DNA of 64,000 nt from Vicinamibacteria bacterium (GCA_963697705.1 CAVOPA010000017.1:75126-139125), one strand, 5' to 3'. Shown: positions 1 to 64,000, counted from the stretch's first letter. A program made the numbers and translations. The notes: a model not told the origin generated them from the letters alone.

Positions 1-301
1 AGCGCTCGCGGATGATCCACCAGCCGATCTCCACGTCGGCGAGGGCCGCCACCGGTTCACCGCCGCAGAAGCCCACGAAGGCGCCGTCGTCTCGTGCGAC
101 CAGCCGCCAGCGGCAGTAGCCGCGCTCGGCGAGGCAGGCGATCTGCCGCAGGACAAACGCACGTGCCTCCGGCTCGGTCAAGGGCACGCCACCGTTGATG
201 TAGCGCATCACCGCGGGGTCCTGCGCCAGCGCGAGAAACCCGGCCGTGTGCCGCTCATGCCACGGCTGCAGCAGCAGGCGGGCGCTGGCGGGCGGCGGCA
301 T
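1..301 (-). CDS. GNAT-family N-acetyltransferase (RimJ/RimL-like); only the N-terminal part is present and the gene runs off the left edge
   Basis: Hand translation of the minus strand from ATG at 301-299 gives MPPPASARLLLQPWHERHTAGFLALAQDPAVMRYINGGVPLTEPEARAFVLRQIACLAERGYCRWRLVARDDGAFVGFCGG... and stays open to position 1. This is the usual N-terminal pattern of RimJ/L-type acetyltransferases. It is absent from the ORF track because it is truncated. Confidence 0.55.
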   Translation of the reverse strand, partial: MPPPASARLLLQPWHERHTAGFLALAQDPAVMRYINGGVPLTEPEARAFVLRQIACLAERGYCRWRLVARDDGAFVGFCGGEPVAALADVEIGWWIIRER

Positions 302-699
302 CGTGCGCGAGTATAGGGCCCGACGGCGATCCTGCGTCGCCGACACCTCTCGTCCAGCGATGCGCCGAGGCCACGACAACGACTCAGCAGGAGTCGTTCC
401 GGAACCCCGCGAACGCGTGCGCCGTGCTCAACGATTGGTCGCGCTTGTGATGAAATATCTGTGATAGCCTTGCGCCACTTGTGCTCTGATTCGCGCCAAA
501 GCCGAGGAACTGGCCGGTGGACGACTTTGAGAACTCGACACCCCAGACGCCCTGCGCTGCCCATTCTGCGCATCGAGCAACATCCGGCCCGTCGGAACAG
601 CGCTCCCCGGCCGCCTCGATCGTGAAGTGCTGATCGTGTGCGTGGCGTGCGCAGCGGTCTTCATCGTTCCAGCCGTTCGGGCGTAGACGTTAGCATCCG

Positions 700-972
700 A
701 TGCCGGACACACCCCTCGCCATGGTCTCTGCGTGCCTGTGGGATCTGCGCGCCCAGTGCGAGCAGCAGCTCCGCTCCCTGACCGACGCGCAGCGCATCGC
801 GGATCAATTCCACGGATCGTCGCCCGCTGCCGCCGAGCTCCTGAAGCGGCGCCTCGCGGCGAGCGTCGAATCCGTGCTCCGAAGCAACGCCGTGATCCGG
901 GAGGCCACGCAGGACTGCGTCGACCTCGTAGAGCACATCTCCGCCGGCACTCAGGAACCGCTTCGGCCTTAG
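700..972 (+). CDS. hypothetical small helical protein (90 aa)
   Basis: ORF 700..972 with an ATG start and G/C-rich third codon positions, as in neighbouring genes. No recognisable motif. Confidence 0.35.
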   Translation: MPDTPLAMVSACLWDLRAQCEQQLRSLTDAQRIADQFHGSSPAAAELLKRRLAASVESVLRSNAVIREATQDCVDLVEHISAGTQEPLRP

Positions 973-1092
973 CAGTTCATCGGCGTCGAGGGCGTGGTCA
1001 CGGCCTCTATGCCACCGCCCCGTTCCGCCACAGTCTGCACCTGAATTTGGCGCTCGCGTTCGGAGCGCCTCGTTTCTGCATAGAATTCCCGT

Positions 1093-2289
1093 GTGCCAAT
1101 CGGGACTGCCTTCCATCCCCGTACGCTGCCGCTCTGCGAGAGCCTCAACTACCGCGAGTGGGCCGGCTACTACGCCGTCAGTGCGTACGAGGCCCACCAC
1201 GAGCACGAGTACAACGCCATCCGCAACGCCGCGGCGCTCATCGACGTGTCTCCGCTCTACAAATATCTGGTGGCCGGGCCGGACTCCGCGCGGCTGGTCG
1301 ACCGGGTGATCACCCGCGACGCCACGAAGGTCGGCATCGGTCAGGTGATCTACACGCCCTGGTGCGATGAGCGCGGACAGACGATCGACGACGGAACAGT
1401 GACGAGGCTCGACGACACGACGTGGCGCTGGACCGCGGCCGACCCCAGCCTGCGATGGCTGCGGCAGAACGCCGCCGGCCTGAAGGTGACCGTCGAAGAC
1501 ATCAGCGAGCAGGTAGCCGCACTGGCTCTCCAGGGCCCGACGTCGGGGGCATTGCTGCGAGCGGTTGTTGACGCAGACATCGCCGGTCTCAAGTACTTCC
1601 GCATGACCGACGGCGCAATCGATAGCGTCCCCGTCCAGATCTCGCGCACCGGGTACACCGGAGATCTCGGCTACGAACTCTGGATGCCGCGGGAGGACGC
1701 CCTGCGCGTCTGGGATGCCCTCATCGCGCGCGGCACACCGTTCGACATCCGGCCGACCGGGATGCTCGCGCTCGACGTGGCGCGCATCGAAGCCGGCCTC
1801 CTGCTCGTCGACGTGGACTTCAACGGCAGCCGAAAGTCCCTGATCGATGCCCAGCGCTACACGCCGTACGAAATGGGCCTGGGCCGGCTGGTCAGCGACG
1901 GCAAGGGCCCGTTCGTAGGGCGGATGCCGCTGCGCCGCGAGAAGCTGGCCGGCCCGAAACGGCAGATTGCGGGGCTCGAGATCTCCTGGACGGAAGTCGA
2001 GACCCTGTACTCACGGCTGGGGCTGCCCACGCAGGTGCCCACCACCGCCTCGCGCGTGCCGGTGCCGGTGTACCGCGGTGGCCGGCAGGTCGGCAAAGCC
2101 ACGTCCACGACCTGGTCGCCGGTGCTGAAGAAACTCATCGCGCTCGCGACGATCGACGCGCCTTCGTTTGCCATTGGCACCGAGCTCGACATCGAAGTGA
2201 CGGTCGAGGCCGTCCGTCATCGCGTCGGCGCCGTCGTCGTGCAGACCCCGTTCTTCAACCCGTCGCGAAAGACCGCGCCACTCTTGTGA
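1093..2289 (+). CDS. aminomethyltransferase-family protein (glycine cleavage T / GcvT-like folate-binding enzyme)
   Basis: 398-aa ORF with a GTG start. It carries blocks typical of the GcvT fold: NAIRNAAALIDVSPLYKYLVAGPDSARLVDRVITRD, ALQGP, ISRTGYTGDLGYELW, ARIEAGLLL. Confidence 0.85.
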   Translation: MPIGTAFHPRTLPLCESLNYREWAGYYAVSAYEAHHEHEYNAIRNAAALIDVSPLYKYLVAGPDSARLVDRVITRDATKVGIGQVIYTPWCDERGQTIDDGTVTRLDDTTWRWTAADPSLRWLRQNAAGLKVTVEDISEQVAALALQGPTSGALLRAVVDADIAGLKYFRMTDGAIDSVPVQISRTGYTGDLGYELWMPREDALRVWDALIARGTPFDIRPTGMLALDVARIEAGLLLVDVDFNGSRKSLIDAQRYTPYEMGLGRLVSDGKGPFVGRMPLRREKLAGPKRQIAGLEISWTEVETLYSRLGLPTQVPTTASRVPVPVYRGGRQVGKATSTTWSPVLKKLIALATIDAPSFAIGTELDIEVTVEAVRHRVGAVVVQTPFFNPSRKTAPLL

Positions 2290-2441
2290 TCGCACCCGTT
2301 TCTCCCGCGCCACAGCCATGTGCCAGAGTAAGCCGACGTTGCAGGCATCGGAGGTGGTGCGCAGCGGACCGACCGGCCCCTCGCTTCACCACATGCAGTG
2401 GGCAGGATCTGCCAATAGCGGCCGGTCGTGTGTTGCGGAAC

Positions 2442-5030
2442 ATGCGTACGTCCTTCGGGGGGATCATGCGCGCGTGGTTTCTTCAGCTCCTGCTCTTCAT
2501 CTTCTTCTCTGCACATGCAGCCGGCCAGGGCACGGCGGTACACCACCCGCCGCCCCTGGCATTTGGCACGAACATTGGTCATTGGCTGTCGCAGGCGAAG
2601 CTCGATCGCGCCGAGATGGCCAGCTTCTTCACCGAGACGGACGTCACGCGCATCAAGGGCTGGGGGATGGACCACATCCGCGTGCCCGTCGATTCGCCGC
2701 TCATCGCGAGCGACACCGACCGCGAGCACTTCTCCGAGGAAGGCCTCTCGTGGATCGACCGCGCCGCGGCGTGGACGCGGGCTGCCGGGCTGACGCTGGT
2801 GCTGGATCTGCACCACTTGCCCGGGCACGGGTTCATGTCGGAGGAGACGAACACGATCTGGACCCCCGGCGTTGACCGTCGTCAGGCGCTGGCACTCTGG
2901 ACCACGCTGGCAACCCGCTATAGGGGCCAGTCACACGTCGTCTTCGAGCTGCTGAACGAGCCGGTGGCGCCGGAAGGGCAGGACGAGCTGTGGCACGCGC
3001 TCGCACGCGACCTGATTGCAGCGATTCGCGCCGTGAACCAGGAGAACTGGATCATGGTCGGCTCGAACCGCTGGAGCAATGTGTCGACGTTCGGCGTGCT
3101 GCCGAAGTTCGACGACGAACGGGTCATCTACACCTTCCACTTGTACGAGCCGTTCCTCTTCACGCACCAGCGTGCCAGCTGGGTGGTCGACGACATCAAG
3201 AATCTGCAGGAGCCCGTGCCGTATCCCGGCCCGCTCCCGCGCGCCCTGCTCACCACCGACTGGCTCGTGAAGCAGTATGGCTGGATGGCAGACCAGCCGT
3301 ATGGTGAGGCGTTCCTTCGCGAGCGCCTCGCGCCGGTGCTGGCATTCCGAAACACGTATCGCGTGCCGGTCTACTGCGGCGAGTTCGGCGTGCTCGACAC
3401 CGCGCCAGACTCCGATCGCCGGCGGTGGTATCGCGACGTCGTCGGCATCTTCCGCAGCGAGTCGATCGGCTTCGCCAACTGGAACTACAAGAGCGACAAC
3501 TTCGGCCTCGTGAACCGCAAAGGCGTCGCCGATCCATCGCTCGTGCAGGCCATCGGTGCGTCCGCCGCCTCGGCCGGGCAGCGTAACAGCGTGACGCTGT
3601 TCGACGAATCCGGCGATGTCGGCGCGGTGCAGCAGCCAGGCTCCGTCGCGTCCACTGGCCGCGACAGCTTCGAGCTCTCCGGATCTGGCGCGAACATCTG
3701 GGGCGTGCGCGACGAGTTCTACTTCGCGTCGACGCGTGTGACGGGCGACCTCGAGCTCGTTGCCGACGTGTCATTCGTGGACGAGCCCGCGGCTCGCGGT
3801 GCGGCAGAGACGCCGCCCGATCCTCACCGCAAGGCGGGCTGGATGGTCCGGGCCTCGCGCGAGCCCGACGCGCCGTATGCCGACGCCATGGTGCATGGCG
3901 ACGGCCTCATCTCACTGCAGTACCGCGCTCAGAAGGGTGCGCCTACAGCCGAGGTGCAGAGCCCCGTACGGGCGCCGGCGACCCTCAAGTTCGAACGCCA
4001 CGGCGATGTCTTCTCGCTCGAAGTGAAGCCGCGCGACGGAGAGTTCCAGCCGGTCGGCGCAATCGTGCTGCCGATTGGCGGCGCCGTGCACGCGGGGCTC
4101 GCCGTGTCGGCCCACAACCCCGCACGCAGCGAGCGGGCGCGCTTCACCGCCGTATCGCTCATCGAGCGGCCGGCCGTTCCCGACGCGCAGCGCGTGACCG
4201 AAAGCTCGCTCGAGACGTTCGACATCGCCACGGGTCAGCGCCGCATCGTGTACCGCGGGCGCCAGCACTTCGAGGCGCCGAACTGGTCGAGAGACGGCGC
4301 GCGCCTGCTCATCAACCAGGACGGGCTGCTCTACACGATGCCGGCCGCCGGCGGGCCGCCGGAGAAGGTCGAGACGGGCACGGTCGGCGGCTGCAACAAC
4401 GATCACGGCTACTCTCCGGACGGTGCCTCGATTGCGCTCAGCTGCGGCCCACAGGGGGAGTCTCGCGTGCACCTGGTGCCGGCACGCGGCGGACGGCCGC
4501 GGGTGCTGACCGAGGCGACGCCCTCCTACTGGCACGGCTGGTCGCCCGACGGTAAGACGCTCGCGTTCGTCGGACGGCGGAACGGCGACTTCGATATCTA
4601 TACGGTGCCCGTCGAGGGCGGCCCGGAACGGCGTCTCACCATGGCGAAGGGTTTGGACGATGGTCCCGACTACACGCCTGATGGGCAGTGGATCTATTTC
4701 AACAGCGACAGGACCGGGGCGATGCGCATCTGGCGCATGCGGCCGGACGGCAGCGATCAGCAGCAGATCACCAACGATCCGACCTACGGCGACTGGTTTC
4801 CGCACCCGTCCCCTGACGGGCGGTGGATTGTCTTTCTGTCGTTCGATCCCACCGTGCAGGGCCATCCACCGAACAAGGACGTCGTGCTCCGGCTGATGCC
4901 CTTCGACGGCAGCGCTCCACCGAAGGTGATCGCGCGGTTGTTCGGCGGGCAGGGCACGCTGAACGTGCCGTCGTGGTCGCCTGACAGCGCGCGGTTTGCG
5001 TTCGTGAGCTACAGGCTGGTTCCTCCGTGA
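2442..5030 (+). CDS. secreted multidomain protein: GH5 glycoside hydrolase + ConA-like jelly-roll + TolB-like PD40 beta-propeller
   Basis: Lies in ORF 2286..5030. ATG 2442 or 2466 gives the signal peptide MRAWFLQLLLFIFFSAHAAGQG. GH5 catalytic blocks are FELLNEP and YCGEFGV. The middle domain contains FELSGSGANIWGVRDEFYFA. C-terminal PD40 repeats are YSPDG, WSPDGKTLAF, YTPDGQWIYFNSDR, PSPDGRWIVF and WSPDSARFAF. Confidence 0.85.
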   Translation: MRTSFGGIMRAWFLQLLLFIFFSAHAAGQGTAVHHPPPLAFGTNIGHWLSQAKLDRAEMASFFTETDVTRIKGWGMDHIRVPVDSPLIASDTDREHFSEEGLSWIDRAAAWTRAAGLTLVLDLHHLPGHGFMSEETNTIWTPGVDRRQALALWTTLATRYRGQSHVVFELLNEPVAPEGQDELWHALARDLIAAIRAVNQENWIMVGSNRWSNVSTFGVLPKFDDERVIYTFHLYEPFLFTHQRASWVVDDIKNLQEPVPYPGPLPRALLTTDWLVKQYGWMADQPYGEAFLRERLAPVLAFRNTYRVPVYCGEFGVLDTAPDSDRRRWYRDVVGIFRSESIGFANWNYKSDNFGLVNRKGVADPSLVQAIGASAASAGQRNSVTLFDESGDVGAVQQPGSVASTGRDSFELSGSGANIWGVRDEFYFASTRVTGDLELVADVSFVDEPAARGAAETPPDPHRKAGWMVRASREPDAPYADAMVHGDGLISLQYRAQKGAPTAEVQSPVRAPATLKFERHGDVFSLEVKPRDGEFQPVGAIVLPIGGAVHAGLAVSAHNPARSERARFTAVSLIERPAVPDAQRVTESSLETFDIATGQRRIVYRGRQHFEAPNWSRDGARLLINQDGLLYTMPAAGGPPEKVETGTVGGCNNDHGYSPDGASIALSCGPQGESRVHLVPARGGRPRVLTEATPSYWHGWSPDGKTLAFVGRRNGDFDIYTVPVEGGPERRLTMAKGLDDGPDYTPDGQWIYFNSDRTGAMRIWRMRPDGSDQQQITNDPTYGDWFPHPSPDGRWIVFLSFDPTVQGHPPNKDVVLRLMPFDGSAPPKVIARLFGGQGTLNVPSWSPDSARFAFVSYRLVPP

Positions 5031-5145
5031 CGACCGGCACCAGGGCCTGAGCGACTCGGCCCACTTGAAGGCGGCCACCGCAAGCAGGCTGCCTGCGAGT
5101 CGGTACTACGAGCGGGCGGCGGCCCTGCGCCCCTGTAATCGAACG

Positions 5146-5328
5146 ATGATTGAAGTCGAAATCGACTGCCCGTATTGCGGTGAACCGGTTGCGCTCGCCA
5201 TCGACGAGACCGGCGGGCGCGCCCAGACCTACATCGAAGACTGCGTCGTGTGCTGCAAGCCCATCGAGGTGACGGCGCGGTACGACGGGGAAGAGTTCGA
5301 GGTCATGACCCGAACGGGGGATGACTGA
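5146..5328 (+). CDS. CPXCG-motif cysteine-rich zinc-ribbon protein (60 aa)
   Basis: MIEVEIDCPYCGEPVALAIDETGGRAQTYIEDCVVCCKPIEV carries a CPxCG ... CxxCC four-Cys signature. The internal ATG 5146 of ORF 5065..5328 was chosen; the upstream 27 aa look non-coding. Confidence 0.7.
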   Translation: MIEVEIDCPYCGEPVALAIDETGGRAQTYIEDCVVCCKPIEVTARYDGEEFEVMTRTGDD

Positions 5329-5377
5329 CGCTCGCCGGCCGCCGACGAACGGCGCACAACGGAAGTGATAGTCTCCC

Positions 5378-6343
5378 GTGATGCTCAACAGGCGCGTCGC
5401 CGACCAGGTGGGCGCTGGCCGCTTCGTCTCGTTTTCCCGCGAAGAGTGGGCCGGGCTGCGCGCGGCGACACCGCTCACCGTCAGTGAAGCGGAGGTGGAG
5501 CAGCTACGCGGCGTCAACGAACGGCTGACGCTGCAGCAGGTCGAGGAGATCTACCTGCCGCTCTCGCGCCTGCTGAACCTCTACGTTGCCGCCACGCAGA
5601 CGCTTCGCAAGGCGACCGATACATTCCTCGGCAACCCGGCGGCCACCGTGCCATTCGTCATCGGCATTGCCGGCAGCGTGGCCGTGGGAAAGAGCACCAC
5701 CGCACGCGTGCTCCAGGCGCTGCTCAGTCGATGGCCCGATCATCCACGTGTCGATCTCGTCACGACCGACGGGTTCCTCCTCCCCAACCGCGTGCTCCAC
5801 GAACGGGGACTGATGGCCCGCAAGGGCTTCCCCGAGAGCTACGACGTGCGGCGCCTGCTCGATTTTCTGATCGGCGTGAAATCGGGACAGCCCCGAGTGG
5901 CGGCTCCCGTCTACTCACATCTGCTGTACGACATCGTGCCGGGGCAGGAGCAGGTGCTCGATCGGCCCGACATCATGATTCTCGAGGGACTGAACGTGCT
6001 GCAGACGAGCGATCTGCACGCGGGACGGCGATCCGACCTGTTCGTTTCCGACTTCTTCGACTTCTCGATCTACATGGATGCGAACGCCGAGAGCATCGAG
6101 CGCTGGTACGTGGACCGCTTTCTCATGCTGCGCCACACGGTGTTCACCAGCGAGGCGTCGTATTTTCATCGGTACGCGGCACTCAACGAAGACGAGGCGG
6201 AGCAGGTCGCGCGCAGCATCTGGCGCGAGATCAACCTCGTGAACCTGAAAGAGAACATCGAGCCCACCCGCGAGCGTGCTCATCTGATCCTCGATAAGGA
6301 CGGCCAGCACCTCGTTCAAAGCGTGCGGCTGCGGAAGCTGTAG
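5378..6343 (+). CDS. coaA: type I pantothenate kinase
   Basis: 321 aa with the P-loop [21 protein letters not shown], plus [21 protein letters not shown] and ERWYVDRF. Length and motifs match CoaA. The start is GTG 5378 or ATG 5381. Confidence 0.9.
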
Positions 6344-6636
6344 ACGGTAGTCGGGCCAAGGCTCCAGCTCAGGCTCCACGCCAACCTTCAGTGCGGCCCG
6401 CTCGCAACCCATAGTTGCCCTTCGACCGCTCATCTAGCGCAGCTTAGGTCCAACGTGCTCGCATTATTTTGCAAAGTGGAAAGTCTTTGGTGTCGGTACG
6501 CCACGAATCGGGTTACACTGCTCTCGCTTGAACGAAGTCCGTCAAGTGATGGGCTGAGCTGAATAACCGCAGCCGTTTTCGCAGGCAAACGGTAAAGGCC
6601 CGGCGACGGGCCGGAGCAATGCTGGGAGGAATGGCA
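6344..6636 (+). promoter_or_regulatory. long, comparatively A+T-richer leader/promoter region upstream of amt-glnK, with an inverted repeat and two hairpins
   Basis: A 293-nt non-coding gap. It holds the inverted repeat CAAAG-N8-CTTTG at 6472-6489, hairpins CCGTTT..AAACGG (6573-6592) and GGCCCG-gcga-CGGGCC (6597-6612), and SD GGGAGGA (6624-6630) 6 nt before ATG 6637. No known regulator motif could be assigned. Confidence 0.3.
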
Positions 6637-7918
6637 ATGAATCAGGCAGACGTGGCCTGGATGCTCGTCGCGACGGCGTTGGTGCTGCTGATGACGCCGG
6701 CGCTGGCGTTCTTCTACGGCGGGCCTCGTACGGTCCAAGAACGCGCTCAATACGATGATGATGAGCTTCGTGGCGCTCGGCGTCGTCGGCATCGCGTGGG
6801 CGCTCATCGGGTATTCGCTGGCCTTTGCTCCGGGCTCGCCGCTGCTGGGCGGACTCTCGCGCGCCCTCCTCCGCAATGTCGGCCTCGAGCCGCAGGGCAC
6901 CATCCCGCACGTGCTCTTCATGTCGTATCAGGGCACGTTCGCCATCATCACGGCTGCCCTGATCTCCGGCGCGATCGTCGAACGCATGCGGTTCAGCGCC
7001 TACATGCTGTTCATTACGCTGTGGTCGATCGTCGTCTATGCGCCGGTCGCGCATTGGGTCTGGGGCGGTGGATGGCTGGCCACCCTCGGCGCGCTCGATT
7101 TCGCTGGCGGCACCGTCGTGCACGTGAACGCCGGCGTCGCGGCACTCGTCGCGGCGCTCGTGCTCGGCCCGCGCAAGGACTTCGCGCGGCAGGCCTTCCT
7201 GCCTCACAACGTGCCGTTCACGCTGCTCGGCGCCGGGCTGCTCTGGTTCGGGTGGTTCGGGTTCAACGCCGGCAGCGCGCTCGCCGCGAGCCCGTCGGCC
7301 GCTCTCGCGTTCACCACGACGTTTCTGGCGCCGATGGGCACGCTCGTCGTCTGGACCCTGCTCGACATGACACGCAACCAGAAAGTCACCGCCGTTGGCG
7401 GCGCCACGGCCATCGTCGTCGGCCTCGTGGCGATCACGCCGGCAGCGGGGTTCATCAGCCCGATCAGCGCGATTGCGCTCGGCGGCCTCGCCGCGATCCC
7501 GAGCTACTACGCCCTGCTCTGGCGCGTCCGCACGCGACTGGACGACTCGCTCGACGTCGTGGCGGCCCATGGACTGGGCGGCACCGTCGGAGCGCTCCTG
7601 ACGGGCGTTTTCGCGGAAAAGGCGTGGAACACCACGACCGACGGTCTGCTGTTCGGCAACCCGGGACAGCTCGGAATCCAGGCCGTCGCGGTGCTCGCCT
7701 CGGTGGTGTACAGCGGGGCGCTCACGTTTGCGCTGTTGAAGCTGGTGGCGCTGGTCGTGCCGCTCAGATCCGCCTCGAACGAGGAGGGCATCGGGATGGA
7801 CGTCAGCCAGCACGGTGAAGAGGCCTACGCGGAGGGCGAAGGCGCCATTCTCGTGCTGCCCGACCGCGCGGTACCGGCAGCCTCGGCGGTCATGGCGGCG
7901 GAGGGAGGACGCGCATGA
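6637..7918 (+). CDS. amt: ammonium transporter Amt, interrupted by a 1-nt frameshift near 6721 (true pseudogene or sequencing error)
   Basis: The N-terminus MNQADVAWMLVATALVLLMTPALAFFYGG is in the frame of ORF 6619..7818. The canonical continuation GLVRSKNALNTMMMSFVALGVVGIAWALIGYSLAF... is in the frame of ORF 6755..7918. One extra G in ggcGggcc (6718-6725) separates the two frames. The rest is a full-length Amt (FAGGTVVHVNAG, GWFGFNAGS, DDSLDVVAAHGLGG). Confidence 0.85.
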
Positions 7919-8274
7919 AGCTCGTTATCGCGGTCGTTCGGCCCGATCGGCTCGGCGCGGTACTGGAGGAGCTGTTCAGGTCGGAAGTGCAGGGGCTCAC
8001 GATCAGCCGCGTGCAGGGGCACGGGGGGGAACGGGAGCACGTCGAAACCTACCGTGGCACGACGGTGAAGATGGAACTCTCGGAGAAGGTGCGGCTGGAG
8101 ATCGGCGTGTCCAACCACTTCGTCGAGCCGACGGTGCAGGCCATCCTGCGCGGCGCGCGTACCGGCGATGTCGGCGACGGCAAGATCTTCGTCGTGCCGG
8201 TAGAGAAGGTCTTCCGGATACGCACGGGCGAAGAGGATCAGGCCGCGGTGACGCCGGTGACGGTCGGCGCCTGA
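7915..8274 (+). CDS. glnK: P-II nitrogen regulatory protein
   Basis: 119 aa: MKLVIAVVRPDRLGAVLEEL...GLTISRVQGHGGE...YRGTTV (T-loop)...TGDVGDGKIFV. The ATG overlaps the amt stop (ATGA), a typical amt/glnK linkage. Confidence 0.9.
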   Translation: MKLVIAVVRPDRLGAVLEELFRSEVQGLTISRVQGHGGEREHVETYRGTTVKMELSEKVRLEIGVSNHFVEPTVQAILRGARTGDVGDGKIFVVPVEKVFRIRTGEEDQAAVTPVTVGA

Positions 8275-8400
8275 TCCGCCCGAACCAGCTGCCCGTCCCG
8301 TCGTGCTCGGCAGGGGCGGGCGTCCGGGAACAGGGACCTGGGCGTCCGCCTCGCGTTTCGGCACCGTTCCTTGCACGTCCCCGGGGCAAGGAGGTTCGTC

Positions 8401-8964
8401 ATGCGCAATGACTCGCCCCAGGCGCTGCTACCGTGGCAGGGGCTCGTGGCCGGTGCGGTAGGCGGCTTCGTCGCGGCGTGGGCCATGGAGCAATTCCAGG
8501 CGCGCTTCAGCCACGCCACCGGCGATAACGTCGACGCGCGGCAACGCCGGAGCGGTCATGCCCCCGCCTGGTCGGCCCGTTCACAGGACCAGGTGAGCGG
8601 CGAGAGTCGGCCAGCGACCGTTCGGACCGCCGATGCTGCCGCGGTTGCCACCGTCGGCCGCCGACTCGAGGCCTCCGAGCAGGACGCCGCCGGGCCGCTG
8701 ATGCACTACGGGTTCGGGACTGCGGTCGGCGCGGTGTATGGGGCACTGGCGGAAACCCGCCCCGAACTCACGCGTCTCGGGGGGATTCCGTTCGGACTCG
8801 GCGTGTGGGCGAGCGCGGACGAGATCGGCGTACCCGCTGCGGGTCTGTCCGAGTCGCCCTGGGATCGTCCGCTCCGGGCGCACACCTACTCGATGCTGTC
8901 GCACGCCGTCTACGGCTTCACGACCGAGGCGGTGCGCAAGGCCGTGCGGGCCAGGCTGCGCTGA
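8401..8964 (+). CDS. YagU/DUF1440-like inner-membrane protein
   Basis: ATG 8401 follows SD AAGGAGG. Hydrophobic helices are GLVAGAVGGFVAAWAMEQF, LMHYGFGTAVGAVYGAL, FGLGVWASADEIGVP and YSMLSHAVYGFTTE. The family assignment comes from the pattern only. Confidence 0.55.
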   Translation: MRNDSPQALLPWQGLVAGAVGGFVAAWAMEQFQARFSHATGDNVDARQRRSGHAPAWSARSQDQVSGESRPATVRTADAAAVATVGRRLEASEQDAAGPLMHYGFGTAVGAVYGALAETRPELTRLGGIPFGLGVWASADEIGVPAAGLSESPWDRPLRAHTYSMLSHAVYGFTTEAVRKAVRARLR

Positions 8965-8973
8965 GCCAAACGA

Positions 8974-9867
8974 TCATCCGATCACGACGTCCGGCTCGAG
9001 TACCATCCGGCCATTCTCGAACCGGACACCCGCACGTTGAATCCATTGCGCGACGGCTGCGGCATTCGGGGCTCCGCTCGCAGCTGCCGGCGCAGCTGGC
9101 GAATCGGCGCGGGGCGCTGGTGTCCGCGCCTCCTCCAGCGCGAGCCCGAGAAGCTGATTCGCCAGCTCCTCGCTGATCGCAATCCGTCCCCACACGCGCG
9201 CGCCGCGCAATTCCTGCAGCAAAGCCGTTCTGTGTGGCACCGTGGCATGTCGCGCCGCGCCGCCCGCGGACGATGGCGTCCCAGTCGGGTCGACCGCGAT
9301 GCCCCCGTCGGGCACATCGGCGACCACGTGCACGCGGAGCCGGCCGTCTTCGCCATCGAACGCGAGCGTCTGCACGACGGCCATCAGATCGGCGACGCCT
9401 GCTCGTGACGCGATCGTCCTGAGATCCACGGCGACGCCGTCTTTGCCGATCTCGACGCCTGGCGGCGCCAGGCCCGCCGCGACGATCACACGGCTCAGCG
9501 CGCTCCACGTGAAGGAGGGCCGTGCGATGACCAGGTAGAGGCGGGGATCCGACGCCATGTCGACCGGCCCGCGGACGCGCAGATCGATCGACAGGCGCGT
9601 GTCGAAGCCGAACACCGACTTCACCATCGCGACGCCGATTTCGCGGTCCGCGCGCAGCGTGACCTTGAGGCCGGGCAGGTGGCGTTCGGCCGCGGCCTGC
9701 GCAACCAGCACGTCTACGAGGTGCTGCGTCACCGGGACGACTGCCTCTACATGGGTCCCCGCCAACGCCTTGAAACCCGCGGCACGGACCCGCTCCACGG
9801 CAGAAAGCACGCGGCTCGTCATTCCCGACGCCTCTGCAAATATGCCGCCCGGCCGTTTCGATGGCAC
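8974..9867 (-). CDS. hypothetical protein (297 aa)
   Basis: ORF 8974..9867 with a GTG start preceded by SD AAGGAAG. Codon bias looks coding and no motif was recognised. Confidence 0.55.
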   Translation of the reverse strand: MPSKRPGGIFAEASGMTSRVLSAVERVRAAGFKALAGTHVEAVVPVTQHLVDVLVAQAAAERHLPGLKVTLRADREIGVAMVKSVFGFDTRLSIDLRVRGPVDMASDPRLYLVIARPSFTWSALSRVIVAAGLAPPGVEIGKDGVAVDLRTIASRAGVADLMAVVQTLAFDGEDGRLRVHVVADVPDGGIAVDPTGTPSSAGGAARHATVPHRTALLQELRGARVWGRIAISEELANQLLGLALEEARTPAPRADSPAAPAAASGAPNAAAVAQWIQRAGVRFENGRMVLEPDVVIG

Positions 9868-9945
9868 GCTACTTCCTTACGTAAGCCCTGCGACGGGTGC
9901 CGGTGCACCGCGTGGACATAAGGATGACCATCGAAAGGATGATCT

Positions 9946-10773
9946 ATGAGCCCAGAGAACCCTCAGTCCGGAAAGCGGGGCACGAAAGCAGGCAGCCGTT
10001 CCGGAAACGACAGGAATTTCGATACCGGATTCGACCCGGCTGTGCAGTCCCAGTCCGACCTTGGCGACGCGACTCCGTCAGCGGGCGATCGTAACAGCGC
10101 AGGCTTCGGTGCCACGGAGTTCGGCACCACGACGGGTGCCACCAACTACGGCACCACCGGCGGGTCCACAAACTTCGGGCAGACCGGCGGCAACGAGCAG
10201 ACCTCCGGCATCCTGAGCCAGGTTCGGGACAAGGCCGCCTCGCAGCTGAACGAGCAGAAGACGCGCGCCACCGACAGCCTCGGCAGCGTGGCGCAGGCTG
10301 TTCGTCAATCGACGCACCACCTTCGCGAGCAGCAGTACGACACCGTGGCCCAGTTCGTCGAGCGGGCGGCCGACCAGATCGAACGCTTCTCCAACCACCT
10401 GCGTGAGCGCGACCTGAACGATCTCGTGGGCGAAGCACAGCGCTTTGCGCGCCAGCAGCCCGCGGTGTTCATCGGTTCGAGCTTCGCCGCCGGCATGCTC
10501 GCGGCGCGGTTCATCAAAGCGTCGCGCCCGACACGCAGCTTCGACGACCGCAGCTACTCCGGGTACGGCGGCGAGGGCGGCGGCTCTGGCGCAGCCTTCA
10601 ACCGCGGCGACACGTTCGACCGCGGCACGTCGGGCACCGGGACGTCGTACGGCAGCGGCACGTCGTACGGGACCGGCACATCCTACGGCGGCGGCACGTC
10701 GTTCGAGCGGAGCACGTCGTTCGAAACGCCGACCGACAGGCCTGGCGACGTGACGGGCCGGGGAGACCTGTGA
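9946..10773 (+). CDS. hypothetical stress-cluster protein with low-complexity ends and one hydrophobic helix
   Basis: ATG 9946 follows AAAGGA. The N-terminus is G/T/N-rich, followed by a helical core, a hydrophobic segment (PAVFIGSSFAAGMLAARFI) and a (GTSYG)-type repeat tail. The stop overlaps the next start (GTGATG). Confidence 0.6.
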   Translation: MSPENPQSGKRGTKAGSRSGNDRNFDTGFDPAVQSQSDLGDATPSAGDRNSAGFGATEFGTTTGATNYGTTGGSTNFGQTGGNEQTSGILSQVRDKAASQLNEQKTRATDSLGSVAQAVRQSTHHLREQQYDTVAQFVERAADQIERFSNHLRERDLNDLVGEAQRFARQQPAVFIGSSFAAGMLAARFIKASRPTRSFDDRSYSGYGGEGGGSGAAFNRGDTFDRGTSGTGTSYGSGTSYGTGTSYGGGTSFERSTSFETPTDRPGDVTGRGDL

Positions 10774-11168
10774 TGGAACCGCGGAAAGACGACAAGTCGC
10801 TAGGGGAGCTGTTCAGCGAACTGTCGCGCGACACCGCTGAACTCGTTCGCAAGGAAGTGCAGCTGGCTCGTACCGAGCTGACGGCCCGCGCCTCGCGGGT
10901 TGGACGGCACGTCGTCTACATCGCCATCGGTGGCTTCATCGCCTACGCGGGCGTGCTCGCGTTGGTGGCCGCCCTGGTCATCGTGCTCGAGGCCGCGGGC
11001 CTCACCTGGTGGGCGTCAGCCCTCATTGTCGGGATCGTGGTCGCGCTCGCGGGGTACCTCTTCGTGCAGCGCGGGATCTCGGGGCTGCAGCGTGACAGCC
11101 TTACGCCAACGGAAACCATCGAAACACTGAAGGAGAATGCGGCATGGGCGAAGGGCCAAAGGACCTGA
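10770..11168 (+). CDS. Holin-X / DUF1469 'phage holin family' two-TM membrane protein
   Basis: 132 aa: SLGELFSELSRDTAELVRKEVQLARTEL, then two TM helices (VVYIAIGGFIAYAGVLALVAALVIVL; WWASALIVGIVVALAGYLFV). This is the typical DUF1469 layout. Confidence 0.75.
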   Translation: MMEPRKDDKSLGELFSELSRDTAELVRKEVQLARTELTARASRVGRHVVYIAIGGFIAYAGVLALVAALVIVLEAAGLTWWASALIVGIVVALAGYLFVQRGISGLQRDSLTPTETIETLKENAAWAKGQRT

Positions 11169-12559
11169 GAGACGATGCGGGGCGCTTCGACGCGCCGCGG
11201 AACGACGACATGGTCGGTCGCGGGGATCCGGACCTCGTTGGCCGCGCCACCACCGGCGCGGAACCGCTGACGCCGACGACCGGCGCGTACCCCTATGGGT
11301 CGGCCTCGTCCGGCAGGACCGCAGCCGACACCGCGCTCACGTCCACCACGCGCGAGGCCAACGCCTCGTCGGACAGCACGGAGACGGCGGCGGAGACCGC
11401 CGAGATACGGGCGGAGATCGAGCAGAAGCGCGCCGACATCAGCGAAACGATCGACGAGATCACGCAGCGACTGTCGCCGGGCAACCTCGTGTCCCAGGCG
11501 ACGGACAGCGTGAAGGAGACGGCACGCGACACGATGCACCGCGTGAGCGGGACGGCAACCGACACCGCGCGGCGGGTCGCCGCGACGGCGAGCGAGACCG
11601 CGAGCCAGGTGGCCGACTCGTCCCGGCGGGTCGGACGCACGGCGGCATACCAGGTGCGCGAGCACCCCTGGTCGGCCGGAGCGCTGCTCGCCGGAGTGGG
11701 CGCGGCGGCGTGGTGGATGATGAGCCGCCGTTCGAGCGGCGTGGAGGAATGGGACGTGGACGATTACACCGAAGAGAGCCTCTACTACGACGACGACGAT
11801 CAGTTCACGACGGACCGTGGCAACCGGTTCGTGAACGTCATGCGTGATAACCCGGTGCCGATCGCGCTCACGACCATCGGCATCGGCTGGTGGATGTGGA
11901 ACCAGCGCTCTGGTGGCCGTCGCGTCACCTCTGATTCTGGCTACTCCGGGTCGAACTTCGATTCGACCTGGGACACGCGCAGCGGCTACGGCGCAGCCGG
12001 GGCAGAAGCGGGCGCGTATCGCCGGTTCGACAGTGATCGCGGCGTGTGGGTCGGCGGCGACGAAGGCGAAGCGACGACCGATCGCGTGAAGCATGCGGTC
12101 TCGGACGCCTCCGAGCGGGCCCGCGACACGCTGTCGAACGCCAGCGAGAAGGCGCGCGAGACAGTGGACGACGTGACCGTGCGGACGCGCGACGCGGCCA
12201 ACCGGGCACAGCGGCAGATCGGCCAGTACAGCCGGCAGGCCAAAACACAGCTGCAGTACTGGATGGAGCACAACCCGCTGGCTGTCGGCGCCGTGGCGAT
12301 GGCGGTTGGCGCAGCGGTCGGGTTGGCGCTGCCGGAGACCCGTCGCGAGCAGGCGCTGATGGGCGACGCGCGCGACCGCGTGGTCGACAACGCGAAGAGC
12401 ATGGCCAGCAGCGCCGTCGATCGCGCCACCGAGGCGGCCCAGCATATCGTCGGCACCGCCAAGGACGCGAGCGATACGGCCAGCACCAGCGCCTCCACGG
12501 CCCAGGACGCGATCAGCCGCGCCTCACAGGCCGCGAAGGACACCATCAACAAGGCGTGA
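11144..12559 (+). CDS. DUF3618-domain protein with LEA/YtxH-like helical repeats and internal TM segments
   Basis: SD AAGGAGAA precedes ATG 11144, and the start overlaps the upstream gene by 25 nt. The DUF3618 signature is AEIRAEIEQKRADISETIDEITQRLSPGNLVSQA. Repeated A/T/S/D/K/R helical segments follow (AKDASDTASTSASTAQDAISRASQAAKDTINKA). Confidence 0.75.
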   Translation: MGEGPKDLRDDAGRFDAPRNDDMVGRGDPDLVGRATTGAEPLTPTTGAYPYGSASSGRTAADTALTSTTREANASSDSTETAAETAEIRAEIEQKRADISETIDEITQRLSPGNLVSQATDSVKETARDTMHRVSGTATDTARRVAATASETASQVADSSRRVGRTAAYQVREHPWSAGALLAGVGAAAWWMMSRRSSGVEEWDVDDYTEESLYYDDDDQFTTDRGNRFVNVMRDNPVPIALTTIGIGWWMWNQRSGGRRVTSDSGYSGSNFDSTWDTRSGYGAAGAEAGAYRRFDSDRGVWVGGDEGEATTDRVKHAVSDASERARDTLSNASEKARETVDDVTVRTRDAANRAQRQIGQYSRQAKTQLQYWMEHNPLAVGAVAMAVGAAVGLALPETRREQALMGDARDRVVDNAKSMASSAVDRATEAAQHIVGTAKDASDTASTSASTAQDAISRASQAAKDTINKA

Positions 12560-12588
12560 CGACCGGCCGGGGCGCGTGGGCCCCGGCG

Positions 12589-13023
12589 CTACATCTGCCG
12601 TGCGCGTGACGCGAGCGCGCGCACGGCGTTTACCATCCCCATCAGCCCTATGCCCTTGCCCATCGAGATGTTCTGCCGAAAGATCTGCTCGACGATTTCA
12701 GGCGACACCGACTCGATGTCTGGTGGCGTCAGTCCGGACAGCGTCTTCTGCAGGATCGCCGCGAGCGCCTTCGCCGACACACCCGACGGGTTCTCGACCG
12801 CGAAGTGCAGGTTCAGCGTCCCGTCCGGATTCTTCACCGCCCACGCGTACGCATCCGACTCGCACTGGGGCACCTGGTGCGACTTGTCGAACGGCCGCTG
12901 CGCGATCTCCGGCGGCACCTCTTTGAACCGATCGGCGTAGCTCAGCAGAAGATTCGTGCGGTCCCCGGCGTCCGGGAACATCGCGAACGTGTCGAGGAGC
13001 TTCTGCAGCGACGGGGGATTCAT
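12589..13023 (-). CDS. SufE-family sulfur acceptor protein
   Basis: 144 aa: LLSYADRFKEVPPE...SHQVPQCESDAYAW (conserved Cys loop)...LHFAVENPSGVSAKALAAIL. Matches the SufE/CsdE pattern. Confidence 0.85.
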   Translation of the reverse strand: MNPPSLQKLLDTFAMFPDAGDRTNLLLSYADRFKEVPPEIAQRPFDKSHQVPQCESDAYAWAVKNPDGTLNLHFAVENPSGVSAKALAAILQKTLSGLTPPDIESVSPEIVEQIFRQNISMGKGIGLMGMVNAVRALASRARQM

Positions 13024-13109
13024 CGAAATAACTGCTTTGCTCGTGTGCTGAGGCTCCGCTCGTTGTTGTTGGTTCGCGTGTTTCGCACGCTAGCAGCGGC
13101 AGCGGCCCC

Positions 13110-13973
13110 TCACTTCTCGATCGGCACCCCGACCATGTTGCCCCACTCGGTCCAGCTCCCGTCGTAGTTGCGCACCTTCTCGAACCCAAGCAGGTACTTC
13201 AGCGCGAACCACGTGTGGCTGCTGCGCTCACCGATGCGGCAGTAGGCGATGGTGTCGGCAGACGGCGCCAGGCCGTTCTGCTCCGTATAGAGCGTGCGCA
13301 GTTCCTCGGCGCTCCGGAAGGTGCCGTCATCTGGATTCACGGCGCGAGCCCACGGGATGCTCTTTGCGCCGGGGATGTGACCGCCCCGCATGGCGCCCTC
13401 GTTCGGAAACTCGGGCATGTGCAGCCGTGTGCCGGCATATTCCTCGGGGCTGCGCACGTCGACCAGCTGGCCGCGCCTCTGCATGTGCGCGAGGACTTCC
13501 TCTCGGTAGGCCCGGATATCCGCGTCCTTGCGCTCTGGCGCCTCGTAGCGGGTGGCCTCGTAGTGCGGCACATCACGCGTCAATGGACGATTCTCCTTCT
13601 CCCATTTCACGCGGCCGCCGTCCATGACCGCCGCGTTTGCATGGCCGAACAGCTGAAACACCCAGAAGGCATAGCAGGCCCACCAGTTGTTCCGGTCGCC
13701 GTAGAACACGATCTTGGTGTCGGCGGTCACGCCGATGCGCGACATCAGCGCGTTGAAGGCGTCGCGTCCGACGTAATCACGACGCACCTGGTCGTTGAGG
13801 TCGTGAGTCCAGTCGACGTGCACGGCGCCCGGGAGGTGACCGGCGCCGTACAACAGCGTGTCTTCGTTCGACTCGACGATGCGGACGTTGGGATCCTGCA
13901 GGTGCTCGGCGACCCACTCGGTCGACACGAGCACGTTCGGGTGTGCGTAGTGGCGCGATTCGATGGATGACAT
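13110..13973 (-). CDS. thiosulfate/3-mercaptopyruvate sulfurtransferase (tandem rhodanese)
   Basis: 287 aa with two rhodanese domains and the active-site loop [13 protein letters not shown]. It lies directly upstream (same strand) of the SufE-like gene. Confidence 0.9.
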
Positions 13974-13992
13974 CCGAGAAGAATATCAGGAG

Positions 13993-14036
13993 CAATTCCG
14001 AATTCGGAGTGCGAAGTACGGAATCAGTTCGGAATG
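13993..14036. promoter_or_regulatory. candidate operator: perfect 12-bp palindrome plus phased half-site repeats in a divergent promoter region
   Basis: TCCGAATTCGGA at 13997-14008 is a perfect palindrome. It is followed by ACGGAAT (14018) and TCGGAAT (14029), 11 bp apart, in the A+T-richer gap between the rhodanese and DUF1080 genes. Confidence 0.3.
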
Positions 14037-14150
14037 CGGGCGCGCCCGGCTCTACCTTGGGGCTGACCACGTGACAGCTGTAAAGCTGGCGTTAGCCGGG
14101 CTGCCGGGCATGCCACCCACAGTCGAGGCATTCGGGTGTATGTTCAGCCG

Positions 14151-15707
14151 ATGATGATGCGCGCCTCGGCTCTCCTCGTCGCCATCGCAGCCGCCGTTGC
14201 GTTCACGGCCCCCTCGCTCCTGGCGCAGAACGATGCGGATCGCAAGGACTGGACCCAGCTGTTCAATGGCACGAACCTGGACGGCTGGACGGTCAAGATC
14301 ACCGGCCACGAGCCTGGCGACAACTTCGGCGACACGTTCCGGGTGCAGGACGGCAAGCTCGCCGTCTCCTACGACAAGTACGGTGCGTTCGACGGCCAGT
14401 TCGGCCACATCTTCTACCGCGGCACGTGGTCGTATTACCGCATCGCTGTCGAGTACCGGTTCGTCGGTGAGCAGGCGAAGGGCGGACCCGGGTGGGCGCT
14501 GCGGAACAGCGGCATCATGGTGCACGGCCAGCGCCCCGAGACAATGCGGAAAGATCAGGACTTTCCGATTTCGATCGAAGTGCAGTTGCTCGGCGGCAAC
14601 GGCACGGACGAGCGGCCGACCGCGAACCTGTGCACGCCAGGGACGAACGTAGTCATCAAGGGCGCCCTCTTCACGACCCACTGCCTCAACTCCACGTCGA
14701 AGACGTATCACGGAGACCAGTGGGTCCGCGTCGAAGCCGAGGTCCGCGGGTCCGAGCGGATCACGCACTTCGTCAACGGCGAGCCGGTGCTCCATTACGA
14801 GCAGCCGCAGATCGGGGGCGGAAACGTCGTGAACTTCGATCCGGCGGTGAAGAAGGATGGCACGCTGCTCAGCGAAGGGTCGATATCGCTGCAGTCGGAG
14901 AGCCACCCGATCGAGTTCCGGAAAGTAGAGCTGCTGAACCTCGTCGGATGCATGGATCCGAAGGCGAAGAACTACAAGTCGTATTTCGTCAAGGCCGACA
15001 CGGGGAGTTGCCAGGTACTAGGCTCCAGGCTCCAGAGCATATGGCCCCCGAGGGCAGACACGCAGCCCGAGGCGCGAAGGCAAAGTCTGGAGCCCGGAGC
15101 CTGGAGCCAGGAGCCTGCCCCCCAGCGCTCAGCCCCCCGAGAGCTGCCTGAGGGCAAGGTACAACGCGTGCGTCCCGAGGCGCGCGTGCCCCTGGGCGGC
15201 AGTCGCGAGATACAACTGGCGCACGAGCGCGAGGCCCGGCAGGGCGAGGCGCATGCGGGCGGCTTCGTCGAGCGCGATCCCCATGTCCTTGATGAAGTGC
15301 TCGACCATGAACCCCGGGTCGAAGTTCCCATTGAGCACGCGCGGCGCGAGGTTCTCCAGGGTCCAGCAGCCTGCCGCCCCGCCGCGAATCGACTGCAGCA
15401 TCGTCTGCAGATCAAGGCCGGCGCGCGCGCCGTAGAGCAGGCTCTCGCAGACGCCAATCATCGTGCCGGCGATCACGATCTGGTTGCACATCTTCGTATG
15501 CTGTCCGGCACCAGGGCCTCCCTCGTGGACGATGGTCTTGCCCATTGCCTCGAGGAGTGGACGCACCCGTTCCAGCGCACCCGCATCGCCGCCAGCCATG
15601 ATCGACAGCGTCGCGTTCCGCGCCCCGACGTCGCCGCCCGAGACTGGCGCATCGAGGGCGGTCGCGCCTTGTTCGGCGGCGCTGCCCGCGATCTGGATCG
15701 CCAGTGA
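14151..15707 (+). CDS. secreted DUF1080 (3-keto-disaccharide hydrolase-like) protein; only about 14151-15017 is supported and the formal ORF has no stop until 15707
   Basis: Signal peptide [24 protein letters not shown], then the DUF1080 pattern [13 protein letters not shown]...FRVQDGKL...GHIFY...YRIAVEYRF...NSGIMVH...[21 protein letters not shown]. After ...KADTGSCQ the frame runs on for about 230 aa of Arg/Pro-rich sequence antisense to the convergent gene 15129..16019. See findings. Confidence 0.65.
15021..15115. repeat. heptad-unit inverted repeat (GGCTCCA)x2 ... (YNGGAGC)x4 between convergent genes
   Basis: ggctcca ggctcca at 15021-15034; ctggagc ccggagc ctggagc caggagc at 15087-15114. 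A 13-bp stem is possible between 15021-15033 and 15096-15108. Confidence 0.55.
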
Positions 15708-16019
15708 CGGCTCCGTCGTCGTCATGTCCACGAGGATGGAGCCCCGGCGCGCACCGGCGAGCACGCCGTCGGCGCCGTAGTAAACCTCCCGCACGTCGGC
15801 GGGAAACCCCACCATCGTGAACGTCACGTCGGATTGTTCGGCCGCGAGCCGTGGCCCGCTTGCCCAGGCGGCTCCGCGCTCGAGCAGCGGCCGTGCCTTC
15901 TCCGCCGTCCGCGTGAACACGATGACGTGCGCTCCCCTGTCGAGCAGGTGCCCGCACATGGAGAGGCCCATGACGCCAGTGCCGATCCAGGAGATCCGGT
16001 ACGAGGAGAGCTCGCTCAT
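15129..16019 (-). CDS. NAD(P)-dependent oxidoreductase, 3-hydroxyisobutyrate dehydrogenase (HIBADH/GarR) family
   Basis: Start ATG 16019 ([26 protein letters not shown], Rossmann GxGxxG) inside ORF 15129..16190. Also DAPVSGG and a GxGxxxKxxNQ-like block ([12 protein letters not shown]). Confidence 0.9.
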
Positions 16020-16150
16020 GCGTGGCAGATTATCGCAGGAGCGCGCGGGCGCGGTGACGTGTGCGGTTTTGTGGGGTGGGATTGAGGCGGGGAAGCAGAT
16101 CCGATGCGGGTCGTCGTTGCCGAGTGCGCGGGTGTAATCAGACGTCCGGG

Positions 16151-16189
16151 TGGAGGCCGAAGCTGGCGCGCCGCCAGCCCCAGCCTCCA
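16151..16189 (-). terminator. GC-rich nested hairpin just downstream of the BON gene (possible terminator, no clear U-tract)
   Basis: Outer stem TGGAGGC (16151-57) pairs with GCCTCCA (16183-89). Inner stem GCTGGCG (16162-68) pairs with CGCCAGC (16172-78). It lies 14 nt after the stop of the minus-strand gene 16203..17066. Confidence 0.35.
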
Positions 16190-16202
16190 ATCCCTGTCCG
16201 TC

Positions 16203-17066
16203 CTACTTCTTCGCGCCGATCGTCAGGTCGTCCTTCACCGATCGGACGCCTTCCACCTGCTTCGCCAGGCTGACCGCCTTGGCCCGAGCCGCGGCCGACG
16301 GGACCGTGCCCCGCAGCGTCACGACGTGCGCGTTCGTGTCGACGTTGATGTCGCTGCCGTCGAGCGCCTCGACGCCAACGAAGCTGGACTTGACCTTCGT
16401 CGTGATCCAGCCGTCGCTCACCGCCTGGCCGGCGGTTCCGGTCGCCCCGCTCGTGTCGTGCGCGACGTCCTTCGCCGTGTTCTCGGCGTGGTGCTTGACG
16501 TCGTGTGCGCTCTCGTTCGCGTCGTGATGTGCTTCGCGGCCCTCTTCACGCACGTCGGCGGCGGCGTCCTCGGTCGCGTTCTTGGTGTCCTTCGCCGCTT
16601 CCTTGGTGCTCTTCTTCGCGTCGTGTGCCGCGTCCTTCGTGTCGTGCCCGGTTGCGCGGGCGTCGGCGTCAGCATGCGCGAGTGTCGAATCGCGGTTGGA
16701 AGCCGTGTCGGCGGCCACGCCGACCCGCAGGTCGTTCTCCACCCGCGTCACGCCGTCGGTGGCCCGTGCAATCTCGGCCGCACGTGCCTTGCCGGCCTGC
16801 GACGCGACGGTGCCCTTCAGGAACACGACGTGGTTGCGGACGTCGACGTTGATATCGCTGTGCGCGAGCGCGTCCTCACCGACGAACTGAGCCTTGACCT
16901 TGGTCAGGATCCACGCATCGGTGATCGTTTCACCGGTCGAGCTGGTTGCCTGGCGCGCCTTGTCGTCTGCTGCCGTGCCGGCCTGCCGGGCGGCGGCGGG
17001 GGCGGCGCCGAGCGCCACCATCACACCTGCGGCGGCTGCTGCGTTCGTCCATGCTCGTCTATTCAT
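16203..17066 (-). CDS. periplasmic BON-domain (OsmY-like) protein: two BON domains separated by LEA-like 11-mer repeats
   Basis: Signal peptide, then BON 1 (DAWILTKVKAQFVGEDALAHSDINVDVRNHVVFLKGTVAS...VTRVENDLRV) and BON 2 (DGWITTKVKSSFVGVEALDGSDINVDTNAHVVTLRGTVPS...VRSVKDDLTI). The linker is His/Asp/Lys/Ala-rich. SD AGGAGA is present. Confidence 0.85.
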   Translation of the reverse strand: MNRRAWTNAAAAAGVMVALGAAPAAARQAGTAADDKARQATSSTGETITDAWILTKVKAQFVGEDALAHSDINVDVRNHVVFLKGTVASQAGKARAAEIARATDGVTRVENDLRVGVAADTASNRDSTLAHADADARATGHDTKDAAHDAKKSTKEAAKDTKNATEDAAADVREEGREAHHDANESAHDVKHHAENTAKDVAHDTSGATGTAGQAVSDGWITTKVKSSFVGVEALDGSDINVDTNAHVVTLRGTVPSAAARAKAVSLAKQVEGVRSVKDDLTIGAKK

Positions 17067-17141
17067 GGCTCTTTTCTCCTGTTAATGATGGTCGACTACA
17101 CTCGACAGGAGGAAGAGCAAGGACGGGGCCACGAGGGCGGG

Positions 17142-17147
17142 TACAAT
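17142..17147 (+). promoter_or_regulatory. -10-like TACAAT box 7 nt upstream of the dut ATG (possible leaderless transcript)
   Basis: gggTACAATcagtcggATG; there is no SD between the box and ATG 17155. The -35 is not convincing. Confidence 0.3.
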
Positions 17148-17154
17148 CAGTCGG

Positions 17155-17611
17155 ATGAGCACCGCCCTGTCCATCTCCATCCAAAGGCTGCCGAGCGCAG
17201 CAGACCTGCCGGTGCCCGAGTACAAGAGCCGGCATGCGGCCGCAATGGATCTCGTCGGCGGCGGTCCGGGCCGCGGTTACGCTCGCCCCCGGCACCCGCG
17301 CGCTGATTCCGTGCGGGTTCTGCATTGCGGTGCCGGACGGGTACGAAGGGCAGGTGCGACCACGGTCCGGGCTTGCCGCGCGTCACGGCGTCACCGTCGT
17401 GAACGCTCCGGGCACCATCGATGCGGACTACCGCGGGGAAGTGATGGTGGCCTTGATCAACCTCGGCGACACTCCGTTCGTGGTCGAGCGTGGCATGCGC
17501 GTCGCACAGTTGCTCGTGGCGCCCGTTCCGCGGGTCACGTGGGTGGAGGTCGAGGAGTTGCCCGCATCGACACGTGGCGCCGGCGGATTCGGTCACACCG
17601 GCACTCAATAG
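17155..17611 (+). CDS. dut: dUTP diphosphatase, interrupted by a 1-nt frameshift near 17257 (pseudogene or sequencing error)
   Basis: The N-terminus [34 protein letters not shown] is in the frame of ORF 17155. The rest, [62 protein letters not shown]...[10 protein letters not shown], is in the frame of ORF 17234..17611. One extra G in gtcGgcggcgg (17254-17264) separates the frames. All five dUTPase motifs are present. Confidence 0.85.
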
Positions 17612-17711
17612 CGCGCGTCCGCTTGGGGCAGGCCTCGCCACGGGATCGGCGACGATCGACCGGGCATCTGCCGGACGCGCGCGGTCAATTGGTATAGTTC
17701 ATAGGTTGGAC

Positions 17712-18839
17712 ATGATTGTGTTCTGCAAGACCCGGCCGAACGCCGGCGCGACGTTCGTCCTCGCGCTACTCCTTTCGACCGTCGTGCCGTTCATGGCCGC
17801 CTGCGACAGGAGCGGACAGGCCACCGCGGCGCAGCCGATGGCCGGCGGTGGGCCGGTTGCCGTGTCGATGACGGTGCTCGAGCCGAAGCCCGTCGATCGC
17901 ACGTCGGAGTACGTGGCGACCGTGCGTTCGCGCCGGACCACCGACGTCCGCCCCCAGGTCGAGGGCATCGTCACGCGGATCTTCGTGAAGTCGGGCGATC
18001 GCGTGGCCGCCGGACGACCGATCGCGCAGGTGGATCCGCACAAGCAGGAGGCGACGCTGTCAGGCAACGAGGCGTCCCGGGCGGCGCAGCAGGCGCAACT
18101 GCAGCTGTCGCGCGAGGAATTGAAGCGCCAGCAGGCGCTCTTCGACCAGGGGCTCGTCAGCCGCCAGGTGCTCGACCAGGCGCGCGCCGCCGTCGATACC
18201 GCTGCCGCAAGCCTCAGGTCGATGGAGGCGCACGAGCAGGAGAGCCGGGTCGAGCTCCAGTACTACCGTGTCACCTCGCCGACCGCGGGCGTCGTCGGTG
18301 ACATCCCCGTGCGCGTGGGCGATCGGGTGACGACATCGACCGAGATCACCACGGTGAGCGACAACGCCGGCCTCGAAGCGTACGTCTACGTGCCGATCGA
18401 GCGGGCGTCGGCGCTGAAGCTCGGGCTGCCGGTGCGGCTCATGAACGATACGGGCGAAGTGCTCGCGCAAACGCGCATCGACTTCATCTCGCCCGAGGTC
18501 GACGACAAGACCCAGGGAGTGCTGGTCAAGGCGCAGGTGCCGTCCGACAAGGGCTTCCGCACGGAGCAGTTCGTGCGAGCGCAGATCGTCTGGAGCAGCG
18601 AGCCCGCTCTCACCCTGCCCGTCACCGCTGTGACGCGCATCAACGGCCAGTACTTCGCGTACGTGGCCGAGCAGGGCGACAAAGGCGGGCTGGTTGCGCG
18701 CCAGCGTCTCGTGCGGCTGCGGCCGCTGGCCGGCGCCGACTACATGCTCGAGTCCGGCCTCAAGGCGGGCGACCGCCTGATTGTCTCTGGTATCCAGAAG
18801 GTCACCGACGGCGTGCCAGTCGCCGCCGCGGAGTCGTGA
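17712..18839 (+). CDS. RND efflux periplasmic adaptor (membrane fusion protein) lipoprotein
   Basis: ATG 17712 inside ORF 17490..18839 gives a lipobox (VVPFMAAC). A biotinyl-lipoyl-like hairpin (GIVTRIFVKSGDRVAAGRPIAQVD ... AGVVGDIPVRVGDRV), a coiled-coil hairpin and a beta-barrel domain are present. Confidence 0.9.
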   Translation: MIVFCKTRPNAGATFVLALLLSTVVPFMAACDRSGQATAAQPMAGGGPVAVSMTVLEPKPVDRTSEYVATVRSRRTTDVRPQVEGIVTRIFVKSGDRVAAGRPIAQVDPHKQEATLSGNEASRAAQQAQLQLSREELKRQQALFDQGLVSRQVLDQARAAVDTAAASLRSMEAHEQESRVELQYYRVTSPTAGVVGDIPVRVGDRVTTSTEITTVSDNAGLEAYVYVPIERASALKLGLPVRLMNDTGEVLAQTRIDFISPEVDDKTQGVLVKAQVPSDKGFRTEQFVRAQIVWSSEPALTLPVTAVTRINGQYFAYVAEQGDKGGLVARQRLVRLRPLAGADYMLESGLKAGDRLIVSGIQKVTDGVPVAAAES

Positions 18840-18847
18840 AGCCACGA

Positions 18848-18975
18848 GGCTGCAGGAGACAGGCTGCGGGCCGCAGGCGGCGTTCGGCTCTTCGGCCGCC
18901 GCGGAAGCGCCTGCCGCCATCGCCCGCCCGCGGCCCGGCGGCCTGCAGCCTGCAGTGCGTAGCGTGCAGTCAGTA
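18848..18975. repeat. heptad-unit repeat element inside the adaptor-pump intergenic spacer
   Basis: ggctgca ggagaca ggctgcg ggccgca ggcggcg (18848-18882) and gcctgca gcctgca gtgcgta gcgtgca gtcagta (18941-18975). GGCTGCAGG can pair with CCTGCAGCC. Confidence 0.5.
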
Positions 18976-18992
18976 CCCATCCGATAAGGCCC

Positions 18993-21900
18993 ATGTTCGT
19001 TGACGTCTTCATCCGTCGTCCGATTCTGTCGAGCGTGTGCTCGCTCGTAATCATCCTCGCTGGCCTGGTCGCGATTCCGACGCTGCCGATCGAGCAGTAT
19101 CCACAGCTGGCACCGCCCCGCGTGAACGTCAATTCGTTCTACACCGGCGCGAGCGCGTTCACCGTCGAGTCAGCGGTAACAAACCCCCTGGAGCAGGCGA
19201 TCAACGGCGTCGAGGGTCTCGAATACATCACCTCGAACAGCACCAACAGCGGCACGTCGACGATCACGGCCACCTTCGAGCTCGGTCGCAGTCCGGATCT
19301 CGCAGCCGTCGACGTGCAGAACCGTGTCGCGGCCACTCTCGGACGCCTCCCCAACGAGGTGAAGAACGTGGGCGTGACGGTCACGAAGGCCACGACGGGC
19401 TTCGTGATGGGCATCGGCGTTTACGCCGAGCACGACGAATACGATTCCCTCTTCCTCAGCAACTACCTCGATGTCTTCGTGCGGGACGCGCTCAAGCGCA
19501 TTCCCGGTGTGGCCGACGTGACCATCTTCGGCGAGCGCAAGTACGCGATGCGAGTCTGGCTCGATCCCACCCGCCTGGCGTCGCGCGGGCTGACCGCCGC
19601 GGACGTGAGCGCCGCTCTGCGCGAGCAGAACGTGCAGATTGCGGCCGGCTCCGTCGGTCAGCCGCCGGCGCCAGGCAATCAGCCGTACGAGATCTCGGTG
19701 CGCGCGGCCGGTCGTCTGACCGAACCGCAACACTTCGAAAACGCCATTTTGAAGAACAACGGCGGCACCCTTGTGCGCCTGCGCGACGTCGGCCGCGCCG
19801 AGGTCGGAGCCGAGACGTACGCGAGCCGTCTCCGGTTCAACGGACGCGACGCGGTCGGCGTGGGCGTGGCGCAACTGCCGACGGCCAACGCCCTCGATGT
19901 CTACAACCGTGTGAGCGCCGAGCTCGCGCGCCTCTCGAAGAGCTTTCCTCCCGGCCTCAAGTACGAAGTCGCCTTCGACAACACGACGGTCATCTCCGAC
20001 TCGATCCGCGAGGTGCTCAAGACGCTGCTGGAGGCGATTGCGCTCGTCGTGCTCGTGATGTTCCTCTTCCTGCAGGACTGGCGCGCGACGATCATCCCGA
20101 CCATCACGATCCCGGTGTCGCTCGTCGGCACTTTCGCCTTCGTCTATCTGCTCGGCTTCTCCATCAATACCCTCACTCTATTCGGCATCACGCTCGCGAC
20201 CGGCATCGTCGTCGACGATGCGATCGTGGTCATCGAGAATATCCAGCGGCACATACACGAATTCGGGCGCACCCCCTTCGAGGCGGCCGGCGAGGCGATG
20301 GGCGAGGTGCTCGGCGCGGTGGTGGCGACGGCGCTCGTGCTCATCGCCGTATTCGTCCCCGTCGCGTTCTTCCCCGGCACCACCGGCAAGTTCTATCAGC
20401 AGTTCTCGCTGACGATCGCGTTCTCGGTGGCGCTGTCGGCTTTCAACGCCCTCACGCTGACGCCGGCGCTCTCGGCGTTGCTGCTGCGGGGCGAGCGCGA
20501 AAAGGGCATGTTCTTCCGGTTCATCGAACGGGTCATCGCGGCCGGCACCACTGTCTACATGAAGGCGCTGGGGCGCTTCGTCCGCATGCGGACCGTGATG
20601 GTGGTGCTGTTCCTGGTGTCTCTGGGGCTCACCGTCGCGGTCTATCGAGTCGTGCCGACCGGGTTCGTTCCCGACGAGGACCAGAACCTCGTCATCATGC
20701 AGTTGCAGGCACCGGAAGGCGCATCGCTCGACTACTCCTCGAGGATCGGGCAGCAGGTCGAGGCGGTGCTGGCGAAGGAGCCGGCGATCCGGGCCGTGTT
20801 CTCGGTCATGGGCTTCAGCTTCGGGGGCGCCTCGCCGAACCGCGGCATGCTCTTCGTCAGGCTGCTGCCGATTGATCAGCGGCTGAAGGCCGAGCTCGGC
20901 GCCCCGGCGGTCGTCGGGCGGCTGCGGGCGGCCCTCGGCAAGATCCCGGGCGCGCAGGTGGTCCCGTTCCTTCCGCCCGCGCTGTCGGGCGTGGGCACGC
21001 TTGGCGGCTTCCAGTTCGAGCTGCTGGACCAGAGCGGCGGCAACATCAACAACCTGGCGCAAACGACCAGGGACGTGATCCGCCAGGGCAACCAGCGGCC
21101 GGACCTGCGCGGGCTGTTCGCCACCTTCAGCGCGAGCGATCCGCAGTTCGCCATCGACATCGACCGGGAGAAGCTCAAGGCGCTCGGGATGCCGCTTTCG
21201 GAAGTGAGCGACACCTTGCAGATTTTCCTCGGATCGCAGTACGTGAACGACTTCGATTTCAACAACCGGGCGTATCGCGTGTACGTGCAGGCCGACCAGC
21301 AGTTTCGCGCGGCGCCGCAGGCGATCGGGGAGTTCTACGTGCGCACCGGCACCGGCGAGATGCTGCCCCTCTCGAGCGTGGTGAAGGTTCGCGAAGACAC
21401 CGCGCCCCAGGTGATCACGCACTTCAACATGTTCCGCTCCGTCGAGATCAACGGCTCGCCCGCGCCGGGCTACAGCTCGGGACAGGCGCTCGCCGGCATG
21501 GAGGCCCTCTCGTCGCGAGTGCTGCCCGCGGGATTCACGTTCGAGTGGGCCGGTCAGTCGCTCGAGGAGCTGAAGGCCGGGCGGCAGACCTTCTACATCT
21601 TCGGCCTCGCGCTGCTGCTCGTCTACCTTACGCTCGCGGCGCAGTACGAGAGCCTCGTGCTGCCGTTCATCATCCTGCTGGGCGTGCCGCTTGCGGTCCT
21701 CGGCGGTGTGGGCGCACAGGGCCTGCGCGGGCTGCAGAACGACGTGTACTGCCAGGTCGGCCTGGTGATGCTCATCGGCCTGGCGGCGAAGAATTCGATT
21801 CTGATCGTCGAGTTCGCGGAGCAGCTGCGGGACAAAGGGCTCTCGATCGTCGATGCCGCGCTTCAGGCGGCGCGCATCCGCCTCCGGCCGATCCTGATGA

Positions 21901-22100
21901 CGTCGTTCGCGTTCATCCTCGGCGTGCTGCCGCTCGTGTTCGCCTCGGGCGCCGGCCAGGCGGGGCGCCACTCGGTGGGCACGGCGGTGTTCGGCGGGAT
22001 GCTCGTATCCACCTTCCTCAACATCGTCTTCATCCCGGTGCTCTACGTCGTCGTCCGGACGCTGGTGCCCGGGGGATCGGCGCGCCACGCGCAAGCGTGA
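18993..22100 (+). CDS. RND efflux transporter permease (AcrB/HAE1-like, 12 TM)
   Basis: 1035 aa: MFVDVFIRRPILSSVCSLVIILAGL, ATGIVVDDAIVVIENI, GLAAKNSILIVEFA. Canonical AcrB-family blocks and length. Confidence 0.95.
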   Translation: MFVDVFIRRPILSSVCSLVIILAGLVAIPTLPIEQYPQLAPPRVNVNSFYTGASAFTVESAVTNPLEQAINGVEGLEYITSNSTNSGTSTITATFELGRSPDLAAVDVQNRVAATLGRLPNEVKNVGVTVTKATTGFVMGIGVYAEHDEYDSLFLSNYLDVFVRDALKRIPGVADVTIFGERKYAMRVWLDPTRLASRGLTAADVSAALREQNVQIAAGSVGQPPAPGNQPYEISVRAAGRLTEPQHFENAILKNNGGTLVRLRDVGRAEVGAETYASRLRFNGRDAVGVGVAQLPTANALDVYNRVSAELARLSKSFPPGLKYEVAFDNTTVISDSIREVLKTLLEAIALVVLVMFLFLQDWRATIIPTITIPVSLVGTFAFVYLLGFSINTLTLFGITLATGIVVDDAIVVIENIQRHIHEFGRTPFEAAGEAMGEVLGAVVATALVLIAVFVPVAFFPGTTGKFYQQFSLTIAFSVALSAFNALTLTPALSALLLRGEREKGMFFRFIERVIAAGTTVYMKALGRFVRMRTVMVVLFLVSLGLTVAVYRVVPTGFVPDEDQNLVIMQLQAPEGASLDYSSRIGQQVEAVLAKEPAIRAVFSVMGFSFGGASPNRGMLFVRLLPIDQRLKAELGAPAVVGRLRAALGKIPGAQVVPFLPPALSGVGTLGGFQFELLDQSGGNINNLAQTTRDVIRQGNQRPDLRGLFATFSASDPQFAIDIDREKLKALGMPLSEVSDTLQIFLGSQYVNDFDFNNRAYRVYVQADQQFRAAPQAIGEFYVRTGTGEMLPLSSVVKVREDTAPQVITHFNMFRSVEINGSPAPGYSSGQALAGMEALSSRVLPAGFTFEWAGQSLEELKAGRQTFYIFGLALLLVYLTLAAQYESLVLPFIILLGVPLAVLGGVGAQGLRGLQNDVYCQVGLVMLIGLAAKNSILIVEFAEQLRDKGLSIVDAALQAARIRLRPILMTSFAFILGVLPLVFASGAGQAGRHSVGTAVFGGMLVSTFLNIVFIPVLYVVVRTLVPGGSARHAQA

Positions 22101-22251
22101 TCGCCGCCGCTGCCGCGCTTCGATACACCGGCCGGTGATCCTCTGACACTCCTCGCTCCACGCGAGTGGTTCTGCAAGAGTTGCGGCGGCTCGACGTTTG
22201 CAGCCTCTGACACTTCGGGTCTGGCGGCCGTTCCGCGACCCCTTTATCTGA

Positions 22252-24201
22252 ATGCCCAACCTGCGTGGCGTGCCAGCGCCGATGCTCCCAACCGTTCTCG
22301 GGGCGCTGCTCATCGGCGTTCTCTGCGCGCCACTGCGCGTCGCGGCGCAGGACGCCTCGGCGCTCAAACGCCTCGCCCTCGAAGATCTCATGGACGTCGA
22401 CGTCACGTCGGTCTCCCGGCGTGCAGAGCCGATCTCCGACGCGGCCGCCGCAATCGACGTCATCACGAGCGACCAGATCCGCCGCTCGGGCGCGACGACG
22501 CTCGCCGAGGTGCTGCGCCTTGCGACGGGGCTGGCAGTGGCCCGCGTCGACACGACCACCTGGGCGATCAGCGCCCGCGGCTTCAACAGCACCGCGGCCA
22601 ATAAGCTGCTCGTCCTGATCGACGGCCGGTCGGTCTACACACCGCTCTTCTCGGGCGTGTTCTGGGACGTCCAGGACACGCTGCTGGCCGACGTGGACCG
22701 AATCGAGGTGATCCGCGGCCCCGGCGGGATCCTGTGGGGAGCCAACGCGGTGAACGGCGTGATCAACGTCATCACCAAGGCCGCCTCGCGGACGCAGGGT
22801 GGGAGGGTCGAGCTCGCGTCGGGCAACGAGGAACCCGGCCTCGCCACCATCCGCTATGGCGACGAGCTCGGAAGCTCAGCCCAATACCGGGCCTACGGGA
22901 AATTCAACTATCAGGACCCGCAGCGCACCGCCTCGGGCGAGAGCGGGGGAGATCCCCTTCGGCGGGTGCAGGTCGGAGGCCGCATCGACTGGAAGCGGTC
23001 CGACGCCACAGAGGTGGCAATCATCGGCGATGCGAACGTCGGCAGCATGGGGCGAGTGGATCGGCCGCCCACCGACGTCGTCGATGGCAACATCACCGCG
23101 CGCGTGCGGCATGTGACCTCACCCGGAGCGGAGCTGCAGGTGCAGGCGTACTACGACCGCACCTTCCGCAGCATGCCCGGCTTGCTGGAGGAGCATCGCG
23201 GCACCTGGGATCTCGACGTGCAGTACCGTGCACGCGTGAGCAGCCGACACATGCTGCTGGCGGGTGGCACGTATCGGTTGACGCGCGACCGCACGAGCGT
23301 GCCTCCGGCGGGTAGCTCCGCGCCGCCGATCGCGGTCGTCTTCGTGCCGGCCTCGCGGAACTCCCCGCTCGTGGCGCTGTTTGCGCAGGACGAAATCGCG
23401 CTGGTCCCGCAGAGGCTGACCCTGACGGTCGGTGCGCGCGGCGAGCACAACGACTACACCGGCTTCGAGTTCCAGCCGACGGTGCGCGCACGCTGGATCC
23501 CGCGGCCGCGCCATGTGGTCTGGGGCGCGGTGTCACGCGCCGTGCGCACGCCAACACGGCTCGACGCCGACGTGCGAACGGTCACTGCGAGCGGCCGCGT
23601 CCTGCTCATTGGCGGAGGCGAGGACTTCGTGTCCGAGTCGGTCGTCGCCTACGAGGCAGGATACCGCGTGCAGCCCGTCTCGATCCTGTCGCTCGACCTG
23701 GCGGCGTACCACAACGACTACGACCGGCTGCGCAGCCAGGAGCCCGGGCCACCGAACGTGCTGGCCAACGGGCTGCGCGGGCAGACGAGCGGCCTCGAGA
23801 CGCAAGTGACGGTACGCCCCACAGGCTGGATGCGGTGGGAGGGATCGTGGACGCTGTTCGACAAGCAGCTCGAGCTGCGGCCGGGCAGCGCCGACATCAC
23901 GCGAGGCGCCGACGAAGGAAACGATCCGCAACACCAACTCGGCCTCCGATCGTCGATCAACCTGCCACGCCGCACGGAGCTGGAAGGCTTCCTGCGCCAC
24001 GTCGGCGCCCTCACCACGCCCGCGGTGCCTGCGTATACGGAGCTCGATCTGCGGGCGGGCTGGAGCGTCACCGACGACGTCGAGCTCGCTCTTGTCGGGA
24101 GAAACCTGCTGCACGCGAGCCATCCCGAGTTCGGGCCGCCCACCCCGCAGCGCGTCGAGATCGAGCGAAGTCTGTACGCGCGGCTGCGCGTGAGCTTCTG
24201 A
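22252..24201 (+). CDS. TonB-dependent-receptor-like outer-membrane protein (plug + beta-barrel)
   Basis: Signal peptide, then plug blocks DVTSVSRRAEPISDAAAAIDVITSDQIRRSGATTLAEVLRL, IDGRSVYTPLFSGVFWD and RIEVIRGPGGILWGANAVNGVINVITK. The barrel ends in an aromatic residue (...RLRVSF). Confidence 0.85.
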   Translation: MPNLRGVPAPMLPTVLGALLIGVLCAPLRVAAQDASALKRLALEDLMDVDVTSVSRRAEPISDAAAAIDVITSDQIRRSGATTLAEVLRLATGLAVARVDTTTWAISARGFNSTAANKLLVLIDGRSVYTPLFSGVFWDVQDTLLADVDRIEVIRGPGGILWGANAVNGVINVITKAASRTQGGRVELASGNEEPGLATIRYGDELGSSAQYRAYGKFNYQDPQRTASGESGGDPLRRVQVGGRIDWKRSDATEVAIIGDANVGSMGRVDRPPTDVVDGNITARVRHVTSPGAELQVQAYYDRTFRSMPGLLEEHRGTWDLDVQYRARVSSRHMLLAGGTYRLTRDRTSVPPAGSSAPPIAVVFVPASRNSPLVALFAQDEIALVPQRLTLTVGARGEHNDYTGFEFQPTVRARWIPRPRHVVWGAVSRAVRTPTRLDADVRTVTASGRVLLIGGGEDFVSESVVAYEAGYRVQPVSILSLDLAAYHNDYDRLRSQEPGPPNVLANGLRGQTSGLETQVTVRPTGWMRWEGSWTLFDKQLELRPGSADITRGADEGNDPQHQLGLRSSINLPRRTELEGFLRHVGALTTPAVPAYTELDLRAGWSVTDDVELALVGRNLLHASHPEFGPPTPQRVEIERSLYARLRVSF

Positions 24202-24752
24202 TGCGCCGCTGCGTCACCGCGCTCGTCGTCGGGGCCGTGCTGGCCGCTGTTGCAGCGGCGGCGGCCGCGGACTCCTCGGGGGAGTACGACGTCAAGGCGG
24301 CGTACCTGTACAACTTCGCCAAGTTCGTCGCGTGGCCGCCGCAGTCGTTTGCCTCGCCGGATGCCCAGTTCGCAATCTGCATCCTCGGGCAGGACCCGTT
24401 CGGGCCCTCGCTCGATGCCATCGTGCACGGTGAACGGGTCGAGGGGCGGCCGCTCGTGGTGCGGCGGCTGAAAGGCTGGGACGACGCGGAGCTGTGTCAG
24501 ATTCTGTTCGTGTCCACGTCGGTGCAGGAAGATTTCGCACAGCTGCTGGGCGGTCATACTTTCCGCCGCACCCTGACCGTCGGCGAGGCGCCGCAGTTTC
24601 TCAGGGCCGGCGGGCACATCAGCTTTTTTCTCGACGGCCGCAACGTCCGTTTCGCGCTGAACCCGGCGAACATCTCGCGCACGGACCTCCAAATCAGCTC
24701 CAAGCTGATGCGAGTCGCCCGCATCGATCGCGGCACGGGGGCGACGCCGTGA
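24201..24752 (+). CDS. YfiR-family (DUF4154) periplasmic protein
   Basis: ATG 24201 overlaps the receptor stop (TGATG). Signal peptide MRRCVTALVVGAVLAAVAAAAAA, then the hallmark YDVKAAYLYNFAKFVAWP and CQILFV. Confidence 0.8.
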   Translation: MRRCVTALVVGAVLAAVAAAAAADSSGEYDVKAAYLYNFAKFVAWPPQSFASPDAQFAICILGQDPFGPSLDAIVHGERVEGRPLVVRRLKGWDDAELCQILFVSTSVQEDFAQLLGGHTFRRTLTVGEAPQFLRAGGHISFFLDGRNVRFALNPANISRTDLQISSKLMRVARIDRGTGATP

Positions 24753-26284
24753 GTCAGTGGCTGCGCGACCTGCCCATTCGCCGCAAGCTCACGACGGTCA
24801 TCACGGCGACGAGCGCGGTCGCGCTCGTGCTCGCCAGCAGCGTCCTGCTCACGTGGGACGTGATCCGCTTCAGGGCCGACCTGCGTGACGATTTGCAGAC
24901 ATTGACGACCATCATTGCGGACAACAGCACGGCCGCGCTGTCGTTCGACGATCCGGCGGCTGCCAGCGAAACGCTCGGCGCGCTGGCGGCGAAGCCCCAG
25001 ATCACGGCTGGTGCGATCTACGACAAAAATGGCGAGCTTTTTGCGGCATACCGTCCGACGGCGGCAGTGTCGCCACCTGGACGGCAGCCCACGGCGGACG
25101 GGCTCCGCGAGTTCTCGGGCACGATCGAGATCGTCCGGCCCATCGTGCTGCACGACGAGCGGATCGGCACGATTTACGTGCGGAGCAGCCTGGCCGATCT
25201 GTACCAGCGGCTGCGCGCGCGGATGCTCACCGTGGCGCTTGTGCTCGTGGCGGCGTGGCTCCTGACGTTCCTGCTGTCGTCGTGGCTGCAGCGGCTCGTG
25301 GCCGACCCGCTGCTGCGGCTGGCCGACACGGCGCGCGCGGTATCGGCGCGTCAAGACTACGGGCTGCGGGCGACGCCACACGGAAAAGACGAGATTGGGG
25401 TGCTCGTCACGGCATTCAACGACATGCTGTCGCAAATCGAACGCCGCGACGCCGAGCTGCTCTCGGCGAAACAGACCCTCGAGGCGCGGGTGGTCCAGCG
25501 CACGGCTCAGCTGTCGGAGGAGCTCGCCGAGCGCCATCGCGCCGAGCGCGAGCTCGAAGTGCGCAACGAGCAATTGGAGCAGACGAACCGGGAGCTCGAC
25601 GACTTCGCCTACATCGCCTCGCACGACCTGAAGGAGCCGCTTCGCGGCATCCACAACTACTCACGCTTCCTGATCGAGGACTACGCCGGACGGTTCGACG
25701 AGGACGGTCGCTCGAAGCTCGAGACGCTCAGCCGCCTGAGCCGGCGAATGGAGACGCTGATCGACTCGCTGCTGCACTACTCCCGGCTCGGGCGCACCGA
25801 CCTGGCGCTCGACGTAGTGGACGTGCAGGAGGTCGTCGACGACGTGGTCGACCGGCTCGGGATCAGCCTGCGCGAGCAGCACGTCGAAGTTCGGATTCCC
25901 AGGCGGCTGCCCGTCATTCAATCCGATCGCGTGCGGCTCGCGGAGGTGTTCGCCAACCTGATCACCAACGCGATCAAGTACAACGACAAGCCGCAGCGGT
26001 GGATTGAGATCGGCGTCGCGGAATCCCCGGTCGGCGGTGACCGGCCGCACGCGCCGACGTTTTTCGTCCGCGACAACGGCATCGGCATTCCCGAGCGGCA
26101 TCTCGAGGCCGTGTTCCGGATCTTCAAGCGACTGCACGGTCGCGATCAGTTCGGCGGCGGCACGGGCGCTGGCCTCACAATCGTGCGCAAGATCGTCGAG
26201 CGCCATCACGGGCGCGTCTGGATCGAATCGTCCCCCGGCCAGGGCACGACGGTGTTCTTCACGCTGCAGAAGGAGACTGAATGA
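24749..26284 (+). CDS. membrane sensor histidine kinase (extracytoplasmic sensor domain, CHASE8-like by pattern, + HAMP + HisKA + HATPase)
   Basis: GTG 24749 overlaps the YfiR stop (GTGA). Two TM helices flank a roughly 150-aa sensor region. Also HAMP (GVLVTAFNDML), H-box FAYIASHDLKEPLRGI, N-box LITNAIKYN, and G-boxes DNGIGI and GTGAGLTIV. Confidence 0.85.
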   Translation: MSQWLRDLPIRRKLTTVITATSAVALVLASSVLLTWDVIRFRADLRDDLQTLTTIIADNSTAALSFDDPAAASETLGALAAKPQITAGAIYDKNGELFAAYRPTAAVSPPGRQPTADGLREFSGTIEIVRPIVLHDERIGTIYVRSSLADLYQRLRARMLTVALVLVAAWLLTFLLSSWLQRLVADPLLRLADTARAVSARQDYGLRATPHGKDEIGVLVTAFNDMLSQIERRDAELLSAKQTLEARVVQRTAQLSEELAERHRAERELEVRNEQLEQTNRELDDFAYIASHDLKEPLRGIHNYSRFLIEDYAGRFDEDGRSKLETLSRLSRRMETLIDSLLHYSRLGRTDLALDVVDVQEVVDDVVDRLGISLREQHVEVRIPRRLPVIQSDRVRLAEVFANLITNAIKYNDKPQRWIEIGVAESPVGGDRPHAPTFFVRDNGIGIPERHLEAVFRIFKRLHGRDQFGGGTGAGLTIVRKIVERHHGRVWIESSPGQGTTVFFTLQKETE

Positions 26285-26727
26285 TAGACCAGCACGGAGC
26301 GCCCATCCTGCTCGTCGAGGACAGCCCCGAGGACTTCGAGACCACCCGCCGCGCGTTCCGGCGCGCGGGGCTCCGGAACCCCATGCTGCACTGCGAGACC
26401 GGCGACGACGCGCTGGACTTCCTCTACCACCGGGGGCGGTATACGCCAGCCACTGCGCCGCGGCCGGGCATCATCCTGCTCGATCTGAACCTGCCGGGCA
26501 CCGACGGGCGCGAGGTGCTCGCCGAGATCAAAGCCGAGCACGGGCTCGCAGACATTCCCGTCGTCGTGCTCACCACGTCGGCTGACCATCGCGATGTCGA
26601 AGCGTGCTACCAGGCCGGCGCGAACAGCTACGTGCAGAAGCCCGTCGACCTGGACGCGTTCATGAACGCGATCCAGCGGCTGCACGACTACTGGTTCGAC
26701 GTCGTGATTCTGCCGAACGAGTCCTGA
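26281..26727 (+). CDS. stand-alone receiver-domain response regulator
   Basis: The ATG overlaps the kinase stop (ATGA). LLVEDSPED, acceptor Asp in ILLDLNLPGTDG, VVVLTTS, YVQKP. No output domain. Confidence 0.9.
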   Translation: MIDQHGAPILLVEDSPEDFETTRRAFRRAGLRNPMLHCETGDDALDFLYHRGRYTPATAPRPGIILLDLNLPGTDGREVLAEIKAEHGLADIPVVVLTTSADHRDVEACYQAGANSYVQKPVDLDAFMNAIQRLHDYWFDVVILPNES

Positions 26728-26729
26728 TC

Positions 26730-28511
26730 ATGGAAAAGCCGCTTCGCCGAATCTTGATCGTCGATGACAGTCCTGAGGATCGTGCCGTGTACCGGCGCTT
26801 CCTCAGCGGTGATCCCGCGCACGCCTACGACTTCATCGAAACCGATTCGGGTACCGAGGGCGTGACCCTGTGCCGCGCCCATCGACCCGACGCCGTTCTG
26901 CTCGACTACCGGCTGCCGGATCTCGACGGCCTGACGTTCCTCACCGATCTCGATTGTGAAGTCGATGGGGTAGGGGTTCCCGTCATCGTACTGACGGGCC
27001 AGGGCAACGAGTCGATCGCGGTCGAGGCGATGAAGAACGGTGCGCAGGATTATCTCCTGAAGAGCACGATGACGGTCGCGAGCCTGCTTCGTGCCGTGGA
27101 GAACGCGATTCAGAAGGTGACGCTGCTGCGGGGCATGCAGCGGCAGACGCGCGAGCTGTCGGAGGCGAACGCCGAGCTCCAGCGCGAGGTGGCGAACCGG
27201 AAGCGTGCGGAGGAGGCGCTTCAGCACACCTACGACGAGCTCGAGCAGCTGGTCGCGGCGCGCACCGCGGAGCTGTCTCGCGCCAATCGTGAGCTCAGCC
27301 TCGAGATCGCCGAGCGGCGGCGGATCGAGGAGGAGCGCGCCCAACTGCTGATTCGCGAGCAGCAGGCCAACCGTCTCAAGGACGAGTTCCTCGCCACCGT
27401 CTCGCACGAGCTCCGGACGCCGCTGAACGCCGTGCTCGGCTGGGCGCGCGTGCTGCGGTCGGCCGACATCGACCCGGAGCTGCAGGCGCGGGCGCTCGAG
27501 AGCATCGAGCGCAACGCGCAATCGCAGGCGCGGCTCATCGAAGACATTCTCGAAGTGTCACGCATCGTCACCGGCAAGCTGCGGCTGAAGGTGAGGACGC
27601 TCGACATGTCGCAGGTGATTGACGCCGCACTCGACGTAGTACGCCCGGCGGCCGAAGCGAAGGACATCACGCTCAGAACCGATATCCCAGAGCGGCCGTG
27701 GCGCGGCGTTGGAGACGCGGACCGGCTCCAGCAGATTGTCTGGAACCTGCTCTCGAACGCGGTCAAGTTCACGCCGCGCGGCGGCACCGTCACCGCGACC
27801 CTGGCGCGCGCCAATGGGGCGGACGAGATCATCGTCACCGACACGGGCAAGGGCATCGACCCGTCGTTCCTGCCCCACGTGTTCGCACCGTTCCGCCAGG
27901 CAGACGCCTCGACGACTCGCGACCACGGCGGGCTCGGCCTGGGGCTTGCCATCGTGCGGCAGCTCACGGAGCTGCACGGCGGCACGGTGCGGGCAGAGAG
28001 CCAGGGCGTGGATCTCGGCGCGCGGTTCATCGTCGCCCTGCCCGCGCAGCAGACGGCGCCCGGGGCTGCCCCGGATTCAGGCCGGCACCGCGCCGCGGCG
28101 TCCAACGGACCGCCCGACCTCGCCGGGGTCCGCGTGATGGTCGTGGATGACGACCGTGACGCGCGCGAGCTGCTCACGGCGACGCTGGGCTACTACGGCG
28201 CGGACGTGACCGCCGCGGAATCAGCAGCGGAGGCCCTCCTCCTGCTGCCGGAGGTGCGCCCCGACGTGCTCCTGAGCGACATCGGCATGAGCGGAGAGGA
28301 TGGCTACTCGTTCATCCGGCGCGTGCGCTCGCTGCCGGCCGACCGCGGCGGTCTCATACCGGCTGTCGCCATCACCGCCTACGCGACGGCCGGCGATCGC
28401 GCGCTGGCGATGAGCTCAGGTTTCCAGCTGCACGTGCCCAAGCCGTTCGATCCCGTCGACCTCGCGCGCACGGTGCAACGCCTGACCGCCAGCCCTGTGA
28501 ACGGGAAGTAG
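26730..28511 (+). CDS. hybrid histidine kinase (REC - coiled coil - HisKA - HATPase - REC)
   Basis: ATG 26730 lies inside ORF 26604..28511. N-terminal REC (ILIVDDSPED, LLDYRLPDLDG, DYLLKS), H-box FLATVSHELRTPLNAV, LLSNAVKFT, DTGKGI, GGLGLGLAIV, and C-terminal REC (VMVVDDDRD, LLSDIGMSGEDG, LHVPKP). Confidence 0.9.
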   Translation: MEKPLRRILIVDDSPEDRAVYRRFLSGDPAHAYDFIETDSGTEGVTLCRAHRPDAVLLDYRLPDLDGLTFLTDLDCEVDGVGVPVIVLTGQGNESIAVEAMKNGAQDYLLKSTMTVASLLRAVENAIQKVTLLRGMQRQTRELSEANAELQREVANRKRAEEALQHTYDELEQLVAARTAELSRANRELSLEIAERRRIEEERAQLLIREQQANRLKDEFLATVSHELRTPLNAVLGWARVLRSADIDPELQARALESIERNAQSQARLIEDILEVSRIVTGKLRLKVRTLDMSQVIDAALDVVRPAAEAKDITLRTDIPERPWRGVGDADRLQQIVWNLLSNAVKFTPRGGTVTATLARANGADEIIVTDTGKGIDPSFLPHVFAPFRQADASTTRDHGGLGLGLAIVRQLTELHGGTVRAESQGVDLGARFIVALPAQQTAPGAAPDSGRHRAAASNGPPDLAGVRVMVVDDDRDARELLTATLGYYGADVTAAESAAEALLLLPEVRPDVLLSDIGMSGEDGYSFIRRVRSLPADRGGLIPAVAITAYATAGDRALAMSSGFQLHVPKPFDPVDLARTVQRLTASPVNGK

Positions 28512-28546
28512 ACCGCGCGGCCGGCGGGTTGGCGGGCCTTGGGTGC

Positions 28547-30862
28547 TCAGCGCTCAACGACAACAGGAAGATCCCTGTTGGCGATCGCCACATTGCCAGC
28601 GCTATCCGCGGCGTAGATCCGCACTTTGTACCGGCCGGCCTCGAGCGCCGTCGTGTCCCACAGCCCCTCTTCCGCGATGCCGTCCCGGACCGTGTTGGTC
28701 ACGGTGTAGAGAAAGCGCGTACGCCGGGTGCCATACACCGGAATGCCGCTGCCGGGCGCATAGACGAGAGCCGGAGCGCGGGCGTCCTGGGGGAGCCTGG
28801 TGAAATCGATAGTAACGCGCGGTGCCTCGAAGCCGGGAGCGGGGGTGCCATCGTCGCGCAGCACCTGGTAGCCCAGGCGGAACACACCGAGCCGGCGGCG
28901 CCTGATGTTGCCATCGACCTGATCGTATGCGTCCGCCACGATCCGCACGCGTCCCGACACGACGAGCTGCTTGCCGGTCTTCGCGATCGGGTCTCCGGCC
29001 TCGGTCAGCAGGATGATGCCTCGCGGCGCGATGGTGGGCGGCACCGTGTCCACGAAACCCACGAGGGGAAGCAGGAGCGGATTCACCTCGCGGCCGGGCA
29101 GGCCTACGTTCAGGTGCACGTGGTTGAACCGGTTCGCCGTGCCTATCGCATCGCCCAGCTCGAACCGCGTCCCGCGGCGCACCCGCACACGGAGCGGGCT
29201 GCCGGCATCGTCGCGTACGATCGGGGCACGGGCCTCGTCGATCGGCTGCCCTTTCCGCTCGCGCCCGACCCGCACGTGCACGTAGGTGAAAGGGCCCACG
29301 CTCAGGCTTTCGCTGAGTGTGTCGAACCCGAGGGACGCGAGTGGGGCGCCGACCTTGCCGCTTGCGACTGCGCGCACGACCTCGCCCTCTGCCGCATGCA
29401 CGTCGATGCCGGCGTGGAAGCGTTCCCGCGCGTCGGTCATGCTGCCGCGCGCTTCCCCCATGTTTCCCGCCAGTTCGTGCGGCTCGAACTGCGGGTCGAC
29501 CGGCCATGGCAGCGGCCGGGCAGACAACGACGCGGCGGGCAGGCCCGGCGCCGGTGCGAGCGGCGAGCGCGGCGGCTCCGGCGCATAGAGTCCGACGGGC
29601 GCGACGCGGCGCAGCAGGAAATTGCCCGCGTCGGCGATCACCAGCGCACCCTGCCGATCGACCGCGATGCCCGTGGGGTTCTCGAAGCGGGCGCCGGGGC
29701 CGGGGCCGTCAGAGAAGCCACTCGGACCTCCCGCGACCACCCGTGCGTGCCGGTCCGGCAGCACCTGCAGGATCCGTCCGCGCCGATCGGTGAGGTAAAA
29801 GGTGCCGTCGCGCCCGGCTGCGACACCAATCGGCCGGATGAGCGAGACGTCACCATTGGCGTCGATCGGCAGCAGCGCCGGCGTGCTGACGTCGCCCGCC
29901 GGTGTCACGCGTCGCACGGCGCCGTTTCCCGTATCGGCGACGATAATTGTGCCGTCAGGAAGCACAGCGATGCCGCACGGCGTGTCGAACTGCGCCGACG
30001 CACCGGCGCCATCGCGAGGACCCGGCCCGCTCCCGCCGGCGATCGTCGTAACGGTGCCACGCTCGTCGATCAGGCGAATGGCATCGTTGTAGGTGTCGGC
30101 GACGAGCAGGCGTTCCGCGCCGCCGGCCTGCGGGATGCCCGGGCGAGGGGGAGGCGGGCGTTGCAGCAGGCGGTCGATCCACGACGGCTGGGACACCGCC
30201 GCCGTGTTCCAGGGCGCAATGGCAACTCCAATCGGGCCGTTGAACTGCGCCTCGGTGCCGCGGCCGTCCCGAAGCCCGGGCACGCCGCTGCCGGCTATGG
30301 TCGTGACGCGTCCGTCGGGCGTGACACGCCTGATGCGGTGGTTGCCGGTATCGGCGATGTAGATGGCCCCATCGTCGGCAACGGCGATCCCTGATGGCGT
30401 ATGGAGCCGCGCGGTGCCGGACGGCCCGTCGGCGTATCCCTCACGGTCGCCGGCCACCGTGATTACACGCTCGCCCTCGAGTGCCCGGATGCGATTGCTG
30501 TCGTCGCCATCGGCGATATACACGCGGCCGTCGCGTCCGATGGCGACCGCGAACGGATCCGCGAACTCGGCCAGGGCGGCGCCGCCGTCACGCACACCGG
30601 GCTCACCGCGGCCCGCCAGCGTGGTGACCACGGCTGTCCACGCGCCTGCCGGTGGTGAGGGGAGAGCAGGCTTCCTGTAGTACCAGATTGCAGCCAGGAT
30701 CGACACCGTCAGCAGGAGCAGCGCCGCGACCAGATTCTGAACCGTCCGTCTCGTCAAGAATCCGATCTCCTCGGCGCGCACCTTCGCCGCGGGCCGGCGC
30801 CACACACTCGTGTATACATCATGAGTCGCATCCGGCCGCGTCCGCATCGCAACAGCCGTCAC
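28547..30862 (-). CDS. membrane-anchored NHL-repeat beta-propeller fused to an M23 metallopeptidase domain
   Basis: TM anchor LVAALLLLTVSILAAIWYY, then repeated NHL units (PSGIAVADDGAIYIADTGNHRIRRVTPDG; PCGIAVLPDGTIIVADTGNGAVRRV; PTGIAVDRQGALVIADAGNFLLRRV). M23 motifs are FHAGIDVH and NHVHLNVG. The start is GTG 30862 or ATG 30847. Confidence 0.85.
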   Translation of the reverse strand: MTAVAMRTRPDATHDVYTSVWRRPAAKVRAEEIGFLTRRTVQNLVAALLLLTVSILAAIWYYRKPALPSPPAGAWTAVVTTLAGRGEPGVRDGGAALAEFADPFAVAIGRDGRVYIADGDDSNRIRALEGERVITVAGDREGYADGPSGTARLHTPSGIAVADDGAIYIADTGNHRIRRVTPDGRVTTIAGSGVPGLRDGRGTEAQFNGPIGVAIAPWNTAAVSQPSWIDRLLQRPPPPRPGIPQAGGAERLLVADTYNDAIRLIDERGTVTTIAGGSGPGPRDGAGASAQFDTPCGIAVLPDGTIIVADTGNGAVRRVTPAGDVSTPALLPIDANGDVSLIRPIGVAAGRDGTFYLTDRRGRILQVLPDRHARVVAGGPSGFSDGPGPGARFENPTGIAVDRQGALVIADAGNFLLRRVAPVGLYAPEPPRSPLAPAPGLPAASLSARPLPWPVDPQFEPHELAGNMGEARGSMTDARERFHAGIDVHAAEGEVVRAVASGKVGAPLASLGFDTLSESLSVGPFTYVHVRVGRERKGQPIDEARAPIVRDDAGSPLRVRVRRGTRFELGDAIGTANRFNHVHLNVGLPGREVNPLLLPLVGFVDTVPPTIAPRGIILLTEAGDPIAKTGKQLVVSGRVRIVADAYDQVDGNIRRRRLGVFRLGYQVLRDDGTPAPGFEAPRVTIDFTRLPQDARAPALVYAPGSGIPVYGTRRTRFLYTVTNTVRDGIAEEGLWDTTALEAGRYKVRIYAADSAGNVAIANRDLPVVVER

Positions 30863-30991
30863 CCTCGGACCGACGTCGGGCGCTACGCTGCCATCTCCGA
30901 TAGCGCCTCGAGACGGTGACTACCCGAAACTAATCCGAGCGAGTCCGGCCGGCAGGACGGCGAGACGTCGAGCCGTCGTTAGCCGTTGGTC

Positions 30992-31060
30992 GCCTTAGCC
31001 CTTAGCCCTTAGCCCTTAGCCCTTAGCCCTTAGCCCTTAGCCCTTAGCCCTTAGCCCTTA
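30992..31060. repeat. tandem heptanucleotide array (CCCTTAG) x about 10
   Basis: Direct reading: gccttag (cccttag)x8 ccctta. It lies in the divergent gap between the NHL-M23 gene (start 30862) and the ABC-F gene (start 31118). The complementary strand is (GGGCTAA)n. Confidence 0.95.
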
Positions 31061-31068
31061 TCGTCTGG

Positions 31069-31074
31069 TACAAT
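31069..31074 (+). promoter_or_regulatory. -10-like TACAAT box immediately 3' of the heptamer array, upstream of the ABC-F gene
   Basis: ctggTACAATtacc lies 44 nt upstream of ATG 31118. GGAG (31104-07) serves as SD. The -35 position would fall inside the repeat array. Confidence 0.3.
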
Positions 31075-31117
31075 TACCGGTTTCGCCCGTCAGCAACCAG
31101 CCGCGGAGTACGCCCAG

Positions 31118-32725
31118 ATGATCTCGGTCCACAACGTGTCGATGCGCTACGGCTCAAAGGTGCTCTTCGACGAGGTCACGACGACCTTCTCGCCCGGGCG
31201 CCGCTACGGCCTCACGGGGCCGAACGGCGCCGGCAAGACCACCTTCATGAAGATCCTCTCCGGGGACCTCGACCCGCAGAAGGGCACGGTCGTGCGCCCG
31301 AAGAAGATGGGGCTCATCCGCCAGGATCAGTTCGCCTTCGACGACAAGCGCGTCATCGACACCGTGGTGATGGGCAACCCCCGGCTCTGGAGCGCGCTGC
31401 AGGAGCGCGAGGAACTCTACGGCAAGGCCGACATGACCGACGCGGACGGCATGCGCCTCGCGGAACTCGAGGGCATCGTCGGCGAGGAAGACGGCTACAC
31501 GGCAGAGACCGACGCCGCGATCCTGCTTCAGGGTCTCGACATCGCGGACGGCCGCCACGAGTACCTGATGCGCGAGATCACGAGCGACGAGCGCGTCCGC
31601 GTCCTGCTCGCCCAGGCGCTCTTCGGCAGCCCGCCGGCGCTGCTGCTGGACGAGCCGACGAACCATCTGGATCTCGACTCGATCCACTGGCTGGAGGAGT
31701 TCCTCACCTCCTATCAGGGCAGCCTCGTCGTGATCTCCCACGACCGGCACTTTCTGAACCGGGTCTGCACGCACATCGCGGACATCGACTACCAGACGAT
31801 CATCACCTACACCGGCGGTTACGACGACATGGTGATCGCGAAGACGCAGTTCCGCACGCGTTTCGAGGCGCAGCAGGCGCAGCGCGAGAAGAAGATCGCG
31901 CAGCTCCAGGAGTTCATCGCGCGGTTCTCGGCCGGCACGCGCAGCAGCCAGGTCACGTCGAGGAAGAAGGAAGTCGAGCGGCTGCAGACCAACGACCTGG
32001 CGCGCTCCAACATCCAGCGTCCGTACATCCGCTTCACCATGAAGCGCCCGCACGGCCGCATGGCGCTCGAGTGCGAAGGCGTCTCCAAGGCCTACGGTGA
32101 GCACCACGTGTTCCGCAACTTCGGCGCGTTCGTCGAGCGCGGCGAGAAGATCGCGGTCATCGGCCGGAACGGCGCCGGCAAGACGACGCTGCTGCGCGCA
32201 TTGCTGGCGGGAGAGACGACGGTTGGCGGCGTGCGCGTGCCGGAAGACGCCCGCGACGGCGGCAGCCTGCGGTGGGGACACGAGGTGTCAATCGGGTATT
32301 TTCTCCAGGATCAGACCGGCATCATCGAACCGGGATGGACGGCCGCTGACTGGCTCCACCAGTTCGATCCCGAGAAGTCGCGCGAGGAGATTCGCGGCCT
32401 GCTCGGCCAGATGCTCTTCGCGCAGGAAGAAGGCATGAAGCCGACGGCCGCCCTCTCAGGCGGCGAGACGGCGCGGCTGCTGTTCTGCCGCATCATGCTG
32501 CTGCAGCCGAACCTGCTCGTGCTCGACGAGCCGACCAATCACCTCGATCTCGAGTCGGTCACGGCCCTCAACATCGCAATTCAGAAGTACGAAGGGACCG
32601 TGCTTCTCGTCACGCACGACGAGGACCTGATCGAGGAGACCGCCACGCGCATCTGGCACGTCACGCCTGCCCGCATCGAGGACTTCAAGGGCAGCTACGA
32701 GGATTTCTCCGCGTTCGTGAAATAG
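31118..32725 (+). CDS. ABC-F family ATPase (two ABC cassettes, no TM domain; YbiT/Uup-like)
   Basis: Walker A GPNGAGKTT and GRNGAGKTT; Walker B LLLDEPTNHLD and LLVLDEPTNHLD; LSGGETARL signature; inter-domain linker with QQAQREKKIAQLQEFIARF. Confidence 0.9.
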   Translation: MISVHNVSMRYGSKVLFDEVTTTFSPGRRYGLTGPNGAGKTTFMKILSGDLDPQKGTVVRPKKMGLIRQDQFAFDDKRVIDTVVMGNPRLWSALQEREELYGKADMTDADGMRLAELEGIVGEEDGYTAETDAAILLQGLDIADGRHEYLMREITSDERVRVLLAQALFGSPPALLLDEPTNHLDLDSIHWLEEFLTSYQGSLVVISHDRHFLNRVCTHIADIDYQTIITYTGGYDDMVIAKTQFRTRFEAQQAQREKKIAQLQEFIARFSAGTRSSQVTSRKKEVERLQTNDLARSNIQRPYIRFTMKRPHGRMALECEGVSKAYGEHHVFRNFGAFVERGEKIAVIGRNGAGKTTLLRALLAGETTVGGVRVPEDARDGGSLRWGHEVSIGYFLQDQTGIIEPGWTAADWLHQFDPEKSREEIRGLLGQMLFAQEEGMKPTAALSGGETARLLFCRIMLLQPNLLVLDEPTNHLDLESVTALNIAIQKYEGTVLLVTHDEDLIEETATRIWHVTPARIEDFKGSYEDFSAFVK

Positions 32726-32783
32726 CGGCGCGTTCGCGGCACCGTCGGCCTTCGAATTGCCCGTACGCCGACCGAAGCCCCTT

Positions 32784-32940
32784 GTAGCGGCCCGTTCTGT
32801 CGGGCCGTGGTGACCCTGACGAGTGCCGCCGGTCCGCCCCGATCGGACAACCACGCAAATACGGGCGGGCCGGCAGATTCGTCGTTCTCGAGAGGGCTGT
32901 CGCCGACGCCCGACGGAGTCCGGCGCTACACGGGGCTTCG
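32784..32940. repeat. three REP-like GC-rich hairpins (GTAGCG-head family) between convergent genes
   Basis: GTAGCGGCCCGttctgtCGGGCCG (32784-32807, + orientation); GCCGGTCCGCCC...GGGCGGGCCGGC (32828-32874); and on the minus strand GTAGCGCCGGACtccGTCGGGCG (32901-32930). These resemble the units at 51896-52085. Confidence 0.4.
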
Positions 32941-32984
32941 CTCGGCGACTCTGATCATCCGAAGAAGCGCGGCATGGTGAGCGC

Positions 32985-35714
32985 TCACCGCAGTGGTATC
33001 GATATCTCGCGGCGGACGTATTGACCGGCAGTCCCGGCGAACGTGAGCTCCAGCCGATGCACGTCGGTTGCGCTGTCAGCCGGGCTGCTCGCCTCGCCCT
33101 CGTGCGGCAACGCCTTCAAGCCCTCCGGCAGCGCACCGATCTGCCGTGGCGTGCGCAGGTGGATCGCGTAGCGCTCACCCGGCATGCCTTCGAGGAGCAG
33201 CGTCAGTGCGGACGCGCCTGCCCGTGCCCGGAGGATGCGGAGCCCGCGGTTCATCGCACCCGCAGGCGCGGCGTCGATCCGACGAAAGACCTCCGTGCCC
33301 TCGTCGAGCCGGATCATCACGCTGACTGGAGTACTCGTGACCTGCCCAGGGTCGACGCGCACGAACTGGCTGTCGCCCTGCCGCTCGAGGTCGAACCTTG
33401 ACGCGCGATCGTTCACCGTCACCGCACGCACCCGAGCATCGAGGGGCAGCGCCGGTGACAGGATGATGCGGGCGCCTGGCGCTGCCGCGGCCGTAATGGT
33501 GAACCGGCGTGTGCCGGCGGCCCGGCTGAACGCCAGCGCGAAGCGTCCCGCGCCTGCGGGGATGCCGCTGACCCGCAGCGTGTTCCAGTCCGCCGGCAGC
33601 TGCGGCCGGAGGGAAACGACGGCGCCGCCCTCGCGGGTGCGCGACCACCCGAGTCCGAGCAGCCCGCGCACAATCGGGCTCACCACCATCGCCTCCGACC
33701 ACACCTGGTGGTGCGAGGAGCGCCCGAACGGCGCCTGCCGATCGCCCGATAGCAACTCCGTTACGTAACCGAGCGCGTTCGCATCGTCGAGCAGCGCGTT
33801 GGCCATCAGCGCCTGATAGCCGACCTGCGCGCGTCCGTAGCGGTAGGCGCCGACGCTGGCCCAACCGGTGAAGAGCGGCCAGACGGACCCGTAGTGGTAC
33901 GACAGCGGGTCGTAGAGCTCGCTGCGGTTCGACAGGATGCGCTGACCCCAGTCGGTGGCGAGCGCGCCGCCGCCAATAGAGTCGATCTCGGCCTGTGCGT
34001 GATCGTCGGTGAGGATGCCCCACCACATGGGGACGCTCGTCAGCACGGTTCGTTCATCGTAGAGCCGTGCGCCGCGGATCGCGTCGAGTCGTGCCTGGCG
34101 GCGTTCGAGGGCGGGACCCGGTTCGGCACGCACACTGTCGGTGCGCGGCAGCTTCGTGGCGTAGGCGTACGCATGGCGGTCGCCCAGCCAGTAGGTCGAC
34201 TCGGTACTCTGCCTCGCGCGCTCGCGCAGCCGCTCGGCGTCGGCGGCCATGGCGGCGTCGCCCATGACCTCGGACGCGAGCTCGCGCAGTCCCTCGAGTG
34301 CGGCGATCCAGGTGCCCTGCAGGTAAATTTCCTCGTGTGGCGGAGAGAGCGCGCCGCCCTCGACCCAGCCGTGCCCGACGCCGGTGTTCTCGATCAGGCC
34401 GTTGCCATCCGTGTCGGTTGCCGCGGAAAACCGGAATGCCTTCACGATGGAGGGCCAGGCCGCGCGGATGAAGTCTGCGTCGCCGGATGCGCGCCAGTAG
34501 TCCGCGTGGGCCGCAATGAACAGCGGCGTTGCGTCGGCGCTGGCCCACGGGTAGCCGTACTTCGTGAACCAGGGAATGAGCGACGCGCTCTGCGAGATCT
34601 CGTGCGGGATCTTGCCGTCGTCGCGCTCGAAGCCGCGAAGGAACTCGAGCGCCTGCCGCGTGGTGCCGAAGTCGCCGTAGCCGTTGACCGCGAACGTCGT
34701 CCAGATCGCGTCGCGCCCGAAGAACCAGGCAAAACCCGGACGCTCGCTGTCGCCCGACGTGCGGAACCCGGCGACCAGCCCCGTGCCGAGCAGCGGATTG
34801 GCAGCCACGCCCTTGTCGACGCCGACCTTGGCCCAGCGGAACGCCGCGTTCACCCTGTCATCCGGCGTCTCGACGTCCAGCGTCCCGGTCACAAGGCGCT
34901 GGTAGTGCTCCACGTTGTGCCGCAGCAGGTCGGGCACGCGTCCGAGCACCCGCTCGTACGTGGCGCGCGCGTCGGCTACGCCGGTCACGCTGCCGGCGAT
35001 CACGATCGGCACGAACGTACCCGCGCCGGGTTCGATCGCGAACTGCACGGGAGTATCGCGCGGCTCTTCCTGGTACGGCATGAGCGAGCCTTCGCGGGCC
35101 GCCGGCGAACCGATCACACCGGCGAAGCGGCCGGTCTCCTCGGTGATCTCATACAGGTGTGCGGTGGGGTTCCAGCCGACGTTGCCGGTCTGCAGGCCCG
35201 CCGGCCACATCAGCCGCAGGCGCGGTCGGAAGGACGCGCTCACCGTCAGCGGCAGCGTGGACTCGATCTCGAGCAGCATCACGAGTGCGGGCTCGTCGAG
35301 CGGGGCAAACGTGATCTGGCGCACCGTGAACACCGAATGCGCATACGTGAAGGTCGTCTGCTCTGGTGTGGCGGTGATTCGCGCGAGCACGTCGCTCCCT
35401 GCGATTTCGAGCGGGTAGCCCTCGATGGTGAACGCGAGCCGCAGGTCGTCGACGAGCTTCATCGGATACACCCAGGCCTCGAGGCCACGGTGCTCGTAGC
35501 CGACGAACGCGGATCGCCGCCCGACGATGTCGACGAAGGCGCCCTGCCTGGTGGGTCGCTCGAGGCGGAGTCCGCTCGCCGGCAACTCGAATCGCGGAAT
35601 CCCCGCCGGTTGAGGGGAGTCGATCCGGGCGCCGGTCGTCATGGCGGCCGAGAGCGCGAGGGCGAGCGTTACGGACACACGCGCGAGTGTCATGCCGATC
35701 CGTCCCCCAGACAT
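32985..35714 (-). CDS. secreted (alpha/alpha)6-barrel glycoside hydrolase, amylo-alpha-1,6-glucosidase/GH15-GH63-like family
   Basis: 909 aa (the start may instead be ATG 35693, giving signal peptide MTLARVSVTLALALSAAMT). Blocks GFAWFFGRDAIWTTFAVNGYGD, DGKIPHEISQS and HYGSVWPLFTGWASVG are typical of this fold. Family-level call only. Confidence 0.7.
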   Translation of the reverse strand: MSGGRIGMTLARVSVTLALALSAAMTTGARIDSPQPAGIPRFELPASGLRLERPTRQGAFVDIVGRRSAFVGYEHRGLEAWVYPMKLVDDLRLAFTIEGYPLEIAGSDVLARITATPEQTTFTYAHSVFTVRQITFAPLDEPALVMLLEIESTLPLTVSASFRPRLRLMWPAGLQTGNVGWNPTAHLYEITEETGRFAGVIGSPAAREGSLMPYQEEPRDTPVQFAIEPGAGTFVPIVIAGSVTGVADARATYERVLGRVPDLLRHNVEHYQRLVTGTLDVETPDDRVNAAFRWAKVGVDKGVAANPLLGTGLVAGFRTSGDSERPGFAWFFGRDAIWTTFAVNGYGDFGTTRQALEFLRGFERDDGKIPHEISQSASLIPWFTKYGYPWASADATPLFIAAHADYWRASGDADFIRAAWPSIVKAFRFSAATDTDGNGLIENTGVGHGWVEGGALSPPHEEIYLQGTWIAALEGLRELASEVMGDAAMAADAERLRERARQSTESTYWLGDRHAYAYATKLPRTDSVRAEPGPALERRQARLDAIRGARLYDERTVLTSVPMWWGILTDDHAQAEIDSIGGGALATDWGQRILSNRSELYDPLSYHYGSVWPLFTGWASVGAYRYGRAQVGYQALMANALLDDANALGYVTELLSGDRQAPFGRSSHHQVWSEAMVVSPIVRGLLGLGWSRTREGGAVVSLRPQLPADWNTLRVSGIPAGAGRFALAFSRAAGTRRFTITAAAAPGARIILSPALPLDARVRAVTVNDRASRFDLERQGDSQFVRVDPGQVTSTPVSVMIRLDEGTEVFRRIDAAPAGAMNRGLRILRARAGASALTLLLEGMPGERYAIHLRTPRQIGALPEGLKALPHEGEASSPADSATDVHRLELTFAGTAGQYVRREISIPLR

Positions 35715-35732
35715 GCAGTCGAAGCCTTCAGC

Positions 35733-37145
35733 TCAGTCGCGGCTGACCCGTCGTCCTTCGCGGGGCTCGCCCCAGCCCCAGAACCGCACTGACATGTCGT
35801 CGTTCGCGCCGGGTTGGAAGGTGATTCGCAGCACGCCGTCCGGCTCGAAGAAATCCGCTGGTCCCGACGCGGAGACCTTGCGTGAGGCGCCGTGCCGCTC
35901 GATGCCCAGCCTGTCCCCTGCCACGGTGATGCGCACGACTTCGCCGTCAGGCATGTCGTAACGGCCGGCATACGTCTCGAGCGTCGATGCGGGCACGACC
36001 GCCAGGGGCGGGTCAGTGAACGGGCGCCCGATCGCGAGCGCGGCGAGCCGCCGCGCAACGGCGTCTGGTTGCGAGGACTGGTTGTTGGACAACACCGCAA
36101 CGTAGAGTCGCTCCGATGGAATCCGGATTACGTGACAGACGAACCCGGGAATGCCGCCAGCGTGCTCCGCCACCGCAAGCCCCTCGTGGCTGGTGACGGA
36201 CCATCCCATCGCATATCCGGTAGCGCGGCCGGACGGGAGTACGTACGGCGCGAACCACCGCGCCCGCGACGCGTCCGACAGCAGCCGCCCGCGCTCGATG
36301 GCGGTGTTCCAAAGCGCCAGGTCGTCCACGGTGGACAGCAGGGCGCCCGCGGCAAACGGCTGGCTCATCGCGATGAACGGCGCGTTCGCCCATTCGTCGC
36401 CCGCGCGCCCGTAGCCACGTGCCCGCCGCGGGATCACCCGCAGGGGATCGTCGTACATCGTCTGGCGCATGCCAAGCGGCAGCACCATCTGACGGATGTA
36501 GTCGGCGTACGTACGTCCGGACACTTTCTCGATGACGAGGCCGAGCAGGAGATAGCCCGAGTTGCTGTACTTGAATCGGGATCCCGGCTCGAACTCGAGC
36601 GGTTTCGGCCCGAACATCTCGACGATCTGGCGCGGCGTCAGCTCCTCGCGCACGTGGGGGAACCACTCCGGCAGGTCCGTGTAGCTTGGCACGCCGGACG
36701 TGTGCGTGAGCAGGTGTTCGAGCGTCACGCGGCGCCCGTGCGTGTCGTAGCCGTCGACGTGCTTCGTCACCTCGTCGTCGAGCGCGAGCTTGCCCTGGTC
36801 TGCGAGCTGCAGGATCGCCGCGGCGGTGAACTGCTTGGTGACCGACCCGATACGGAAGACCATGTCGGACTCGAGCAGGACGCCGAACTCCAGATCGGCG
36901 ATCCCGTAAGCGCGCCGGAACACGGGCCGTCCGTCCTTGACGACGATCGCCACGGCGCCGGGCGCGTCTTGCGGATAGTGTTTCGCCAGGAGCGCGTCGG
37001 CGCCGCCGACGAAGCCGGAGGGCATACGAGGCGCGGCCGGCGCGTCCGGCTTCTGCGCGAGCGCGGGCCAGACCAGGAGGGCCGACGCGAGCCCGAGGAC
37101 GAGGATCGACGCGTTCGCGAACGCGCGGCCCAGCTGCAAAGGCAT
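35733..37145 (-). CDS. serine hydrolase of the beta-lactamase/transpeptidase fold (class C-like) with a C-terminal extra domain
   Basis: Signal peptide, S-x-x-K motif (IGSVTKQF), Y-x-N motif (KYSNSGY). 470 aa, located 19-40 nt upstream of the glycosidase on the same strand. Confidence 0.85.
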   Translation of the reverse strand: MPLQLGRAFANASILVLGLASALLVWPALAQKPDAPAAPRMPSGFVGGADALLAKHYPQDAPGAVAIVVKDGRPVFRRAYGIADLEFGVLLESDMVFRIGSVTKQFTAAAILQLADQGKLALDDEVTKHVDGYDTHGRRVTLEHLLTHTSGVPSYTDLPEWFPHVREELTPRQIVEMFGPKPLEFEPGSRFKYSNSGYLLLGLVIEKVSGRTYADYIRQMVLPLGMRQTMYDDPLRVIPRRARGYGRAGDEWANAPFIAMSQPFAAGALLSTVDDLALWNTAIERGRLLSDASRARWFAPYVLPSGRATGYAMGWSVTSHEGLAVAEHAGGIPGFVCHVIRIPSERLYVAVLSNNQSSQPDAVARRLAALAIGRPFTDPPLAVVPASTLETYAGRYDMPDGEVVRITVAGDRLGIERHGASRKVSASGPADFFEPDGVLRITFQPGANDDMSVRFWGWGEPREGRRVSRD

Positions 37146-37421
37146 GCGGTGTATCCGAAGCGAGATTCTATCTCGCGTCGCGAGCCTGCAGCGGGCGTGC
37201 TATCGGCGGGCGGACCTGAGTAGTCTCGGGGGGGGCGCGGCCGGCGTCGCGCGGTGTTGTCCGACGCCGCCCATCGTCCAGCGCCACAAAGTGGGATCGT
37301 CCCGTCCCACCAACGGACACCAGTCCATGGCAGCGCACGCAAGATTTGATAGGGTAATCGCGGATTCCGCGCGCTTTCGCCGTTCGAGGCAGCTGGCACG
37401 ACCTTTCGGTAACGAACCATC

Positions 37422-39845
37422 ATGAGCACCTTCCTCCAGGATGTCCGCTACGCCGTACGCATGCTGCTGCGCACCCGCGGCTTCACGACGGTCGCCGTGC
37501 TCACGCTGGCGCTCGGAATCGGAGCGAACACGGCGCTCTTCAGCATCGTCTATGCGGTGCTGCTCAAGCCCTTGCCGTTCGAGCAGGCGGAGGACCTGAC
37601 GATGCTGTGGTCCAAGACCGGACGCGGCAGGGGAGGCGCCACGTCGCCGGCGGATTTCCTCGATTACCGCACGATGAATACCGCGTTCGAGGATCTCGCG
37701 GCGATGGACAACATGCGCGCGGCGCTTACCGGGCGAGGCGAGCCGGTGATCATCCGCGGCGCCCAGGTGTCTGCGGGCTTCTTCCGGATCATGCGCGTCC
37801 GGCCGGAACGCGGCCGCACGTTCACCGCGGACGAGGATCGCGAGGGCGCGCCCCACGTGATCGTGCTCAGCCATGCTGTCTGGCAGGAGCGCTTCGATGC
37901 GGACCCGCGAATTGTCGGGCGAACGATCACGGTGAACGGCAACGCGTACACCGTGACGGGGATCATGCCGGCCAGCTTCGACTTCCCGCGCCTGATCACG
38001 AACAGGCGCACGGAGTTCTGGGTTCCGATTGCCTTCGACGCGGCGCGCGCGGAGCGGGGCGCCCATTTCCTGTCCGTGATCGGACGCCTGAAGCCGGGGG
38101 GCACGCTCGCGGCCGCCCAGGCGCAGATGGACACGATCGCCAGCCGCCTGCAGCAGCAGTACCCCGACACGAACACCAACTGGGTCGTGAACCTGTTTTC
38201 GCTCCACGATGAGGTCGTCAGCGAGGCTCGGCCGGCACTCTTCATGCTCACGGGGGCGGTCGCCTTCGTGCTGCTCATCGCCTGCGCCAACGTGGCGAAC
38301 CTGCTGCTCGCCCGTGCCACGAGCCGCGCGAAGGAGCTTGCCGTGCGCTCGGCTCTCGGCGCGGGGGCGCGCCGCCTGCTCCGGCAGCTCCTGACCGAGA
38401 GCCTGGTCCTGTCGATGGCTGGCGCGTTCGTCGGCGTGCTGATGGCGGCGTGGGGACTCGAGTTCGCGAAATCGATCACGAGCGAATGGCTGCCCCGCTC
38501 GTGGGAGATCGCGATCAACGCGCCGGTGCTGCTCTTTACCGTCGCCGCGGCGCTTGTCACCGGCATCATCTTCGGTCTCGCGCCCGGCCTCCACGTCACG
38601 CGATCCGAGCTGAACGACACGCTGAAGAGCGGAGGACGCGCTACAGGCACGGCCGGCCAGCAGCGCCTCCGCACCGCCTTCGTGATTGCCGAAGTCGCAT
38701 TGGCCTTCGTGCTGCTGATCGGGGCGGGCCTGCTGATTCGCAGCTTCCAGCAGCTGCAGAGCGTGCGACCGGGGTTCGAGCCGCAGTCGACCATTACGGC
38801 CGTCGTTTCGCTGCCCGACGCGCGCTATGCGCGGCTGACCTCGCAAGCCGCCTTCGTCGGCCAGCTGCTGTCACGTGTGCGCTCCATCAGGGATGTCCGT
38901 TCGGCGGCGCTCGCGTCGTTCGTGCCCTTCGACGGCAAGGAGACGCTGCTGACGTTCGAGGTCGAAGGAGAACCAGCGTCCCGGCCCGCCGATCGCCGGT
39001 TGGCGCAATGGCGGGTGGTGAGCGACGGCTTCTTCGCAACCATGGGCGTGCCGGTGGTACGCGGCCGCACGTTCACGCCCCGCGACAGCGAGTCGGCGCC
39101 CAGGGTGGCCGTCATCAGCACGTCGCTGGCGCACAGCTTCTTCCGGTCGAAAGATCCGATCGGGCGGCGGATCACGCTCGACGATCTGACCGATCCCAAG
39201 GCGGAGTGGTTCACGGTCGTGGGCATCGTCGAGGACGTGCGCTATCGATCGCTCGACACGGCGCCGCGGCCGCTCCTCTATTACCCCGCGAGCCAGCAGC
39301 AGTTTCCCGAGTTCACGCTCGTCGCCCGCACCGCCGGCGACCCGATGGGCGTCGTGCCGACGGTGCGCGCGATGGTGCGGTCGCTCGACCCGGCCATGCC
39401 GCTGCAGGACGTGCGCACGATGCGCGAAGTCGTCTCGTCTTCGATCGCGGGCGCCCGCTTCAGGACCAGCCTCCTCGTGACGCTCGCGCTCATAGCGCTC
39501 GTACTCGCGGCCGTCGGCGTCTACGGCGTCATGGCGTACTCCGTGGAACAGCGCACGCAGGAGATGGGCCTGCGGATGGCGCTTGGCGCGAGCCCCCGGG
39601 ACGTGCTGCGGCTCGTCACCGGCCACGGCATCCGCCTCGCGGTCGCCGGCATCGCGCTCGGCGCCGTGGCGGCGTGGGGCCTCACGCGCGTGCTCGCCTC
39701 GGTGCTCTTCGGCGTCACACCGACCGACCCGCTGACGTTCGGAACGATCGCCGTGCTGCTGGCGGCAGTGGCCAGCCTCGCGAGCTATATCCCGGCCCGT
39801 CGTGCCACGAAGGCGGACCCGATGCTGGTGCTCCGCGCGGAGTAG
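37422..39845 (+). CDS. ADOP-type duplicated MacB/FtsX-like ABC permease (no adjacent ATPase)
   Basis: 807 aa. The N-terminus MSTFLQDVRYAVRMLLRTRGFTTVAVLTLALGIGANTALFS is characteristic of the acidobacterial duplicated orphan permease family. Two FtsX-like 4-TM modules each follow a large periplasmic domain. Confidence 0.9.
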   Translation: MSTFLQDVRYAVRMLLRTRGFTTVAVLTLALGIGANTALFSIVYAVLLKPLPFEQAEDLTMLWSKTGRGRGGATSPADFLDYRTMNTAFEDLAAMDNMRAALTGRGEPVIIRGAQVSAGFFRIMRVRPERGRTFTADEDREGAPHVIVLSHAVWQERFDADPRIVGRTITVNGNAYTVTGIMPASFDFPRLITNRRTEFWVPIAFDAARAERGAHFLSVIGRLKPGGTLAAAQAQMDTIASRLQQQYPDTNTNWVVNLFSLHDEVVSEARPALFMLTGAVAFVLLIACANVANLLLARATSRAKELAVRSALGAGARRLLRQLLTESLVLSMAGAFVGVLMAAWGLEFAKSITSEWLPRSWEIAINAPVLLFTVAAALVTGIIFGLAPGLHVTRSELNDTLKSGGRATGTAGQQRLRTAFVIAEVALAFVLLIGAGLLIRSFQQLQSVRPGFEPQSTITAVVSLPDARYARLTSQAAFVGQLLSRVRSIRDVRSAALASFVPFDGKETLLTFEVEGEPASRPADRRLAQWRVVSDGFFATMGVPVVRGRTFTPRDSESAPRVAVISTSLAHSFFRSKDPIGRRITLDDLTDPKAEWFTVVGIVEDVRYRSLDTAPRPLLYYPASQQQFPEFTLVARTAGDPMGVVPTVRAMVRSLDPAMPLQDVRTMREVVSSSIAGARFRTSLLVTLALIALVLAAVGVYGVMAYSVEQRTQEMGLRMALGASPRDVLRLVTGHGIRLAVAGIALGAVAAWGLTRVLASVLFGVTPTDPLTFGTIAVLLAAVASLASYIPARRATKADPMLVLRAE

Positions 39846-39848
39846 AGT

Positions 39849-39879
39849 ACCGGGCCGGGCTTCGGGCCCGGTCTTGATT
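39849..39879 (+). terminator. stem-loop terminator candidate after the ADOP permease
   Basis: ACCGGGCC-gggcttcg-GGCCCGGT (39849-39872) followed by cttgatt, beginning 4 nt after the stop codon at 39843-39845. Confidence 0.5.
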
Positions 39880-39902
39880 GCAGTCGCGGTTAGTCCGATT
39901 CC

Positions 39903-39943
39903 GCTTCAGCCCCGCCCGCTATGGATTGGCGGAGGGCTGAAGC
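39903..39943. repeat. 10-bp-stem inverted repeat GCTTCAGCCC ... GGGCTGAAGC
   Basis: Arms at 39903-39912 and 39934-39943 are perfectly complementary. They contain the TCAGCCC / GGGCTGA heptamer also used in the 49-kb arrays. Confidence 0.45.
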
Positions 39944-40013
39944 CATCTTCCCAGCGATCGTCAGAACACAGACTGTCGGCGCGTCCGCAGCAGAAACGCG
40001 TGTAAGCTGCCGT

Positions 40014-40727
40014 ATGCTCTCGAGACGCATGCTCTTCCAGTTTCTCGCCGCGTGGGCCCTGTCGGCTCTCGTTGCCGCCGCTCAATCGGCGGCACCGGCG
40101 CCGCCTGCACTCGACCTCGCGAAATGGGAGAGCGAGATCCGCGCCTTCGAGGAGGCGGACCGTCAGTCCCCGCCGCCGACCGGCGGCATCGTGTTCGCTG
40201 GAAGTTCGAGCATCCGGCTCTGGACGAGCATCAAAGACGACTTCGCCAGCCTGCCGGTGCTCAATCGCGGCTTCGGCGGGTCCCAGATCCGCGAGGTCAC
40301 GGCATTTGCCGACCGCATCGTGATCCCCTACAGGCCGCGCCTGATCGTTTTCTACTGCGGCAGCAACGACGTCATGGCGGGCAGGACGGTGCCGGAGGTG
40401 GTCGACGACTTCAAGGCGTTCGTCGCAAAGATCCGGAGTTCCCTGCCGCAGACTCGCATTATCTACATTGCCAGCGCGCCCAACCCCGCCCGGTGGGAAC
40501 GCAAGGGCGACTGGCTCGACTTGAACGCGCGGGTGAAGGCCTACGCGGCGACGGACCCGCGCCTCACCTTCGTAGACATCTGGCCGGCGATGCTGAGCGA
40601 CTCGGGACAGCCGCGACCGGAGCTCTTCGTCCAGGATCGCCTGCACATGAACGCGCGCGGCTATGCGATCTGGACCCGCATCCTGCGGCCCGTCGTCGAG
40701 AGCGAATTCTCGGCGGCTGGAAAGTAG
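40014..40727 (+). CDS. secreted SGNH/GDSL-type hydrolase
   Basis: ATG 40014 inside ORF 39921..40727 gives the signal peptide MLSRRMLFQFLAAWALSALVAAAQS. Block I is VFAGSSSI (Ser), block II GFGG, block III GSND, block V DRLHMN. Confidence 0.8.
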   Translation: MLSRRMLFQFLAAWALSALVAAAQSAAPAPPALDLAKWESEIRAFEEADRQSPPPTGGIVFAGSSSIRLWTSIKDDFASLPVLNRGFGGSQIREVTAFADRIVIPYRPRLIVFYCGSNDVMAGRTVPEVVDDFKAFVAKIRSSLPQTRIIYIASAPNPARWERKGDWLDLNARVKAYAATDPRLTFVDIWPAMLSDSGQPRPELFVQDRLHMNARGYAIWTRILRPVVESEFSAAGK

Positions 40728-40731
40728 AGTC

Positions 40732-41397
40732 CTACCCGTCCCACCATCTCGACAGATGCGACTGCGGCCGGCCTGGATAGTCGGCGTAGTGGCTCACGTC
40801 GTTGAACAGCATCAGCCGCGCGCGGACGGGATCCCTGAAGTCGACGATGTTCAGGCAGGCCGGCGCCTGGTCGAGGCGATCGCGATAGCCGCGGCCGTCG
40901 AAGCCGAGCAGGCTGCTCATCACGAGGCGAATGGTCGCCTTGTGCGACACGACGACTACATTCCTGCCCAGATGCGCTTCGACGATCCGCCGGATGACCG
41001 GCAGCGCGCGCGCCAGCACGTCCAGCCCGCACTCGCCGTGCTCGGGCGCGAAGGTGAACGGGTCTTCTTCCCAGCGCGCGTACTCGTCACCGAAGCGGCT
41101 TTCCACTTCGGCCCGGGTCAGGCCTTCCCACCGGCCGTGATCGATCTCACGCAGTCCGGGGTGCTCGAGCGGGGTGAGGCCGTGCGGGGCTGCGATCAGA
41201 GCGGCCGTGTCTCGCGTGCGCCGCAGCGGGCTGCAGTAGACCGCCGCCATGTCGTCGTCGCGCAGACGCTCGGCCAGCCGTGTCGCCTGCGCGCGGCCCT
41301 CGGCGGAGAGATCGACGTCGGTCGCCCCGGCGAACCGATCCTCGGAGGTCAGCACCGTGGCGCCGTGGCGCACGAGGAACACGCGGGTCGCGCTCAT
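40732..41397 (-). CDS. histidine phosphatase (phosphoglycerate mutase) family protein
   Basis: ATG 41397 gives MSATRVFLVRHGATV (RHG motif). Also SPLRRTRDTA, IDHGRWEG and VVVSHKATIR. Confidence 0.85.
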   Translation of the reverse strand: MSATRVFLVRHGATVLTSEDRFAGATDVDLSAEGRAQATRLAERLRDDDMAAVYCSPLRRTRDTAALIAAPHGLTPLEHPGLREIDHGRWEGLTRAEVESRFGDEYARWEEDPFTFAPEHGECGLDVLARALPVIRRIVEAHLGRNVVVVSHKATIRLVMSSLLGFDGRGYRDRLDQAPACLNIVDFRDPVRARLMLFNDVSHYADYPGRPQSHLSRWWDG

Positions 41398-43696
41398 CCC
41401 GTGCCGTGGTGACCGCCGGCGCCAGGCCAATGCGACGAAGGATCATGTCCCAGCGCTCGTCGCCGTGCAGCGGATCGAACGAAGGGTCGACCTTCAGAAA
41501 TGCGGCCTGCCCGGCCCGCTGGGCGGTGACCCGGTCAAGGTGCACGAAGGCCTGATCGATGTTGCCGGCCTGCGTCATCGCGACGGCGCTGGCGTACTCC
41601 GCGACACCGGCTGCCGCGGCCGTCTGGCGGAGCGCATCGGCGAACTGAACGCGCACGCGCCAATACCCGAGCCCCCCGTCGGCTTCGAGGCCGGCCTTCA
41701 TGGCCGTCACCGCGGCTTCCTGCACCGGCGCGCCGAAGAACCAGCTCGCGCGGCCGAACGATTCCGCGGCGCGCTCGAGCAATCCGAGCCGCTCGTAGAT
41801 CACGCCGAGAAACGAGAGCGCGTCCGGGAATCCGGGATCGAGCAGCGTGACCTCGCGCAGGGCATCCAGCGATTCCTGGTACCGCCGCGCAAAATAGAGC
41901 GTCCACGCCACCCCCATCTGCATCAGCAACGAGAGCGGGTCAAGCTCGCGGCCCCTGCGTGCCGCGGCAATCGCCTCGTCGTGACGGCCGAGCGCGGTGT
42001 GCAGCAGCCCGATGTACATGTGGGTGACGGGGCTGCGCGGCTCGAGCTCGAGGGCCTTGTTGAGGGCGTGTTCGGCGCCGATCCAGTCCCATGAGTGGAA
42101 CATGCGGCAGACGCCCATCGCCGCGTGCGCCTCTGCGAGGCCCGGGTCGAGATCGAGTGCGGCGTAGGCGGCGGCCGACGCGCGCGTCATGGCGACATCG
42201 GTGGCCAGGTGGCCGTAGTAGCCCATGACGCCGTAGGTCTCGGCGAGCCCGGCGTACGCCCGCGCGTATTTCGGGTCGATCTTGATGGCCGCCTCGAAGT
42301 GCCCGATCGCCTTGTGGAAGCCGTCCGCCCTCCACTTGCTCCACTCGTGGCGTCCGCGCAGGTACTCCTGGTAGGCATCACCGCTGCCGGTCGCGCGTTT
42401 GCGCAGGCGCCGCTTCTCCGGGGCGGTCAGACGGATGCGCAGGGCCTCCGAGATCTGCCACGCGATCTGCTCCTGCAGCGAGATGAGCTCCGACACGGGA
42501 TGGCGGTACTGATCGCCCCAGACCTGTGTCTCGGTCGTCACGTCCACGAGCTCGGCCTGGATATTGAGCAGCGAGCCCTGCTGCATCACCCGGCCCGTGA
42601 CGAGGGAGTCCACGTTCAAGGCGAGGCCGACGGAGCGAGGGTTGACGGCCATCCCCTTGTACGCGAACACCGTGCTCCTGGGAATCACGCGCAGCTTCGG
42701 CAGCTGCGAGAGGCTGTTGATGATGCTCTCGGTGATGCCGTCGGACAGGTAATCCGCCTCGGTCTCGCCGCCCGCGTTCACGAACGGGAGCACGGCGAGC
42801 GAGCGCATCCGGGCCCTTCGCCGCGCGACGGTGGGCGTCGTAGCCGACGAGTCCGTCAGCAGGGACCGCAGCGCCGCCGCGAGCTCGCGCGCGGACGAGA
42901 ACCGCTGGGCACGGTCTTTCTCGAGGCAGTGCGCCACCACGTCCGCGAGCCGCGGCGGGACCTGCAGTCCGAGCAGCAGCAGGTTGGGAGCGGGATCATT
43001 GAGCACCGCGGCCAGCGAATCGGCGGCCGTGGCACGTACAAAGGGCCGTTCGCCCGTGAGCATCTCGAGCGTCGTGCAGCCGAGCGCGAACAAGTCGGTC
43101 GCCGCATCCGCGGTTTCACCGCGGACCTGCTCCGGCGCCATGTAGCCGACCGTGCCGAGCACGCGGCCGGGCTCCGTCGCGACAAACGTGCTCGCCGCCG
43201 CAACAGCGGCCATGGCGTGCTCTGTGCGCGCCAGGCCGAAGTCGAGGATCTTGGGGTGCAGATCGCCGGTGATGAAGATGTTGTCCGGTTTCAGATCGCG
43301 GTGGACGATACCTTTTGCGTGCGCGGCCGCGAGACCGTCGGCCACGTGCGCCATCAGCTCGACCGCGTCGCGCCAGGGCAGTGGGCCGCGCGTCAGGCGG
43401 GTGCGCAGGTTCTCGCCTTCCAGCAACTCGACCACCGCGACCGGCTGGCCATCGACGAACGCGAGCTCGTGAATGGCCATGATGTTCGGGTGCGAAATCG
43501 CGGCGATCGCTCGTGCCTCGTGCTCGAAGCGCTTCCGCATCTCCACATCGTGGGCGAGATGGTCGGGCAGCACCTTGAGCGCGACGTCGCGGCCCAGCCG
43601 CGAGTCGCGGGCGCGATAGACCTCACCCATGCCACCGGCGCCGATGGGCGCGAGCACTTCGAACTGCGCGAGACGTGTACCTGGGGTCAGACTCAA
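41147..43696 (-). CDS. Ser/Thr protein kinase with TolB-N/CsgG-like module and TPR repeats; the last roughly 83 codons of the formal ORF overlap the next gene and are probably an artefact
   Basis: TTG start 43696 follows SD AGGAG. Hanks motifs GAGGMGEVYRA, VALK, HRDLKPDNI, DFGLA and GTVGYMAPE. Then LAVLPFVNAGGETEADYLSDGITESIINSLS, followed by TPRs. The conserved sequence ends near ...WDMILRRIGLAP (about 41410). Confidence 0.85.
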   Translation of the reverse strand: MSLTPGTRLAQFEVLAPIGAGGMGEVYRARDSRLGRDVALKVLPDHLAHDVEMRKRFEHEARAIAAISHPNIMAIHELAFVDGQPVAVVELLEGENLRTRLTRGPLPWRDAVELMAHVADGLAAAHAKGIVHRDLKPDNIFITGDLHPKILDFGLARTEHAMAAVAAASTFVATEPGRVLGTVGYMAPEQVRGETADAATDLFALGCTTLEMLTGERPFVRATAADSLAAVLNDPAPNLLLLGLQVPPRLADVVAHCLEKDRAQRFSSARELAAALRSLLTDSSATTPTVARRRARMRSLAVLPFVNAGGETEADYLSDGITESIINSLSQLPKLRVIPRSTVFAYKGMAVNPRSVGLALNVDSLVTGRVMQQGSLLNIQAELVDVTTETQVWGDQYRHPVSELISLQEQIAWQISEALRIRLTAPEKRRLRKRATGSGDAYQEYLRGRHEWSKWRADGFHKAIGHFEAAIKIDPKYARAYAGLAETYGVMGYYGHLATDVAMTRASAAAYAALDLDPGLAEAHAAMGVCRMFHSWDWIGAEHALNKALELEPRSPVTHMYIGLLHTALGRHDEAIAAARRGRELDPLSLLMQMGVAWTLYFARRYQESLDALREVTLLDPGFPDALSFLGVIYERLGLLERAAESFGRASWFFGAPVQEAAVTAMKAGLEADGGLGYWRVRVQFADALRQTAAAAGVAEYASAVAMTQAGNIDQAFVHLDRVTAQRAGQAAFLKVDPSFDPLHGDERWDMILRRIGLAPAVTTARDERDPRVPRAPRRHGADLRGSVRRGDRRRSLRRGPRAGDTAGRASARRRHGGGLLQPAAAHARHGRSDRSPARPHPARAPRTA

Positions 43697-43978
43697 CGAG
43701 GCTCCTGTGCAGATCGACAGCCATTCTATCGCCCCGGCTTCGAACCCCCCGACCGGGCGTGGACGACCTCCGTACTGGCGAATTGCCGGGCCGCGGATCT
43801 ATAGTACGGTCCCTCTTCACCCGCACGATCTCGACGAGGAACGACGCATGGCGACGAGGCACCTCCCCATCCGGCGTAACGCGCTCGGAGCCGGTCGTGC
43901 CCGGTTGCCCCATCCACCCAGCAGGTCAGGCCCGGAGGACGGTGCCGTCGGGCCAGACGCCCGGCGAGGGAGGCAGTT

Positions 43979-44566
43979 GTGACGACCACCATCGACCCAC
44001 AGAACACCGGGGCGCAGCCCCGCACGTCCGAGGGGGACGGCGCCAGCCTGGAAAAGGTCCGCGACCTGCTCTTCGGCGTCCACATGCGCGACAACGACCG
44101 CAAGTTCGCGCGTCTCGAGGAACGGCTTGCGAAGGACACGAGCGATCTCCGCGAAGACGTGAGGAAGCGGCTCGCCGCGATCGAGTCGCTCATCCGGCAG
44201 GAGGTCGAATCGCTGAGCGAGCGGCTGAAGACCGAGCAGGACGAGCGCTCGACTGCGGCCAAGGACCTCGCGCGCGAGCTGAACGAGTCGGCCAGGACGT
44301 TCGAGCGGCGGGCGAGTCAACTGGACGATCAGTTGGCGCGCGGACTGCGGGATCTTCGACAGCAGCTGCACGAGCAGCACCAGGGCCTGTCGGACGAGCT
44401 GCGCCTGCTGGCCGACGACTTCGGCGCCCGTCTCTTGCGCGAGTCGCAGGAGCTGCGCGGCGACAAGGCCGACCGCTCGGCGCTGGCGGCGCTCTTCACC
44501 GAGATGGCCATGCGCCTGAACGGCGAGTTCAGGCTGCCTGGCACCGAGGACGGCCCGCGTGCGTGA
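43979..44566 (+). CDS. coiled-coil protein (195 aa), first gene of the GTPase operon
   Basis: GTG 43979 follows SD GAGGGAGG. The protein is almost entirely heptad-rich helix (KVRDLLFGVHMRDNDRKFARLEERLAKDTSDLREDVRKRLAAIESLIRQEVESLSERLKTEQDE...). The stop overlaps the next start. Confidence 0.65.
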   Translation: MTTTIDPQNTGAQPRTSEGDGASLEKVRDLLFGVHMRDNDRKFARLEERLAKDTSDLREDVRKRLAAIESLIRQEVESLSERLKTEQDERSTAAKDLARELNESARTFERRASQLDDQLARGLRDLRQQLHEQHQGLSDELRLLADDFGARLLRESQELRGDKADRSALAALFTEMAMRLNGEFRLPGTEDGPRA

Positions 44567-46322
44567 AGCCCCCGCTGTCCCCGCCGCCACACCGAGCGGG
44601 GACGCGGAGCCGGTGACCGAGTTCGCCGAGCTGCGGTCGCTCATCATCGGCCCGGAACAGCGTGAGCTGCGCGCGCTCGAAGCGCGGCTGGACGATCGCG
44701 GCCGCGTGGCGCGTGACGTCAGCGAAGTGCTGCCGGAGGCCGTTCTCCTGCGCAAGCACGACCCGCACCTGACGCGTGCGCTCGCGCCGACGATCGAAGA
44801 AGCCATCACCACCTCGGTTCGCCAGAACCCGCAGCCGCTGGCCGACGCGCTGTTCCCGGTCATCGGGCCGGCGATCCGCAAGGCCATTGCCGCCAGCCTC
44901 AGCGGCATGCTCGAGTCCCTCAACCGCACCCTCGAGCACAGCCTGTCGTGGCGGGCCCTCCAGTGGCGCCTCACGGCGCTCAGAACGGGGAAGTCGTTCG
45001 CCGAGGTCGTGCTGCTCAACACGCTGGTCTACCGCGTGGAGCAGGTGCTGCTCATCGATCGCCGGACCGGACTGCTCCTGCAGCACGTGACGGACGGCTC
45101 CGCGCCGCCGCAGGACGCGGACATGGTCTCCGGCATGCTCACGGCCATCCGTGACTTCGCCCACGATTCCTTCCGCGTGGCGGAACACGAAGCGCTCGAG
45201 ACGCTGCAGGTGGGGGACGTCACGGTCTGGATCGAGCAGGGCCCGTACGCGATTCTCGCGGCCGTGATTCGAGGCACCGCCCCGCACGAACTGCGCACGG
45301 CGCTTCAGGAGGCGCTCGAGTACGTCCACGCGTACCACGGCGACGCGCTTCGCGAGTACAGCGGCGACGCGGCGCCCTTCCAGGCTGTACGTCCAGCCAT
45401 GGAGGCGTTGCTGCAAGCGCAGTATCGCCGCACCGAGAAGCCGGTCTCGCCGCTGATCTGGGTTGGCATCCTCATCGTCGTGCTGGTCGCAGGGATCTGG
45501 CTGGCGTTCGCGCTGCAGGCGCGGGCGCGATGGCAGGGATACATCGATGCGCTCCGGGCGGAGCCCGGGATCGTCGTGGTCTCAACCGAGCGACGTGGCG
45601 GCCAACGCATCGTCACCGGGCTGCGCGACCCGCTGGCGCGCGATCCGAGGTCACTCGTCGCCGCACATCAGATCGACCCAGAAAGCGTGACGGGCAGCTG
45701 GCGATTCTACCAGGCGCTCGATCCGGAGCTGGTGCTGCGGCGGGCCCGGCAGATCCTCCGGCCGCCGCCGGGCCTGACGTTACGGCTGGCCAATGGAGTT
45801 CTGATTGCGGAGGGCGCAGCCCCAGCCAACTGGATCATCGAGAGCACCCGGATCGCGCCCGCGATTGGCGGCGTGCTGAGCTATGATCCGGCCGGCGCGG
45901 TGAACGCGGCGATCGCCGACCTCGCAGGCCAGCTCGAGACCCAGCCCCTGCTCTTCGTCCGCGGGTCGGACGCGCTGGCGCCTGGAAGCGCGGACGTGCT
46001 GCAGTCGCACCTCACCCGCGTGCGTGCGCTCGACGAGCTCGCCGCTGCGACAGGACGCCGCGTCGCGCTCGAGATCACCGGGCACGCCGACAGCGATGGG
46101 CCGTCGGAGGCGAACGACCCGCTCAGCCTGCGGCGCGCCGAGCGCGTGCGCGCCGCGTGCGAGGGGGAGCGGCTCACGTCGACCACCATTCTTACCCGAA
46201 GCGTCGGCAGCCGGGAGCCGCTCGGAGAGAGCGTCGTCGAAGCTGACAAGCAGCGCAACCGCCGGGTGTCGTTTCGCGTGCGGCCGGCCGCCGGCGCGCC
46301 CAGCAAGGTGACGCCGCGATGA
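44559..46322 (+). CDS. bitopic membrane protein: cytosolic Roadblock/LC7-like region - TM helix - periplasmic OmpA/MotB-type peptidoglycan-binding domain
   Basis: 587 aa. Residues about 155-262: VYRVEQVLLIDRRTGLLLQHV...DADMVSGMLTAIRDFAHDSF...VGDVTVWIEQGPYAILAAVIRG. TM helix PLIWVGILIVVLVAGIWLAFAL (aa 298-319). The C-terminus ITGHADSDGPSEANDPLSLRRAERV...NRRVSFRV is an OmpA_C-like signature. Confidence 0.8.
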   Translation: MREAPAVPAATPSGDAEPVTEFAELRSLIIGPEQRELRALEARLDDRGRVARDVSEVLPEAVLLRKHDPHLTRALAPTIEEAITTSVRQNPQPLADALFPVIGPAIRKAIAASLSGMLESLNRTLEHSLSWRALQWRLTALRTGKSFAEVVLLNTLVYRVEQVLLIDRRTGLLLQHVTDGSAPPQDADMVSGMLTAIRDFAHDSFRVAEHEALETLQVGDVTVWIEQGPYAILAAVIRGTAPHELRTALQEALEYVHAYHGDALREYSGDAAPFQAVRPAMEALLQAQYRRTEKPVSPLIWVGILIVVLVAGIWLAFALQARARWQGYIDALRAEPGIVVVSTERRGGQRIVTGLRDPLARDPRSLVAAHQIDPESVTGSWRFYQALDPELVLRRARQILRPPPGLTLRLANGVLIAEGAAPANWIIESTRIAPAIGGVLSYDPAGAVNAAIADLAGQLETQPLLFVRGSDALAPGSADVLQSHLTRVRALDELAAATGRRVALEITGHADSDGPSEANDPLSLRRAERVRAACEGERLTSTTILTRSVGSREPLGESVVEADKQRNRRVSFRVRPAAGAPSKVTPR

Positions 46323-46816
46323 TCCAGAAGAAGATCTGCATGCTCGGGGCGACCGGGGTCGGCAAGACGAGCCTCGTGTCCCGGTTTGTCAGCAGCCTGT
46401 TCTCCGACAAGTACCTGACGAGCGTTGGCGTCAAGGTGGACAAAAAGACGATCAGTTTCGGAGGCGAGGAGGTCACGCTGGTGCTCTGGGACATCTACGG
46501 CGAGGACACGTTCCAAAGCGTTCGCTCGTCGTACCTCCGGGGCGCGGCCGGCTACCTGCTGGTTGCGGACGGGACACGGCAGCTCACGCTCGACACCGCG
46601 CGCTCGCTGCAGAAGACGGCCGCAAGCGTCGCTGGCCGCGTGCCGTTCGTGCTCGCGCTCAACAAGGCAGACCTCATTGCCGACTGGCAGGTCGACGACA
46701 AGGCGCTCTGGAAGATAGCCGACGAGGGCTGGCCGATCGTGCGCACCAGTGCCCTGTCGGGCGCGGGCGTCGAGGAAGCGTTTCTGGCGCTCACTCGTGC
46801 GATGGTCGGGACCTGA
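46319..46816 (+). CDS. Ras/Rab-like small GTPase (165 aa)
   Basis: G1 GATGVGKT, switch I YLTSVGV, G3 WDIYGED, G4 NKAD, G5 SALSG. The ATG overlaps the upstream stop (ATGA). Confidence 0.85.
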   Translation: MIQKKICMLGATGVGKTSLVSRFVSSLFSDKYLTSVGVKVDKKTISFGGEEVTLVLWDIYGEDTFQSVRSSYLRGAAGYLLVADGTRQLTLDTARSLQKTAASVAGRVPFVLALNKADLIADWQVDDKALWKIADEGWPIVRTSALSGAGVEEAFLALTRAMVGT

Positions 46817-46838
46817 GACGGATGGGGGGACATGACAC

Positions 46839-47438
46839 GTGTCGAACGCAGTGCTCGCCGATATCTGCCTGGCCCTCGATTTCGTCGTGCTCGAACGCCT
46901 CGAGGGCGGATTCGTACGTGTCGGCGATCACCCGCTGCCGCCGTGGTTCGTCCGGGTCTTCATCCGGGCGCGGAACGAAGGTTCAGAGGTGGTCCTCAGC
47001 GACGTGTTTCCCGTGCTCGACTCGTTTCTCGTCGAAGCCGACCTGTTCTGGGACAGGGTCGGTGATGGCCGGCTCGCAAGCGAACCGTTCATCGTCACCG
47101 ATTCGCTCGGCGACGACCTGGCGGTGGTGGCCACGGCCGTGGGACGCAACCTCCGGCGCTACCTCCTGATGCAGCCCGACGCCTCGTTTCCTGAACGGCG
47201 GCGAGTCCTGCAGCTCGCCCGCGAACAGGCGCTCGTCCACGAGCAGGTGGTGCGGCAGATACAGGAGCTCCGGCCGCCGGTTGCCACCCTCGCGCGCGTG
47301 ACCGCCGGCCTGGCAGCCAGCGCGACGAGCGACGCGGCACGCGCGCAGATCGAAACGATAACGAGCCAGGTGGGCAGCCTGCAGCGGATCCTGAGCGAGC
47401 TGCCGCAGCGATCCCGGGGCGGATCGCCGACGCGCTGA
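46839..47438 (+). CDS. hypothetical protein (199 aa), last gene of the GTPase operon
   Basis: GTG 46839 lies 22 nt after the GTPase stop, behind G-rich SD GGATGGGGGGA. It has an N-terminal roughly 120-aa globular region and a C-terminal helical/coiled segment (RRRVLQLAREQALVHEQVVRQIQEL). No motif was recognised. Confidence 0.55.
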   Translation: MSNAVLADICLALDFVVLERLEGGFVRVGDHPLPPWFVRVFIRARNEGSEVVLSDVFPVLDSFLVEADLFWDRVGDGRLASEPFIVTDSLGDDLAVVATAVGRNLRRYLLMQPDASFPERRRVLQLAREQALVHEQVVRQIQELRPPVATLARVTAGLAASATSDAARAQIETITSQVGSLQRILSELPQRSRGGSPTR

Positions 47439-47550
47439 ACGGCGGGCCCCGCCACACGCAGCTGCCAGCCCGGCGCGCTTGCATCCGCTGCAACCCTGTC
47501 GGCCGTGGCGGCGAGAGGTCCTTCGACATCATCGCCAGCGCGTGTGCGCC

Positions 47551-47559
47551 TGTTATCAT
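47551..47559 (+). promoter_or_regulatory. extended -10-like element TGTTATCAT, 9 nt upstream of the IMPDH-family ATG (possible leaderless mRNA)
   Basis: gccTGTTATCATcaacgccccATG; there is no SD between the box and ATG 47569. Confidence 0.3.
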
Positions 47560-47568
47560 CAACGCCCC

Positions 47569-49074
47569 ATGACACTCCGCGAGCTCGTTCACGGCTGTAC
47601 GTTCGACGACATCCTGCTGGCGCCGCAATTCAGCCTGGTCGAGAGCCGCGACCCCGCCGCGATTGACCTGTGCTCCCGCCTGACCCGCCGGCTGACGATC
47701 AACCGCCCGGTGGTATCGGCCAACATGGATACGGTCACCCGCGCGCCGATGGCAATCGTCATGGCGGAGGAAGGTGGCATTGGGATCATCGATCGCGGCT
47801 TTCGGCCCGGCGACATCGGACCGCAGGTGCGCGAAGTCCAGGTGGTCAAGCGCTCGCAGCACGGCGTGATCCGCGATCCGTACACGATTCAGCCCGATGC
47901 CACCGTGGCGGAAGCCGCCGTTGCGATGCTGCGATCCCGCGTCGGCACGCTGGTGGTCGTCGACGGCTCGGGCAAGCTCGTCGGGCTGCTCACCGAGCGC
48001 GACATCCGGTTCCTGAGCGACAGCACGGCGCGCGTGGCGGAGCGGATGACGCCTCGCGATCAGCTGGTACTGCACGAGGGTGAGCTGTCGTTGCCAGCCG
48101 CCGAGCGTCTGATGATCGAGCGGAAGGTCAAGAAGCTGCCGCTCGTCGCCGGCGATGGCACCCTGCTCGGGCTCATCACGTCGAGAGACTTGCTGCGGCA
48201 GCGGCGCCTGCCGTTTGCCTCGCGGGACGATCTCGGCCGCCTGCGGGTGGGCGCGGCAATCGGCGCACGAGGTGACTTCATCGAGCGCGCGGCCGAGCTG
48301 CTGCGTGCCGGTGCCGACCTGCTGGTGATCGACATCGCCCATGGTCACTCGCTGGTCATGGAACGCGCGCTCGCGGCCGTGCGCGCGCGGTTCCCGGACG
48401 CAGAGGTGATTGCAGGGAACGTGGCGACTGCCGAGGGGGCGCGCTTTCTCGCGGATCGCGGCGCCAGTGCGGTGAAGGTCGGCATCGGCCCTGGCGGTGG
48501 TTGCACCACGCGCATCACCACCAGCTTCGGCGTGCCGCAGCTGCAGGCGCTCGTGGACTGCCGCGCCGCTCTGGGCGGCGAACTGCCGATCATTGCGGAC
48601 GGCGGCATCAAGCGACATGGCAGCCTCTGTGAGGCGTTGCTCATGGGCGGCGACACCGTGATGCTCGGCAGCGCGTTCGCCGGCACCCAGGAGTCGCCGG
48701 GCGAGATCGTGCAGAAGTCCGTCCTGCTGCCCGAATCCCAGAAGCCGGTGCAAGTGCCCTTCAAGGTGCTGCGCGGCATGGCATCGATCCAGGCGATCAA
48801 GGATCGACTCGACGTCGAGGATGCCGACCTCATCGACCTGCAGGCGCTCGGCGCCGAGGGGATGGAGGTCAGCGTGCCCCTTCGCGGGTCGGCACGCAGC
48901 GTGTTCCAGGACATGATGCGGCACCTCTGCTCGTCGATCAGTTACGGCGGCGCAGATAGCCTGGCCGGACTCCGTGCGCGTTTCGATGCTGACCCGATGC
49001 GGTACGTCATCAAGCTGTCGCCGGCAGCCCGCCGCGAGTCATACGAACGGGGAGGGCTAAAGGCCAAGGGCTAA
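47569..49074 (+). CDS. IMP dehydrogenase/GMP reductase family protein with CBS pair
   Basis: ATG 47569 inside ORF 47479..49074. FDDILLAPQ, VSANMDTVT, two CBS motifs, catalytic loop GIGPGGGCTTR, IIADGGI, GSAFAG. The stop codon lies inside the GGGCTAA repeat. Confidence 0.9.
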   Translation: MTLRELVHGCTFDDILLAPQFSLVESRDPAAIDLCSRLTRRLTINRPVVSANMDTVTRAPMAIVMAEEGGIGIIDRGFRPGDIGPQVREVQVVKRSQHGVIRDPYTIQPDATVAEAAVAMLRSRVGTLVVVDGSGKLVGLLTERDIRFLSDSTARVAERMTPRDQLVLHEGELSLPAAERLMIERKVKKLPLVAGDGTLLGLITSRDLLRQRRLPFASRDDLGRLRVGAAIGARGDFIERAAELLRAGADLLVIDIAHGHSLVMERALAAVRARFPDAEVIAGNVATAEGARFLADRGASAVKVGIGPGGGCTTRITTSFGVPQLQALVDCRAALGGELPIIADGGIKRHGSLCEALLMGGDTVMLGSAFAGTQESPGEIVQKSVLLPESQKPVQVPFKVLRGMASIQAIKDRLDVEDADLIDLQALGAEGMEVSVPLRGSARSVFQDMMRHLCSSISYGGADSLAGLRARFDADPMRYVIKLSPAARRESYERGGLKAKG

Positions 49075-49266
49075 GGGCTAAGGGCTGAAGGCGGGGCCAC
49101 GGACCAAACGACATGCCGGTTCCGCTGTGTTCCGCGCCGTGGCGTTCGCTGTAGCGTTCAGCGTTTCTGAGACCCTTAGCCCCGGCCCTGAGCGCCTGCC
49201 CTGAGCGTGGCCCTCAGCCCTCAGCCCTCAGCCCTCAGCCCTTAGCCCTCAGCCCTTGGCCCCTGT
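49054..49266. repeat. inverted pair of heptanucleotide arrays: (GGGCTAA/GGGCTGA)n ... (CCCTCAG/CCCTTAG)n
   Basis: Left arm 49054-49095: gggctaa aggccaa gggctaa gggctaa gggctga aggcggg. Right arm: degenerate units from 49173, then ccctcag x4, cccttag, ccctcag, cccttgg (49211-49259). The arms are mutually complementary. Confidence 0.9.
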
Positions 49267-49276
49267 GGAGCTCGCC

Positions 49277-49858
49277 ATGTCCCTGAACATCGTGTTGATC
49301 TATGGCTCGGTGCGCAGCGATCGGCAGGGAATCCGCGCGGCCCGCTTTGCCGAGCGCAGCCTGACGGCTCGCGGGCACGCGGTGTCGTTCGTCGACGCCC
49401 TCGAGGTGAAGCTCCCGCTGCTCGACCGGATGTACAAGGAGTACCCCAAAGGGGAGGCCCCGGCGGAGCTCGAGACCCTCGCGGCCCTGTATCGCGCGGC
49501 GGATGCGTTCGTGATCGTCACGGGCGAGTACAACCACAGCGTCCCGCCAGCGCTGACGAACCTGCTGGACCACTTCCTCGAGGAGTATTTCTTCCGGCCG
49601 TCGGCCATCGTGTCGTATTCAGGCGGTCAGTTCGGCGGCGTCCGCGCCGCCGTTCACCTGCAGGCAATTCTCTGCGAGCTCGGCATGCCGAGCATCGCGA
49701 GCACGTTCCCGGTGCCGCGCGTCTCGGCGGCATTCGACGAGCAGGGCCAGGAGCTCACGCCCGGCGCAGGCCGCCGGTTCGATCGCTTCGCCGCGGAGCT
49801 CGAATGGTACGCCGAGGCGCTGAGGCGACAGCGGCAGGAAAAGGGGAATCCGTACTGA
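49277..49858 (+). CDS. NADPH-dependent FMN reductase (flavodoxin-like fold)
   Basis: ATG 49277 follows GGAG. MSLNIVLIYGSVRSDRQG, FVIVTGEYNHSVPPALTNLLDH, YSGGQFGG. Confidence 0.85.
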   Translation: MSLNIVLIYGSVRSDRQGIRAARFAERSLTARGHAVSFVDALEVKLPLLDRMYKEYPKGEAPAELETLAALYRAADAFVIVTGEYNHSVPPALTNLLDHFLEEYFFRPSAIVSYSGGQFGGVRAAVHLQAILCELGMPSIASTFPVPRVSAAFDEQGQELTPGAGRRFDRFAAELEWYAEALRRQRQEKGNPY

Positions 49859-49868
49859 TCACAGACAT

Positions 49869-49987
49869 GTCGGATGTCGGATGTCGGATGCTGGATGCTG
49901 GATGCCCGATGCGGAAGTGCCGATGGTGGCCCAGTTCGCGTTCGCATCCGACATGCTGCATTCGACATCCTGCATCCGACATCCAAT
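49869..49987. repeat. inverted pair of heptanucleotide arrays: (GTCGGAT/GCTGGAT)n ... (ATCCGAC/ATCCTGC)n
   Basis: Left arm: gtcggat x3, gctggat x2, gcccgat (49869-49910). Right arm: atccgac atgctgc attcgac atcctgc atccgac atccaat (49946-49987). ATCCGAC is the reverse complement of GTCGGAT. Confidence 0.9.
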
Positions 49988-50012
49988 GGCTCCTGCGCCA
50001 TAATCCTCGGCA

Positions 50013-51194
50013 ATGCCCTCCTCGTCGCGTACCCGCTTGATGGCGTCGGCCATTGCGGGCCAGTGGATCTTCGGCATCATCCTGGCGCTCCTGGGGCAGT
50101 TGTTCGGTATTCCCGCGGCGACTGCGCATGCCGGACTCGATCTCAATCGGCAGGCGTGGCTGCTGCTGGCGCTCTTCACGGGACAGCTGCTGTTCACGGC
50201 TGGTGCCGGTCGAGTCGTCGATCGCCTCGGGAGCACGCGTGTGCTCGCGGCCGGATCGTTGCTGATGGCCGCCGCCCTGTTTCTGCTGGCGTTTGCCGGT
50301 GACTTCGCGCAGGCGCTGTTCGCTGCGGTGCTCATGAGCCTGGGAGGAGCGGCCGTGAACGCGGCGGCAAACACGCTGGTTTCGAACCTCTATGGCGAAC
50401 GCCGCGGGCCCATGCTGAACGTGCTCGGCGTCTTCGGCGCCGCCGGCTCCGTCTCGGTCCCGCTCGCGTTCAGCGGCGTCTCTTCGTACGAGCAGGCACG
50501 CACGCGCCTCCTGGTGCTCGCCACCGTGTGTGCGATCGCCGGCGTTCTCCACCTGCTCCAGCCGCGGCCACCGCAGGTCGCCGCAGCAGCCCACGAACAG
50601 CTGGCGACCCGATCGGCGTTGAGCGATCCGTGGATTGTCGCCTTGATTCTGCTGCTCATCCTCGACTTCGGCAACGAAGCGGTCATGGCGGGATGGATCG
50701 CGCCGTACACGCTGGCCGCCGTGCCCCGCGCGTCGGCAACCATGATGGTCGGCCTCTACTGGGGCGCGCTCGCCGTCGGCCGCATGCTGATGCCGTTCGT
50801 CCTGGCGCGCATGTCAAAGCTGATGCTGCTCGGATTCGCGTCGTCGCTCGCCGCGGCGGGCTTCGCTGCCATCAGCGTCGCAGCCACGCCGCTGACCCTC
50901 GGCATCGTCGTGCTGCTCACCGGCCTCGCCATCTCGCCCATGGCGCCGACCGCACTTTCGGTAGCCGGGGATCGGTACGAGCGCAACACCGGCGCCGTGT
51001 TCGGACTGCTGCTGTCGGTCGCCCAGTTGGGCGGCATGATCATCCCATGGCTCGTGGCGCGCGTGGCAGGACAGGCAGGGTTCCGCGCCGCCATCCTCGT
51101 GTCGTGCGGATGCGGCGTTACCATGGCCGTCCTGATCTGGTCGATGGTCCTCCGGAGCCGCCGGGCGGCGATAGCGGCAGCAGAGCCACGATGA
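50013..51194 (+). CDS. MFS transporter (12 TM)
   Basis: 393 aa, predominantly hydrophobic, with an MFS-like loop (GRVVDRLGSTRVL) between TM2 and TM3 and a central hydrophilic loop. Confidence 0.8.
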   Translation: MPSSSRTRLMASAIAGQWIFGIILALLGQLFGIPAATAHAGLDLNRQAWLLLALFTGQLLFTAGAGRVVDRLGSTRVLAAGSLLMAAALFLLAFAGDFAQALFAAVLMSLGGAAVNAAANTLVSNLYGERRGPMLNVLGVFGAAGSVSVPLAFSGVSSYEQARTRLLVLATVCAIAGVLHLLQPRPPQVAAAAHEQLATRSALSDPWIVALILLLILDFGNEAVMAGWIAPYTLAAVPRASATMMVGLYWGALAVGRMLMPFVLARMSKLMLLGFASSLAAAGFAAISVAATPLTLGIVVLLTGLAISPMAPTALSVAGDRYERNTGAVFGLLLSVAQLGGMIIPWLVARVAGQAGFRAAILVSCGCGVTMAVLIWSMVLRSRRAAIAAAEPR

Positions 51195-51868
51195 AGATAC
51201 CGTCCGCGGTCCTGTTCGATCTCGACGGCACGCTGATCGATACGACGGAGCTGATTCTGGCGTCGTGCCGGCATACGTTCCAGCGTCATCTGAAGGATGG
51301 ATGTCCTCCGCGTGAGGCGCTGATCGCGACGTTCGGACGTTCGCTGCCCGAATCGCTGCTCGAGACCGCGATCGCCGAAGGCGTCGCGAATCCGCATGCG
51401 CTGGCCGCCGAGATGCTTGCCACCTACCGCGCACACAACGATGAACACCACGATGCGCTGATCCGTCCCTTCAACGGCATCGATGCGATGCTCGCGGCGC
51501 TCCGCGCGGCGGGACTGCGCCTCGCGGTCGTGACGAGCAAGCGAGAACGATCGGCGCGGCTCGGGATGGCACGATACGGGCTGGCCGACTTCTTCGAGGT
51601 GGCGATCTTTCACGACGATACGGTTCTCCACAAGCCAGATCCGGCACCGCTCGTGGAAGCTGCCCGGCGGCTGGACGTGCCGCCGGCGGCAGCAACCTAT
51701 GTTGGCGACAGCGTGCATGACGTCGCGGCAGGACGTGCTGCCGGCATGCGCACCATTGCCGCCGCATGGGGCCCGTTTCCGCGCGCTCACCTGCTGGATG
51801 CCCGCCCGGACCACGTCGCCGACACTCCCGCCGCGGTCGTGGAACTCATCCAGGCGCGGCACGAGTAG
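51191..51868 (+). CDS. HAD-superfamily hydrolase (phosphoglycolate phosphatase / PpaX-like, subfamily IA)
   Basis: The ATG overlaps the MFS stop (ATGA). Motif I VLFDLDGTLIDT, motif II VVTSK, motifs III/IV K...YVGDSVHDVAAGRAAG. Confidence 0.85.
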   Translation: MKIPSAVLFDLDGTLIDTTELILASCRHTFQRHLKDGCPPREALIATFGRSLPESLLETAIAEGVANPHALAAEMLATYRAHNDEHHDALIRPFNGIDAMLAALRAAGLRLAVVTSKRERSARLGMARYGLADFFEVAIFHDDTVLHKPDPAPLVEAARRLDVPPAAATYVGDSVHDVAAGRAAGMRTIAAAWGPFPRAHLLDARPDHVADTPAAVVELIQARHE

Positions 51869-51895
51869 GGACGCGGGCCAGTGAGGTTCGAGTGC

Positions 51896-52085
51896 GGTAT
51901 CTTCGCGTAGTGCGACCGGTATCTTCGCGCAGTGCCGACCGGAGCCTTCGCGTAGCGCTGACCCTGAGGTCGGCCCGGAATCTTCGCGTAGCGCCGACCT
52001 TGAGCTCGGCCCGGTATCATCGCGTAGTGCCGACCTTGAGGTCGGCCCGGTATCGTCGCGTAGTGCCGACCTTCAGGTCGGCCCC
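51896..52085. repeat. tandem array of about 6 copies of a 36-37-bp REP-like unit (GGTATCxTCGCGTAGYGCCGACCTTGAGGTCGGCCC)
   Basis: Units start at 51896, 51918, 51947 (5'-truncated), 51977, 52013 and 52049. Each complete unit contains the hairpin GCCGACC-tt(g/c)a-GGTCGGC. There are no unique spacers between units. Confidence 0.9.
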
Positions 52086-52106
52086 GGGGGGCAGGCTAGC
52101 TAACCG

Positions 52107-53183
52107 ATGTGGAAGCTGATGATGTGCGCTGCACCCCTCCTCGGCGTGGCGGCCGGATGGGCACCTCCACGCTCACCCCCTGAGCCGCGCCTCGTCCTCG
52201 CGGAACAGCATCCCGCGCCAGTGATCACGACCCGATCGCCAGGCGCTGAGGGGAACCGATTCGGCTTCGAGGGCGGACGCGCCGTGAAGGTGGGCGACAC
52301 CTACCACCTCTTTACTTCGGAGATGGTTGGCGACCCGATGTGGGTCCGCATGAAGTTCGGCTACTGGACCAGCCGCGATCGCCTGCACTGGATTCGCGTC
52401 GGCACGGTGCGCGAGTCGAGCGCCGAGTTCGGCGGGAAGGATCCGCGCGCGGCACTGTGGTCGCCGCTGCCCGTGTGGGACGAGGACGGCAAGCGGTGGA
52501 ACCTGTTCTACGTGGCGTATCACTCCGCGCCGGGAGACGGCACGAAGTTCATGCTCAATCACCACGGCCGGATCTGGCGCGCCGTCTCGCGCGTATCAGG
52601 ACCTCAAGGCATTGCCGGTCCCTATGACGACGAGCGCGTCGTGATGGAGCCGGGGCCGGACTCGCTTCCGTGGGAGGGGCTGCAGGGCACCGATTCGTTC
52701 TTCCCCTACCGCGTGGGCGGCACGTGGCAGGCGTTGTACGGCAGCGCCAAGAGCGAGACGATGCCGATCACCCACTGGCTGGTGGGCCTCGCTTCCGCGC
52801 CGGCCCTCGGCGGTCCGTGGACGCGCGTGCGCACCCACAGCCCCGTTCCGATCGAGCCGAAGTTCATCGAGAACCCGATTGTCACCCCCGTTCCCGGAGG
52901 CGGATGGCTCGCGGTGTACGACAGCCAGGGCGCCGATACGATCGGCTGGGCCTACTCGGCAGACGGCATCACGTGGGGCGCAGGCCACCGCCTGAAGATT
53001 CAGCCCACCGCCGGCGCGTGGGCGAAGGACGTGCGGACACCGCTCGGGCTCATCGACGAAGGCGGCGGGCGATACACCGTCTTCTACACCGGCTTCGAGC
53101 AGGATCCCGACTGGGCGCGCCTGCTGCGCGGCGAGGGACGGGAGACGTGCGCCATCGGCTTCGCGGAGTTGCGGCTGGAGTAG
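52107..53183 (+). CDS. hypothetical secreted protein, possibly a five-bladed beta-propeller glycoside-hydrolase fold (GH43/GH32-clan-like)
   Basis: 358 aa with an N-terminal hydrophobic leader and a repeated pattern of W/Y-rich beta segments (GDTYHLFTSEM, WNLFYVAYH, GTWQALYGS, GGWLAVYDS, RYTVFYTGF). The fold call is tentative. Confidence 0.45.
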   Translation: MWKLMMCAAPLLGVAAGWAPPRSPPEPRLVLAEQHPAPVITTRSPGAEGNRFGFEGGRAVKVGDTYHLFTSEMVGDPMWVRMKFGYWTSRDRLHWIRVGTVRESSAEFGGKDPRAALWSPLPVWDEDGKRWNLFYVAYHSAPGDGTKFMLNHHGRIWRAVSRVSGPQGIAGPYDDERVVMEPGPDSLPWEGLQGTDSFFPYRVGGTWQALYGSAKSETMPITHWLVGLASAPALGGPWTRVRTHSPVPIEPKFIENPIVTPVPGGGWLAVYDSQGADTIGWAYSADGITWGAGHRLKIQPTAGAWAKDVRTPLGLIDEGGGRYTVFYTGFEQDPDWARLLRGEGRETCAIGFAELRLE

Positions 53184-53299
53184 GCGCGCACGCACTGCTG
53201 GACGTGAGTGGCGGATTGGCGCTACTCGTCCTGCGATGGATCGAGTAGTTCGCCGTGCTCAGTAGTCCTGGTCTGCCGCTCGAGACACGTCACCTCTCT

Positions 53300-54385
53300 T
53301 CAACTCAGGATTCTCTCGACCACCCGATCGAAGTCCCACAGCAGTCCCTCGCGCGGCGAGTAGACGCCCGGACGGTACGCGCGTGAGGCGATGCCCGCCT
53401 GTGACAGCTCCGACACGTGCCAGTCCTGGCGATTGACCTCGTCCCAGAAGTCGATCGCGTCCGACGGGTCGAACAGCGGGTTCTCGTGCTCCGACGGGTG
53501 GAAGTGCCACTCGCACACGATGCGCGTGTGATCGGGCGCGAGGGGCCAGAGCGTGTGCGTCATCACGTAGTCGGGATGAAGGCTCAGCAGCAGGTTCGGG
53601 AGCACGGCGTAGTAGTAGCCGTGGCGATGTTGCGCCCCAGTCAGTCCCGGCAGGGGCGGCCGCTTCTGCAGGCCGTCGCGGTTCATGGTGAAGATGCCGT
53701 CGCGGAAGGACATCGCGCCGCCGAACCAGCGGTCGGTCACGGGCTCGTTGTCGCCGCTCAGGTAATCGGCATTGCGCTGCAGGGCCGGATGAATCAGCGG
53801 GCAGTGCAGGCACTCCGAGTAATTCAGCATCACGAGCTTCCAGTTCGCCTTCACCTCGTAGACGACGCGGTAGGCGCGCCGCAGCTCGCCCATGTGCCAT
53901 GCGGCGAAGCGTTCGGGCAGGCCGAGCAGCTGTTGATCGAGCGGCGCCGGCGACGTGTTCAGCGTCACGAACAGGTGGCCATCCCATTCGGCGACACCGA
54001 CCGCGCTCAGAGCGTTGTCTTCGCGTCGAAACCCGGGCGCTCCGTCCATGTGCGGCGCGCCGAGCAGGCGGCCGTCGAGGTCGTACGTCCAGCCGTGATA
54101 CGGGCACTGGATCCGATCCGGGAAGTGCCCGGTGGCCTCGGTGCAGAGGCGTGTGCCGCGATGACGGCACACGTTGTAGTGGGCCGCGAGCACCCCGTCC
54201 TTCCGCCGCGTGACGATCACGCTTTCGCCCGCGACCTCGCGCAGCACGAAGTCGCCTGGCGCCGCGACTTCCTCGGCGCGCCCGGCACACACCCACATTG
54301 CGCCGAAGATCCGTTCGCGCTCACGCGCAAAGATCGCGGGGTCGGTGTAGTAGCGGGCGGGCAGCGTTCGCTTCTCGACTGTCAT
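53300..54385 (-). CDS. Rieske [2Fe-2S] aromatic-ring-hydroxylating oxygenase, alpha subunit
   Basis: ATG 54385 inside ORF 53300..54517. The Rieske motif is CRHRGTRLC...CPYHGWTY. The C-terminal catalytic domain contains NYSECLHCPLIHP. Confidence 0.9.
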   Translation of the reverse strand: MTVEKRTLPARYYTDPAIFARERERIFGAMWVCAGRAEEVAAPGDFVLREVAGESVIVTRRKDGVLAAHYNVCRHRGTRLCTEATGHFPDRIQCPYHGWTYDLDGRLLGAPHMDGAPGFRREDNALSAVGVAEWDGHLFVTLNTSPAPLDQQLLGLPERFAAWHMGELRRAYRVVYEVKANWKLVMLNYSECLHCPLIHPALQRNADYLSGDNEPVTDRWFGGAMSFRDGIFTMNRDGLQKRPPLPGLTGAQHRHGYYYAVLPNLLLSLHPDYVMTHTLWPLAPDHTRIVCEWHFHPSEHENPLFDPSDAIDFWDEVNRQDWHVSELSQAGIASRAYRPGVYSPREGLLWDFDRVVERILS

Positions 54386-54772
54386 GCGCCTGAAACCGCG
54401 TCGGGAGGGTTTTTTGCACGGGCCCATAACACGCGGGACGAGTCCAGCTCCTGCCGCTGAAGCCCTCCCGTATTCGAACCCAGATCGGACGGTATCGGCG
54501 CACTGGCCCCGTGTCAAGGCGAGAGGGTCCTCTGCGTCGAGACGAGCGGAGCCGACGCTCTGCGGGCAGGACTCAGTTCAAGTGCACGCGACAAGATGAA
54601 CGGCTGGCGACGCTGCGTAGGGGGCAGGAGGAAGGGCTTCTCGACGCTGCGGTAGAATTCAACCTGCTGTCCCCAGCCTCGCTCTGCCATTCAGCCGTGG
54701 CACCGTGTATCCAATACGGTGAAATGGCCGGCGATCTTCCGCAATCAACCCATTGCCGGACCAGGAGTGCTC

Positions 54773-55216
54773 ATGCCCGCAGCGTCACAGCCGACCTACG
54801 AAGATGCACAGCTCATTCTGCGGCTGTACGAAATGCGCCGGGAAGAGCGGCTGCGGAAGGCACGCGCCTGGTTCTCCTCGTCGTTCCGTGTGCGGATGAT
54901 GGACGACTTCACGCGCCTGTGCCCGGTCGGATCTGACGAGAACGCGTCCTACCGCATGGTGCTGACCTACTGGGAGATGGTCGCGTCCTTCGTCACGAGC
55001 GGCGTGCTCCACAAGGAGCTGTTCTTCCAGAGCGGCCGCGAGCTGCTGTTCGTGTGGGAGCGCATTCGCGACCTGGTGCCGGCCGTGCGCCACGCCACGA
55101 GCGATTCAACCGCCGCCGTCGGCATCGAGGCGGTCGCGCGGGACTTCACCGCGTGGTGGGAGGCCTGCAGTCCCGGCGCACCCGCCGCCTTCGCGAAACG
55201 CGTCCGCGGCGAATAA
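54773..55216 (+). CDS. hypothetical protein (147 aa)
   Basis: ATG 54773 lies 5 nt after SD AGGAG. Helical protein (YEDAQLILRLYEMRREERLRKARAWF...). No motif was recognised. Confidence 0.55.
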   Translation: MPAASQPTYEDAQLILRLYEMRREERLRKARAWFSSSFRVRMMDDFTRLCPVGSDENASYRMVLTYWEMVASFVTSGVLHKELFFQSGRELLFVWERIRDLVPAVRHATSDSTAAVGIEAVARDFTAWWEACSPGAPAAFAKRVRGE

Positions 55217-55269
55217 CGGCGTTCCGCCAGCCTGCATCCGGCAAATCGGCATCCGAGAGCCTGCTCCGC

Positions 55270-56106
55270 GTGTCCATCCGTCTCATCGCCATCGACATCG
55301 ACGGCACACTGCTCGACCCGGCCGGCGGCATTCCCGACGAGAACCGCCGGGCGATCGCGTCCGCGCTCGATCGCGGCATCGAGGTGGCGCTCGTGACCGG
55401 GCGCGGCTACAGCTTCGCGCTGCCGGTGGCCGAGCGCCTCGGGCTGCCGATCGTGCTCGTGGCCAGCAACGGCGCCATCGTCCGCCGTCTCGACGGCACC
55501 ACCCTCCTGCGCCGGCTGATGCCGCAGGACGTGGCGCGTGACCTGCTCGCGCAGACCGCGCTGTATCGACACGAGGCAGCCGTCGTGTTCGATCGACCGG
55601 CGGCGGGTCAGCTGGTCTCGGGCGGGCTCGATTGGACGCACCCGTCACGCGCCGGATATTACGGGAAGCACGCCGCGTTGATTGCCGAGACGGTGCCGCT
55701 CGAAGCATGCCTCGTCGAGGATCCCGTCGAGGTGATGTTCACCGGCGGCCTGACGCGCATGCGTGAGCTGATCGCCACGCTCGCGGCCGCACCCGCCGCC
55801 CACCGCTACGCCGTCTCGTTCGTCGAGTATGCGTGGCGCGACTTCATCCTGGTGGACGTGCTCGGCGCCGGCGTGACGAAAGGCACCACGTTAGCCGGCT
55901 GGGCCCAGGCCCTCGGACTCAGGCGCGAGGCCGTCATGGCGGTCGGCGACAACCACAACGATCGCGAGATGCTCGACTACGCCGGCACCGGCGTTGCCAT
56001 GGGCAACAGCGTCGTCGAGCTGCTGGACGGCAGCTTTCACGTCACCGGGAGCAACGCCGAGGCCGGGCTGGCGCAGGCGATCGAACGCTTCGCGCTCGAC
56101 ACGTGA
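55270..56106 (+). CDS. Cof-type HAD-IIB hydrolase
   Basis: GTG 55270 inside ORF 55054..56106. Motif I IAIDIDGTLLD, VTGR, and C-terminal GDNHNDREML. Confidence 0.8.
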   Translation: MSIRLIAIDIDGTLLDPAGGIPDENRRAIASALDRGIEVALVTGRGYSFALPVAERLGLPIVLVASNGAIVRRLDGTTLLRRLMPQDVARDLLAQTALYRHEAAVVFDRPAAGQLVSGGLDWTHPSRAGYYGKHAALIAETVPLEACLVEDPVEVMFTGGLTRMRELIATLAAAPAAHRYAVSFVEYAWRDFILVDVLGAGVTKGTTLAGWAQALGLRREAVMAVGDNHNDREMLDYAGTGVAMGNSVVELLDGSFHVTGSNAEAGLAQAIERFALDT

Positions 56107-57857
56107 CCTCTCTCCGGTGTGCCTACTGCGTTGCGGGTGGCGATGGCGCCCGCGTGTAGACGATCTTGCCGTCGAAGATCGTCGTCTCGACGACCGCGTC
56201 CATCACGTGCGCGTCTGGCTGGAAGATGTCGGACGACAGGATCGACGACGTCGGCGAGCAGATCACGCGCGAGCCTGCCCTTGCGCTGCTCGTCGAAGGA
56301 TGCCCACGCCGCGCCGGACGTGTACGCGTCGACCGCCGCGGTGAGCGGGATGCGCTCGGCGGGATACCAGCCGCCCTCGGGCAGCCCGTCGACCGTCGTG
56401 CGCGTGACTGCGGTGTGGATGCCCGTCCGGGGATCGAGCGTCACTACCGGCCAGTCGCTCCCGAACGCCAGCCGGCCGCCGGCCGCCATGATGGAGTGGT
56501 AGGCCCACCCACGCGACGCCCGCTCGCCGCCGATGTTGGCGGTCCACACGGTCATCTGACTCGGGGCGGGCGTGCCATGGAACGGCTGCTGCGATGCGAT
56601 GACGCCAAGCGCGCCGAATCGAGGGATGTCGGCGGGGTCGATCGTCTCGATGTGCTCGAGCCGATGCCGTCGGCCCCGCGCCGGGGCGGGGTTCGTCTTC
56701 GCGGCCTGCTCGATGGCGTCGAGTGAAGCGCGCACGGCGCCGTCGCCAATGGCGTGGACGAGGATCTGCCAGCCGTCCTTGTCCAGCCTCGCGATCCGGC
56801 GCGTGAGATCGTCGGCCGTGAAATACGGCAAACCGGTCGTGGCCCTGTTCTCGTATGGCGCGAGCATCGCGGCAGTGTGCGACTCGATGACGCCGTCCGC
56901 CATCAGCTTCACCGCTCCCGACTTGAGCAGAGGATCGTCCCGGTATTTGTCCCGCGCAGCCTCGATCGCCTGCATTTCGGCGGCGGTCGTGCGCGCCGTG
57001 ACGGAAAGCGCAGCGTACACGCGGACCTGCAACTCGCCAGCGGTCCGCAGCTCGTCAAACAGGGCGAGTTCGTCCGGCGAGCCGCCCGCGTTCTGCACGC
57101 TGGTGACCCCGAGGCGCTGCGCTTCGCGGATGGCCGCGCGCAACGCGTCGAGGCGGTCGGCGCGGGTCGGCTGCGGCAGCACCTTCTGCATCAACGACTG
57201 CGCCGCCTCCTTCAGCACGCCGGTGGGCTCGCCCGTACGCGGATCCTTCACGATGACGCCGCCGGCAGGGTTTGGCGTTCGACGCGTGATCCCCGCGGCC
57301 GTGAGCGCCCGCGTATTCGCCCAACCCGTGTGGCCGTCGTAGGCCACGAGGTACGCCGGGCGATCGGACACCGCCGCGTCGAGTTGCTGGCGTGTTGGCA
57401 GCCCGCCCGGGAACGGGTCGTAGTACCAGCCGCGGCCGCGGATCCAGGGACGTTCCGGATGCGAGGCGGCAAATGCCTTCACGCTCGACTGGATATCGGT
57501 GAGCGTCGTCACGTCCAGCAGGTTGACGTTGGCCAGCGCGAGCCCGCCGCTCATCAGATGCACGTGCGCGTCGTTGAAGCCGGGCAGCACCGACCCGCCG
57601 TGTGCGTCGACCACGATGGTTTGCGCGCGGCGCAGCCGCTTGATGTCGCGGTTGGCGCCAACGCGGAGAATCTTGTTGCCGCGTATCGCGAGGGCCTCGG
57701 CGAATCTGGATGGCTGGCCGGTGTACACGCGGCCGTTGGTGACGATGAGATCGACGGGGCCGCTTGCGTCGTCGCGCTGCGCCCCGACGATGAGGCCGGC
57801 GATGAGCGTCCCGGCAACGATCAGGACCACGATGAATGTCGTGAGTCGAGACGCCAT
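56037..57857 (-). CDS. metal-dependent amidohydrolase (Amidohydro_3/YtcJ-like) with a frameshift near 56243; the corrected stop would be at 56123
   Basis: ATG 57857 lies 8 nt after GGAGG, followed by a TM/signal anchor. LPGFNDAHVHLM, HAIGD. The last conserved block continues in another frame: LSSDIFQPDAHVMDAVVETTIFDGKIVYTRAPSPPATQ* (hand translation, stop 56125-56123). Confidence 0.85.
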   Translation of the reverse strand: MASRLTTFIVVLIVAGTLIAGLIVGAQRDDASGPVDLIVTNGRVYTGQPSRFAEALAIRGNKILRVGANRDIKRLRRAQTIVVDAHGGSVLPGFNDAHVHLMSGGLALANVNLLDVTTLTDIQSSVKAFAASHPERPWIRGRGWYYDPFPGGLPTRQQLDAAVSDRPAYLVAYDGHTGWANTRALTAAGITRRTPNPAGGVIVKDPRTGEPTGVLKEAAQSLMQKVLPQPTRADRLDALRAAIREAQRLGVTSVQNAGGSPDELALFDELRTAGELQVRVYAALSVTARTTAAEMQAIEAARDKYRDDPLLKSGAVKLMADGVIESHTAAMLAPYENRATTGLPYFTADDLTRRIARLDKDGWQILVHAIGDGAVRASLDAIEQAAKTNPAPARGRRHRLEHIETIDPADIPRFGALGVIASQQPFHGTPAPSQMTVWTANIGGERASRGWAYHSIMAAGGRLAFGSDWPVVTLDPRTGIHTAVTRTTVDGLPEGGWYPAERIPLTAAVDAYTSGAAWASFDEQRKGRLARDLLADVVDPVVRHLPARRARDGRGRRDDDLRRQDRLHAGAIATRNAVGTPERGHVSSAKRSIACASPASALLPVT

Positions 57858-57987
57858 CTGAGCAGCCTCCGGTGAAGAACGCCCGGCCGGGTGAGGCATC
57901 CTTCGGGCGGCCCGATCTTAGCACGCAGTACACGGCGCCCGCGTGTCGCATGCCGCTCGACGGCGTGTGGTAAAGTCGCGGCCCCGA

Positions 57988-59394
57988 ATGCCCACCGCGA
58001 GTTCCGCCCCTGCAGTGATCGCCGCCCCCCCGGGCGAAGGCGCGCTGCTTCGCGGCATCACCTTCTGGCCCGCCACGATGCTCGTCGTCGGGAACGTCAT
58101 CGGATCGGCGATATTCCTCACAACCGGCGGCATGGTCGAGGCGCTCCCGTCCGCGTCCCTCGTACTGGCCGCATGGTTCGCGGGCGGCTTGATGGCATGC
58201 GCGGGCGGGCTCACGCTGGCCGAGATGGGCGCCATGCTGCCGCGATCGGGCGGCATCTACGTGTTTCTCGAAGAGGCGTACGGGCCGCTCATCGGGTTCC
58301 TCTTCGGCTGGACGATGGTGCTGATCGTGCTCCCCGGCGGGACGGCTGCGGTGGCCGTCGGGTTCGCTGAGTCGTTCAGCTACTTCTTCCCGGCGCTCTC
58401 GACCGCACACGTCGTGGCCACGATTCCGCTGCCGCTCGGTGCACTGAGCATCTCGGCCGCCCAGGTGCTGGGCGCACTCTCGATCGCGGCGCTTGCCGCG
58501 GCGAACATGGCGAACGTCGCAGTGGCCAGCCGGCTCGCTGCACTCGTCACCATGCTCAAGATCGTCGCGGTTGTCGCCATTCCAGTCGTCGCCATCGCCG
58601 CCTGGCCGCACGCGCCCGCGTTGACGCCCATCGTTCCGGCGGTTGCGCGGCCGTTCGCCGCGTTCGGTGTCGCGATGATTGCCGTGATGTGGGCCTATGA
58701 GGGCTGGGCTTACCTCGCGTTTGCGGCGGGAGAGGTACACGATCCGGCGCGTACGCTGCCGCGCGCGTTCATCTACGGCACGCTCGGGATCATGGCCGTC
58801 TACCTGCTGGTGAACGTTGGTTACTTCGTGGCGCTCCCGCTCGCCGCGATCAGCGGTGAGATGCGCGTGGCGGAGAAAGCGATGGGGGCTGTCGTCGGTC
58901 CGTTGGGCGCGTCAATCGTTGCCGCGATCGTCTGTCTCTCGACGCTCGGCTGCAACATGTCGGCGCTGCTCGCGGTGTCTCGCGCGGGGTACGCGATGGC
59001 GGCCGATGGCATGTTCTTCCGCTTCGCGGCGCTCGTGCATCCCAGGACCCGCGTGCCCCACGGCGCTCTGCTCGGCCTGGCGGGCTGGTCCTGCGCGCTG
59101 ACGCTCTCGGGCAGCTACGAGCAGTTGTTCACGTACGTGATGTTCGCGGCGGTGCTGTTCAACGTGCTGGCAGGGCTCGCGATTTTCAGGCTCCGTCGGA
59201 CACACGCGCATCTGCCGCGGCCGTACCGGACGTGGGGCTACCCGCTCGTGCCGCTCGTGTTCGTTGCGGGCTCACTCGGTCTGGTCGCCAACACGCTGCT
59301 GCAGCGCCCCGTCGAGTCGGTCGCGGGCCTGCTGTTGATGGCCGCGGGCCTGCCGGCGTACGGGTACTGGCGCAGGCGTCGCGTCCCGGCCTGA
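57988..59394 (+). CDS. APC-superfamily amino-acid permease (12 TM)
   Basis: ATG 57988 inside ORF 57943..59394. GITFWPATMLVVGNVIGSAIFLTTG is typical of APC N-termini. Also WAYEGW and a basic C-terminal tail. Confidence 0.85.
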   Translation: MPTASSAPAVIAAPPGEGALLRGITFWPATMLVVGNVIGSAIFLTTGGMVEALPSASLVLAAWFAGGLMACAGGLTLAEMGAMLPRSGGIYVFLEEAYGPLIGFLFGWTMVLIVLPGGTAAVAVGFAESFSYFFPALSTAHVVATIPLPLGALSISAAQVLGALSIAALAAANMANVAVASRLAALVTMLKIVAVVAIPVVAIAAWPHAPALTPIVPAVARPFAAFGVAMIAVMWAYEGWAYLAFAAGEVHDPARTLPRAFIYGTLGIMAVYLLVNVGYFVALPLAAISGEMRVAEKAMGAVVGPLGASIVAAIVCLSTLGCNMSALLAVSRAGYAMAADGMFFRFAALVHPRTRVPHGALLGLAGWSCALTLSGSYEQLFTYVMFAAVLFNVLAGLAIFRLRRTHAHLPRPYRTWGYPLVPLVFVAGSLGLVANTLLQRPVESVAGLLLMAAGLPAYGYWRRRRVPA

Positions 59395-59423
59395 GTGCCG
59401 AATCCTCGATCGAGGATCCCGCA

Positions 59424-60365
59424 ATGGAACAGCCCATGCGCATCGCTGTCATCGGAGCCGGAGCCGTCGGCGGCTATTACGGCGCCCTGCTGGCGCGCGC
59501 CGGACACGAGGTCACGCTCCTCGCGCGCGGCGCGCACCTGGCGGCCATTCGTGAGCGTGGGTTGACCGTCCGCGCGGCGCGTGGCGAGTTCACGGTCCAC
59601 CCCCGCGCATCCGACACGCCTTCGGACGTGGGCGCGCAGGACCTGGTGCTCTTCGCCGTCAAGACTTACGACAACGGCACGGCGCTCCCGATGCTCGCGC
59701 CGCTCACCGCGGCCGGCACCATCGTCCTGACGCTGCAGAATGGCGTCGAGAGCCCGCGCGACGTCGCCGCCGTCGTCGGCGGCGCACACGTGCTCGGCGG
59801 CGCAGCCTACATCGCCACCGCCGTTGCGGCGCCGGGCCTGATCGAGCAGACGGGCACGCACCACCGCATCGTGTTCGGTGAGGCGTTCGACCCACCGGCG
59901 GAGGTCTCCGCGAGGGTCGTCGCGATCCGGGATCTCCTCGCGGGAGCTGGCGTCGAGGCCGAAGCCGTGCCCGATGCGCGCGTGCCGCTCTGGGAGAAGT
60001 ACGTGTACCTCGCACCATTCGCCGGATTCACCGGTGCGGCACGACTGCCGATCGGCCCACTCTGGGCCGAGGAGGAGACGCGCGACCTGTTCATCCGCGC
60101 CTGTGCCGAAGTCGCGGCCATCGCGCGTGCGGAAGGCGTTCCCGTGACGCCCGACGTCCCGGCGCGCGTTCGCGCCTACGCCAACGCGCTGCCGCCATCC
60201 ACGCGGTCGTCGCTTCTGATCGATCTGCAGCAGGGCAAGCGGATCGAGGTCGAGGCGCTGCAGGGCGCCCTCGTCCGGCGCGCCCGCACGCACGGCATCC
60301 CGGTGCCAATCATGGAGACGCTCTACGCCGTCCTGCGGAACCACGCCGGCGGTCAGCGCTCGTAA
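59424..60365 (+). CDS. panE: 2-dehydropantoate 2-reductase family (ApbA/PanE-like) oxidoreductase
   Basis: ATG 59424 inside ORF 59232..60365. Rossmann IAVIGAGAVGGYYGALLARAGHEV, plus the KTYD, LQNGV and S..IDLQQGKRIE blocks of the ApbA family. Confidence 0.75.
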   Translation: MEQPMRIAVIGAGAVGGYYGALLARAGHEVTLLARGAHLAAIRERGLTVRAARGEFTVHPRASDTPSDVGAQDLVLFAVKTYDNGTALPMLAPLTAAGTIVLTLQNGVESPRDVAAVVGGAHVLGGAAYIATAVAAPGLIEQTGTHHRIVFGEAFDPPAEVSARVVAIRDLLAGAGVEAEAVPDARVPLWEKYVYLAPFAGFTGAARLPIGPLWAEEETRDLFIRACAEVAAIARAEGVPVTPDVPARVRAYANALPPSTRSSLLIDLQQGKRIEVEALQGALVRRARTHGIPVPIMETLYAVLRNHAGGQRS

Positions 60366-61675
60366 ACGACGGTCCCGCCCCGCATCACGAGCCGTATTCG
60401 CAGCGTCGCGCTGATGTCGGCGAGCGGATTGCCATCGAGCAGCACCAGGTCGGCATCCTTGCCCGCGTCGACGGTGCCTGCGCGGTCGGAAATGCCCAGC
60501 AGGGCCGCGGCTTCGGCCGTTGCCGTTTTCACCGCCGCTGCCGGCGTGAGACCGGCCGCCACGTACAGCTGCAGCTCGCGATGGAGGCTCGCGCCCGGCA
60601 CCACGAACTGCTGCGGCGTGTCGGTACCCGCAGCCACACGTCCACCCATGCGCACGTAGGCGGCGACAAACCGCTGCATGACGGGCAGCGCCTGCTTGAA
60701 GGCGCGCATCGTCTCGGGTGTCCAGCCTGCACGGCCCGTGATGTCCGCCGGGTCCCACTCGCGCGCCAGCACCTGCGGCGGAACATCCGCCAGCGCAGGG
60801 TCCCGCAGCAGATCGGGATCCTCCAGGCGCGAAAAGGCCTCGTGCAGCGCGAGGGTGGGGACGAGCACGACGCCGCTCGCGTGCAGCGCGCGCGCGATCT
60901 CGTCCAGCCGCGCGGGATCGAGGCGCACCCACTCCCGCTCGAATGCCGTCCAGCCGCCGAGAAAGTCGTCGTGTGCGGCCAGCAGCCGGGCCGGCTGGTC
61001 CGACGCCGCGTCGGCGATGCCGCTCAAATGCTCGATGCTGGTCACGCCGGCCTGTGCGGCAGCGATCGCCGTGGTCTTGCCGAGATGCGCTGCGACGGGC
61101 ACGCCGCGGGCACGGGCCTCCTGCACGATCGTGTTGATCAGCCCGACGTGAAGGCGCGTGTAGACCTTGATCACACCGGCGCCGGCGGCGACCTGCTCGC
61201 GCACCGCGATCCGTGCATCGGCCGTGGTGCTGACGATCCGGGCGTCCTTCCAGAAGCTGCCGGGCCCGTCGAGCAACGCGCCGGCCGCGACGATCCGTGG
61301 GCGATCGGGCGCGTCCTCGCGCGCGAGCGGGAGAACGTAGTCGGGCCGGTTGTGCAGGTCGCGCACGGTTGTCACGCCGTACCGCAGGAAGAGCGGCAGC
61401 GACCAGCCGGTGACGTGCACGTGCGCGTCGATGAGACCGGGGATGAGCGTGCGGCCGGTTCCATCCAGGTTGCGGCGCGCGCGCGGAATGGCGCCCGCGC
61501 CCACGCTGGCAACCGCCGCGATGCGCCCCCGGCTCACGCTGACGTTCGCCCGCGCGGTCACCCGTCCGTCGCCGTGGACGACGCGGACGTTCCGGATCAC
61601 GATGTCGGCAGGATCAGGCGCGGCACTGGTCATGACGCACGCGGTCGCCGTTACGAGCAGGGCTCTGAGCACCAT
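60353..61675 (-). CDS. secreted amidohydrolase-family protein (imidazolonepropionase/prolidase-like)
   Basis: ATG 61675 gives the signal peptide MVLRALLVTATACVMTSAAP (the ORF formally extends to 61726). IPGLIDAHVHV (HxH metal site), GVTSIEH, AAGTD. Confidence 0.8.
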   Translation of the reverse strand: MVLRALLVTATACVMTSAAPDPADIVIRNVRVVHGDGRVTARANVSVSRGRIAAVASVGAGAIPRARRNLDGTGRTLIPGLIDAHVHVTGWSLPLFLRYGVTTVRDLHNRPDYVLPLAREDAPDRPRIVAAGALLDGPGSFWKDARIVSTTADARIAVREQVAAGAGVIKVYTRLHVGLINTIVQEARARGVPVAAHLGKTTAIAAAQAGVTSIEHLSGIADAASDQPARLLAAHDDFLGGWTAFEREWVRLDPARLDEIARALHASGVVLVPTLALHEAFSRLEDPDLLRDPALADVPPQVLAREWDPADITGRAGWTPETMRAFKQALPVMQRFVAAYVRMGGRVAAGTDTPQQFVVPGASLHRELQLYVAAGLTPAAAVKTATAEAAALLGISDRAGTVDAGKDADLVLLDGNPLADISATLRIRLVMRGGTVVYER

Positions 61676-61755
61676 CGACGGCGTGATCCTACCGCTTCTC
61701 GTTGCCGCATCCTGCGCGTCCCGCACGCGCGGGCGTCGGACAGAGTAGGATCCGC

Positions 61756-62631
61756 ATGCTCGGCGGTCGGCGTCTATCGCTGTCCGCCCGCGCGTTCGCG
61801 ATGCCGGTCCTCACCCCCCTCGTCATGCTCGCGACCATCACGCTGGGCAGCGTGGCGGGCGTGGTCGGGACCCTGCTGGGCCTCGGCGGCGGCGTGTTCC
61901 TCGTGCCCTTCCTCGTGCTCGTCCTCGGCATGCCGTTCCAGGCGGCGGCGGCGATCAGCCTGACGACCGTCATCGCAACGTCGAGCGCCGTATCTGGCGC
62001 CGCCGCGGGACGACAGCTGATCAATCTCCGGCTCGGCATGCTGCTGGAAGTGGCCACGGCGGCGGGCGGGTTGCTGGGCGGCATCACCGCGCAGGTGCTG
62101 GCGCCGTCGACGCTGCGCAAGCTGTTCTCCGTGGTCGCGGTGCTCGCCGCCATCATGGTGCTCGGGCGGTTGCGGCACTCGAATTTCCTTATCGGCGACG
62201 ACCCTGACCCGGGCGCGCTCGGCGGGCAGTATCACGACGAGCGGCTCGGACGCGTCGTGACCTACCGGTTCAAGCGGATGCCGCTCGCCCTCGCCGCATC
62301 GTTCGTCGCCGGCAACGTGTCGTCCCTGTTGGGAGTGGGCGGCGGATTCATCAAAGTACCCGTGCTGAACGCGTGGTGCGGTGTACCGATGCGTGCCGCC
62401 GCCGCGACGAGCGCCTTCATGATCGGCGTCACCGCCAGCGCCGGGGCAGTGATCTACTACGGTCGCGGGACGCTCGTGCCGGCGTATGCGGCAGCGGCCG
62501 TCGTCGGCGTGCAGATCGGCTCTCGTCTGGGCCTGCGGATTGCCGCCCGCCTGAATGGGCTGTGGCTTCGCATCCTGCTGGTGATCGTGCTGTTCGCCGT
62601 CGCGGCAATGATGTACACGGGGGCGAGATGA
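61756..62631 (+). CDS. TauE/SafE (DUF81) family anion exporter
   Basis: Repeated GxGGG blocks (LLGLGGGVFLVPFLV; LLGVGGGFIKVPVL) in a 4+4 TM layout. The start is ATG 61756 or ATG 61801. Confidence 0.85.
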   Translation: MLGGRRLSLSARAFAMPVLTPLVMLATITLGSVAGVVGTLLGLGGGVFLVPFLVLVLGMPFQAAAAISLTTVIATSSAVSGAAAGRQLINLRLGMLLEVATAAGGLLGGITAQVLAPSTLRKLFSVVAVLAAIMVLGRLRHSNFLIGDDPDPGALGGQYHDERLGRVVTYRFKRMPLALAASFVAGNVSSLLGVGGGFIKVPVLNAWCGVPMRAAAATSAFMIGVTASAGAVIYYGRGTLVPAYAAAAVVGVQIGSRLGLRIAARLNGLWLRILLVIVLFAVAAMMYTGAR

Positions 62632-62924
62632 GCCAGGCCGACATGCGTCGTGCCGAGGTCGCACTCGGGCGCGTGCTCACCGTCGGGACGTGGGTGAGCA
62701 CCGCATGCCTCGCTGCCGGCCTCGCACTGACGTTCGCCGCCCCGGCGCGGCGGATCACGACTGTCCTGCTCACCGGCGGCCTCGTGGTGCTGTTGGCCAC
62801 GCCCGTCGCCCGCGTTGCGGTCTCGATCGCGGAGTTCGCACGGCAACGCGATTGGCCTTTCGTGCTCTACACGTCGGTCGTCCTCGCGCTCCTGCTCGGC
62901 AGCCTGCTCGCGGCGCTGATCTGA
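62628..62924 (+). CDS. DUF1634-like small membrane protein, the usual partner of TauE
   Basis: The ATG overlaps the TauE stop (ATGA). 98 aa with three hydrophobic helices. Confidence 0.65.
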   Translation: MSQADMRRAEVALGRVLTVGTWVSTACLAAGLALTFAAPARRITTVLLTGGLVVLLATPVARVAVSIAEFARQRDWPFVLYTSVVLALLLGSLLAALI

Positions 62925-63004
62925 GGGCTTCGCCGGAGGCGGATGGATCGCGGGTGTGCCTCGGCGTGGTTCGCGGCTGCATCCAGATTCGACCGGCCGC
63001 CCTC

Positions 63005-64000
63005 CTACACCGTGTTCGCCTCGAACAGTTCGAGCGCCGCCCGGCGCTCAATCGCAGGGACGAGCGGAAACGACGCGAGCACGTGCGCGAACTCCTCGCC
63101 GGTCAGGCCGTAGGCGCAGGCGCCGGCCGCGTGCATCGCCGCGGCGGCGTCGCGGTCGGCGGGGTGTTCGGCGAGCGCGCGGCCGCACTGCAGCAGGTCG
63201 CCGTGCAGCCTGCTGCCGGGCGCCGGGCGCGGCAGCGGCAACGCCTCCATCACGGCCAGCGAGACGTGTGTCGAGACGCGCAGCCGGACGAGGAAATTCG
63301 CCGGGTAGCTGTTGAACAGCGCGCAGAGCACCATCTGCTCGTCGATGTCGAGTGGCGTGCGCAGGCAGAAGAGCGTGTGCGTCGTGACACAACCGTCTGG
63401 CACAATGGCCGCGATGAGCGTCGTCTTGTTGGTGGCGCTGGCGACGTCACGGAAGGCGAGACGCTTGCGGCGGAACGTGCTCGCGGCGTCCAGCAGACGT
63501 GCCGCCGTGCCCGCCGGGATGCGCAGCGTGGCCGACGCGGTGTCGACCGCGAACGGGTGCACGTGCTTCCCTTCGATGATCGGCAGGCCGCGCCCGCCGG
63601 ACTTGAAGTGTTGCCGATCGTCGCTGGCGTTCAACTCGCGCCCGAAGCGCACGTGCCAGCCGGCCGCGGAGCCGAGCGGCGGGTGGCCGCGGGCTGCTTT
63701 CTCCAGGATGGCAAGATCGAGCGGCGCGCGCAGGTCAGGGATGGCAAGCCCTGGCCCCGACAGCCGCTCGAGCAGTGCGGGCGTCAGAGCGAACCAGCCA
63801 GGTGCTCCGGCCGCCGGCGGGGTCTCGCCGAGCGCGTCGAGCGCCGCCGGATCCTGCAGGCCGAAGCGGCAGCGCACGCGCGCCGTTTCGCCGCCCCGGG
63901 TCGCCGTCAGCAGCACGAAGCGCACGCTTCGGTGAATCGGGAAGACGCCCGCGCGGTTGTCGAACCCGACGATCGAGTCGACGCGGCACTGGCGCAGCAG
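63005..64000 (-). CDS. C-terminal part of a restriction-modification-type DNA methyltransferase (Eco57I/Alw26I/TaqI-like C-terminal specificity region); the gene continues beyond the right edge
   Basis: The frame is open from 64000 down to the stop at 63005 (hand translation upstream of the track ORF: LLRQCRVDSIVGFDNRAGVFPIHRSVRFVLLTA...). Blocks FGRELNASDD, LPIIEGKHVHPF, RLAFRDVASATNKTTLIAAIVP and LFNSYPANFLVR resemble the target-recognition region of type IIG/IIS-associated N6-adenine methylases. The catalytic domain is not in the window. Confidence 0.5.
   Translation of the reverse strand: MLRQCRVDSIVGFDNRAGVFPIHRSVRFVLLTATRGGETARVRCRFGLQDPAALDALGETPPAAGAPGWFALTPALLERLSGPGLAIPDLRAPLDLAILEKAARGHPPLGSAAGWHVRFGRELNASDDRQHFKSGGRGLPIIEGKHVHPFAVDTASATLRIPAGTAARLLDAASTFRRKRLAFRDVASATNKTTLIAAIVPDGCVTTHTLFCLRTPLDIDEQMVLCALFNSYPANFLVRLRVSTHVSLAVMEALPLPRPAPGSRLHGDLLQCGRALAEHPADRDAAAAMHAAGACAYGLTGEEFAHVLASFPLVPAIERRAALELFEANTV

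Follow-up and report, generated by a model that had tools for sequence, protein, structure and literature searches.

Which signalling system is encoded by a four-gene operon that unites a Rab-like GTPase with an OmpA-type membrane protein, and has it been described before? The operon lies at positions 43,979 to 47,438 of a stretch of 64,000 nucleotides from a Vicinamibacteria bacterium, which was analyzed as a whole and is called the window. An earlier note, made from the sequence alone, had viewed it as a tightly coupled unit around a Ras/Rab-like GTPase and an OmpA-anchored bitopic protein, and had held that it matches neither MglA/MglB nor the actinobacterial conservons. The unit itself was confirmed: the four ORFs on the same strand (195, 587, 165, and 199 aa) have the coordinates and overlaps given in the note, and ORFs, overlaps, spacing, and the Pfam matches to OmpA and Ras agree. 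The distinction from the two characterized modules also held, i.e., PF03259 and DUF742 are absent and the G3 Asp of the GTPase is canonical. The implied novelty did not survive, because the families largely belong to a named system, Group 1 Rup (PMC4316618), itself defined from computation alone.

The operon and its identity

The genes are densely packed (Table 1). The overlap of genes 1 and 2 recurs in the database gene calls for the related loci L001-L003, and genes 3 and 4 are separated by a spacer of 22 nt with a GGGGGG run ahead of the GTG at 46839. The four ORFs are real genes and not chance ORFs, because homologues of gene 2 number in the thousands and the adjacency of gene 1 and the GTPase gene is kept across related loci.

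Table 1. Features of the operon, with positions counted from the first nucleotide of the window.
Feature	Position	Strand	Basis or description
Gene 1 (= DUFY)	43979-44566	+	195-aa ORF
Gene 2 (= DUFX:OmpA)	44559-46322	+	587-aa ORF, bitopic membrane protein
Gene 3, Rup (Rab-like) GTPase	46319-46816	+	165-aa ORF
Gene 4	46839-47438	+	199-aa ORF, Rup-partner N-terminal domain and degenerate DHp hairpin
Gene 1/gene 2 start/stop overlap, 8 nt, GTGCGTGA	44559-44566	+	seen in the sequence
Gene 2/gene 3 start/stop overlap, ATGA	46319-46322	+	seen in the sequence
Predicted Roadblock/MglB-like domain, gene 2 aa 147-265	44997-45353	+	AF2 and Foldseek
Single transmembrane helix, gene 2 aa ~299-320	45453-45518	+	hydrophobicity and AF2
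Two periplasmic alpha/beta modules, BON-like by fold, gene 2 aa 338-461	45570-45941	+	AF2 and Foldseek
OmpA-like peptidoglycan-binding domain, gene 2 aa 464-576	45948-46286	+	Pfam and Foldseek
PAS-like "g4N" domain with conserved helix, gene 4 aa 1-140	46839-47258	+	alignments
HisKA/DHp-like helical hairpin, gene 4 aa 118-187	47190-47399	+	AF2 and sub-threshold HisKA

Group 1 Rup was defined computationally by the gene order DUFY (coiled coil) > DUFX:TM:OmpA > Rup (Wuichet and Sogaard-Andersen 2014, Genome Biol Evol 7:57; PMC4316618). According to the same article, the product of the fourth gene has an N-terminal region with an invariant Gln and is "typically" a signal-output enzyme, either a DGC/PDE fusion or a histidine kinase, and the Rup GTPase is devoid of the G3 Gln, for which the authors proposed a Gln supplied in trans. 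No biochemical or genetic work on any Group 1 Rup system was found in the literature.

Judged by a gene-by-gene match to the text and Table S2 of that article, Group 1 Rup is represented here by an acidobacterial (Vicinamibacteria-type) operon. The gene order is the same, the GTPase is a single-domain protein of about 165 aa with eukaryote-like G1-G5 motifs and a missing G3 Gln, and gene 2 combines a conserved cytoplasmic domain without Pfam match, a transmembrane segment, and a C-terminal OmpA domain. An adjacent cytoplasmic helical protein is also present, in this case with a periodicity of 11/3 rather than a heptad, and the fourth gene again has an N-terminal region with an invariant Gln (Q125). 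In contrast to the published systems, gene 4 carries no DGC/PDE or histidine kinase output, but only a His-less DHp hairpin, and the locus belongs to the Acidobacteriota, a phylum without a member among the 27 entries listed for Group 1 in 2014. The fold assignments, i.e., Roadblock-like as predicted for gene 2 and PAS-like as predicted for gene 4, are new here.

A Rab-like GTPase without the catalytic Gln

The Pfam model Ras covers aa 5-162 of gene 3 (E=3.5e-29). The G1-G5 motifs had been noted as complete, and all five were indeed located (G1, GATGVGKTS; G2, T34/S35; G3, DIYG; G4, NKAD; G5, SAL). Yet the canonical D58xxG61 is followed by Glu (DIYGE; E62, codon 46502-46504) in place of the catalytic Gln. 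Among solved structures, Rab4A and Rab1B come closest (E~1e-23); in the alignment WDIYGED lies opposite WDTAGQE, and E62 opposite the Gln of Rab4A. The position equivalent to Gly12 of Ras is occupied by Thr. Among 79 orthologues, position 62 is Glu in 40 cases, Ala in 11, and Asp in 5, and Gln after the DxxG is kept in 15; position 12 is Phe in 55, Ser in 9, Tyr in 8, and Thr in 4.

Gene 2 spans the membrane, and gene 1 is helical

Gene 2 is, as noted before, a bitopic protein with an OmpA-type C-terminal domain. Kyte-Doolittle values in windows of 19 residues exceeded 1.6 only at the single transmembrane segment (peak 2.83), which lies within an AF2 helix spanning aa 298-334. The OmpA model PF00691 matched aa 466-568 (E=4.9e-10), the best Foldseek matches of this domain were Pal, OmpA, TagL, and YfiB, and the peptidoglycan-binding motif (G508, D511, D513, G514, N519, L522, R526) is invariant in 57 homologues. 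For the modules between membrane and OmpA domain, Foldseek revealed a 266-column alignment with Rv0899 (BON and OmpA-like) as well as a match to periplasmic domains of YscD. Their copy number varies, and they are repeated in homologues of 650-1000 aa.

The cytoplasmic domain belongs to a family of 4661 clusters (at 50% identity, E<=1e-3) and contains three residues, R43, R107, and R238, that are invariant in a diverse alignment. The earlier note had read aa 140-270 as Roadblock-like, and had expected profile matches to Roadblock, OmpA, and Ras. The latter two were obtained, but PF03259 was absent from gene 2 at E<=1 and from 20 relatives at E<=10, no Pfam model matched the N-terminal domain in any of 20 diverse members, and hhalign against 27 MglB sequences gave a probability of 0.4%. 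Structure prediction gave a different result. In the AF2 model, aa 147-265 have the order H-E-E-H-E-E-E-H (alpha-beta-beta-alpha-beta-beta-beta-alpha; pLDDT 50-88), and Foldseek matched MglB, specifically the chain 3t12_C from the MglA-MglB transition-state complex (E=4.2e-5, 24% identity, target-normalized TM 0.41, rmsd 10.7 A). The Roadblock reading thus gains support at the level of fold but not at that of sequence, and the Roadblock/MglB-like fold of the domain is a prediction from a single AF2 model with moderate confidence values.

The gene 1 product had been described as nearly all coiled coil. It is indeed all-helical, and cytoplasmic, but it is not a heptad coiled coil. Pro is absent from aa 15-186, and the hydrophobic periodicity was found at 3.6-3.67, i.e., 11/3, which was equalled by only one of 2000 shuffles; the same analysis detected no heptad (3.5) periodicity. 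Self-similarity was seen at lags 11 and 22, with the same pattern in 72 orthologues, and Pfam yielded a weak, sub-threshold Apolipoprotein match (E=3e-7). The assignment of an amphipathic 11-residue (hendecad) periodicity is a new annotation.

Gene 4 contains a portable candidate partner domain

No recognizable motif had been noted for gene 4, but a PAS-like domain and a degenerate DHp hairpin could be recognized. In the g4N domain W36, W71, Q125 (codon 47211-47213), and L132 are invariant, and R128 is kept in at least 90% of the sequences. All of 23 diverse sequences have Q125, in agreement with the "invariant glutamine" that was described for the N-terminal region (PMC4316618). AF2 predicts helices at aa 118-161 and 165-187, and Foldseek matched the model to the PAS-DHp part of LOV-histidine kinases (8a3u, E=6e-6), while the Pfam PAS models did not match the PAS-like core. 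Sub-threshold HisKA matches were obtained for 18 of 27 family members (best E=2.5e-4), and these alignments begin just past the His position. The H-box is degenerate, with Q142 at the His position (QELRPP vs HELRTP); the homologue P0314 reads IHELRQP. A comparable case is the His-less pseudo-kinase DivL. A catalytic domain (HATPase_c, GGDEF, EAL, or other) was not found in gene 4. According to these models gene 4 is a PAS-like domain followed by a degenerate DHp hairpin, without a kinase domain.

Elsewhere, g4N is fused to hybrid histidine kinases, a GAF-histidine kinase, a sigma54 AAA+ activator, or an HD_5 (HD-GYP-type) domain, and fusion proteins of the histidine kinase, sigma54-activator, and HD-GYP types adjoin Rup genes. 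The domain also exists in stand-alone proteins of about 147 aa or about 200 aa (31 of the 56 detected domain proteins are shorter than 240 aa), which argues that g4N has an activity of its own.

Conservation of the gene neighbourhood

Synteny in other genomes was found. Gene 1 -> gene 2 -> GTPase recurs as a block in about 80 loci distributed over many phyla: gene 1 directly precedes gene 2 in 80 of 83 related loci, and the GTPase gene is directly downstream in 70, with more than 1.5 kb of DNA being present there in 71 of the 83. The flanking genes vary from locus to locus, and across phyla the block persists as a stable operon on the chromosome, next to housekeeping genes. The four-gene architecture was also detected in Cyanobacteria and Nitrospirota, phyla present in Table S2 (PMC4316618). 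The linkage is reciprocal, because the GTPase was present in 31 of 32 loci that were seeded from the gene 4 domain and had at least 3 kb on each flank. Certain contigs contain the pair of GTPase and g4N alone, g4N was not detected within 7 kb in about 27 of the 83 loci, and in a Pyrinomonadaceae-type set the fourth gene differs. The divergent Ser/Thr kinase gene, which had been suggested as an upstream input, has a counterpart adjacent to the block in only 9 of 83 loci, and thus this input is unsupported.

Proposed mechanism and alternatives

We lean slightly towards a Group 1 Rup signalling operon in which, by analogy, gene 2 would be GEF- or receptor-like and gene 4 would be both effector and GAP. 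Gene 2 would reside in the inner membrane and touch the peptidoglycan with its periplasmic BON-like and OmpA domains. Its Roadblock-like domain, probably together with the amphipathic helix of gene 1, would form a platform at the membrane by which the soluble GTPase is loaded or positioned. The GTPase alone would hydrolyze GTP inefficiently, because an equivalent of Gln61 is missing and Thr or Phe occupies the Gly12 position. In its GTP-bound form it would bind the PAS-like domain of gene 4, and insertion of Gln125, together with Arg128 one helical turn off, would trigger hydrolysis in trans, making the partner effector and GAP at the same time. In other lineages g4N would drive the fused histidine kinase, sigma54 activator, or HD-GYP-type domain. 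As only a His-less DHp hairpin is present here, the output would have to occur via protein-protein contacts (pseudo-kinase/adaptor), or gene 4 would be only an off-switch.

It could also be that the roles of genes 2 and 4 are swapped, which we consider unlikely but worth weighing: the Roadblock-like domain would be the GAP and act by reorientation of the active site, g4N would be an effector or sensor of Rup-GTP with Gln and Arg as interface residues, and exchange would be spontaneous or mediated by gene 1. The characterized bacterial Roadblock partners are described as GAPs (MglB; "likely" for CvnB/MfpD), the Foldseek match is specifically to MglB in a transition-state complex, and the cytoplasmic domain of gene 2 offers invariant Arg residues. 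However, by the distinct catalytic mechanisms set out in PMC4316618, the GTPase of MglB has its own catalytic Gln, which Rup does not, and the stand-alone g4N of 147 aa needs a function, which a pure sensor domain without output would not have. An improbable reading is a structural or positional device of the envelope, i.e., a tether, landmark, or polarity factor that links inner membrane and peptidoglycan under the control of the GTPase, with gene 1 as scaffold on the membrane surface. The OmpA anchor and BON-like modules, the apolipoprotein-like 11-mer repeats of gene 1, and the missing enzymatic output of the local gene 4 would fit, as would the role of MglA-type GTPases in controlling polarity and motility machinery. 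This reading is countered by the fusion of the partner domain to histidine kinase, REC-Hpt, sigma54 activator, and HD-GYP-type outputs elsewhere, and by Table S2, in which DUFX occurs without OmpA in Bacteroidetes and Chloroflexi, so that wall anchoring is not universal (PMC4316618).

Weak PADLOC and NCBIfam matches, in which gene 1 resembles ZorA tails and LmuB and the C-terminus of gene 2 resembles ZorB, might point to an anti-phage or conflict system with a small GTPase switch, but this is hardly credible. All matches were far below the family cut-offs (100-750 bits, where ZorA/ZorB scored about 17-24 bits) and involved only helical-repeat or OmpA parts, gene 1 has no transmembrane segment, neither a MotA/ZorA channel domain nor a nuclease or other effector is present, and the operon is, as described above, stably chromosomal across phyla and has housekeeping neighbours. 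With matches below the cut-offs and no MotA/ExbB-like channel protein, the identity as Zorya (ZorAB) defence is effectively refuted.

Beyond the preferred role assignment, it is possible rather than probable that Group 1 Rup represents a very widespread bacterial "receptor - G protein - effector" pathway, in which a wall-anchored, divergent Roadblock domain would switch a Rab-like GTPase, and a portable PAS-like "G-protein receiver" would read the GTP form and end it via Gln/Arg in trans. If true, evolution would have combined this receiver with kinases, sigma54 activators, and HD-GYP-type domains, or left it on its own as a pseudo-kinase, as in this operon.

Comparison with known systems

Like MglA/MglB of Myxococcus xanthus and Thermus thermophilus (3t12), the operon pairs a small GTPase of the Ras superfamily with a predicted Roadblock-fold partner. 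In contrast to the soluble MglB of about 16 kDa, the domain sits within a 587-aa membrane protein, and gene 2 has no PF03259 sequence match. In MglA, Thr replaces the Asp of DxxG (PMC3000849), whereas gene 3 has the canonical Asp and is Rab-like, not MglA-like. The analogy to the conservon/AGPS (CvnA-D; MfpA-E), put forward by the authors of 2014 (PMC4316618), lies in the four-component operon of a GTPase, a Roadblock-type, a histidine-kinase-like, and a small protein. However, the conservon GTPase belongs to MglA Group 2 and gene 3 to a different family, a profile search of the four products matched neither DUF742 nor HATPase_c, and it is the Roadblock-like protein that lies in the membrane here, but the kinase-like one in the conservon.

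The gene 4 model shares PAS-like core, connecting helix, and DHp-type hairpin with sensor kinases such as YF1 (4gcz) and SB2F1 (8a3u), but is devoid of the CA (ATPase) domain and the phospho-acceptor His. Gene 2 resembles BON and OmpA-like proteins of the Rv0899/ArfA type in having periplasmic alpha/beta modules followed by an OmpA-like domain; in contrast to these, it has no BON match in Pfam, and its periplasmic part is joined to a large conserved cytoplasmic domain.

In TBC-domain RabGAPs and Rap1GAP the catalytic Gln or Asn is supplied in trans. The PAS-like g4N has no sequence or fold relationship to these proteins, but as in their case a GTPase without a usable Gln of its own is accompanied by a dedicated partner, here with an invariant Gln and an Arg one helical turn off as candidate catalytic pair.

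Organization and conservation of the operon

The earlier note had described four coupled genes on the plus strand, and ORF calls confirmed their positions exactly. Gene 2 starts with GTG 44559 inside gene 1, giving an 8-nt overlap (GTGCGTGA), the ATG of gene 3 overlaps the stop codon of gene 2 in an ATGA (46319-46322), and GTG 46839 of gene 4 follows 22 nt after the GTPase stop, with a GGGGGG run within the spacer. The Pfam check also agreed: a Ras domain spans gene 3, and an OmpA domain was found at aa 466-568 of gene 2. For genes 1 and 4 Pfam revealed nothing significant, and for gene 2 no Roadblock match; NCBIfam and PADLOC added only OmpA-type matches and coiled-coil noise for the operon products. 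As an observation, the gene arrangement had been correctly and well read.

Genes of the operon and flanking genes in the window
Feature	Position	Strand	Remarks
Ser/Thr kinase	41147-43696	-	TolB_N-like segment and TPR repeats (Pfam); divergent from gene 1
Gene 1 (DUFY)	43979-44566	+	helical protein
Gene 2 (DUFX:OmpA)	44559-46322	+	membrane protein
Gene 3 (Rup GTPase)	46319-46816	+	small GTPase
Gene 4	46839-47438	+	199 aa
IMP dehydrogenase	47479-49074	+	IMPDH and CBS domains (Pfam); ~40 nt after gene 4

The four ORFs are real, conserved genes. Thousands of full-length homologues of gene 2 were found by a homologue search, and its cytoplasmic half (aa 1-310) matched 4661 clusters at 50% identity (1695 at E<=1e-30). 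The names carried by the full-length homologues and by related genome records indicate Vicinamibacterales/Vicinamibacteria (Acidobacteriota). In two homologue contexts with differing flanks all four genes were present in order, with the identical 8-nt overlap. A genome scan with the cytoplasmic-domain alignment of gene 2 revealed at least 597 confirmed relatives among genome contigs. The best 80 of these, which stem from Acidobacteriota, Cyanobacteria, Nitrospirota, Verrucomicrobiota, Planctomycetota, Deltaproteobacteria and others, are included in the 83 best-listed loci. Gene 1 adjoined gene 2 upstream in 80 of the 83, and the GTPase gene adjoined it downstream in 70, while more than 1.5 kb of downstream DNA was available in 71. 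At three loci (L012:1067-1567(-), L037:5672-6160(-), L082:2838-3452(-)) a second Rup-like GTPase paralogue, divergently transcribed, was located immediately upstream of gene 1. The window itself contains neither a second copy of the system nor an MglB-like gene.

The flanking genes were not conserved to the same extent. The divergent Ser/Thr kinase, previously considered a possible upstream input, was not upheld as a partner: a kinase was present within 7 kb in 9 of the 83 best-listed loci, and the matching divergent position was seen only in the closest relative (L004, 87% identical). Its adjacency is probably incidental. IMP dehydrogenase catalyzes the committed step towards GTP, and its position beside a GTPase operon is therefore suggestive. 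It was rejected as part of the unit, as it is absent downstream in L001-L003 and the adjacency is thus not conserved. In its longest ORF the Pfam domain begins only at aa 39, and, therefore, the true start is probably internal.

The operon has the gene neighborhood of Group 1 Rup

The earlier note had regarded the gene set as matching none of the characterized GTPase modules. The neighborhood had, however, already been catalogued: prokaryotic Ras-superfamily GTPases were divided into the MglA and Rup families, and "Group 1 Rup" was defined partly by its gene neighborhood (Wuichet & Søgaard-Andersen 2014, PMC4316618). It consists of DUFY, a coiled-coil cytoplasmic protein, DUFX:OmpA, in which an inner-membrane helix and a C-terminal OmpA domain accompany a conserved uncharacterized domain, a GTPase lacking the G3 glutamine, and a fourth gene, "typically" encoding a diguanylate cyclase/phosphodiesterase fusion or a histidine kinase. 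The N-terminal region of the latter contains an invariant glutamine, which was proposed to act in trans. Table S2 of that study contains 27 loci with the order "DUFY>DUFX:OmpA>Rup>" and GTPases of 158-181 aa, none of them from Acidobacteria. No Rup member had been characterized as of 2014, and later experimental work was not found by family name, citing papers or twelve locus tags of Table S2, in a search that covered subscription journals thinly. By its gene neighborhood, the operon is a member of a catalogued yet unstudied family.

The GTPase

The closest solved relatives of gene 3 were Rab4A and Rab1B (E about 1e-23). Its WDIYGED aligned to the Rab motif WDTAGQE, with Glu62 in place of the catalytic Gln; among 79 orthologues this position was E in 40, Q in 15, A in 11 and D in 5. 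The position of Ras-Gly12 was Phe in 55 of the 79 and is Thr in gene 3. G1, G2, G4 and G5 were otherwise intact. In Ras-family enzymes changes at the catalytic Gln and Gly12 positions predict poor intrinsic hydrolysis, and, because of Glu62 and the Thr, poor intrinsic GTP hydrolysis is predicted also for gene 3. The G5 motif is SAL (aa 146) here, in contrast to SAK in 75 of 79 orthologues, and is a lineage-specific change.

Gene 4 carries a dedicated Rup-partner domain

Gene 4 had been described as free of recognizable motifs, and this did not hold. Its structural model (pLDDT 73) combines an alpha/beta core (aa 1-113) with an extended helical hairpin, and its Foldseek matches were to PAS-linker-DHp regions in LOV histidine kinases (8a3u, E=6e-6; also 4gcz). 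Residues 1-145 share homology with the N-terminal regions of far longer proteins whose genes follow the GTPase in other phyla; this PAS-like domain (aa 1-140) is called g4N here. According to Pfam, the long proteins are hybrid histidine kinases (PAS-HisKA-HATPase-REC-Hpt), a GAF-HisKA_3 kinase, a sigma54 AAA+ activator with HTH_8, or carry HD_5 (HD-GYP-type). In 23 diverse g4N sequences only W36, W71, Q125 and L132 were invariant, and R128 was at least 90% conserved. Q125 lies within the motif LQxAR[ED] and agrees with the "invariant glutamine" described in PMC4316618.

For the hairpin, 18 of the 27 family members gave sub-threshold HisKA matches (best E=2.5e-4), and the alignments start just past the phospho-acceptor site; there the window reads QELRPP rather than HELRTP. 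One short-form homologue, P0314, retains the canonical H-box His (IHELRQP versus IQELRPP in the window), which supports derivation of the hairpin from a genuine HisKA domain. Based on fold, homology, conserved residues and the H-box comparison, gene 4 is a Rup-partner domain plus a His-less DHp, without the ATPase domain.

A reciprocal metagenome scan, for which only the long-form versions of the gene 4 domain found in other phyla served as seeds, yielded 80 loci, and linkage was counted in the 32 having at least 3 kb on each side. The GTPase was present in 31 of 32 (the single exception was L157), gene 2 also in 28, and all three in 25. Therefore, g4N is a dedicated partner of Rup. At four loci (L088, L133, L146, L147) the GTPase and g4N occurred as a pair, with neither gene 1 nor gene 2 within ~6 kb, and thus the link between these two looks tighter than that to the membrane protein. 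In three metagenome contigs (L091, L092, L113) two g4N-bearing genes follow one GTPase in tandem, an arrangement suggestive of multiple effectors for each switch.

Near gene 2 homologues, 31 of 56 g4N proteins were short (<240 aa), mostly from Acidobacteriota. Minimal forms of ~147-164 aa, comprising only g4N and the conserved Gln helix, were found upstream of gene 1. This order, g4N-g1-g2-g3, was seen at L043:5701-6177, L057:5864-6304, L060:5815-6309 and L063:5855-6301, and further at L119, L123, L134, L143 and L150. A different fourth gene characterizes Pyrinomonadaceae-type loci (L026, L030-L033, L035, L038, L040-L042, L045, L046, L050, L052, L053). It follows the GTPase at L045:9468-10346(+), encodes 292 aa with an N-terminal half without a known match and a C-terminal PAS domain, and was present in about 17 such loci. 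Neither an HMM search nor hhalign revealed a divergent g4N there, so that this possibility was dropped. Because the 292-aa protein has no detectable relation to gene 4, it may be an alternative Rup partner.

The membrane protein and the helical protein

The AlphaFold2 model of gene 2, built with 57 homologues, had a mean pLDDT of 74. The N-terminal region is helical, of low confidence, and contains FPVIGPAIRKAI, the motif conserved best across the family. It is followed by an alpha-beta-beta-alpha-beta-beta-beta-alpha unit (aa 147-265, pLDDT 50-88), one transmembrane helix, which is the only hydrophobic segment, two periplasmic alpha/beta modules and the OmpA domain. The Roadblock-like domain inferred earlier for gene 2 is plausibly right, but sequence searches gave no match: neither Pfam on gene 2 and 20 diverse relatives nor the profile A3 against PDB sequences detected Roadblock, and hhalign against an MglB alignment was negative as well, a weak negative in view of the narrow MglB set (>=76% identity to the query). 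A BON-like periplasmic module (aa ~390-450 of gene 2 in the window) is variably repeated in longer homologues of 800-1000 aa (P0127, P0134, P0142, P0159, P0204), so the distance from membrane to OmpA differs between lineages.

Gene 1 had been read as nearly all coiled coil. It is indeed helical throughout, with Pro absent from aa 15 to 186, but a heptad coiled coil was not supported: the hydrophobic periodicity was 3.6-3.67 residues, a signal that 1 of 2000 shuffled sequences matched, and power was absent at 3.5. Together with self-similarity at lags 11 and 22, seen likewise in 72 orthologues, and sub-threshold Pfam matches to Apolipoprotein and Perilipin, this indicates an amphipathic helix of 11-residue repeats. 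Instead of a classical heptad coiled coil, gene 1 could thus form a non-canonical bundle or bind to a membrane surface.

Proposed mechanism

Gene 2, probably with the translationally coupled gene 1, would form a wall-anchored membrane platform, and its Roadblock-like domain would bind and load the GTPase. Rup-GTP would bind the PAS-like domain of gene 4, and Q125, possibly with R128, would complete the active site in trans, following the logic of RabGAP and Rap1GAP. Because of this, the effector would double as the off-switch. At the locus in the window the output would have to run via protein-protein contact of the pseudo-DHp hairpin, or gene 4 would be a GAP only.

The main rival swaps the roles: the Roadblock-like domain of gene 2 would be the GAP, like MglB, while the mechanism preferred here assigns this step to the invariant Q125 of g4N. 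A structural envelope role, to which the OmpA domain would lend itself, is less likely, since in other lineages the partner domain is fused to classical signaling outputs and Table S2 of PMC4316618 includes DUFX proteins of Bacteroidetes and Chloroflexi that lack OmpA. A defense role is also less likely, and a defense system was rejected, as the PADLOC matches were coiled-coil and OmpA noise only.

Comparison with known systems

Compared with the Group 1 Rup set of 2014, the operon in the window differs in phylum (Acidobacteriota) and in its reduced fourth gene; alone, it is one more, slightly reduced example of a catalogued system. Nevertheless, Group 1 Rup operons are an entry point to an unexplored signaling system, and among bacterial small GTPases those of the Rup branch are the nearest to eukaryotic Ras/Rab. 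Should DUFX indeed adopt a Roadblock fold, a Roadblock-GTPase pairing would be common to both prokaryotic families, MglA and Rup, with implications for how eukaryotic GTPase regulators such as Ragulator and the longin/Roadblock GEFs arose. With testable residues in gene 2 (R107, R238), the GTPase (T12, E62) and gene 4 (Q125, R128), a defined four-part system would provide a second model of bacterial G-protein signaling besides MglA and the conservons.
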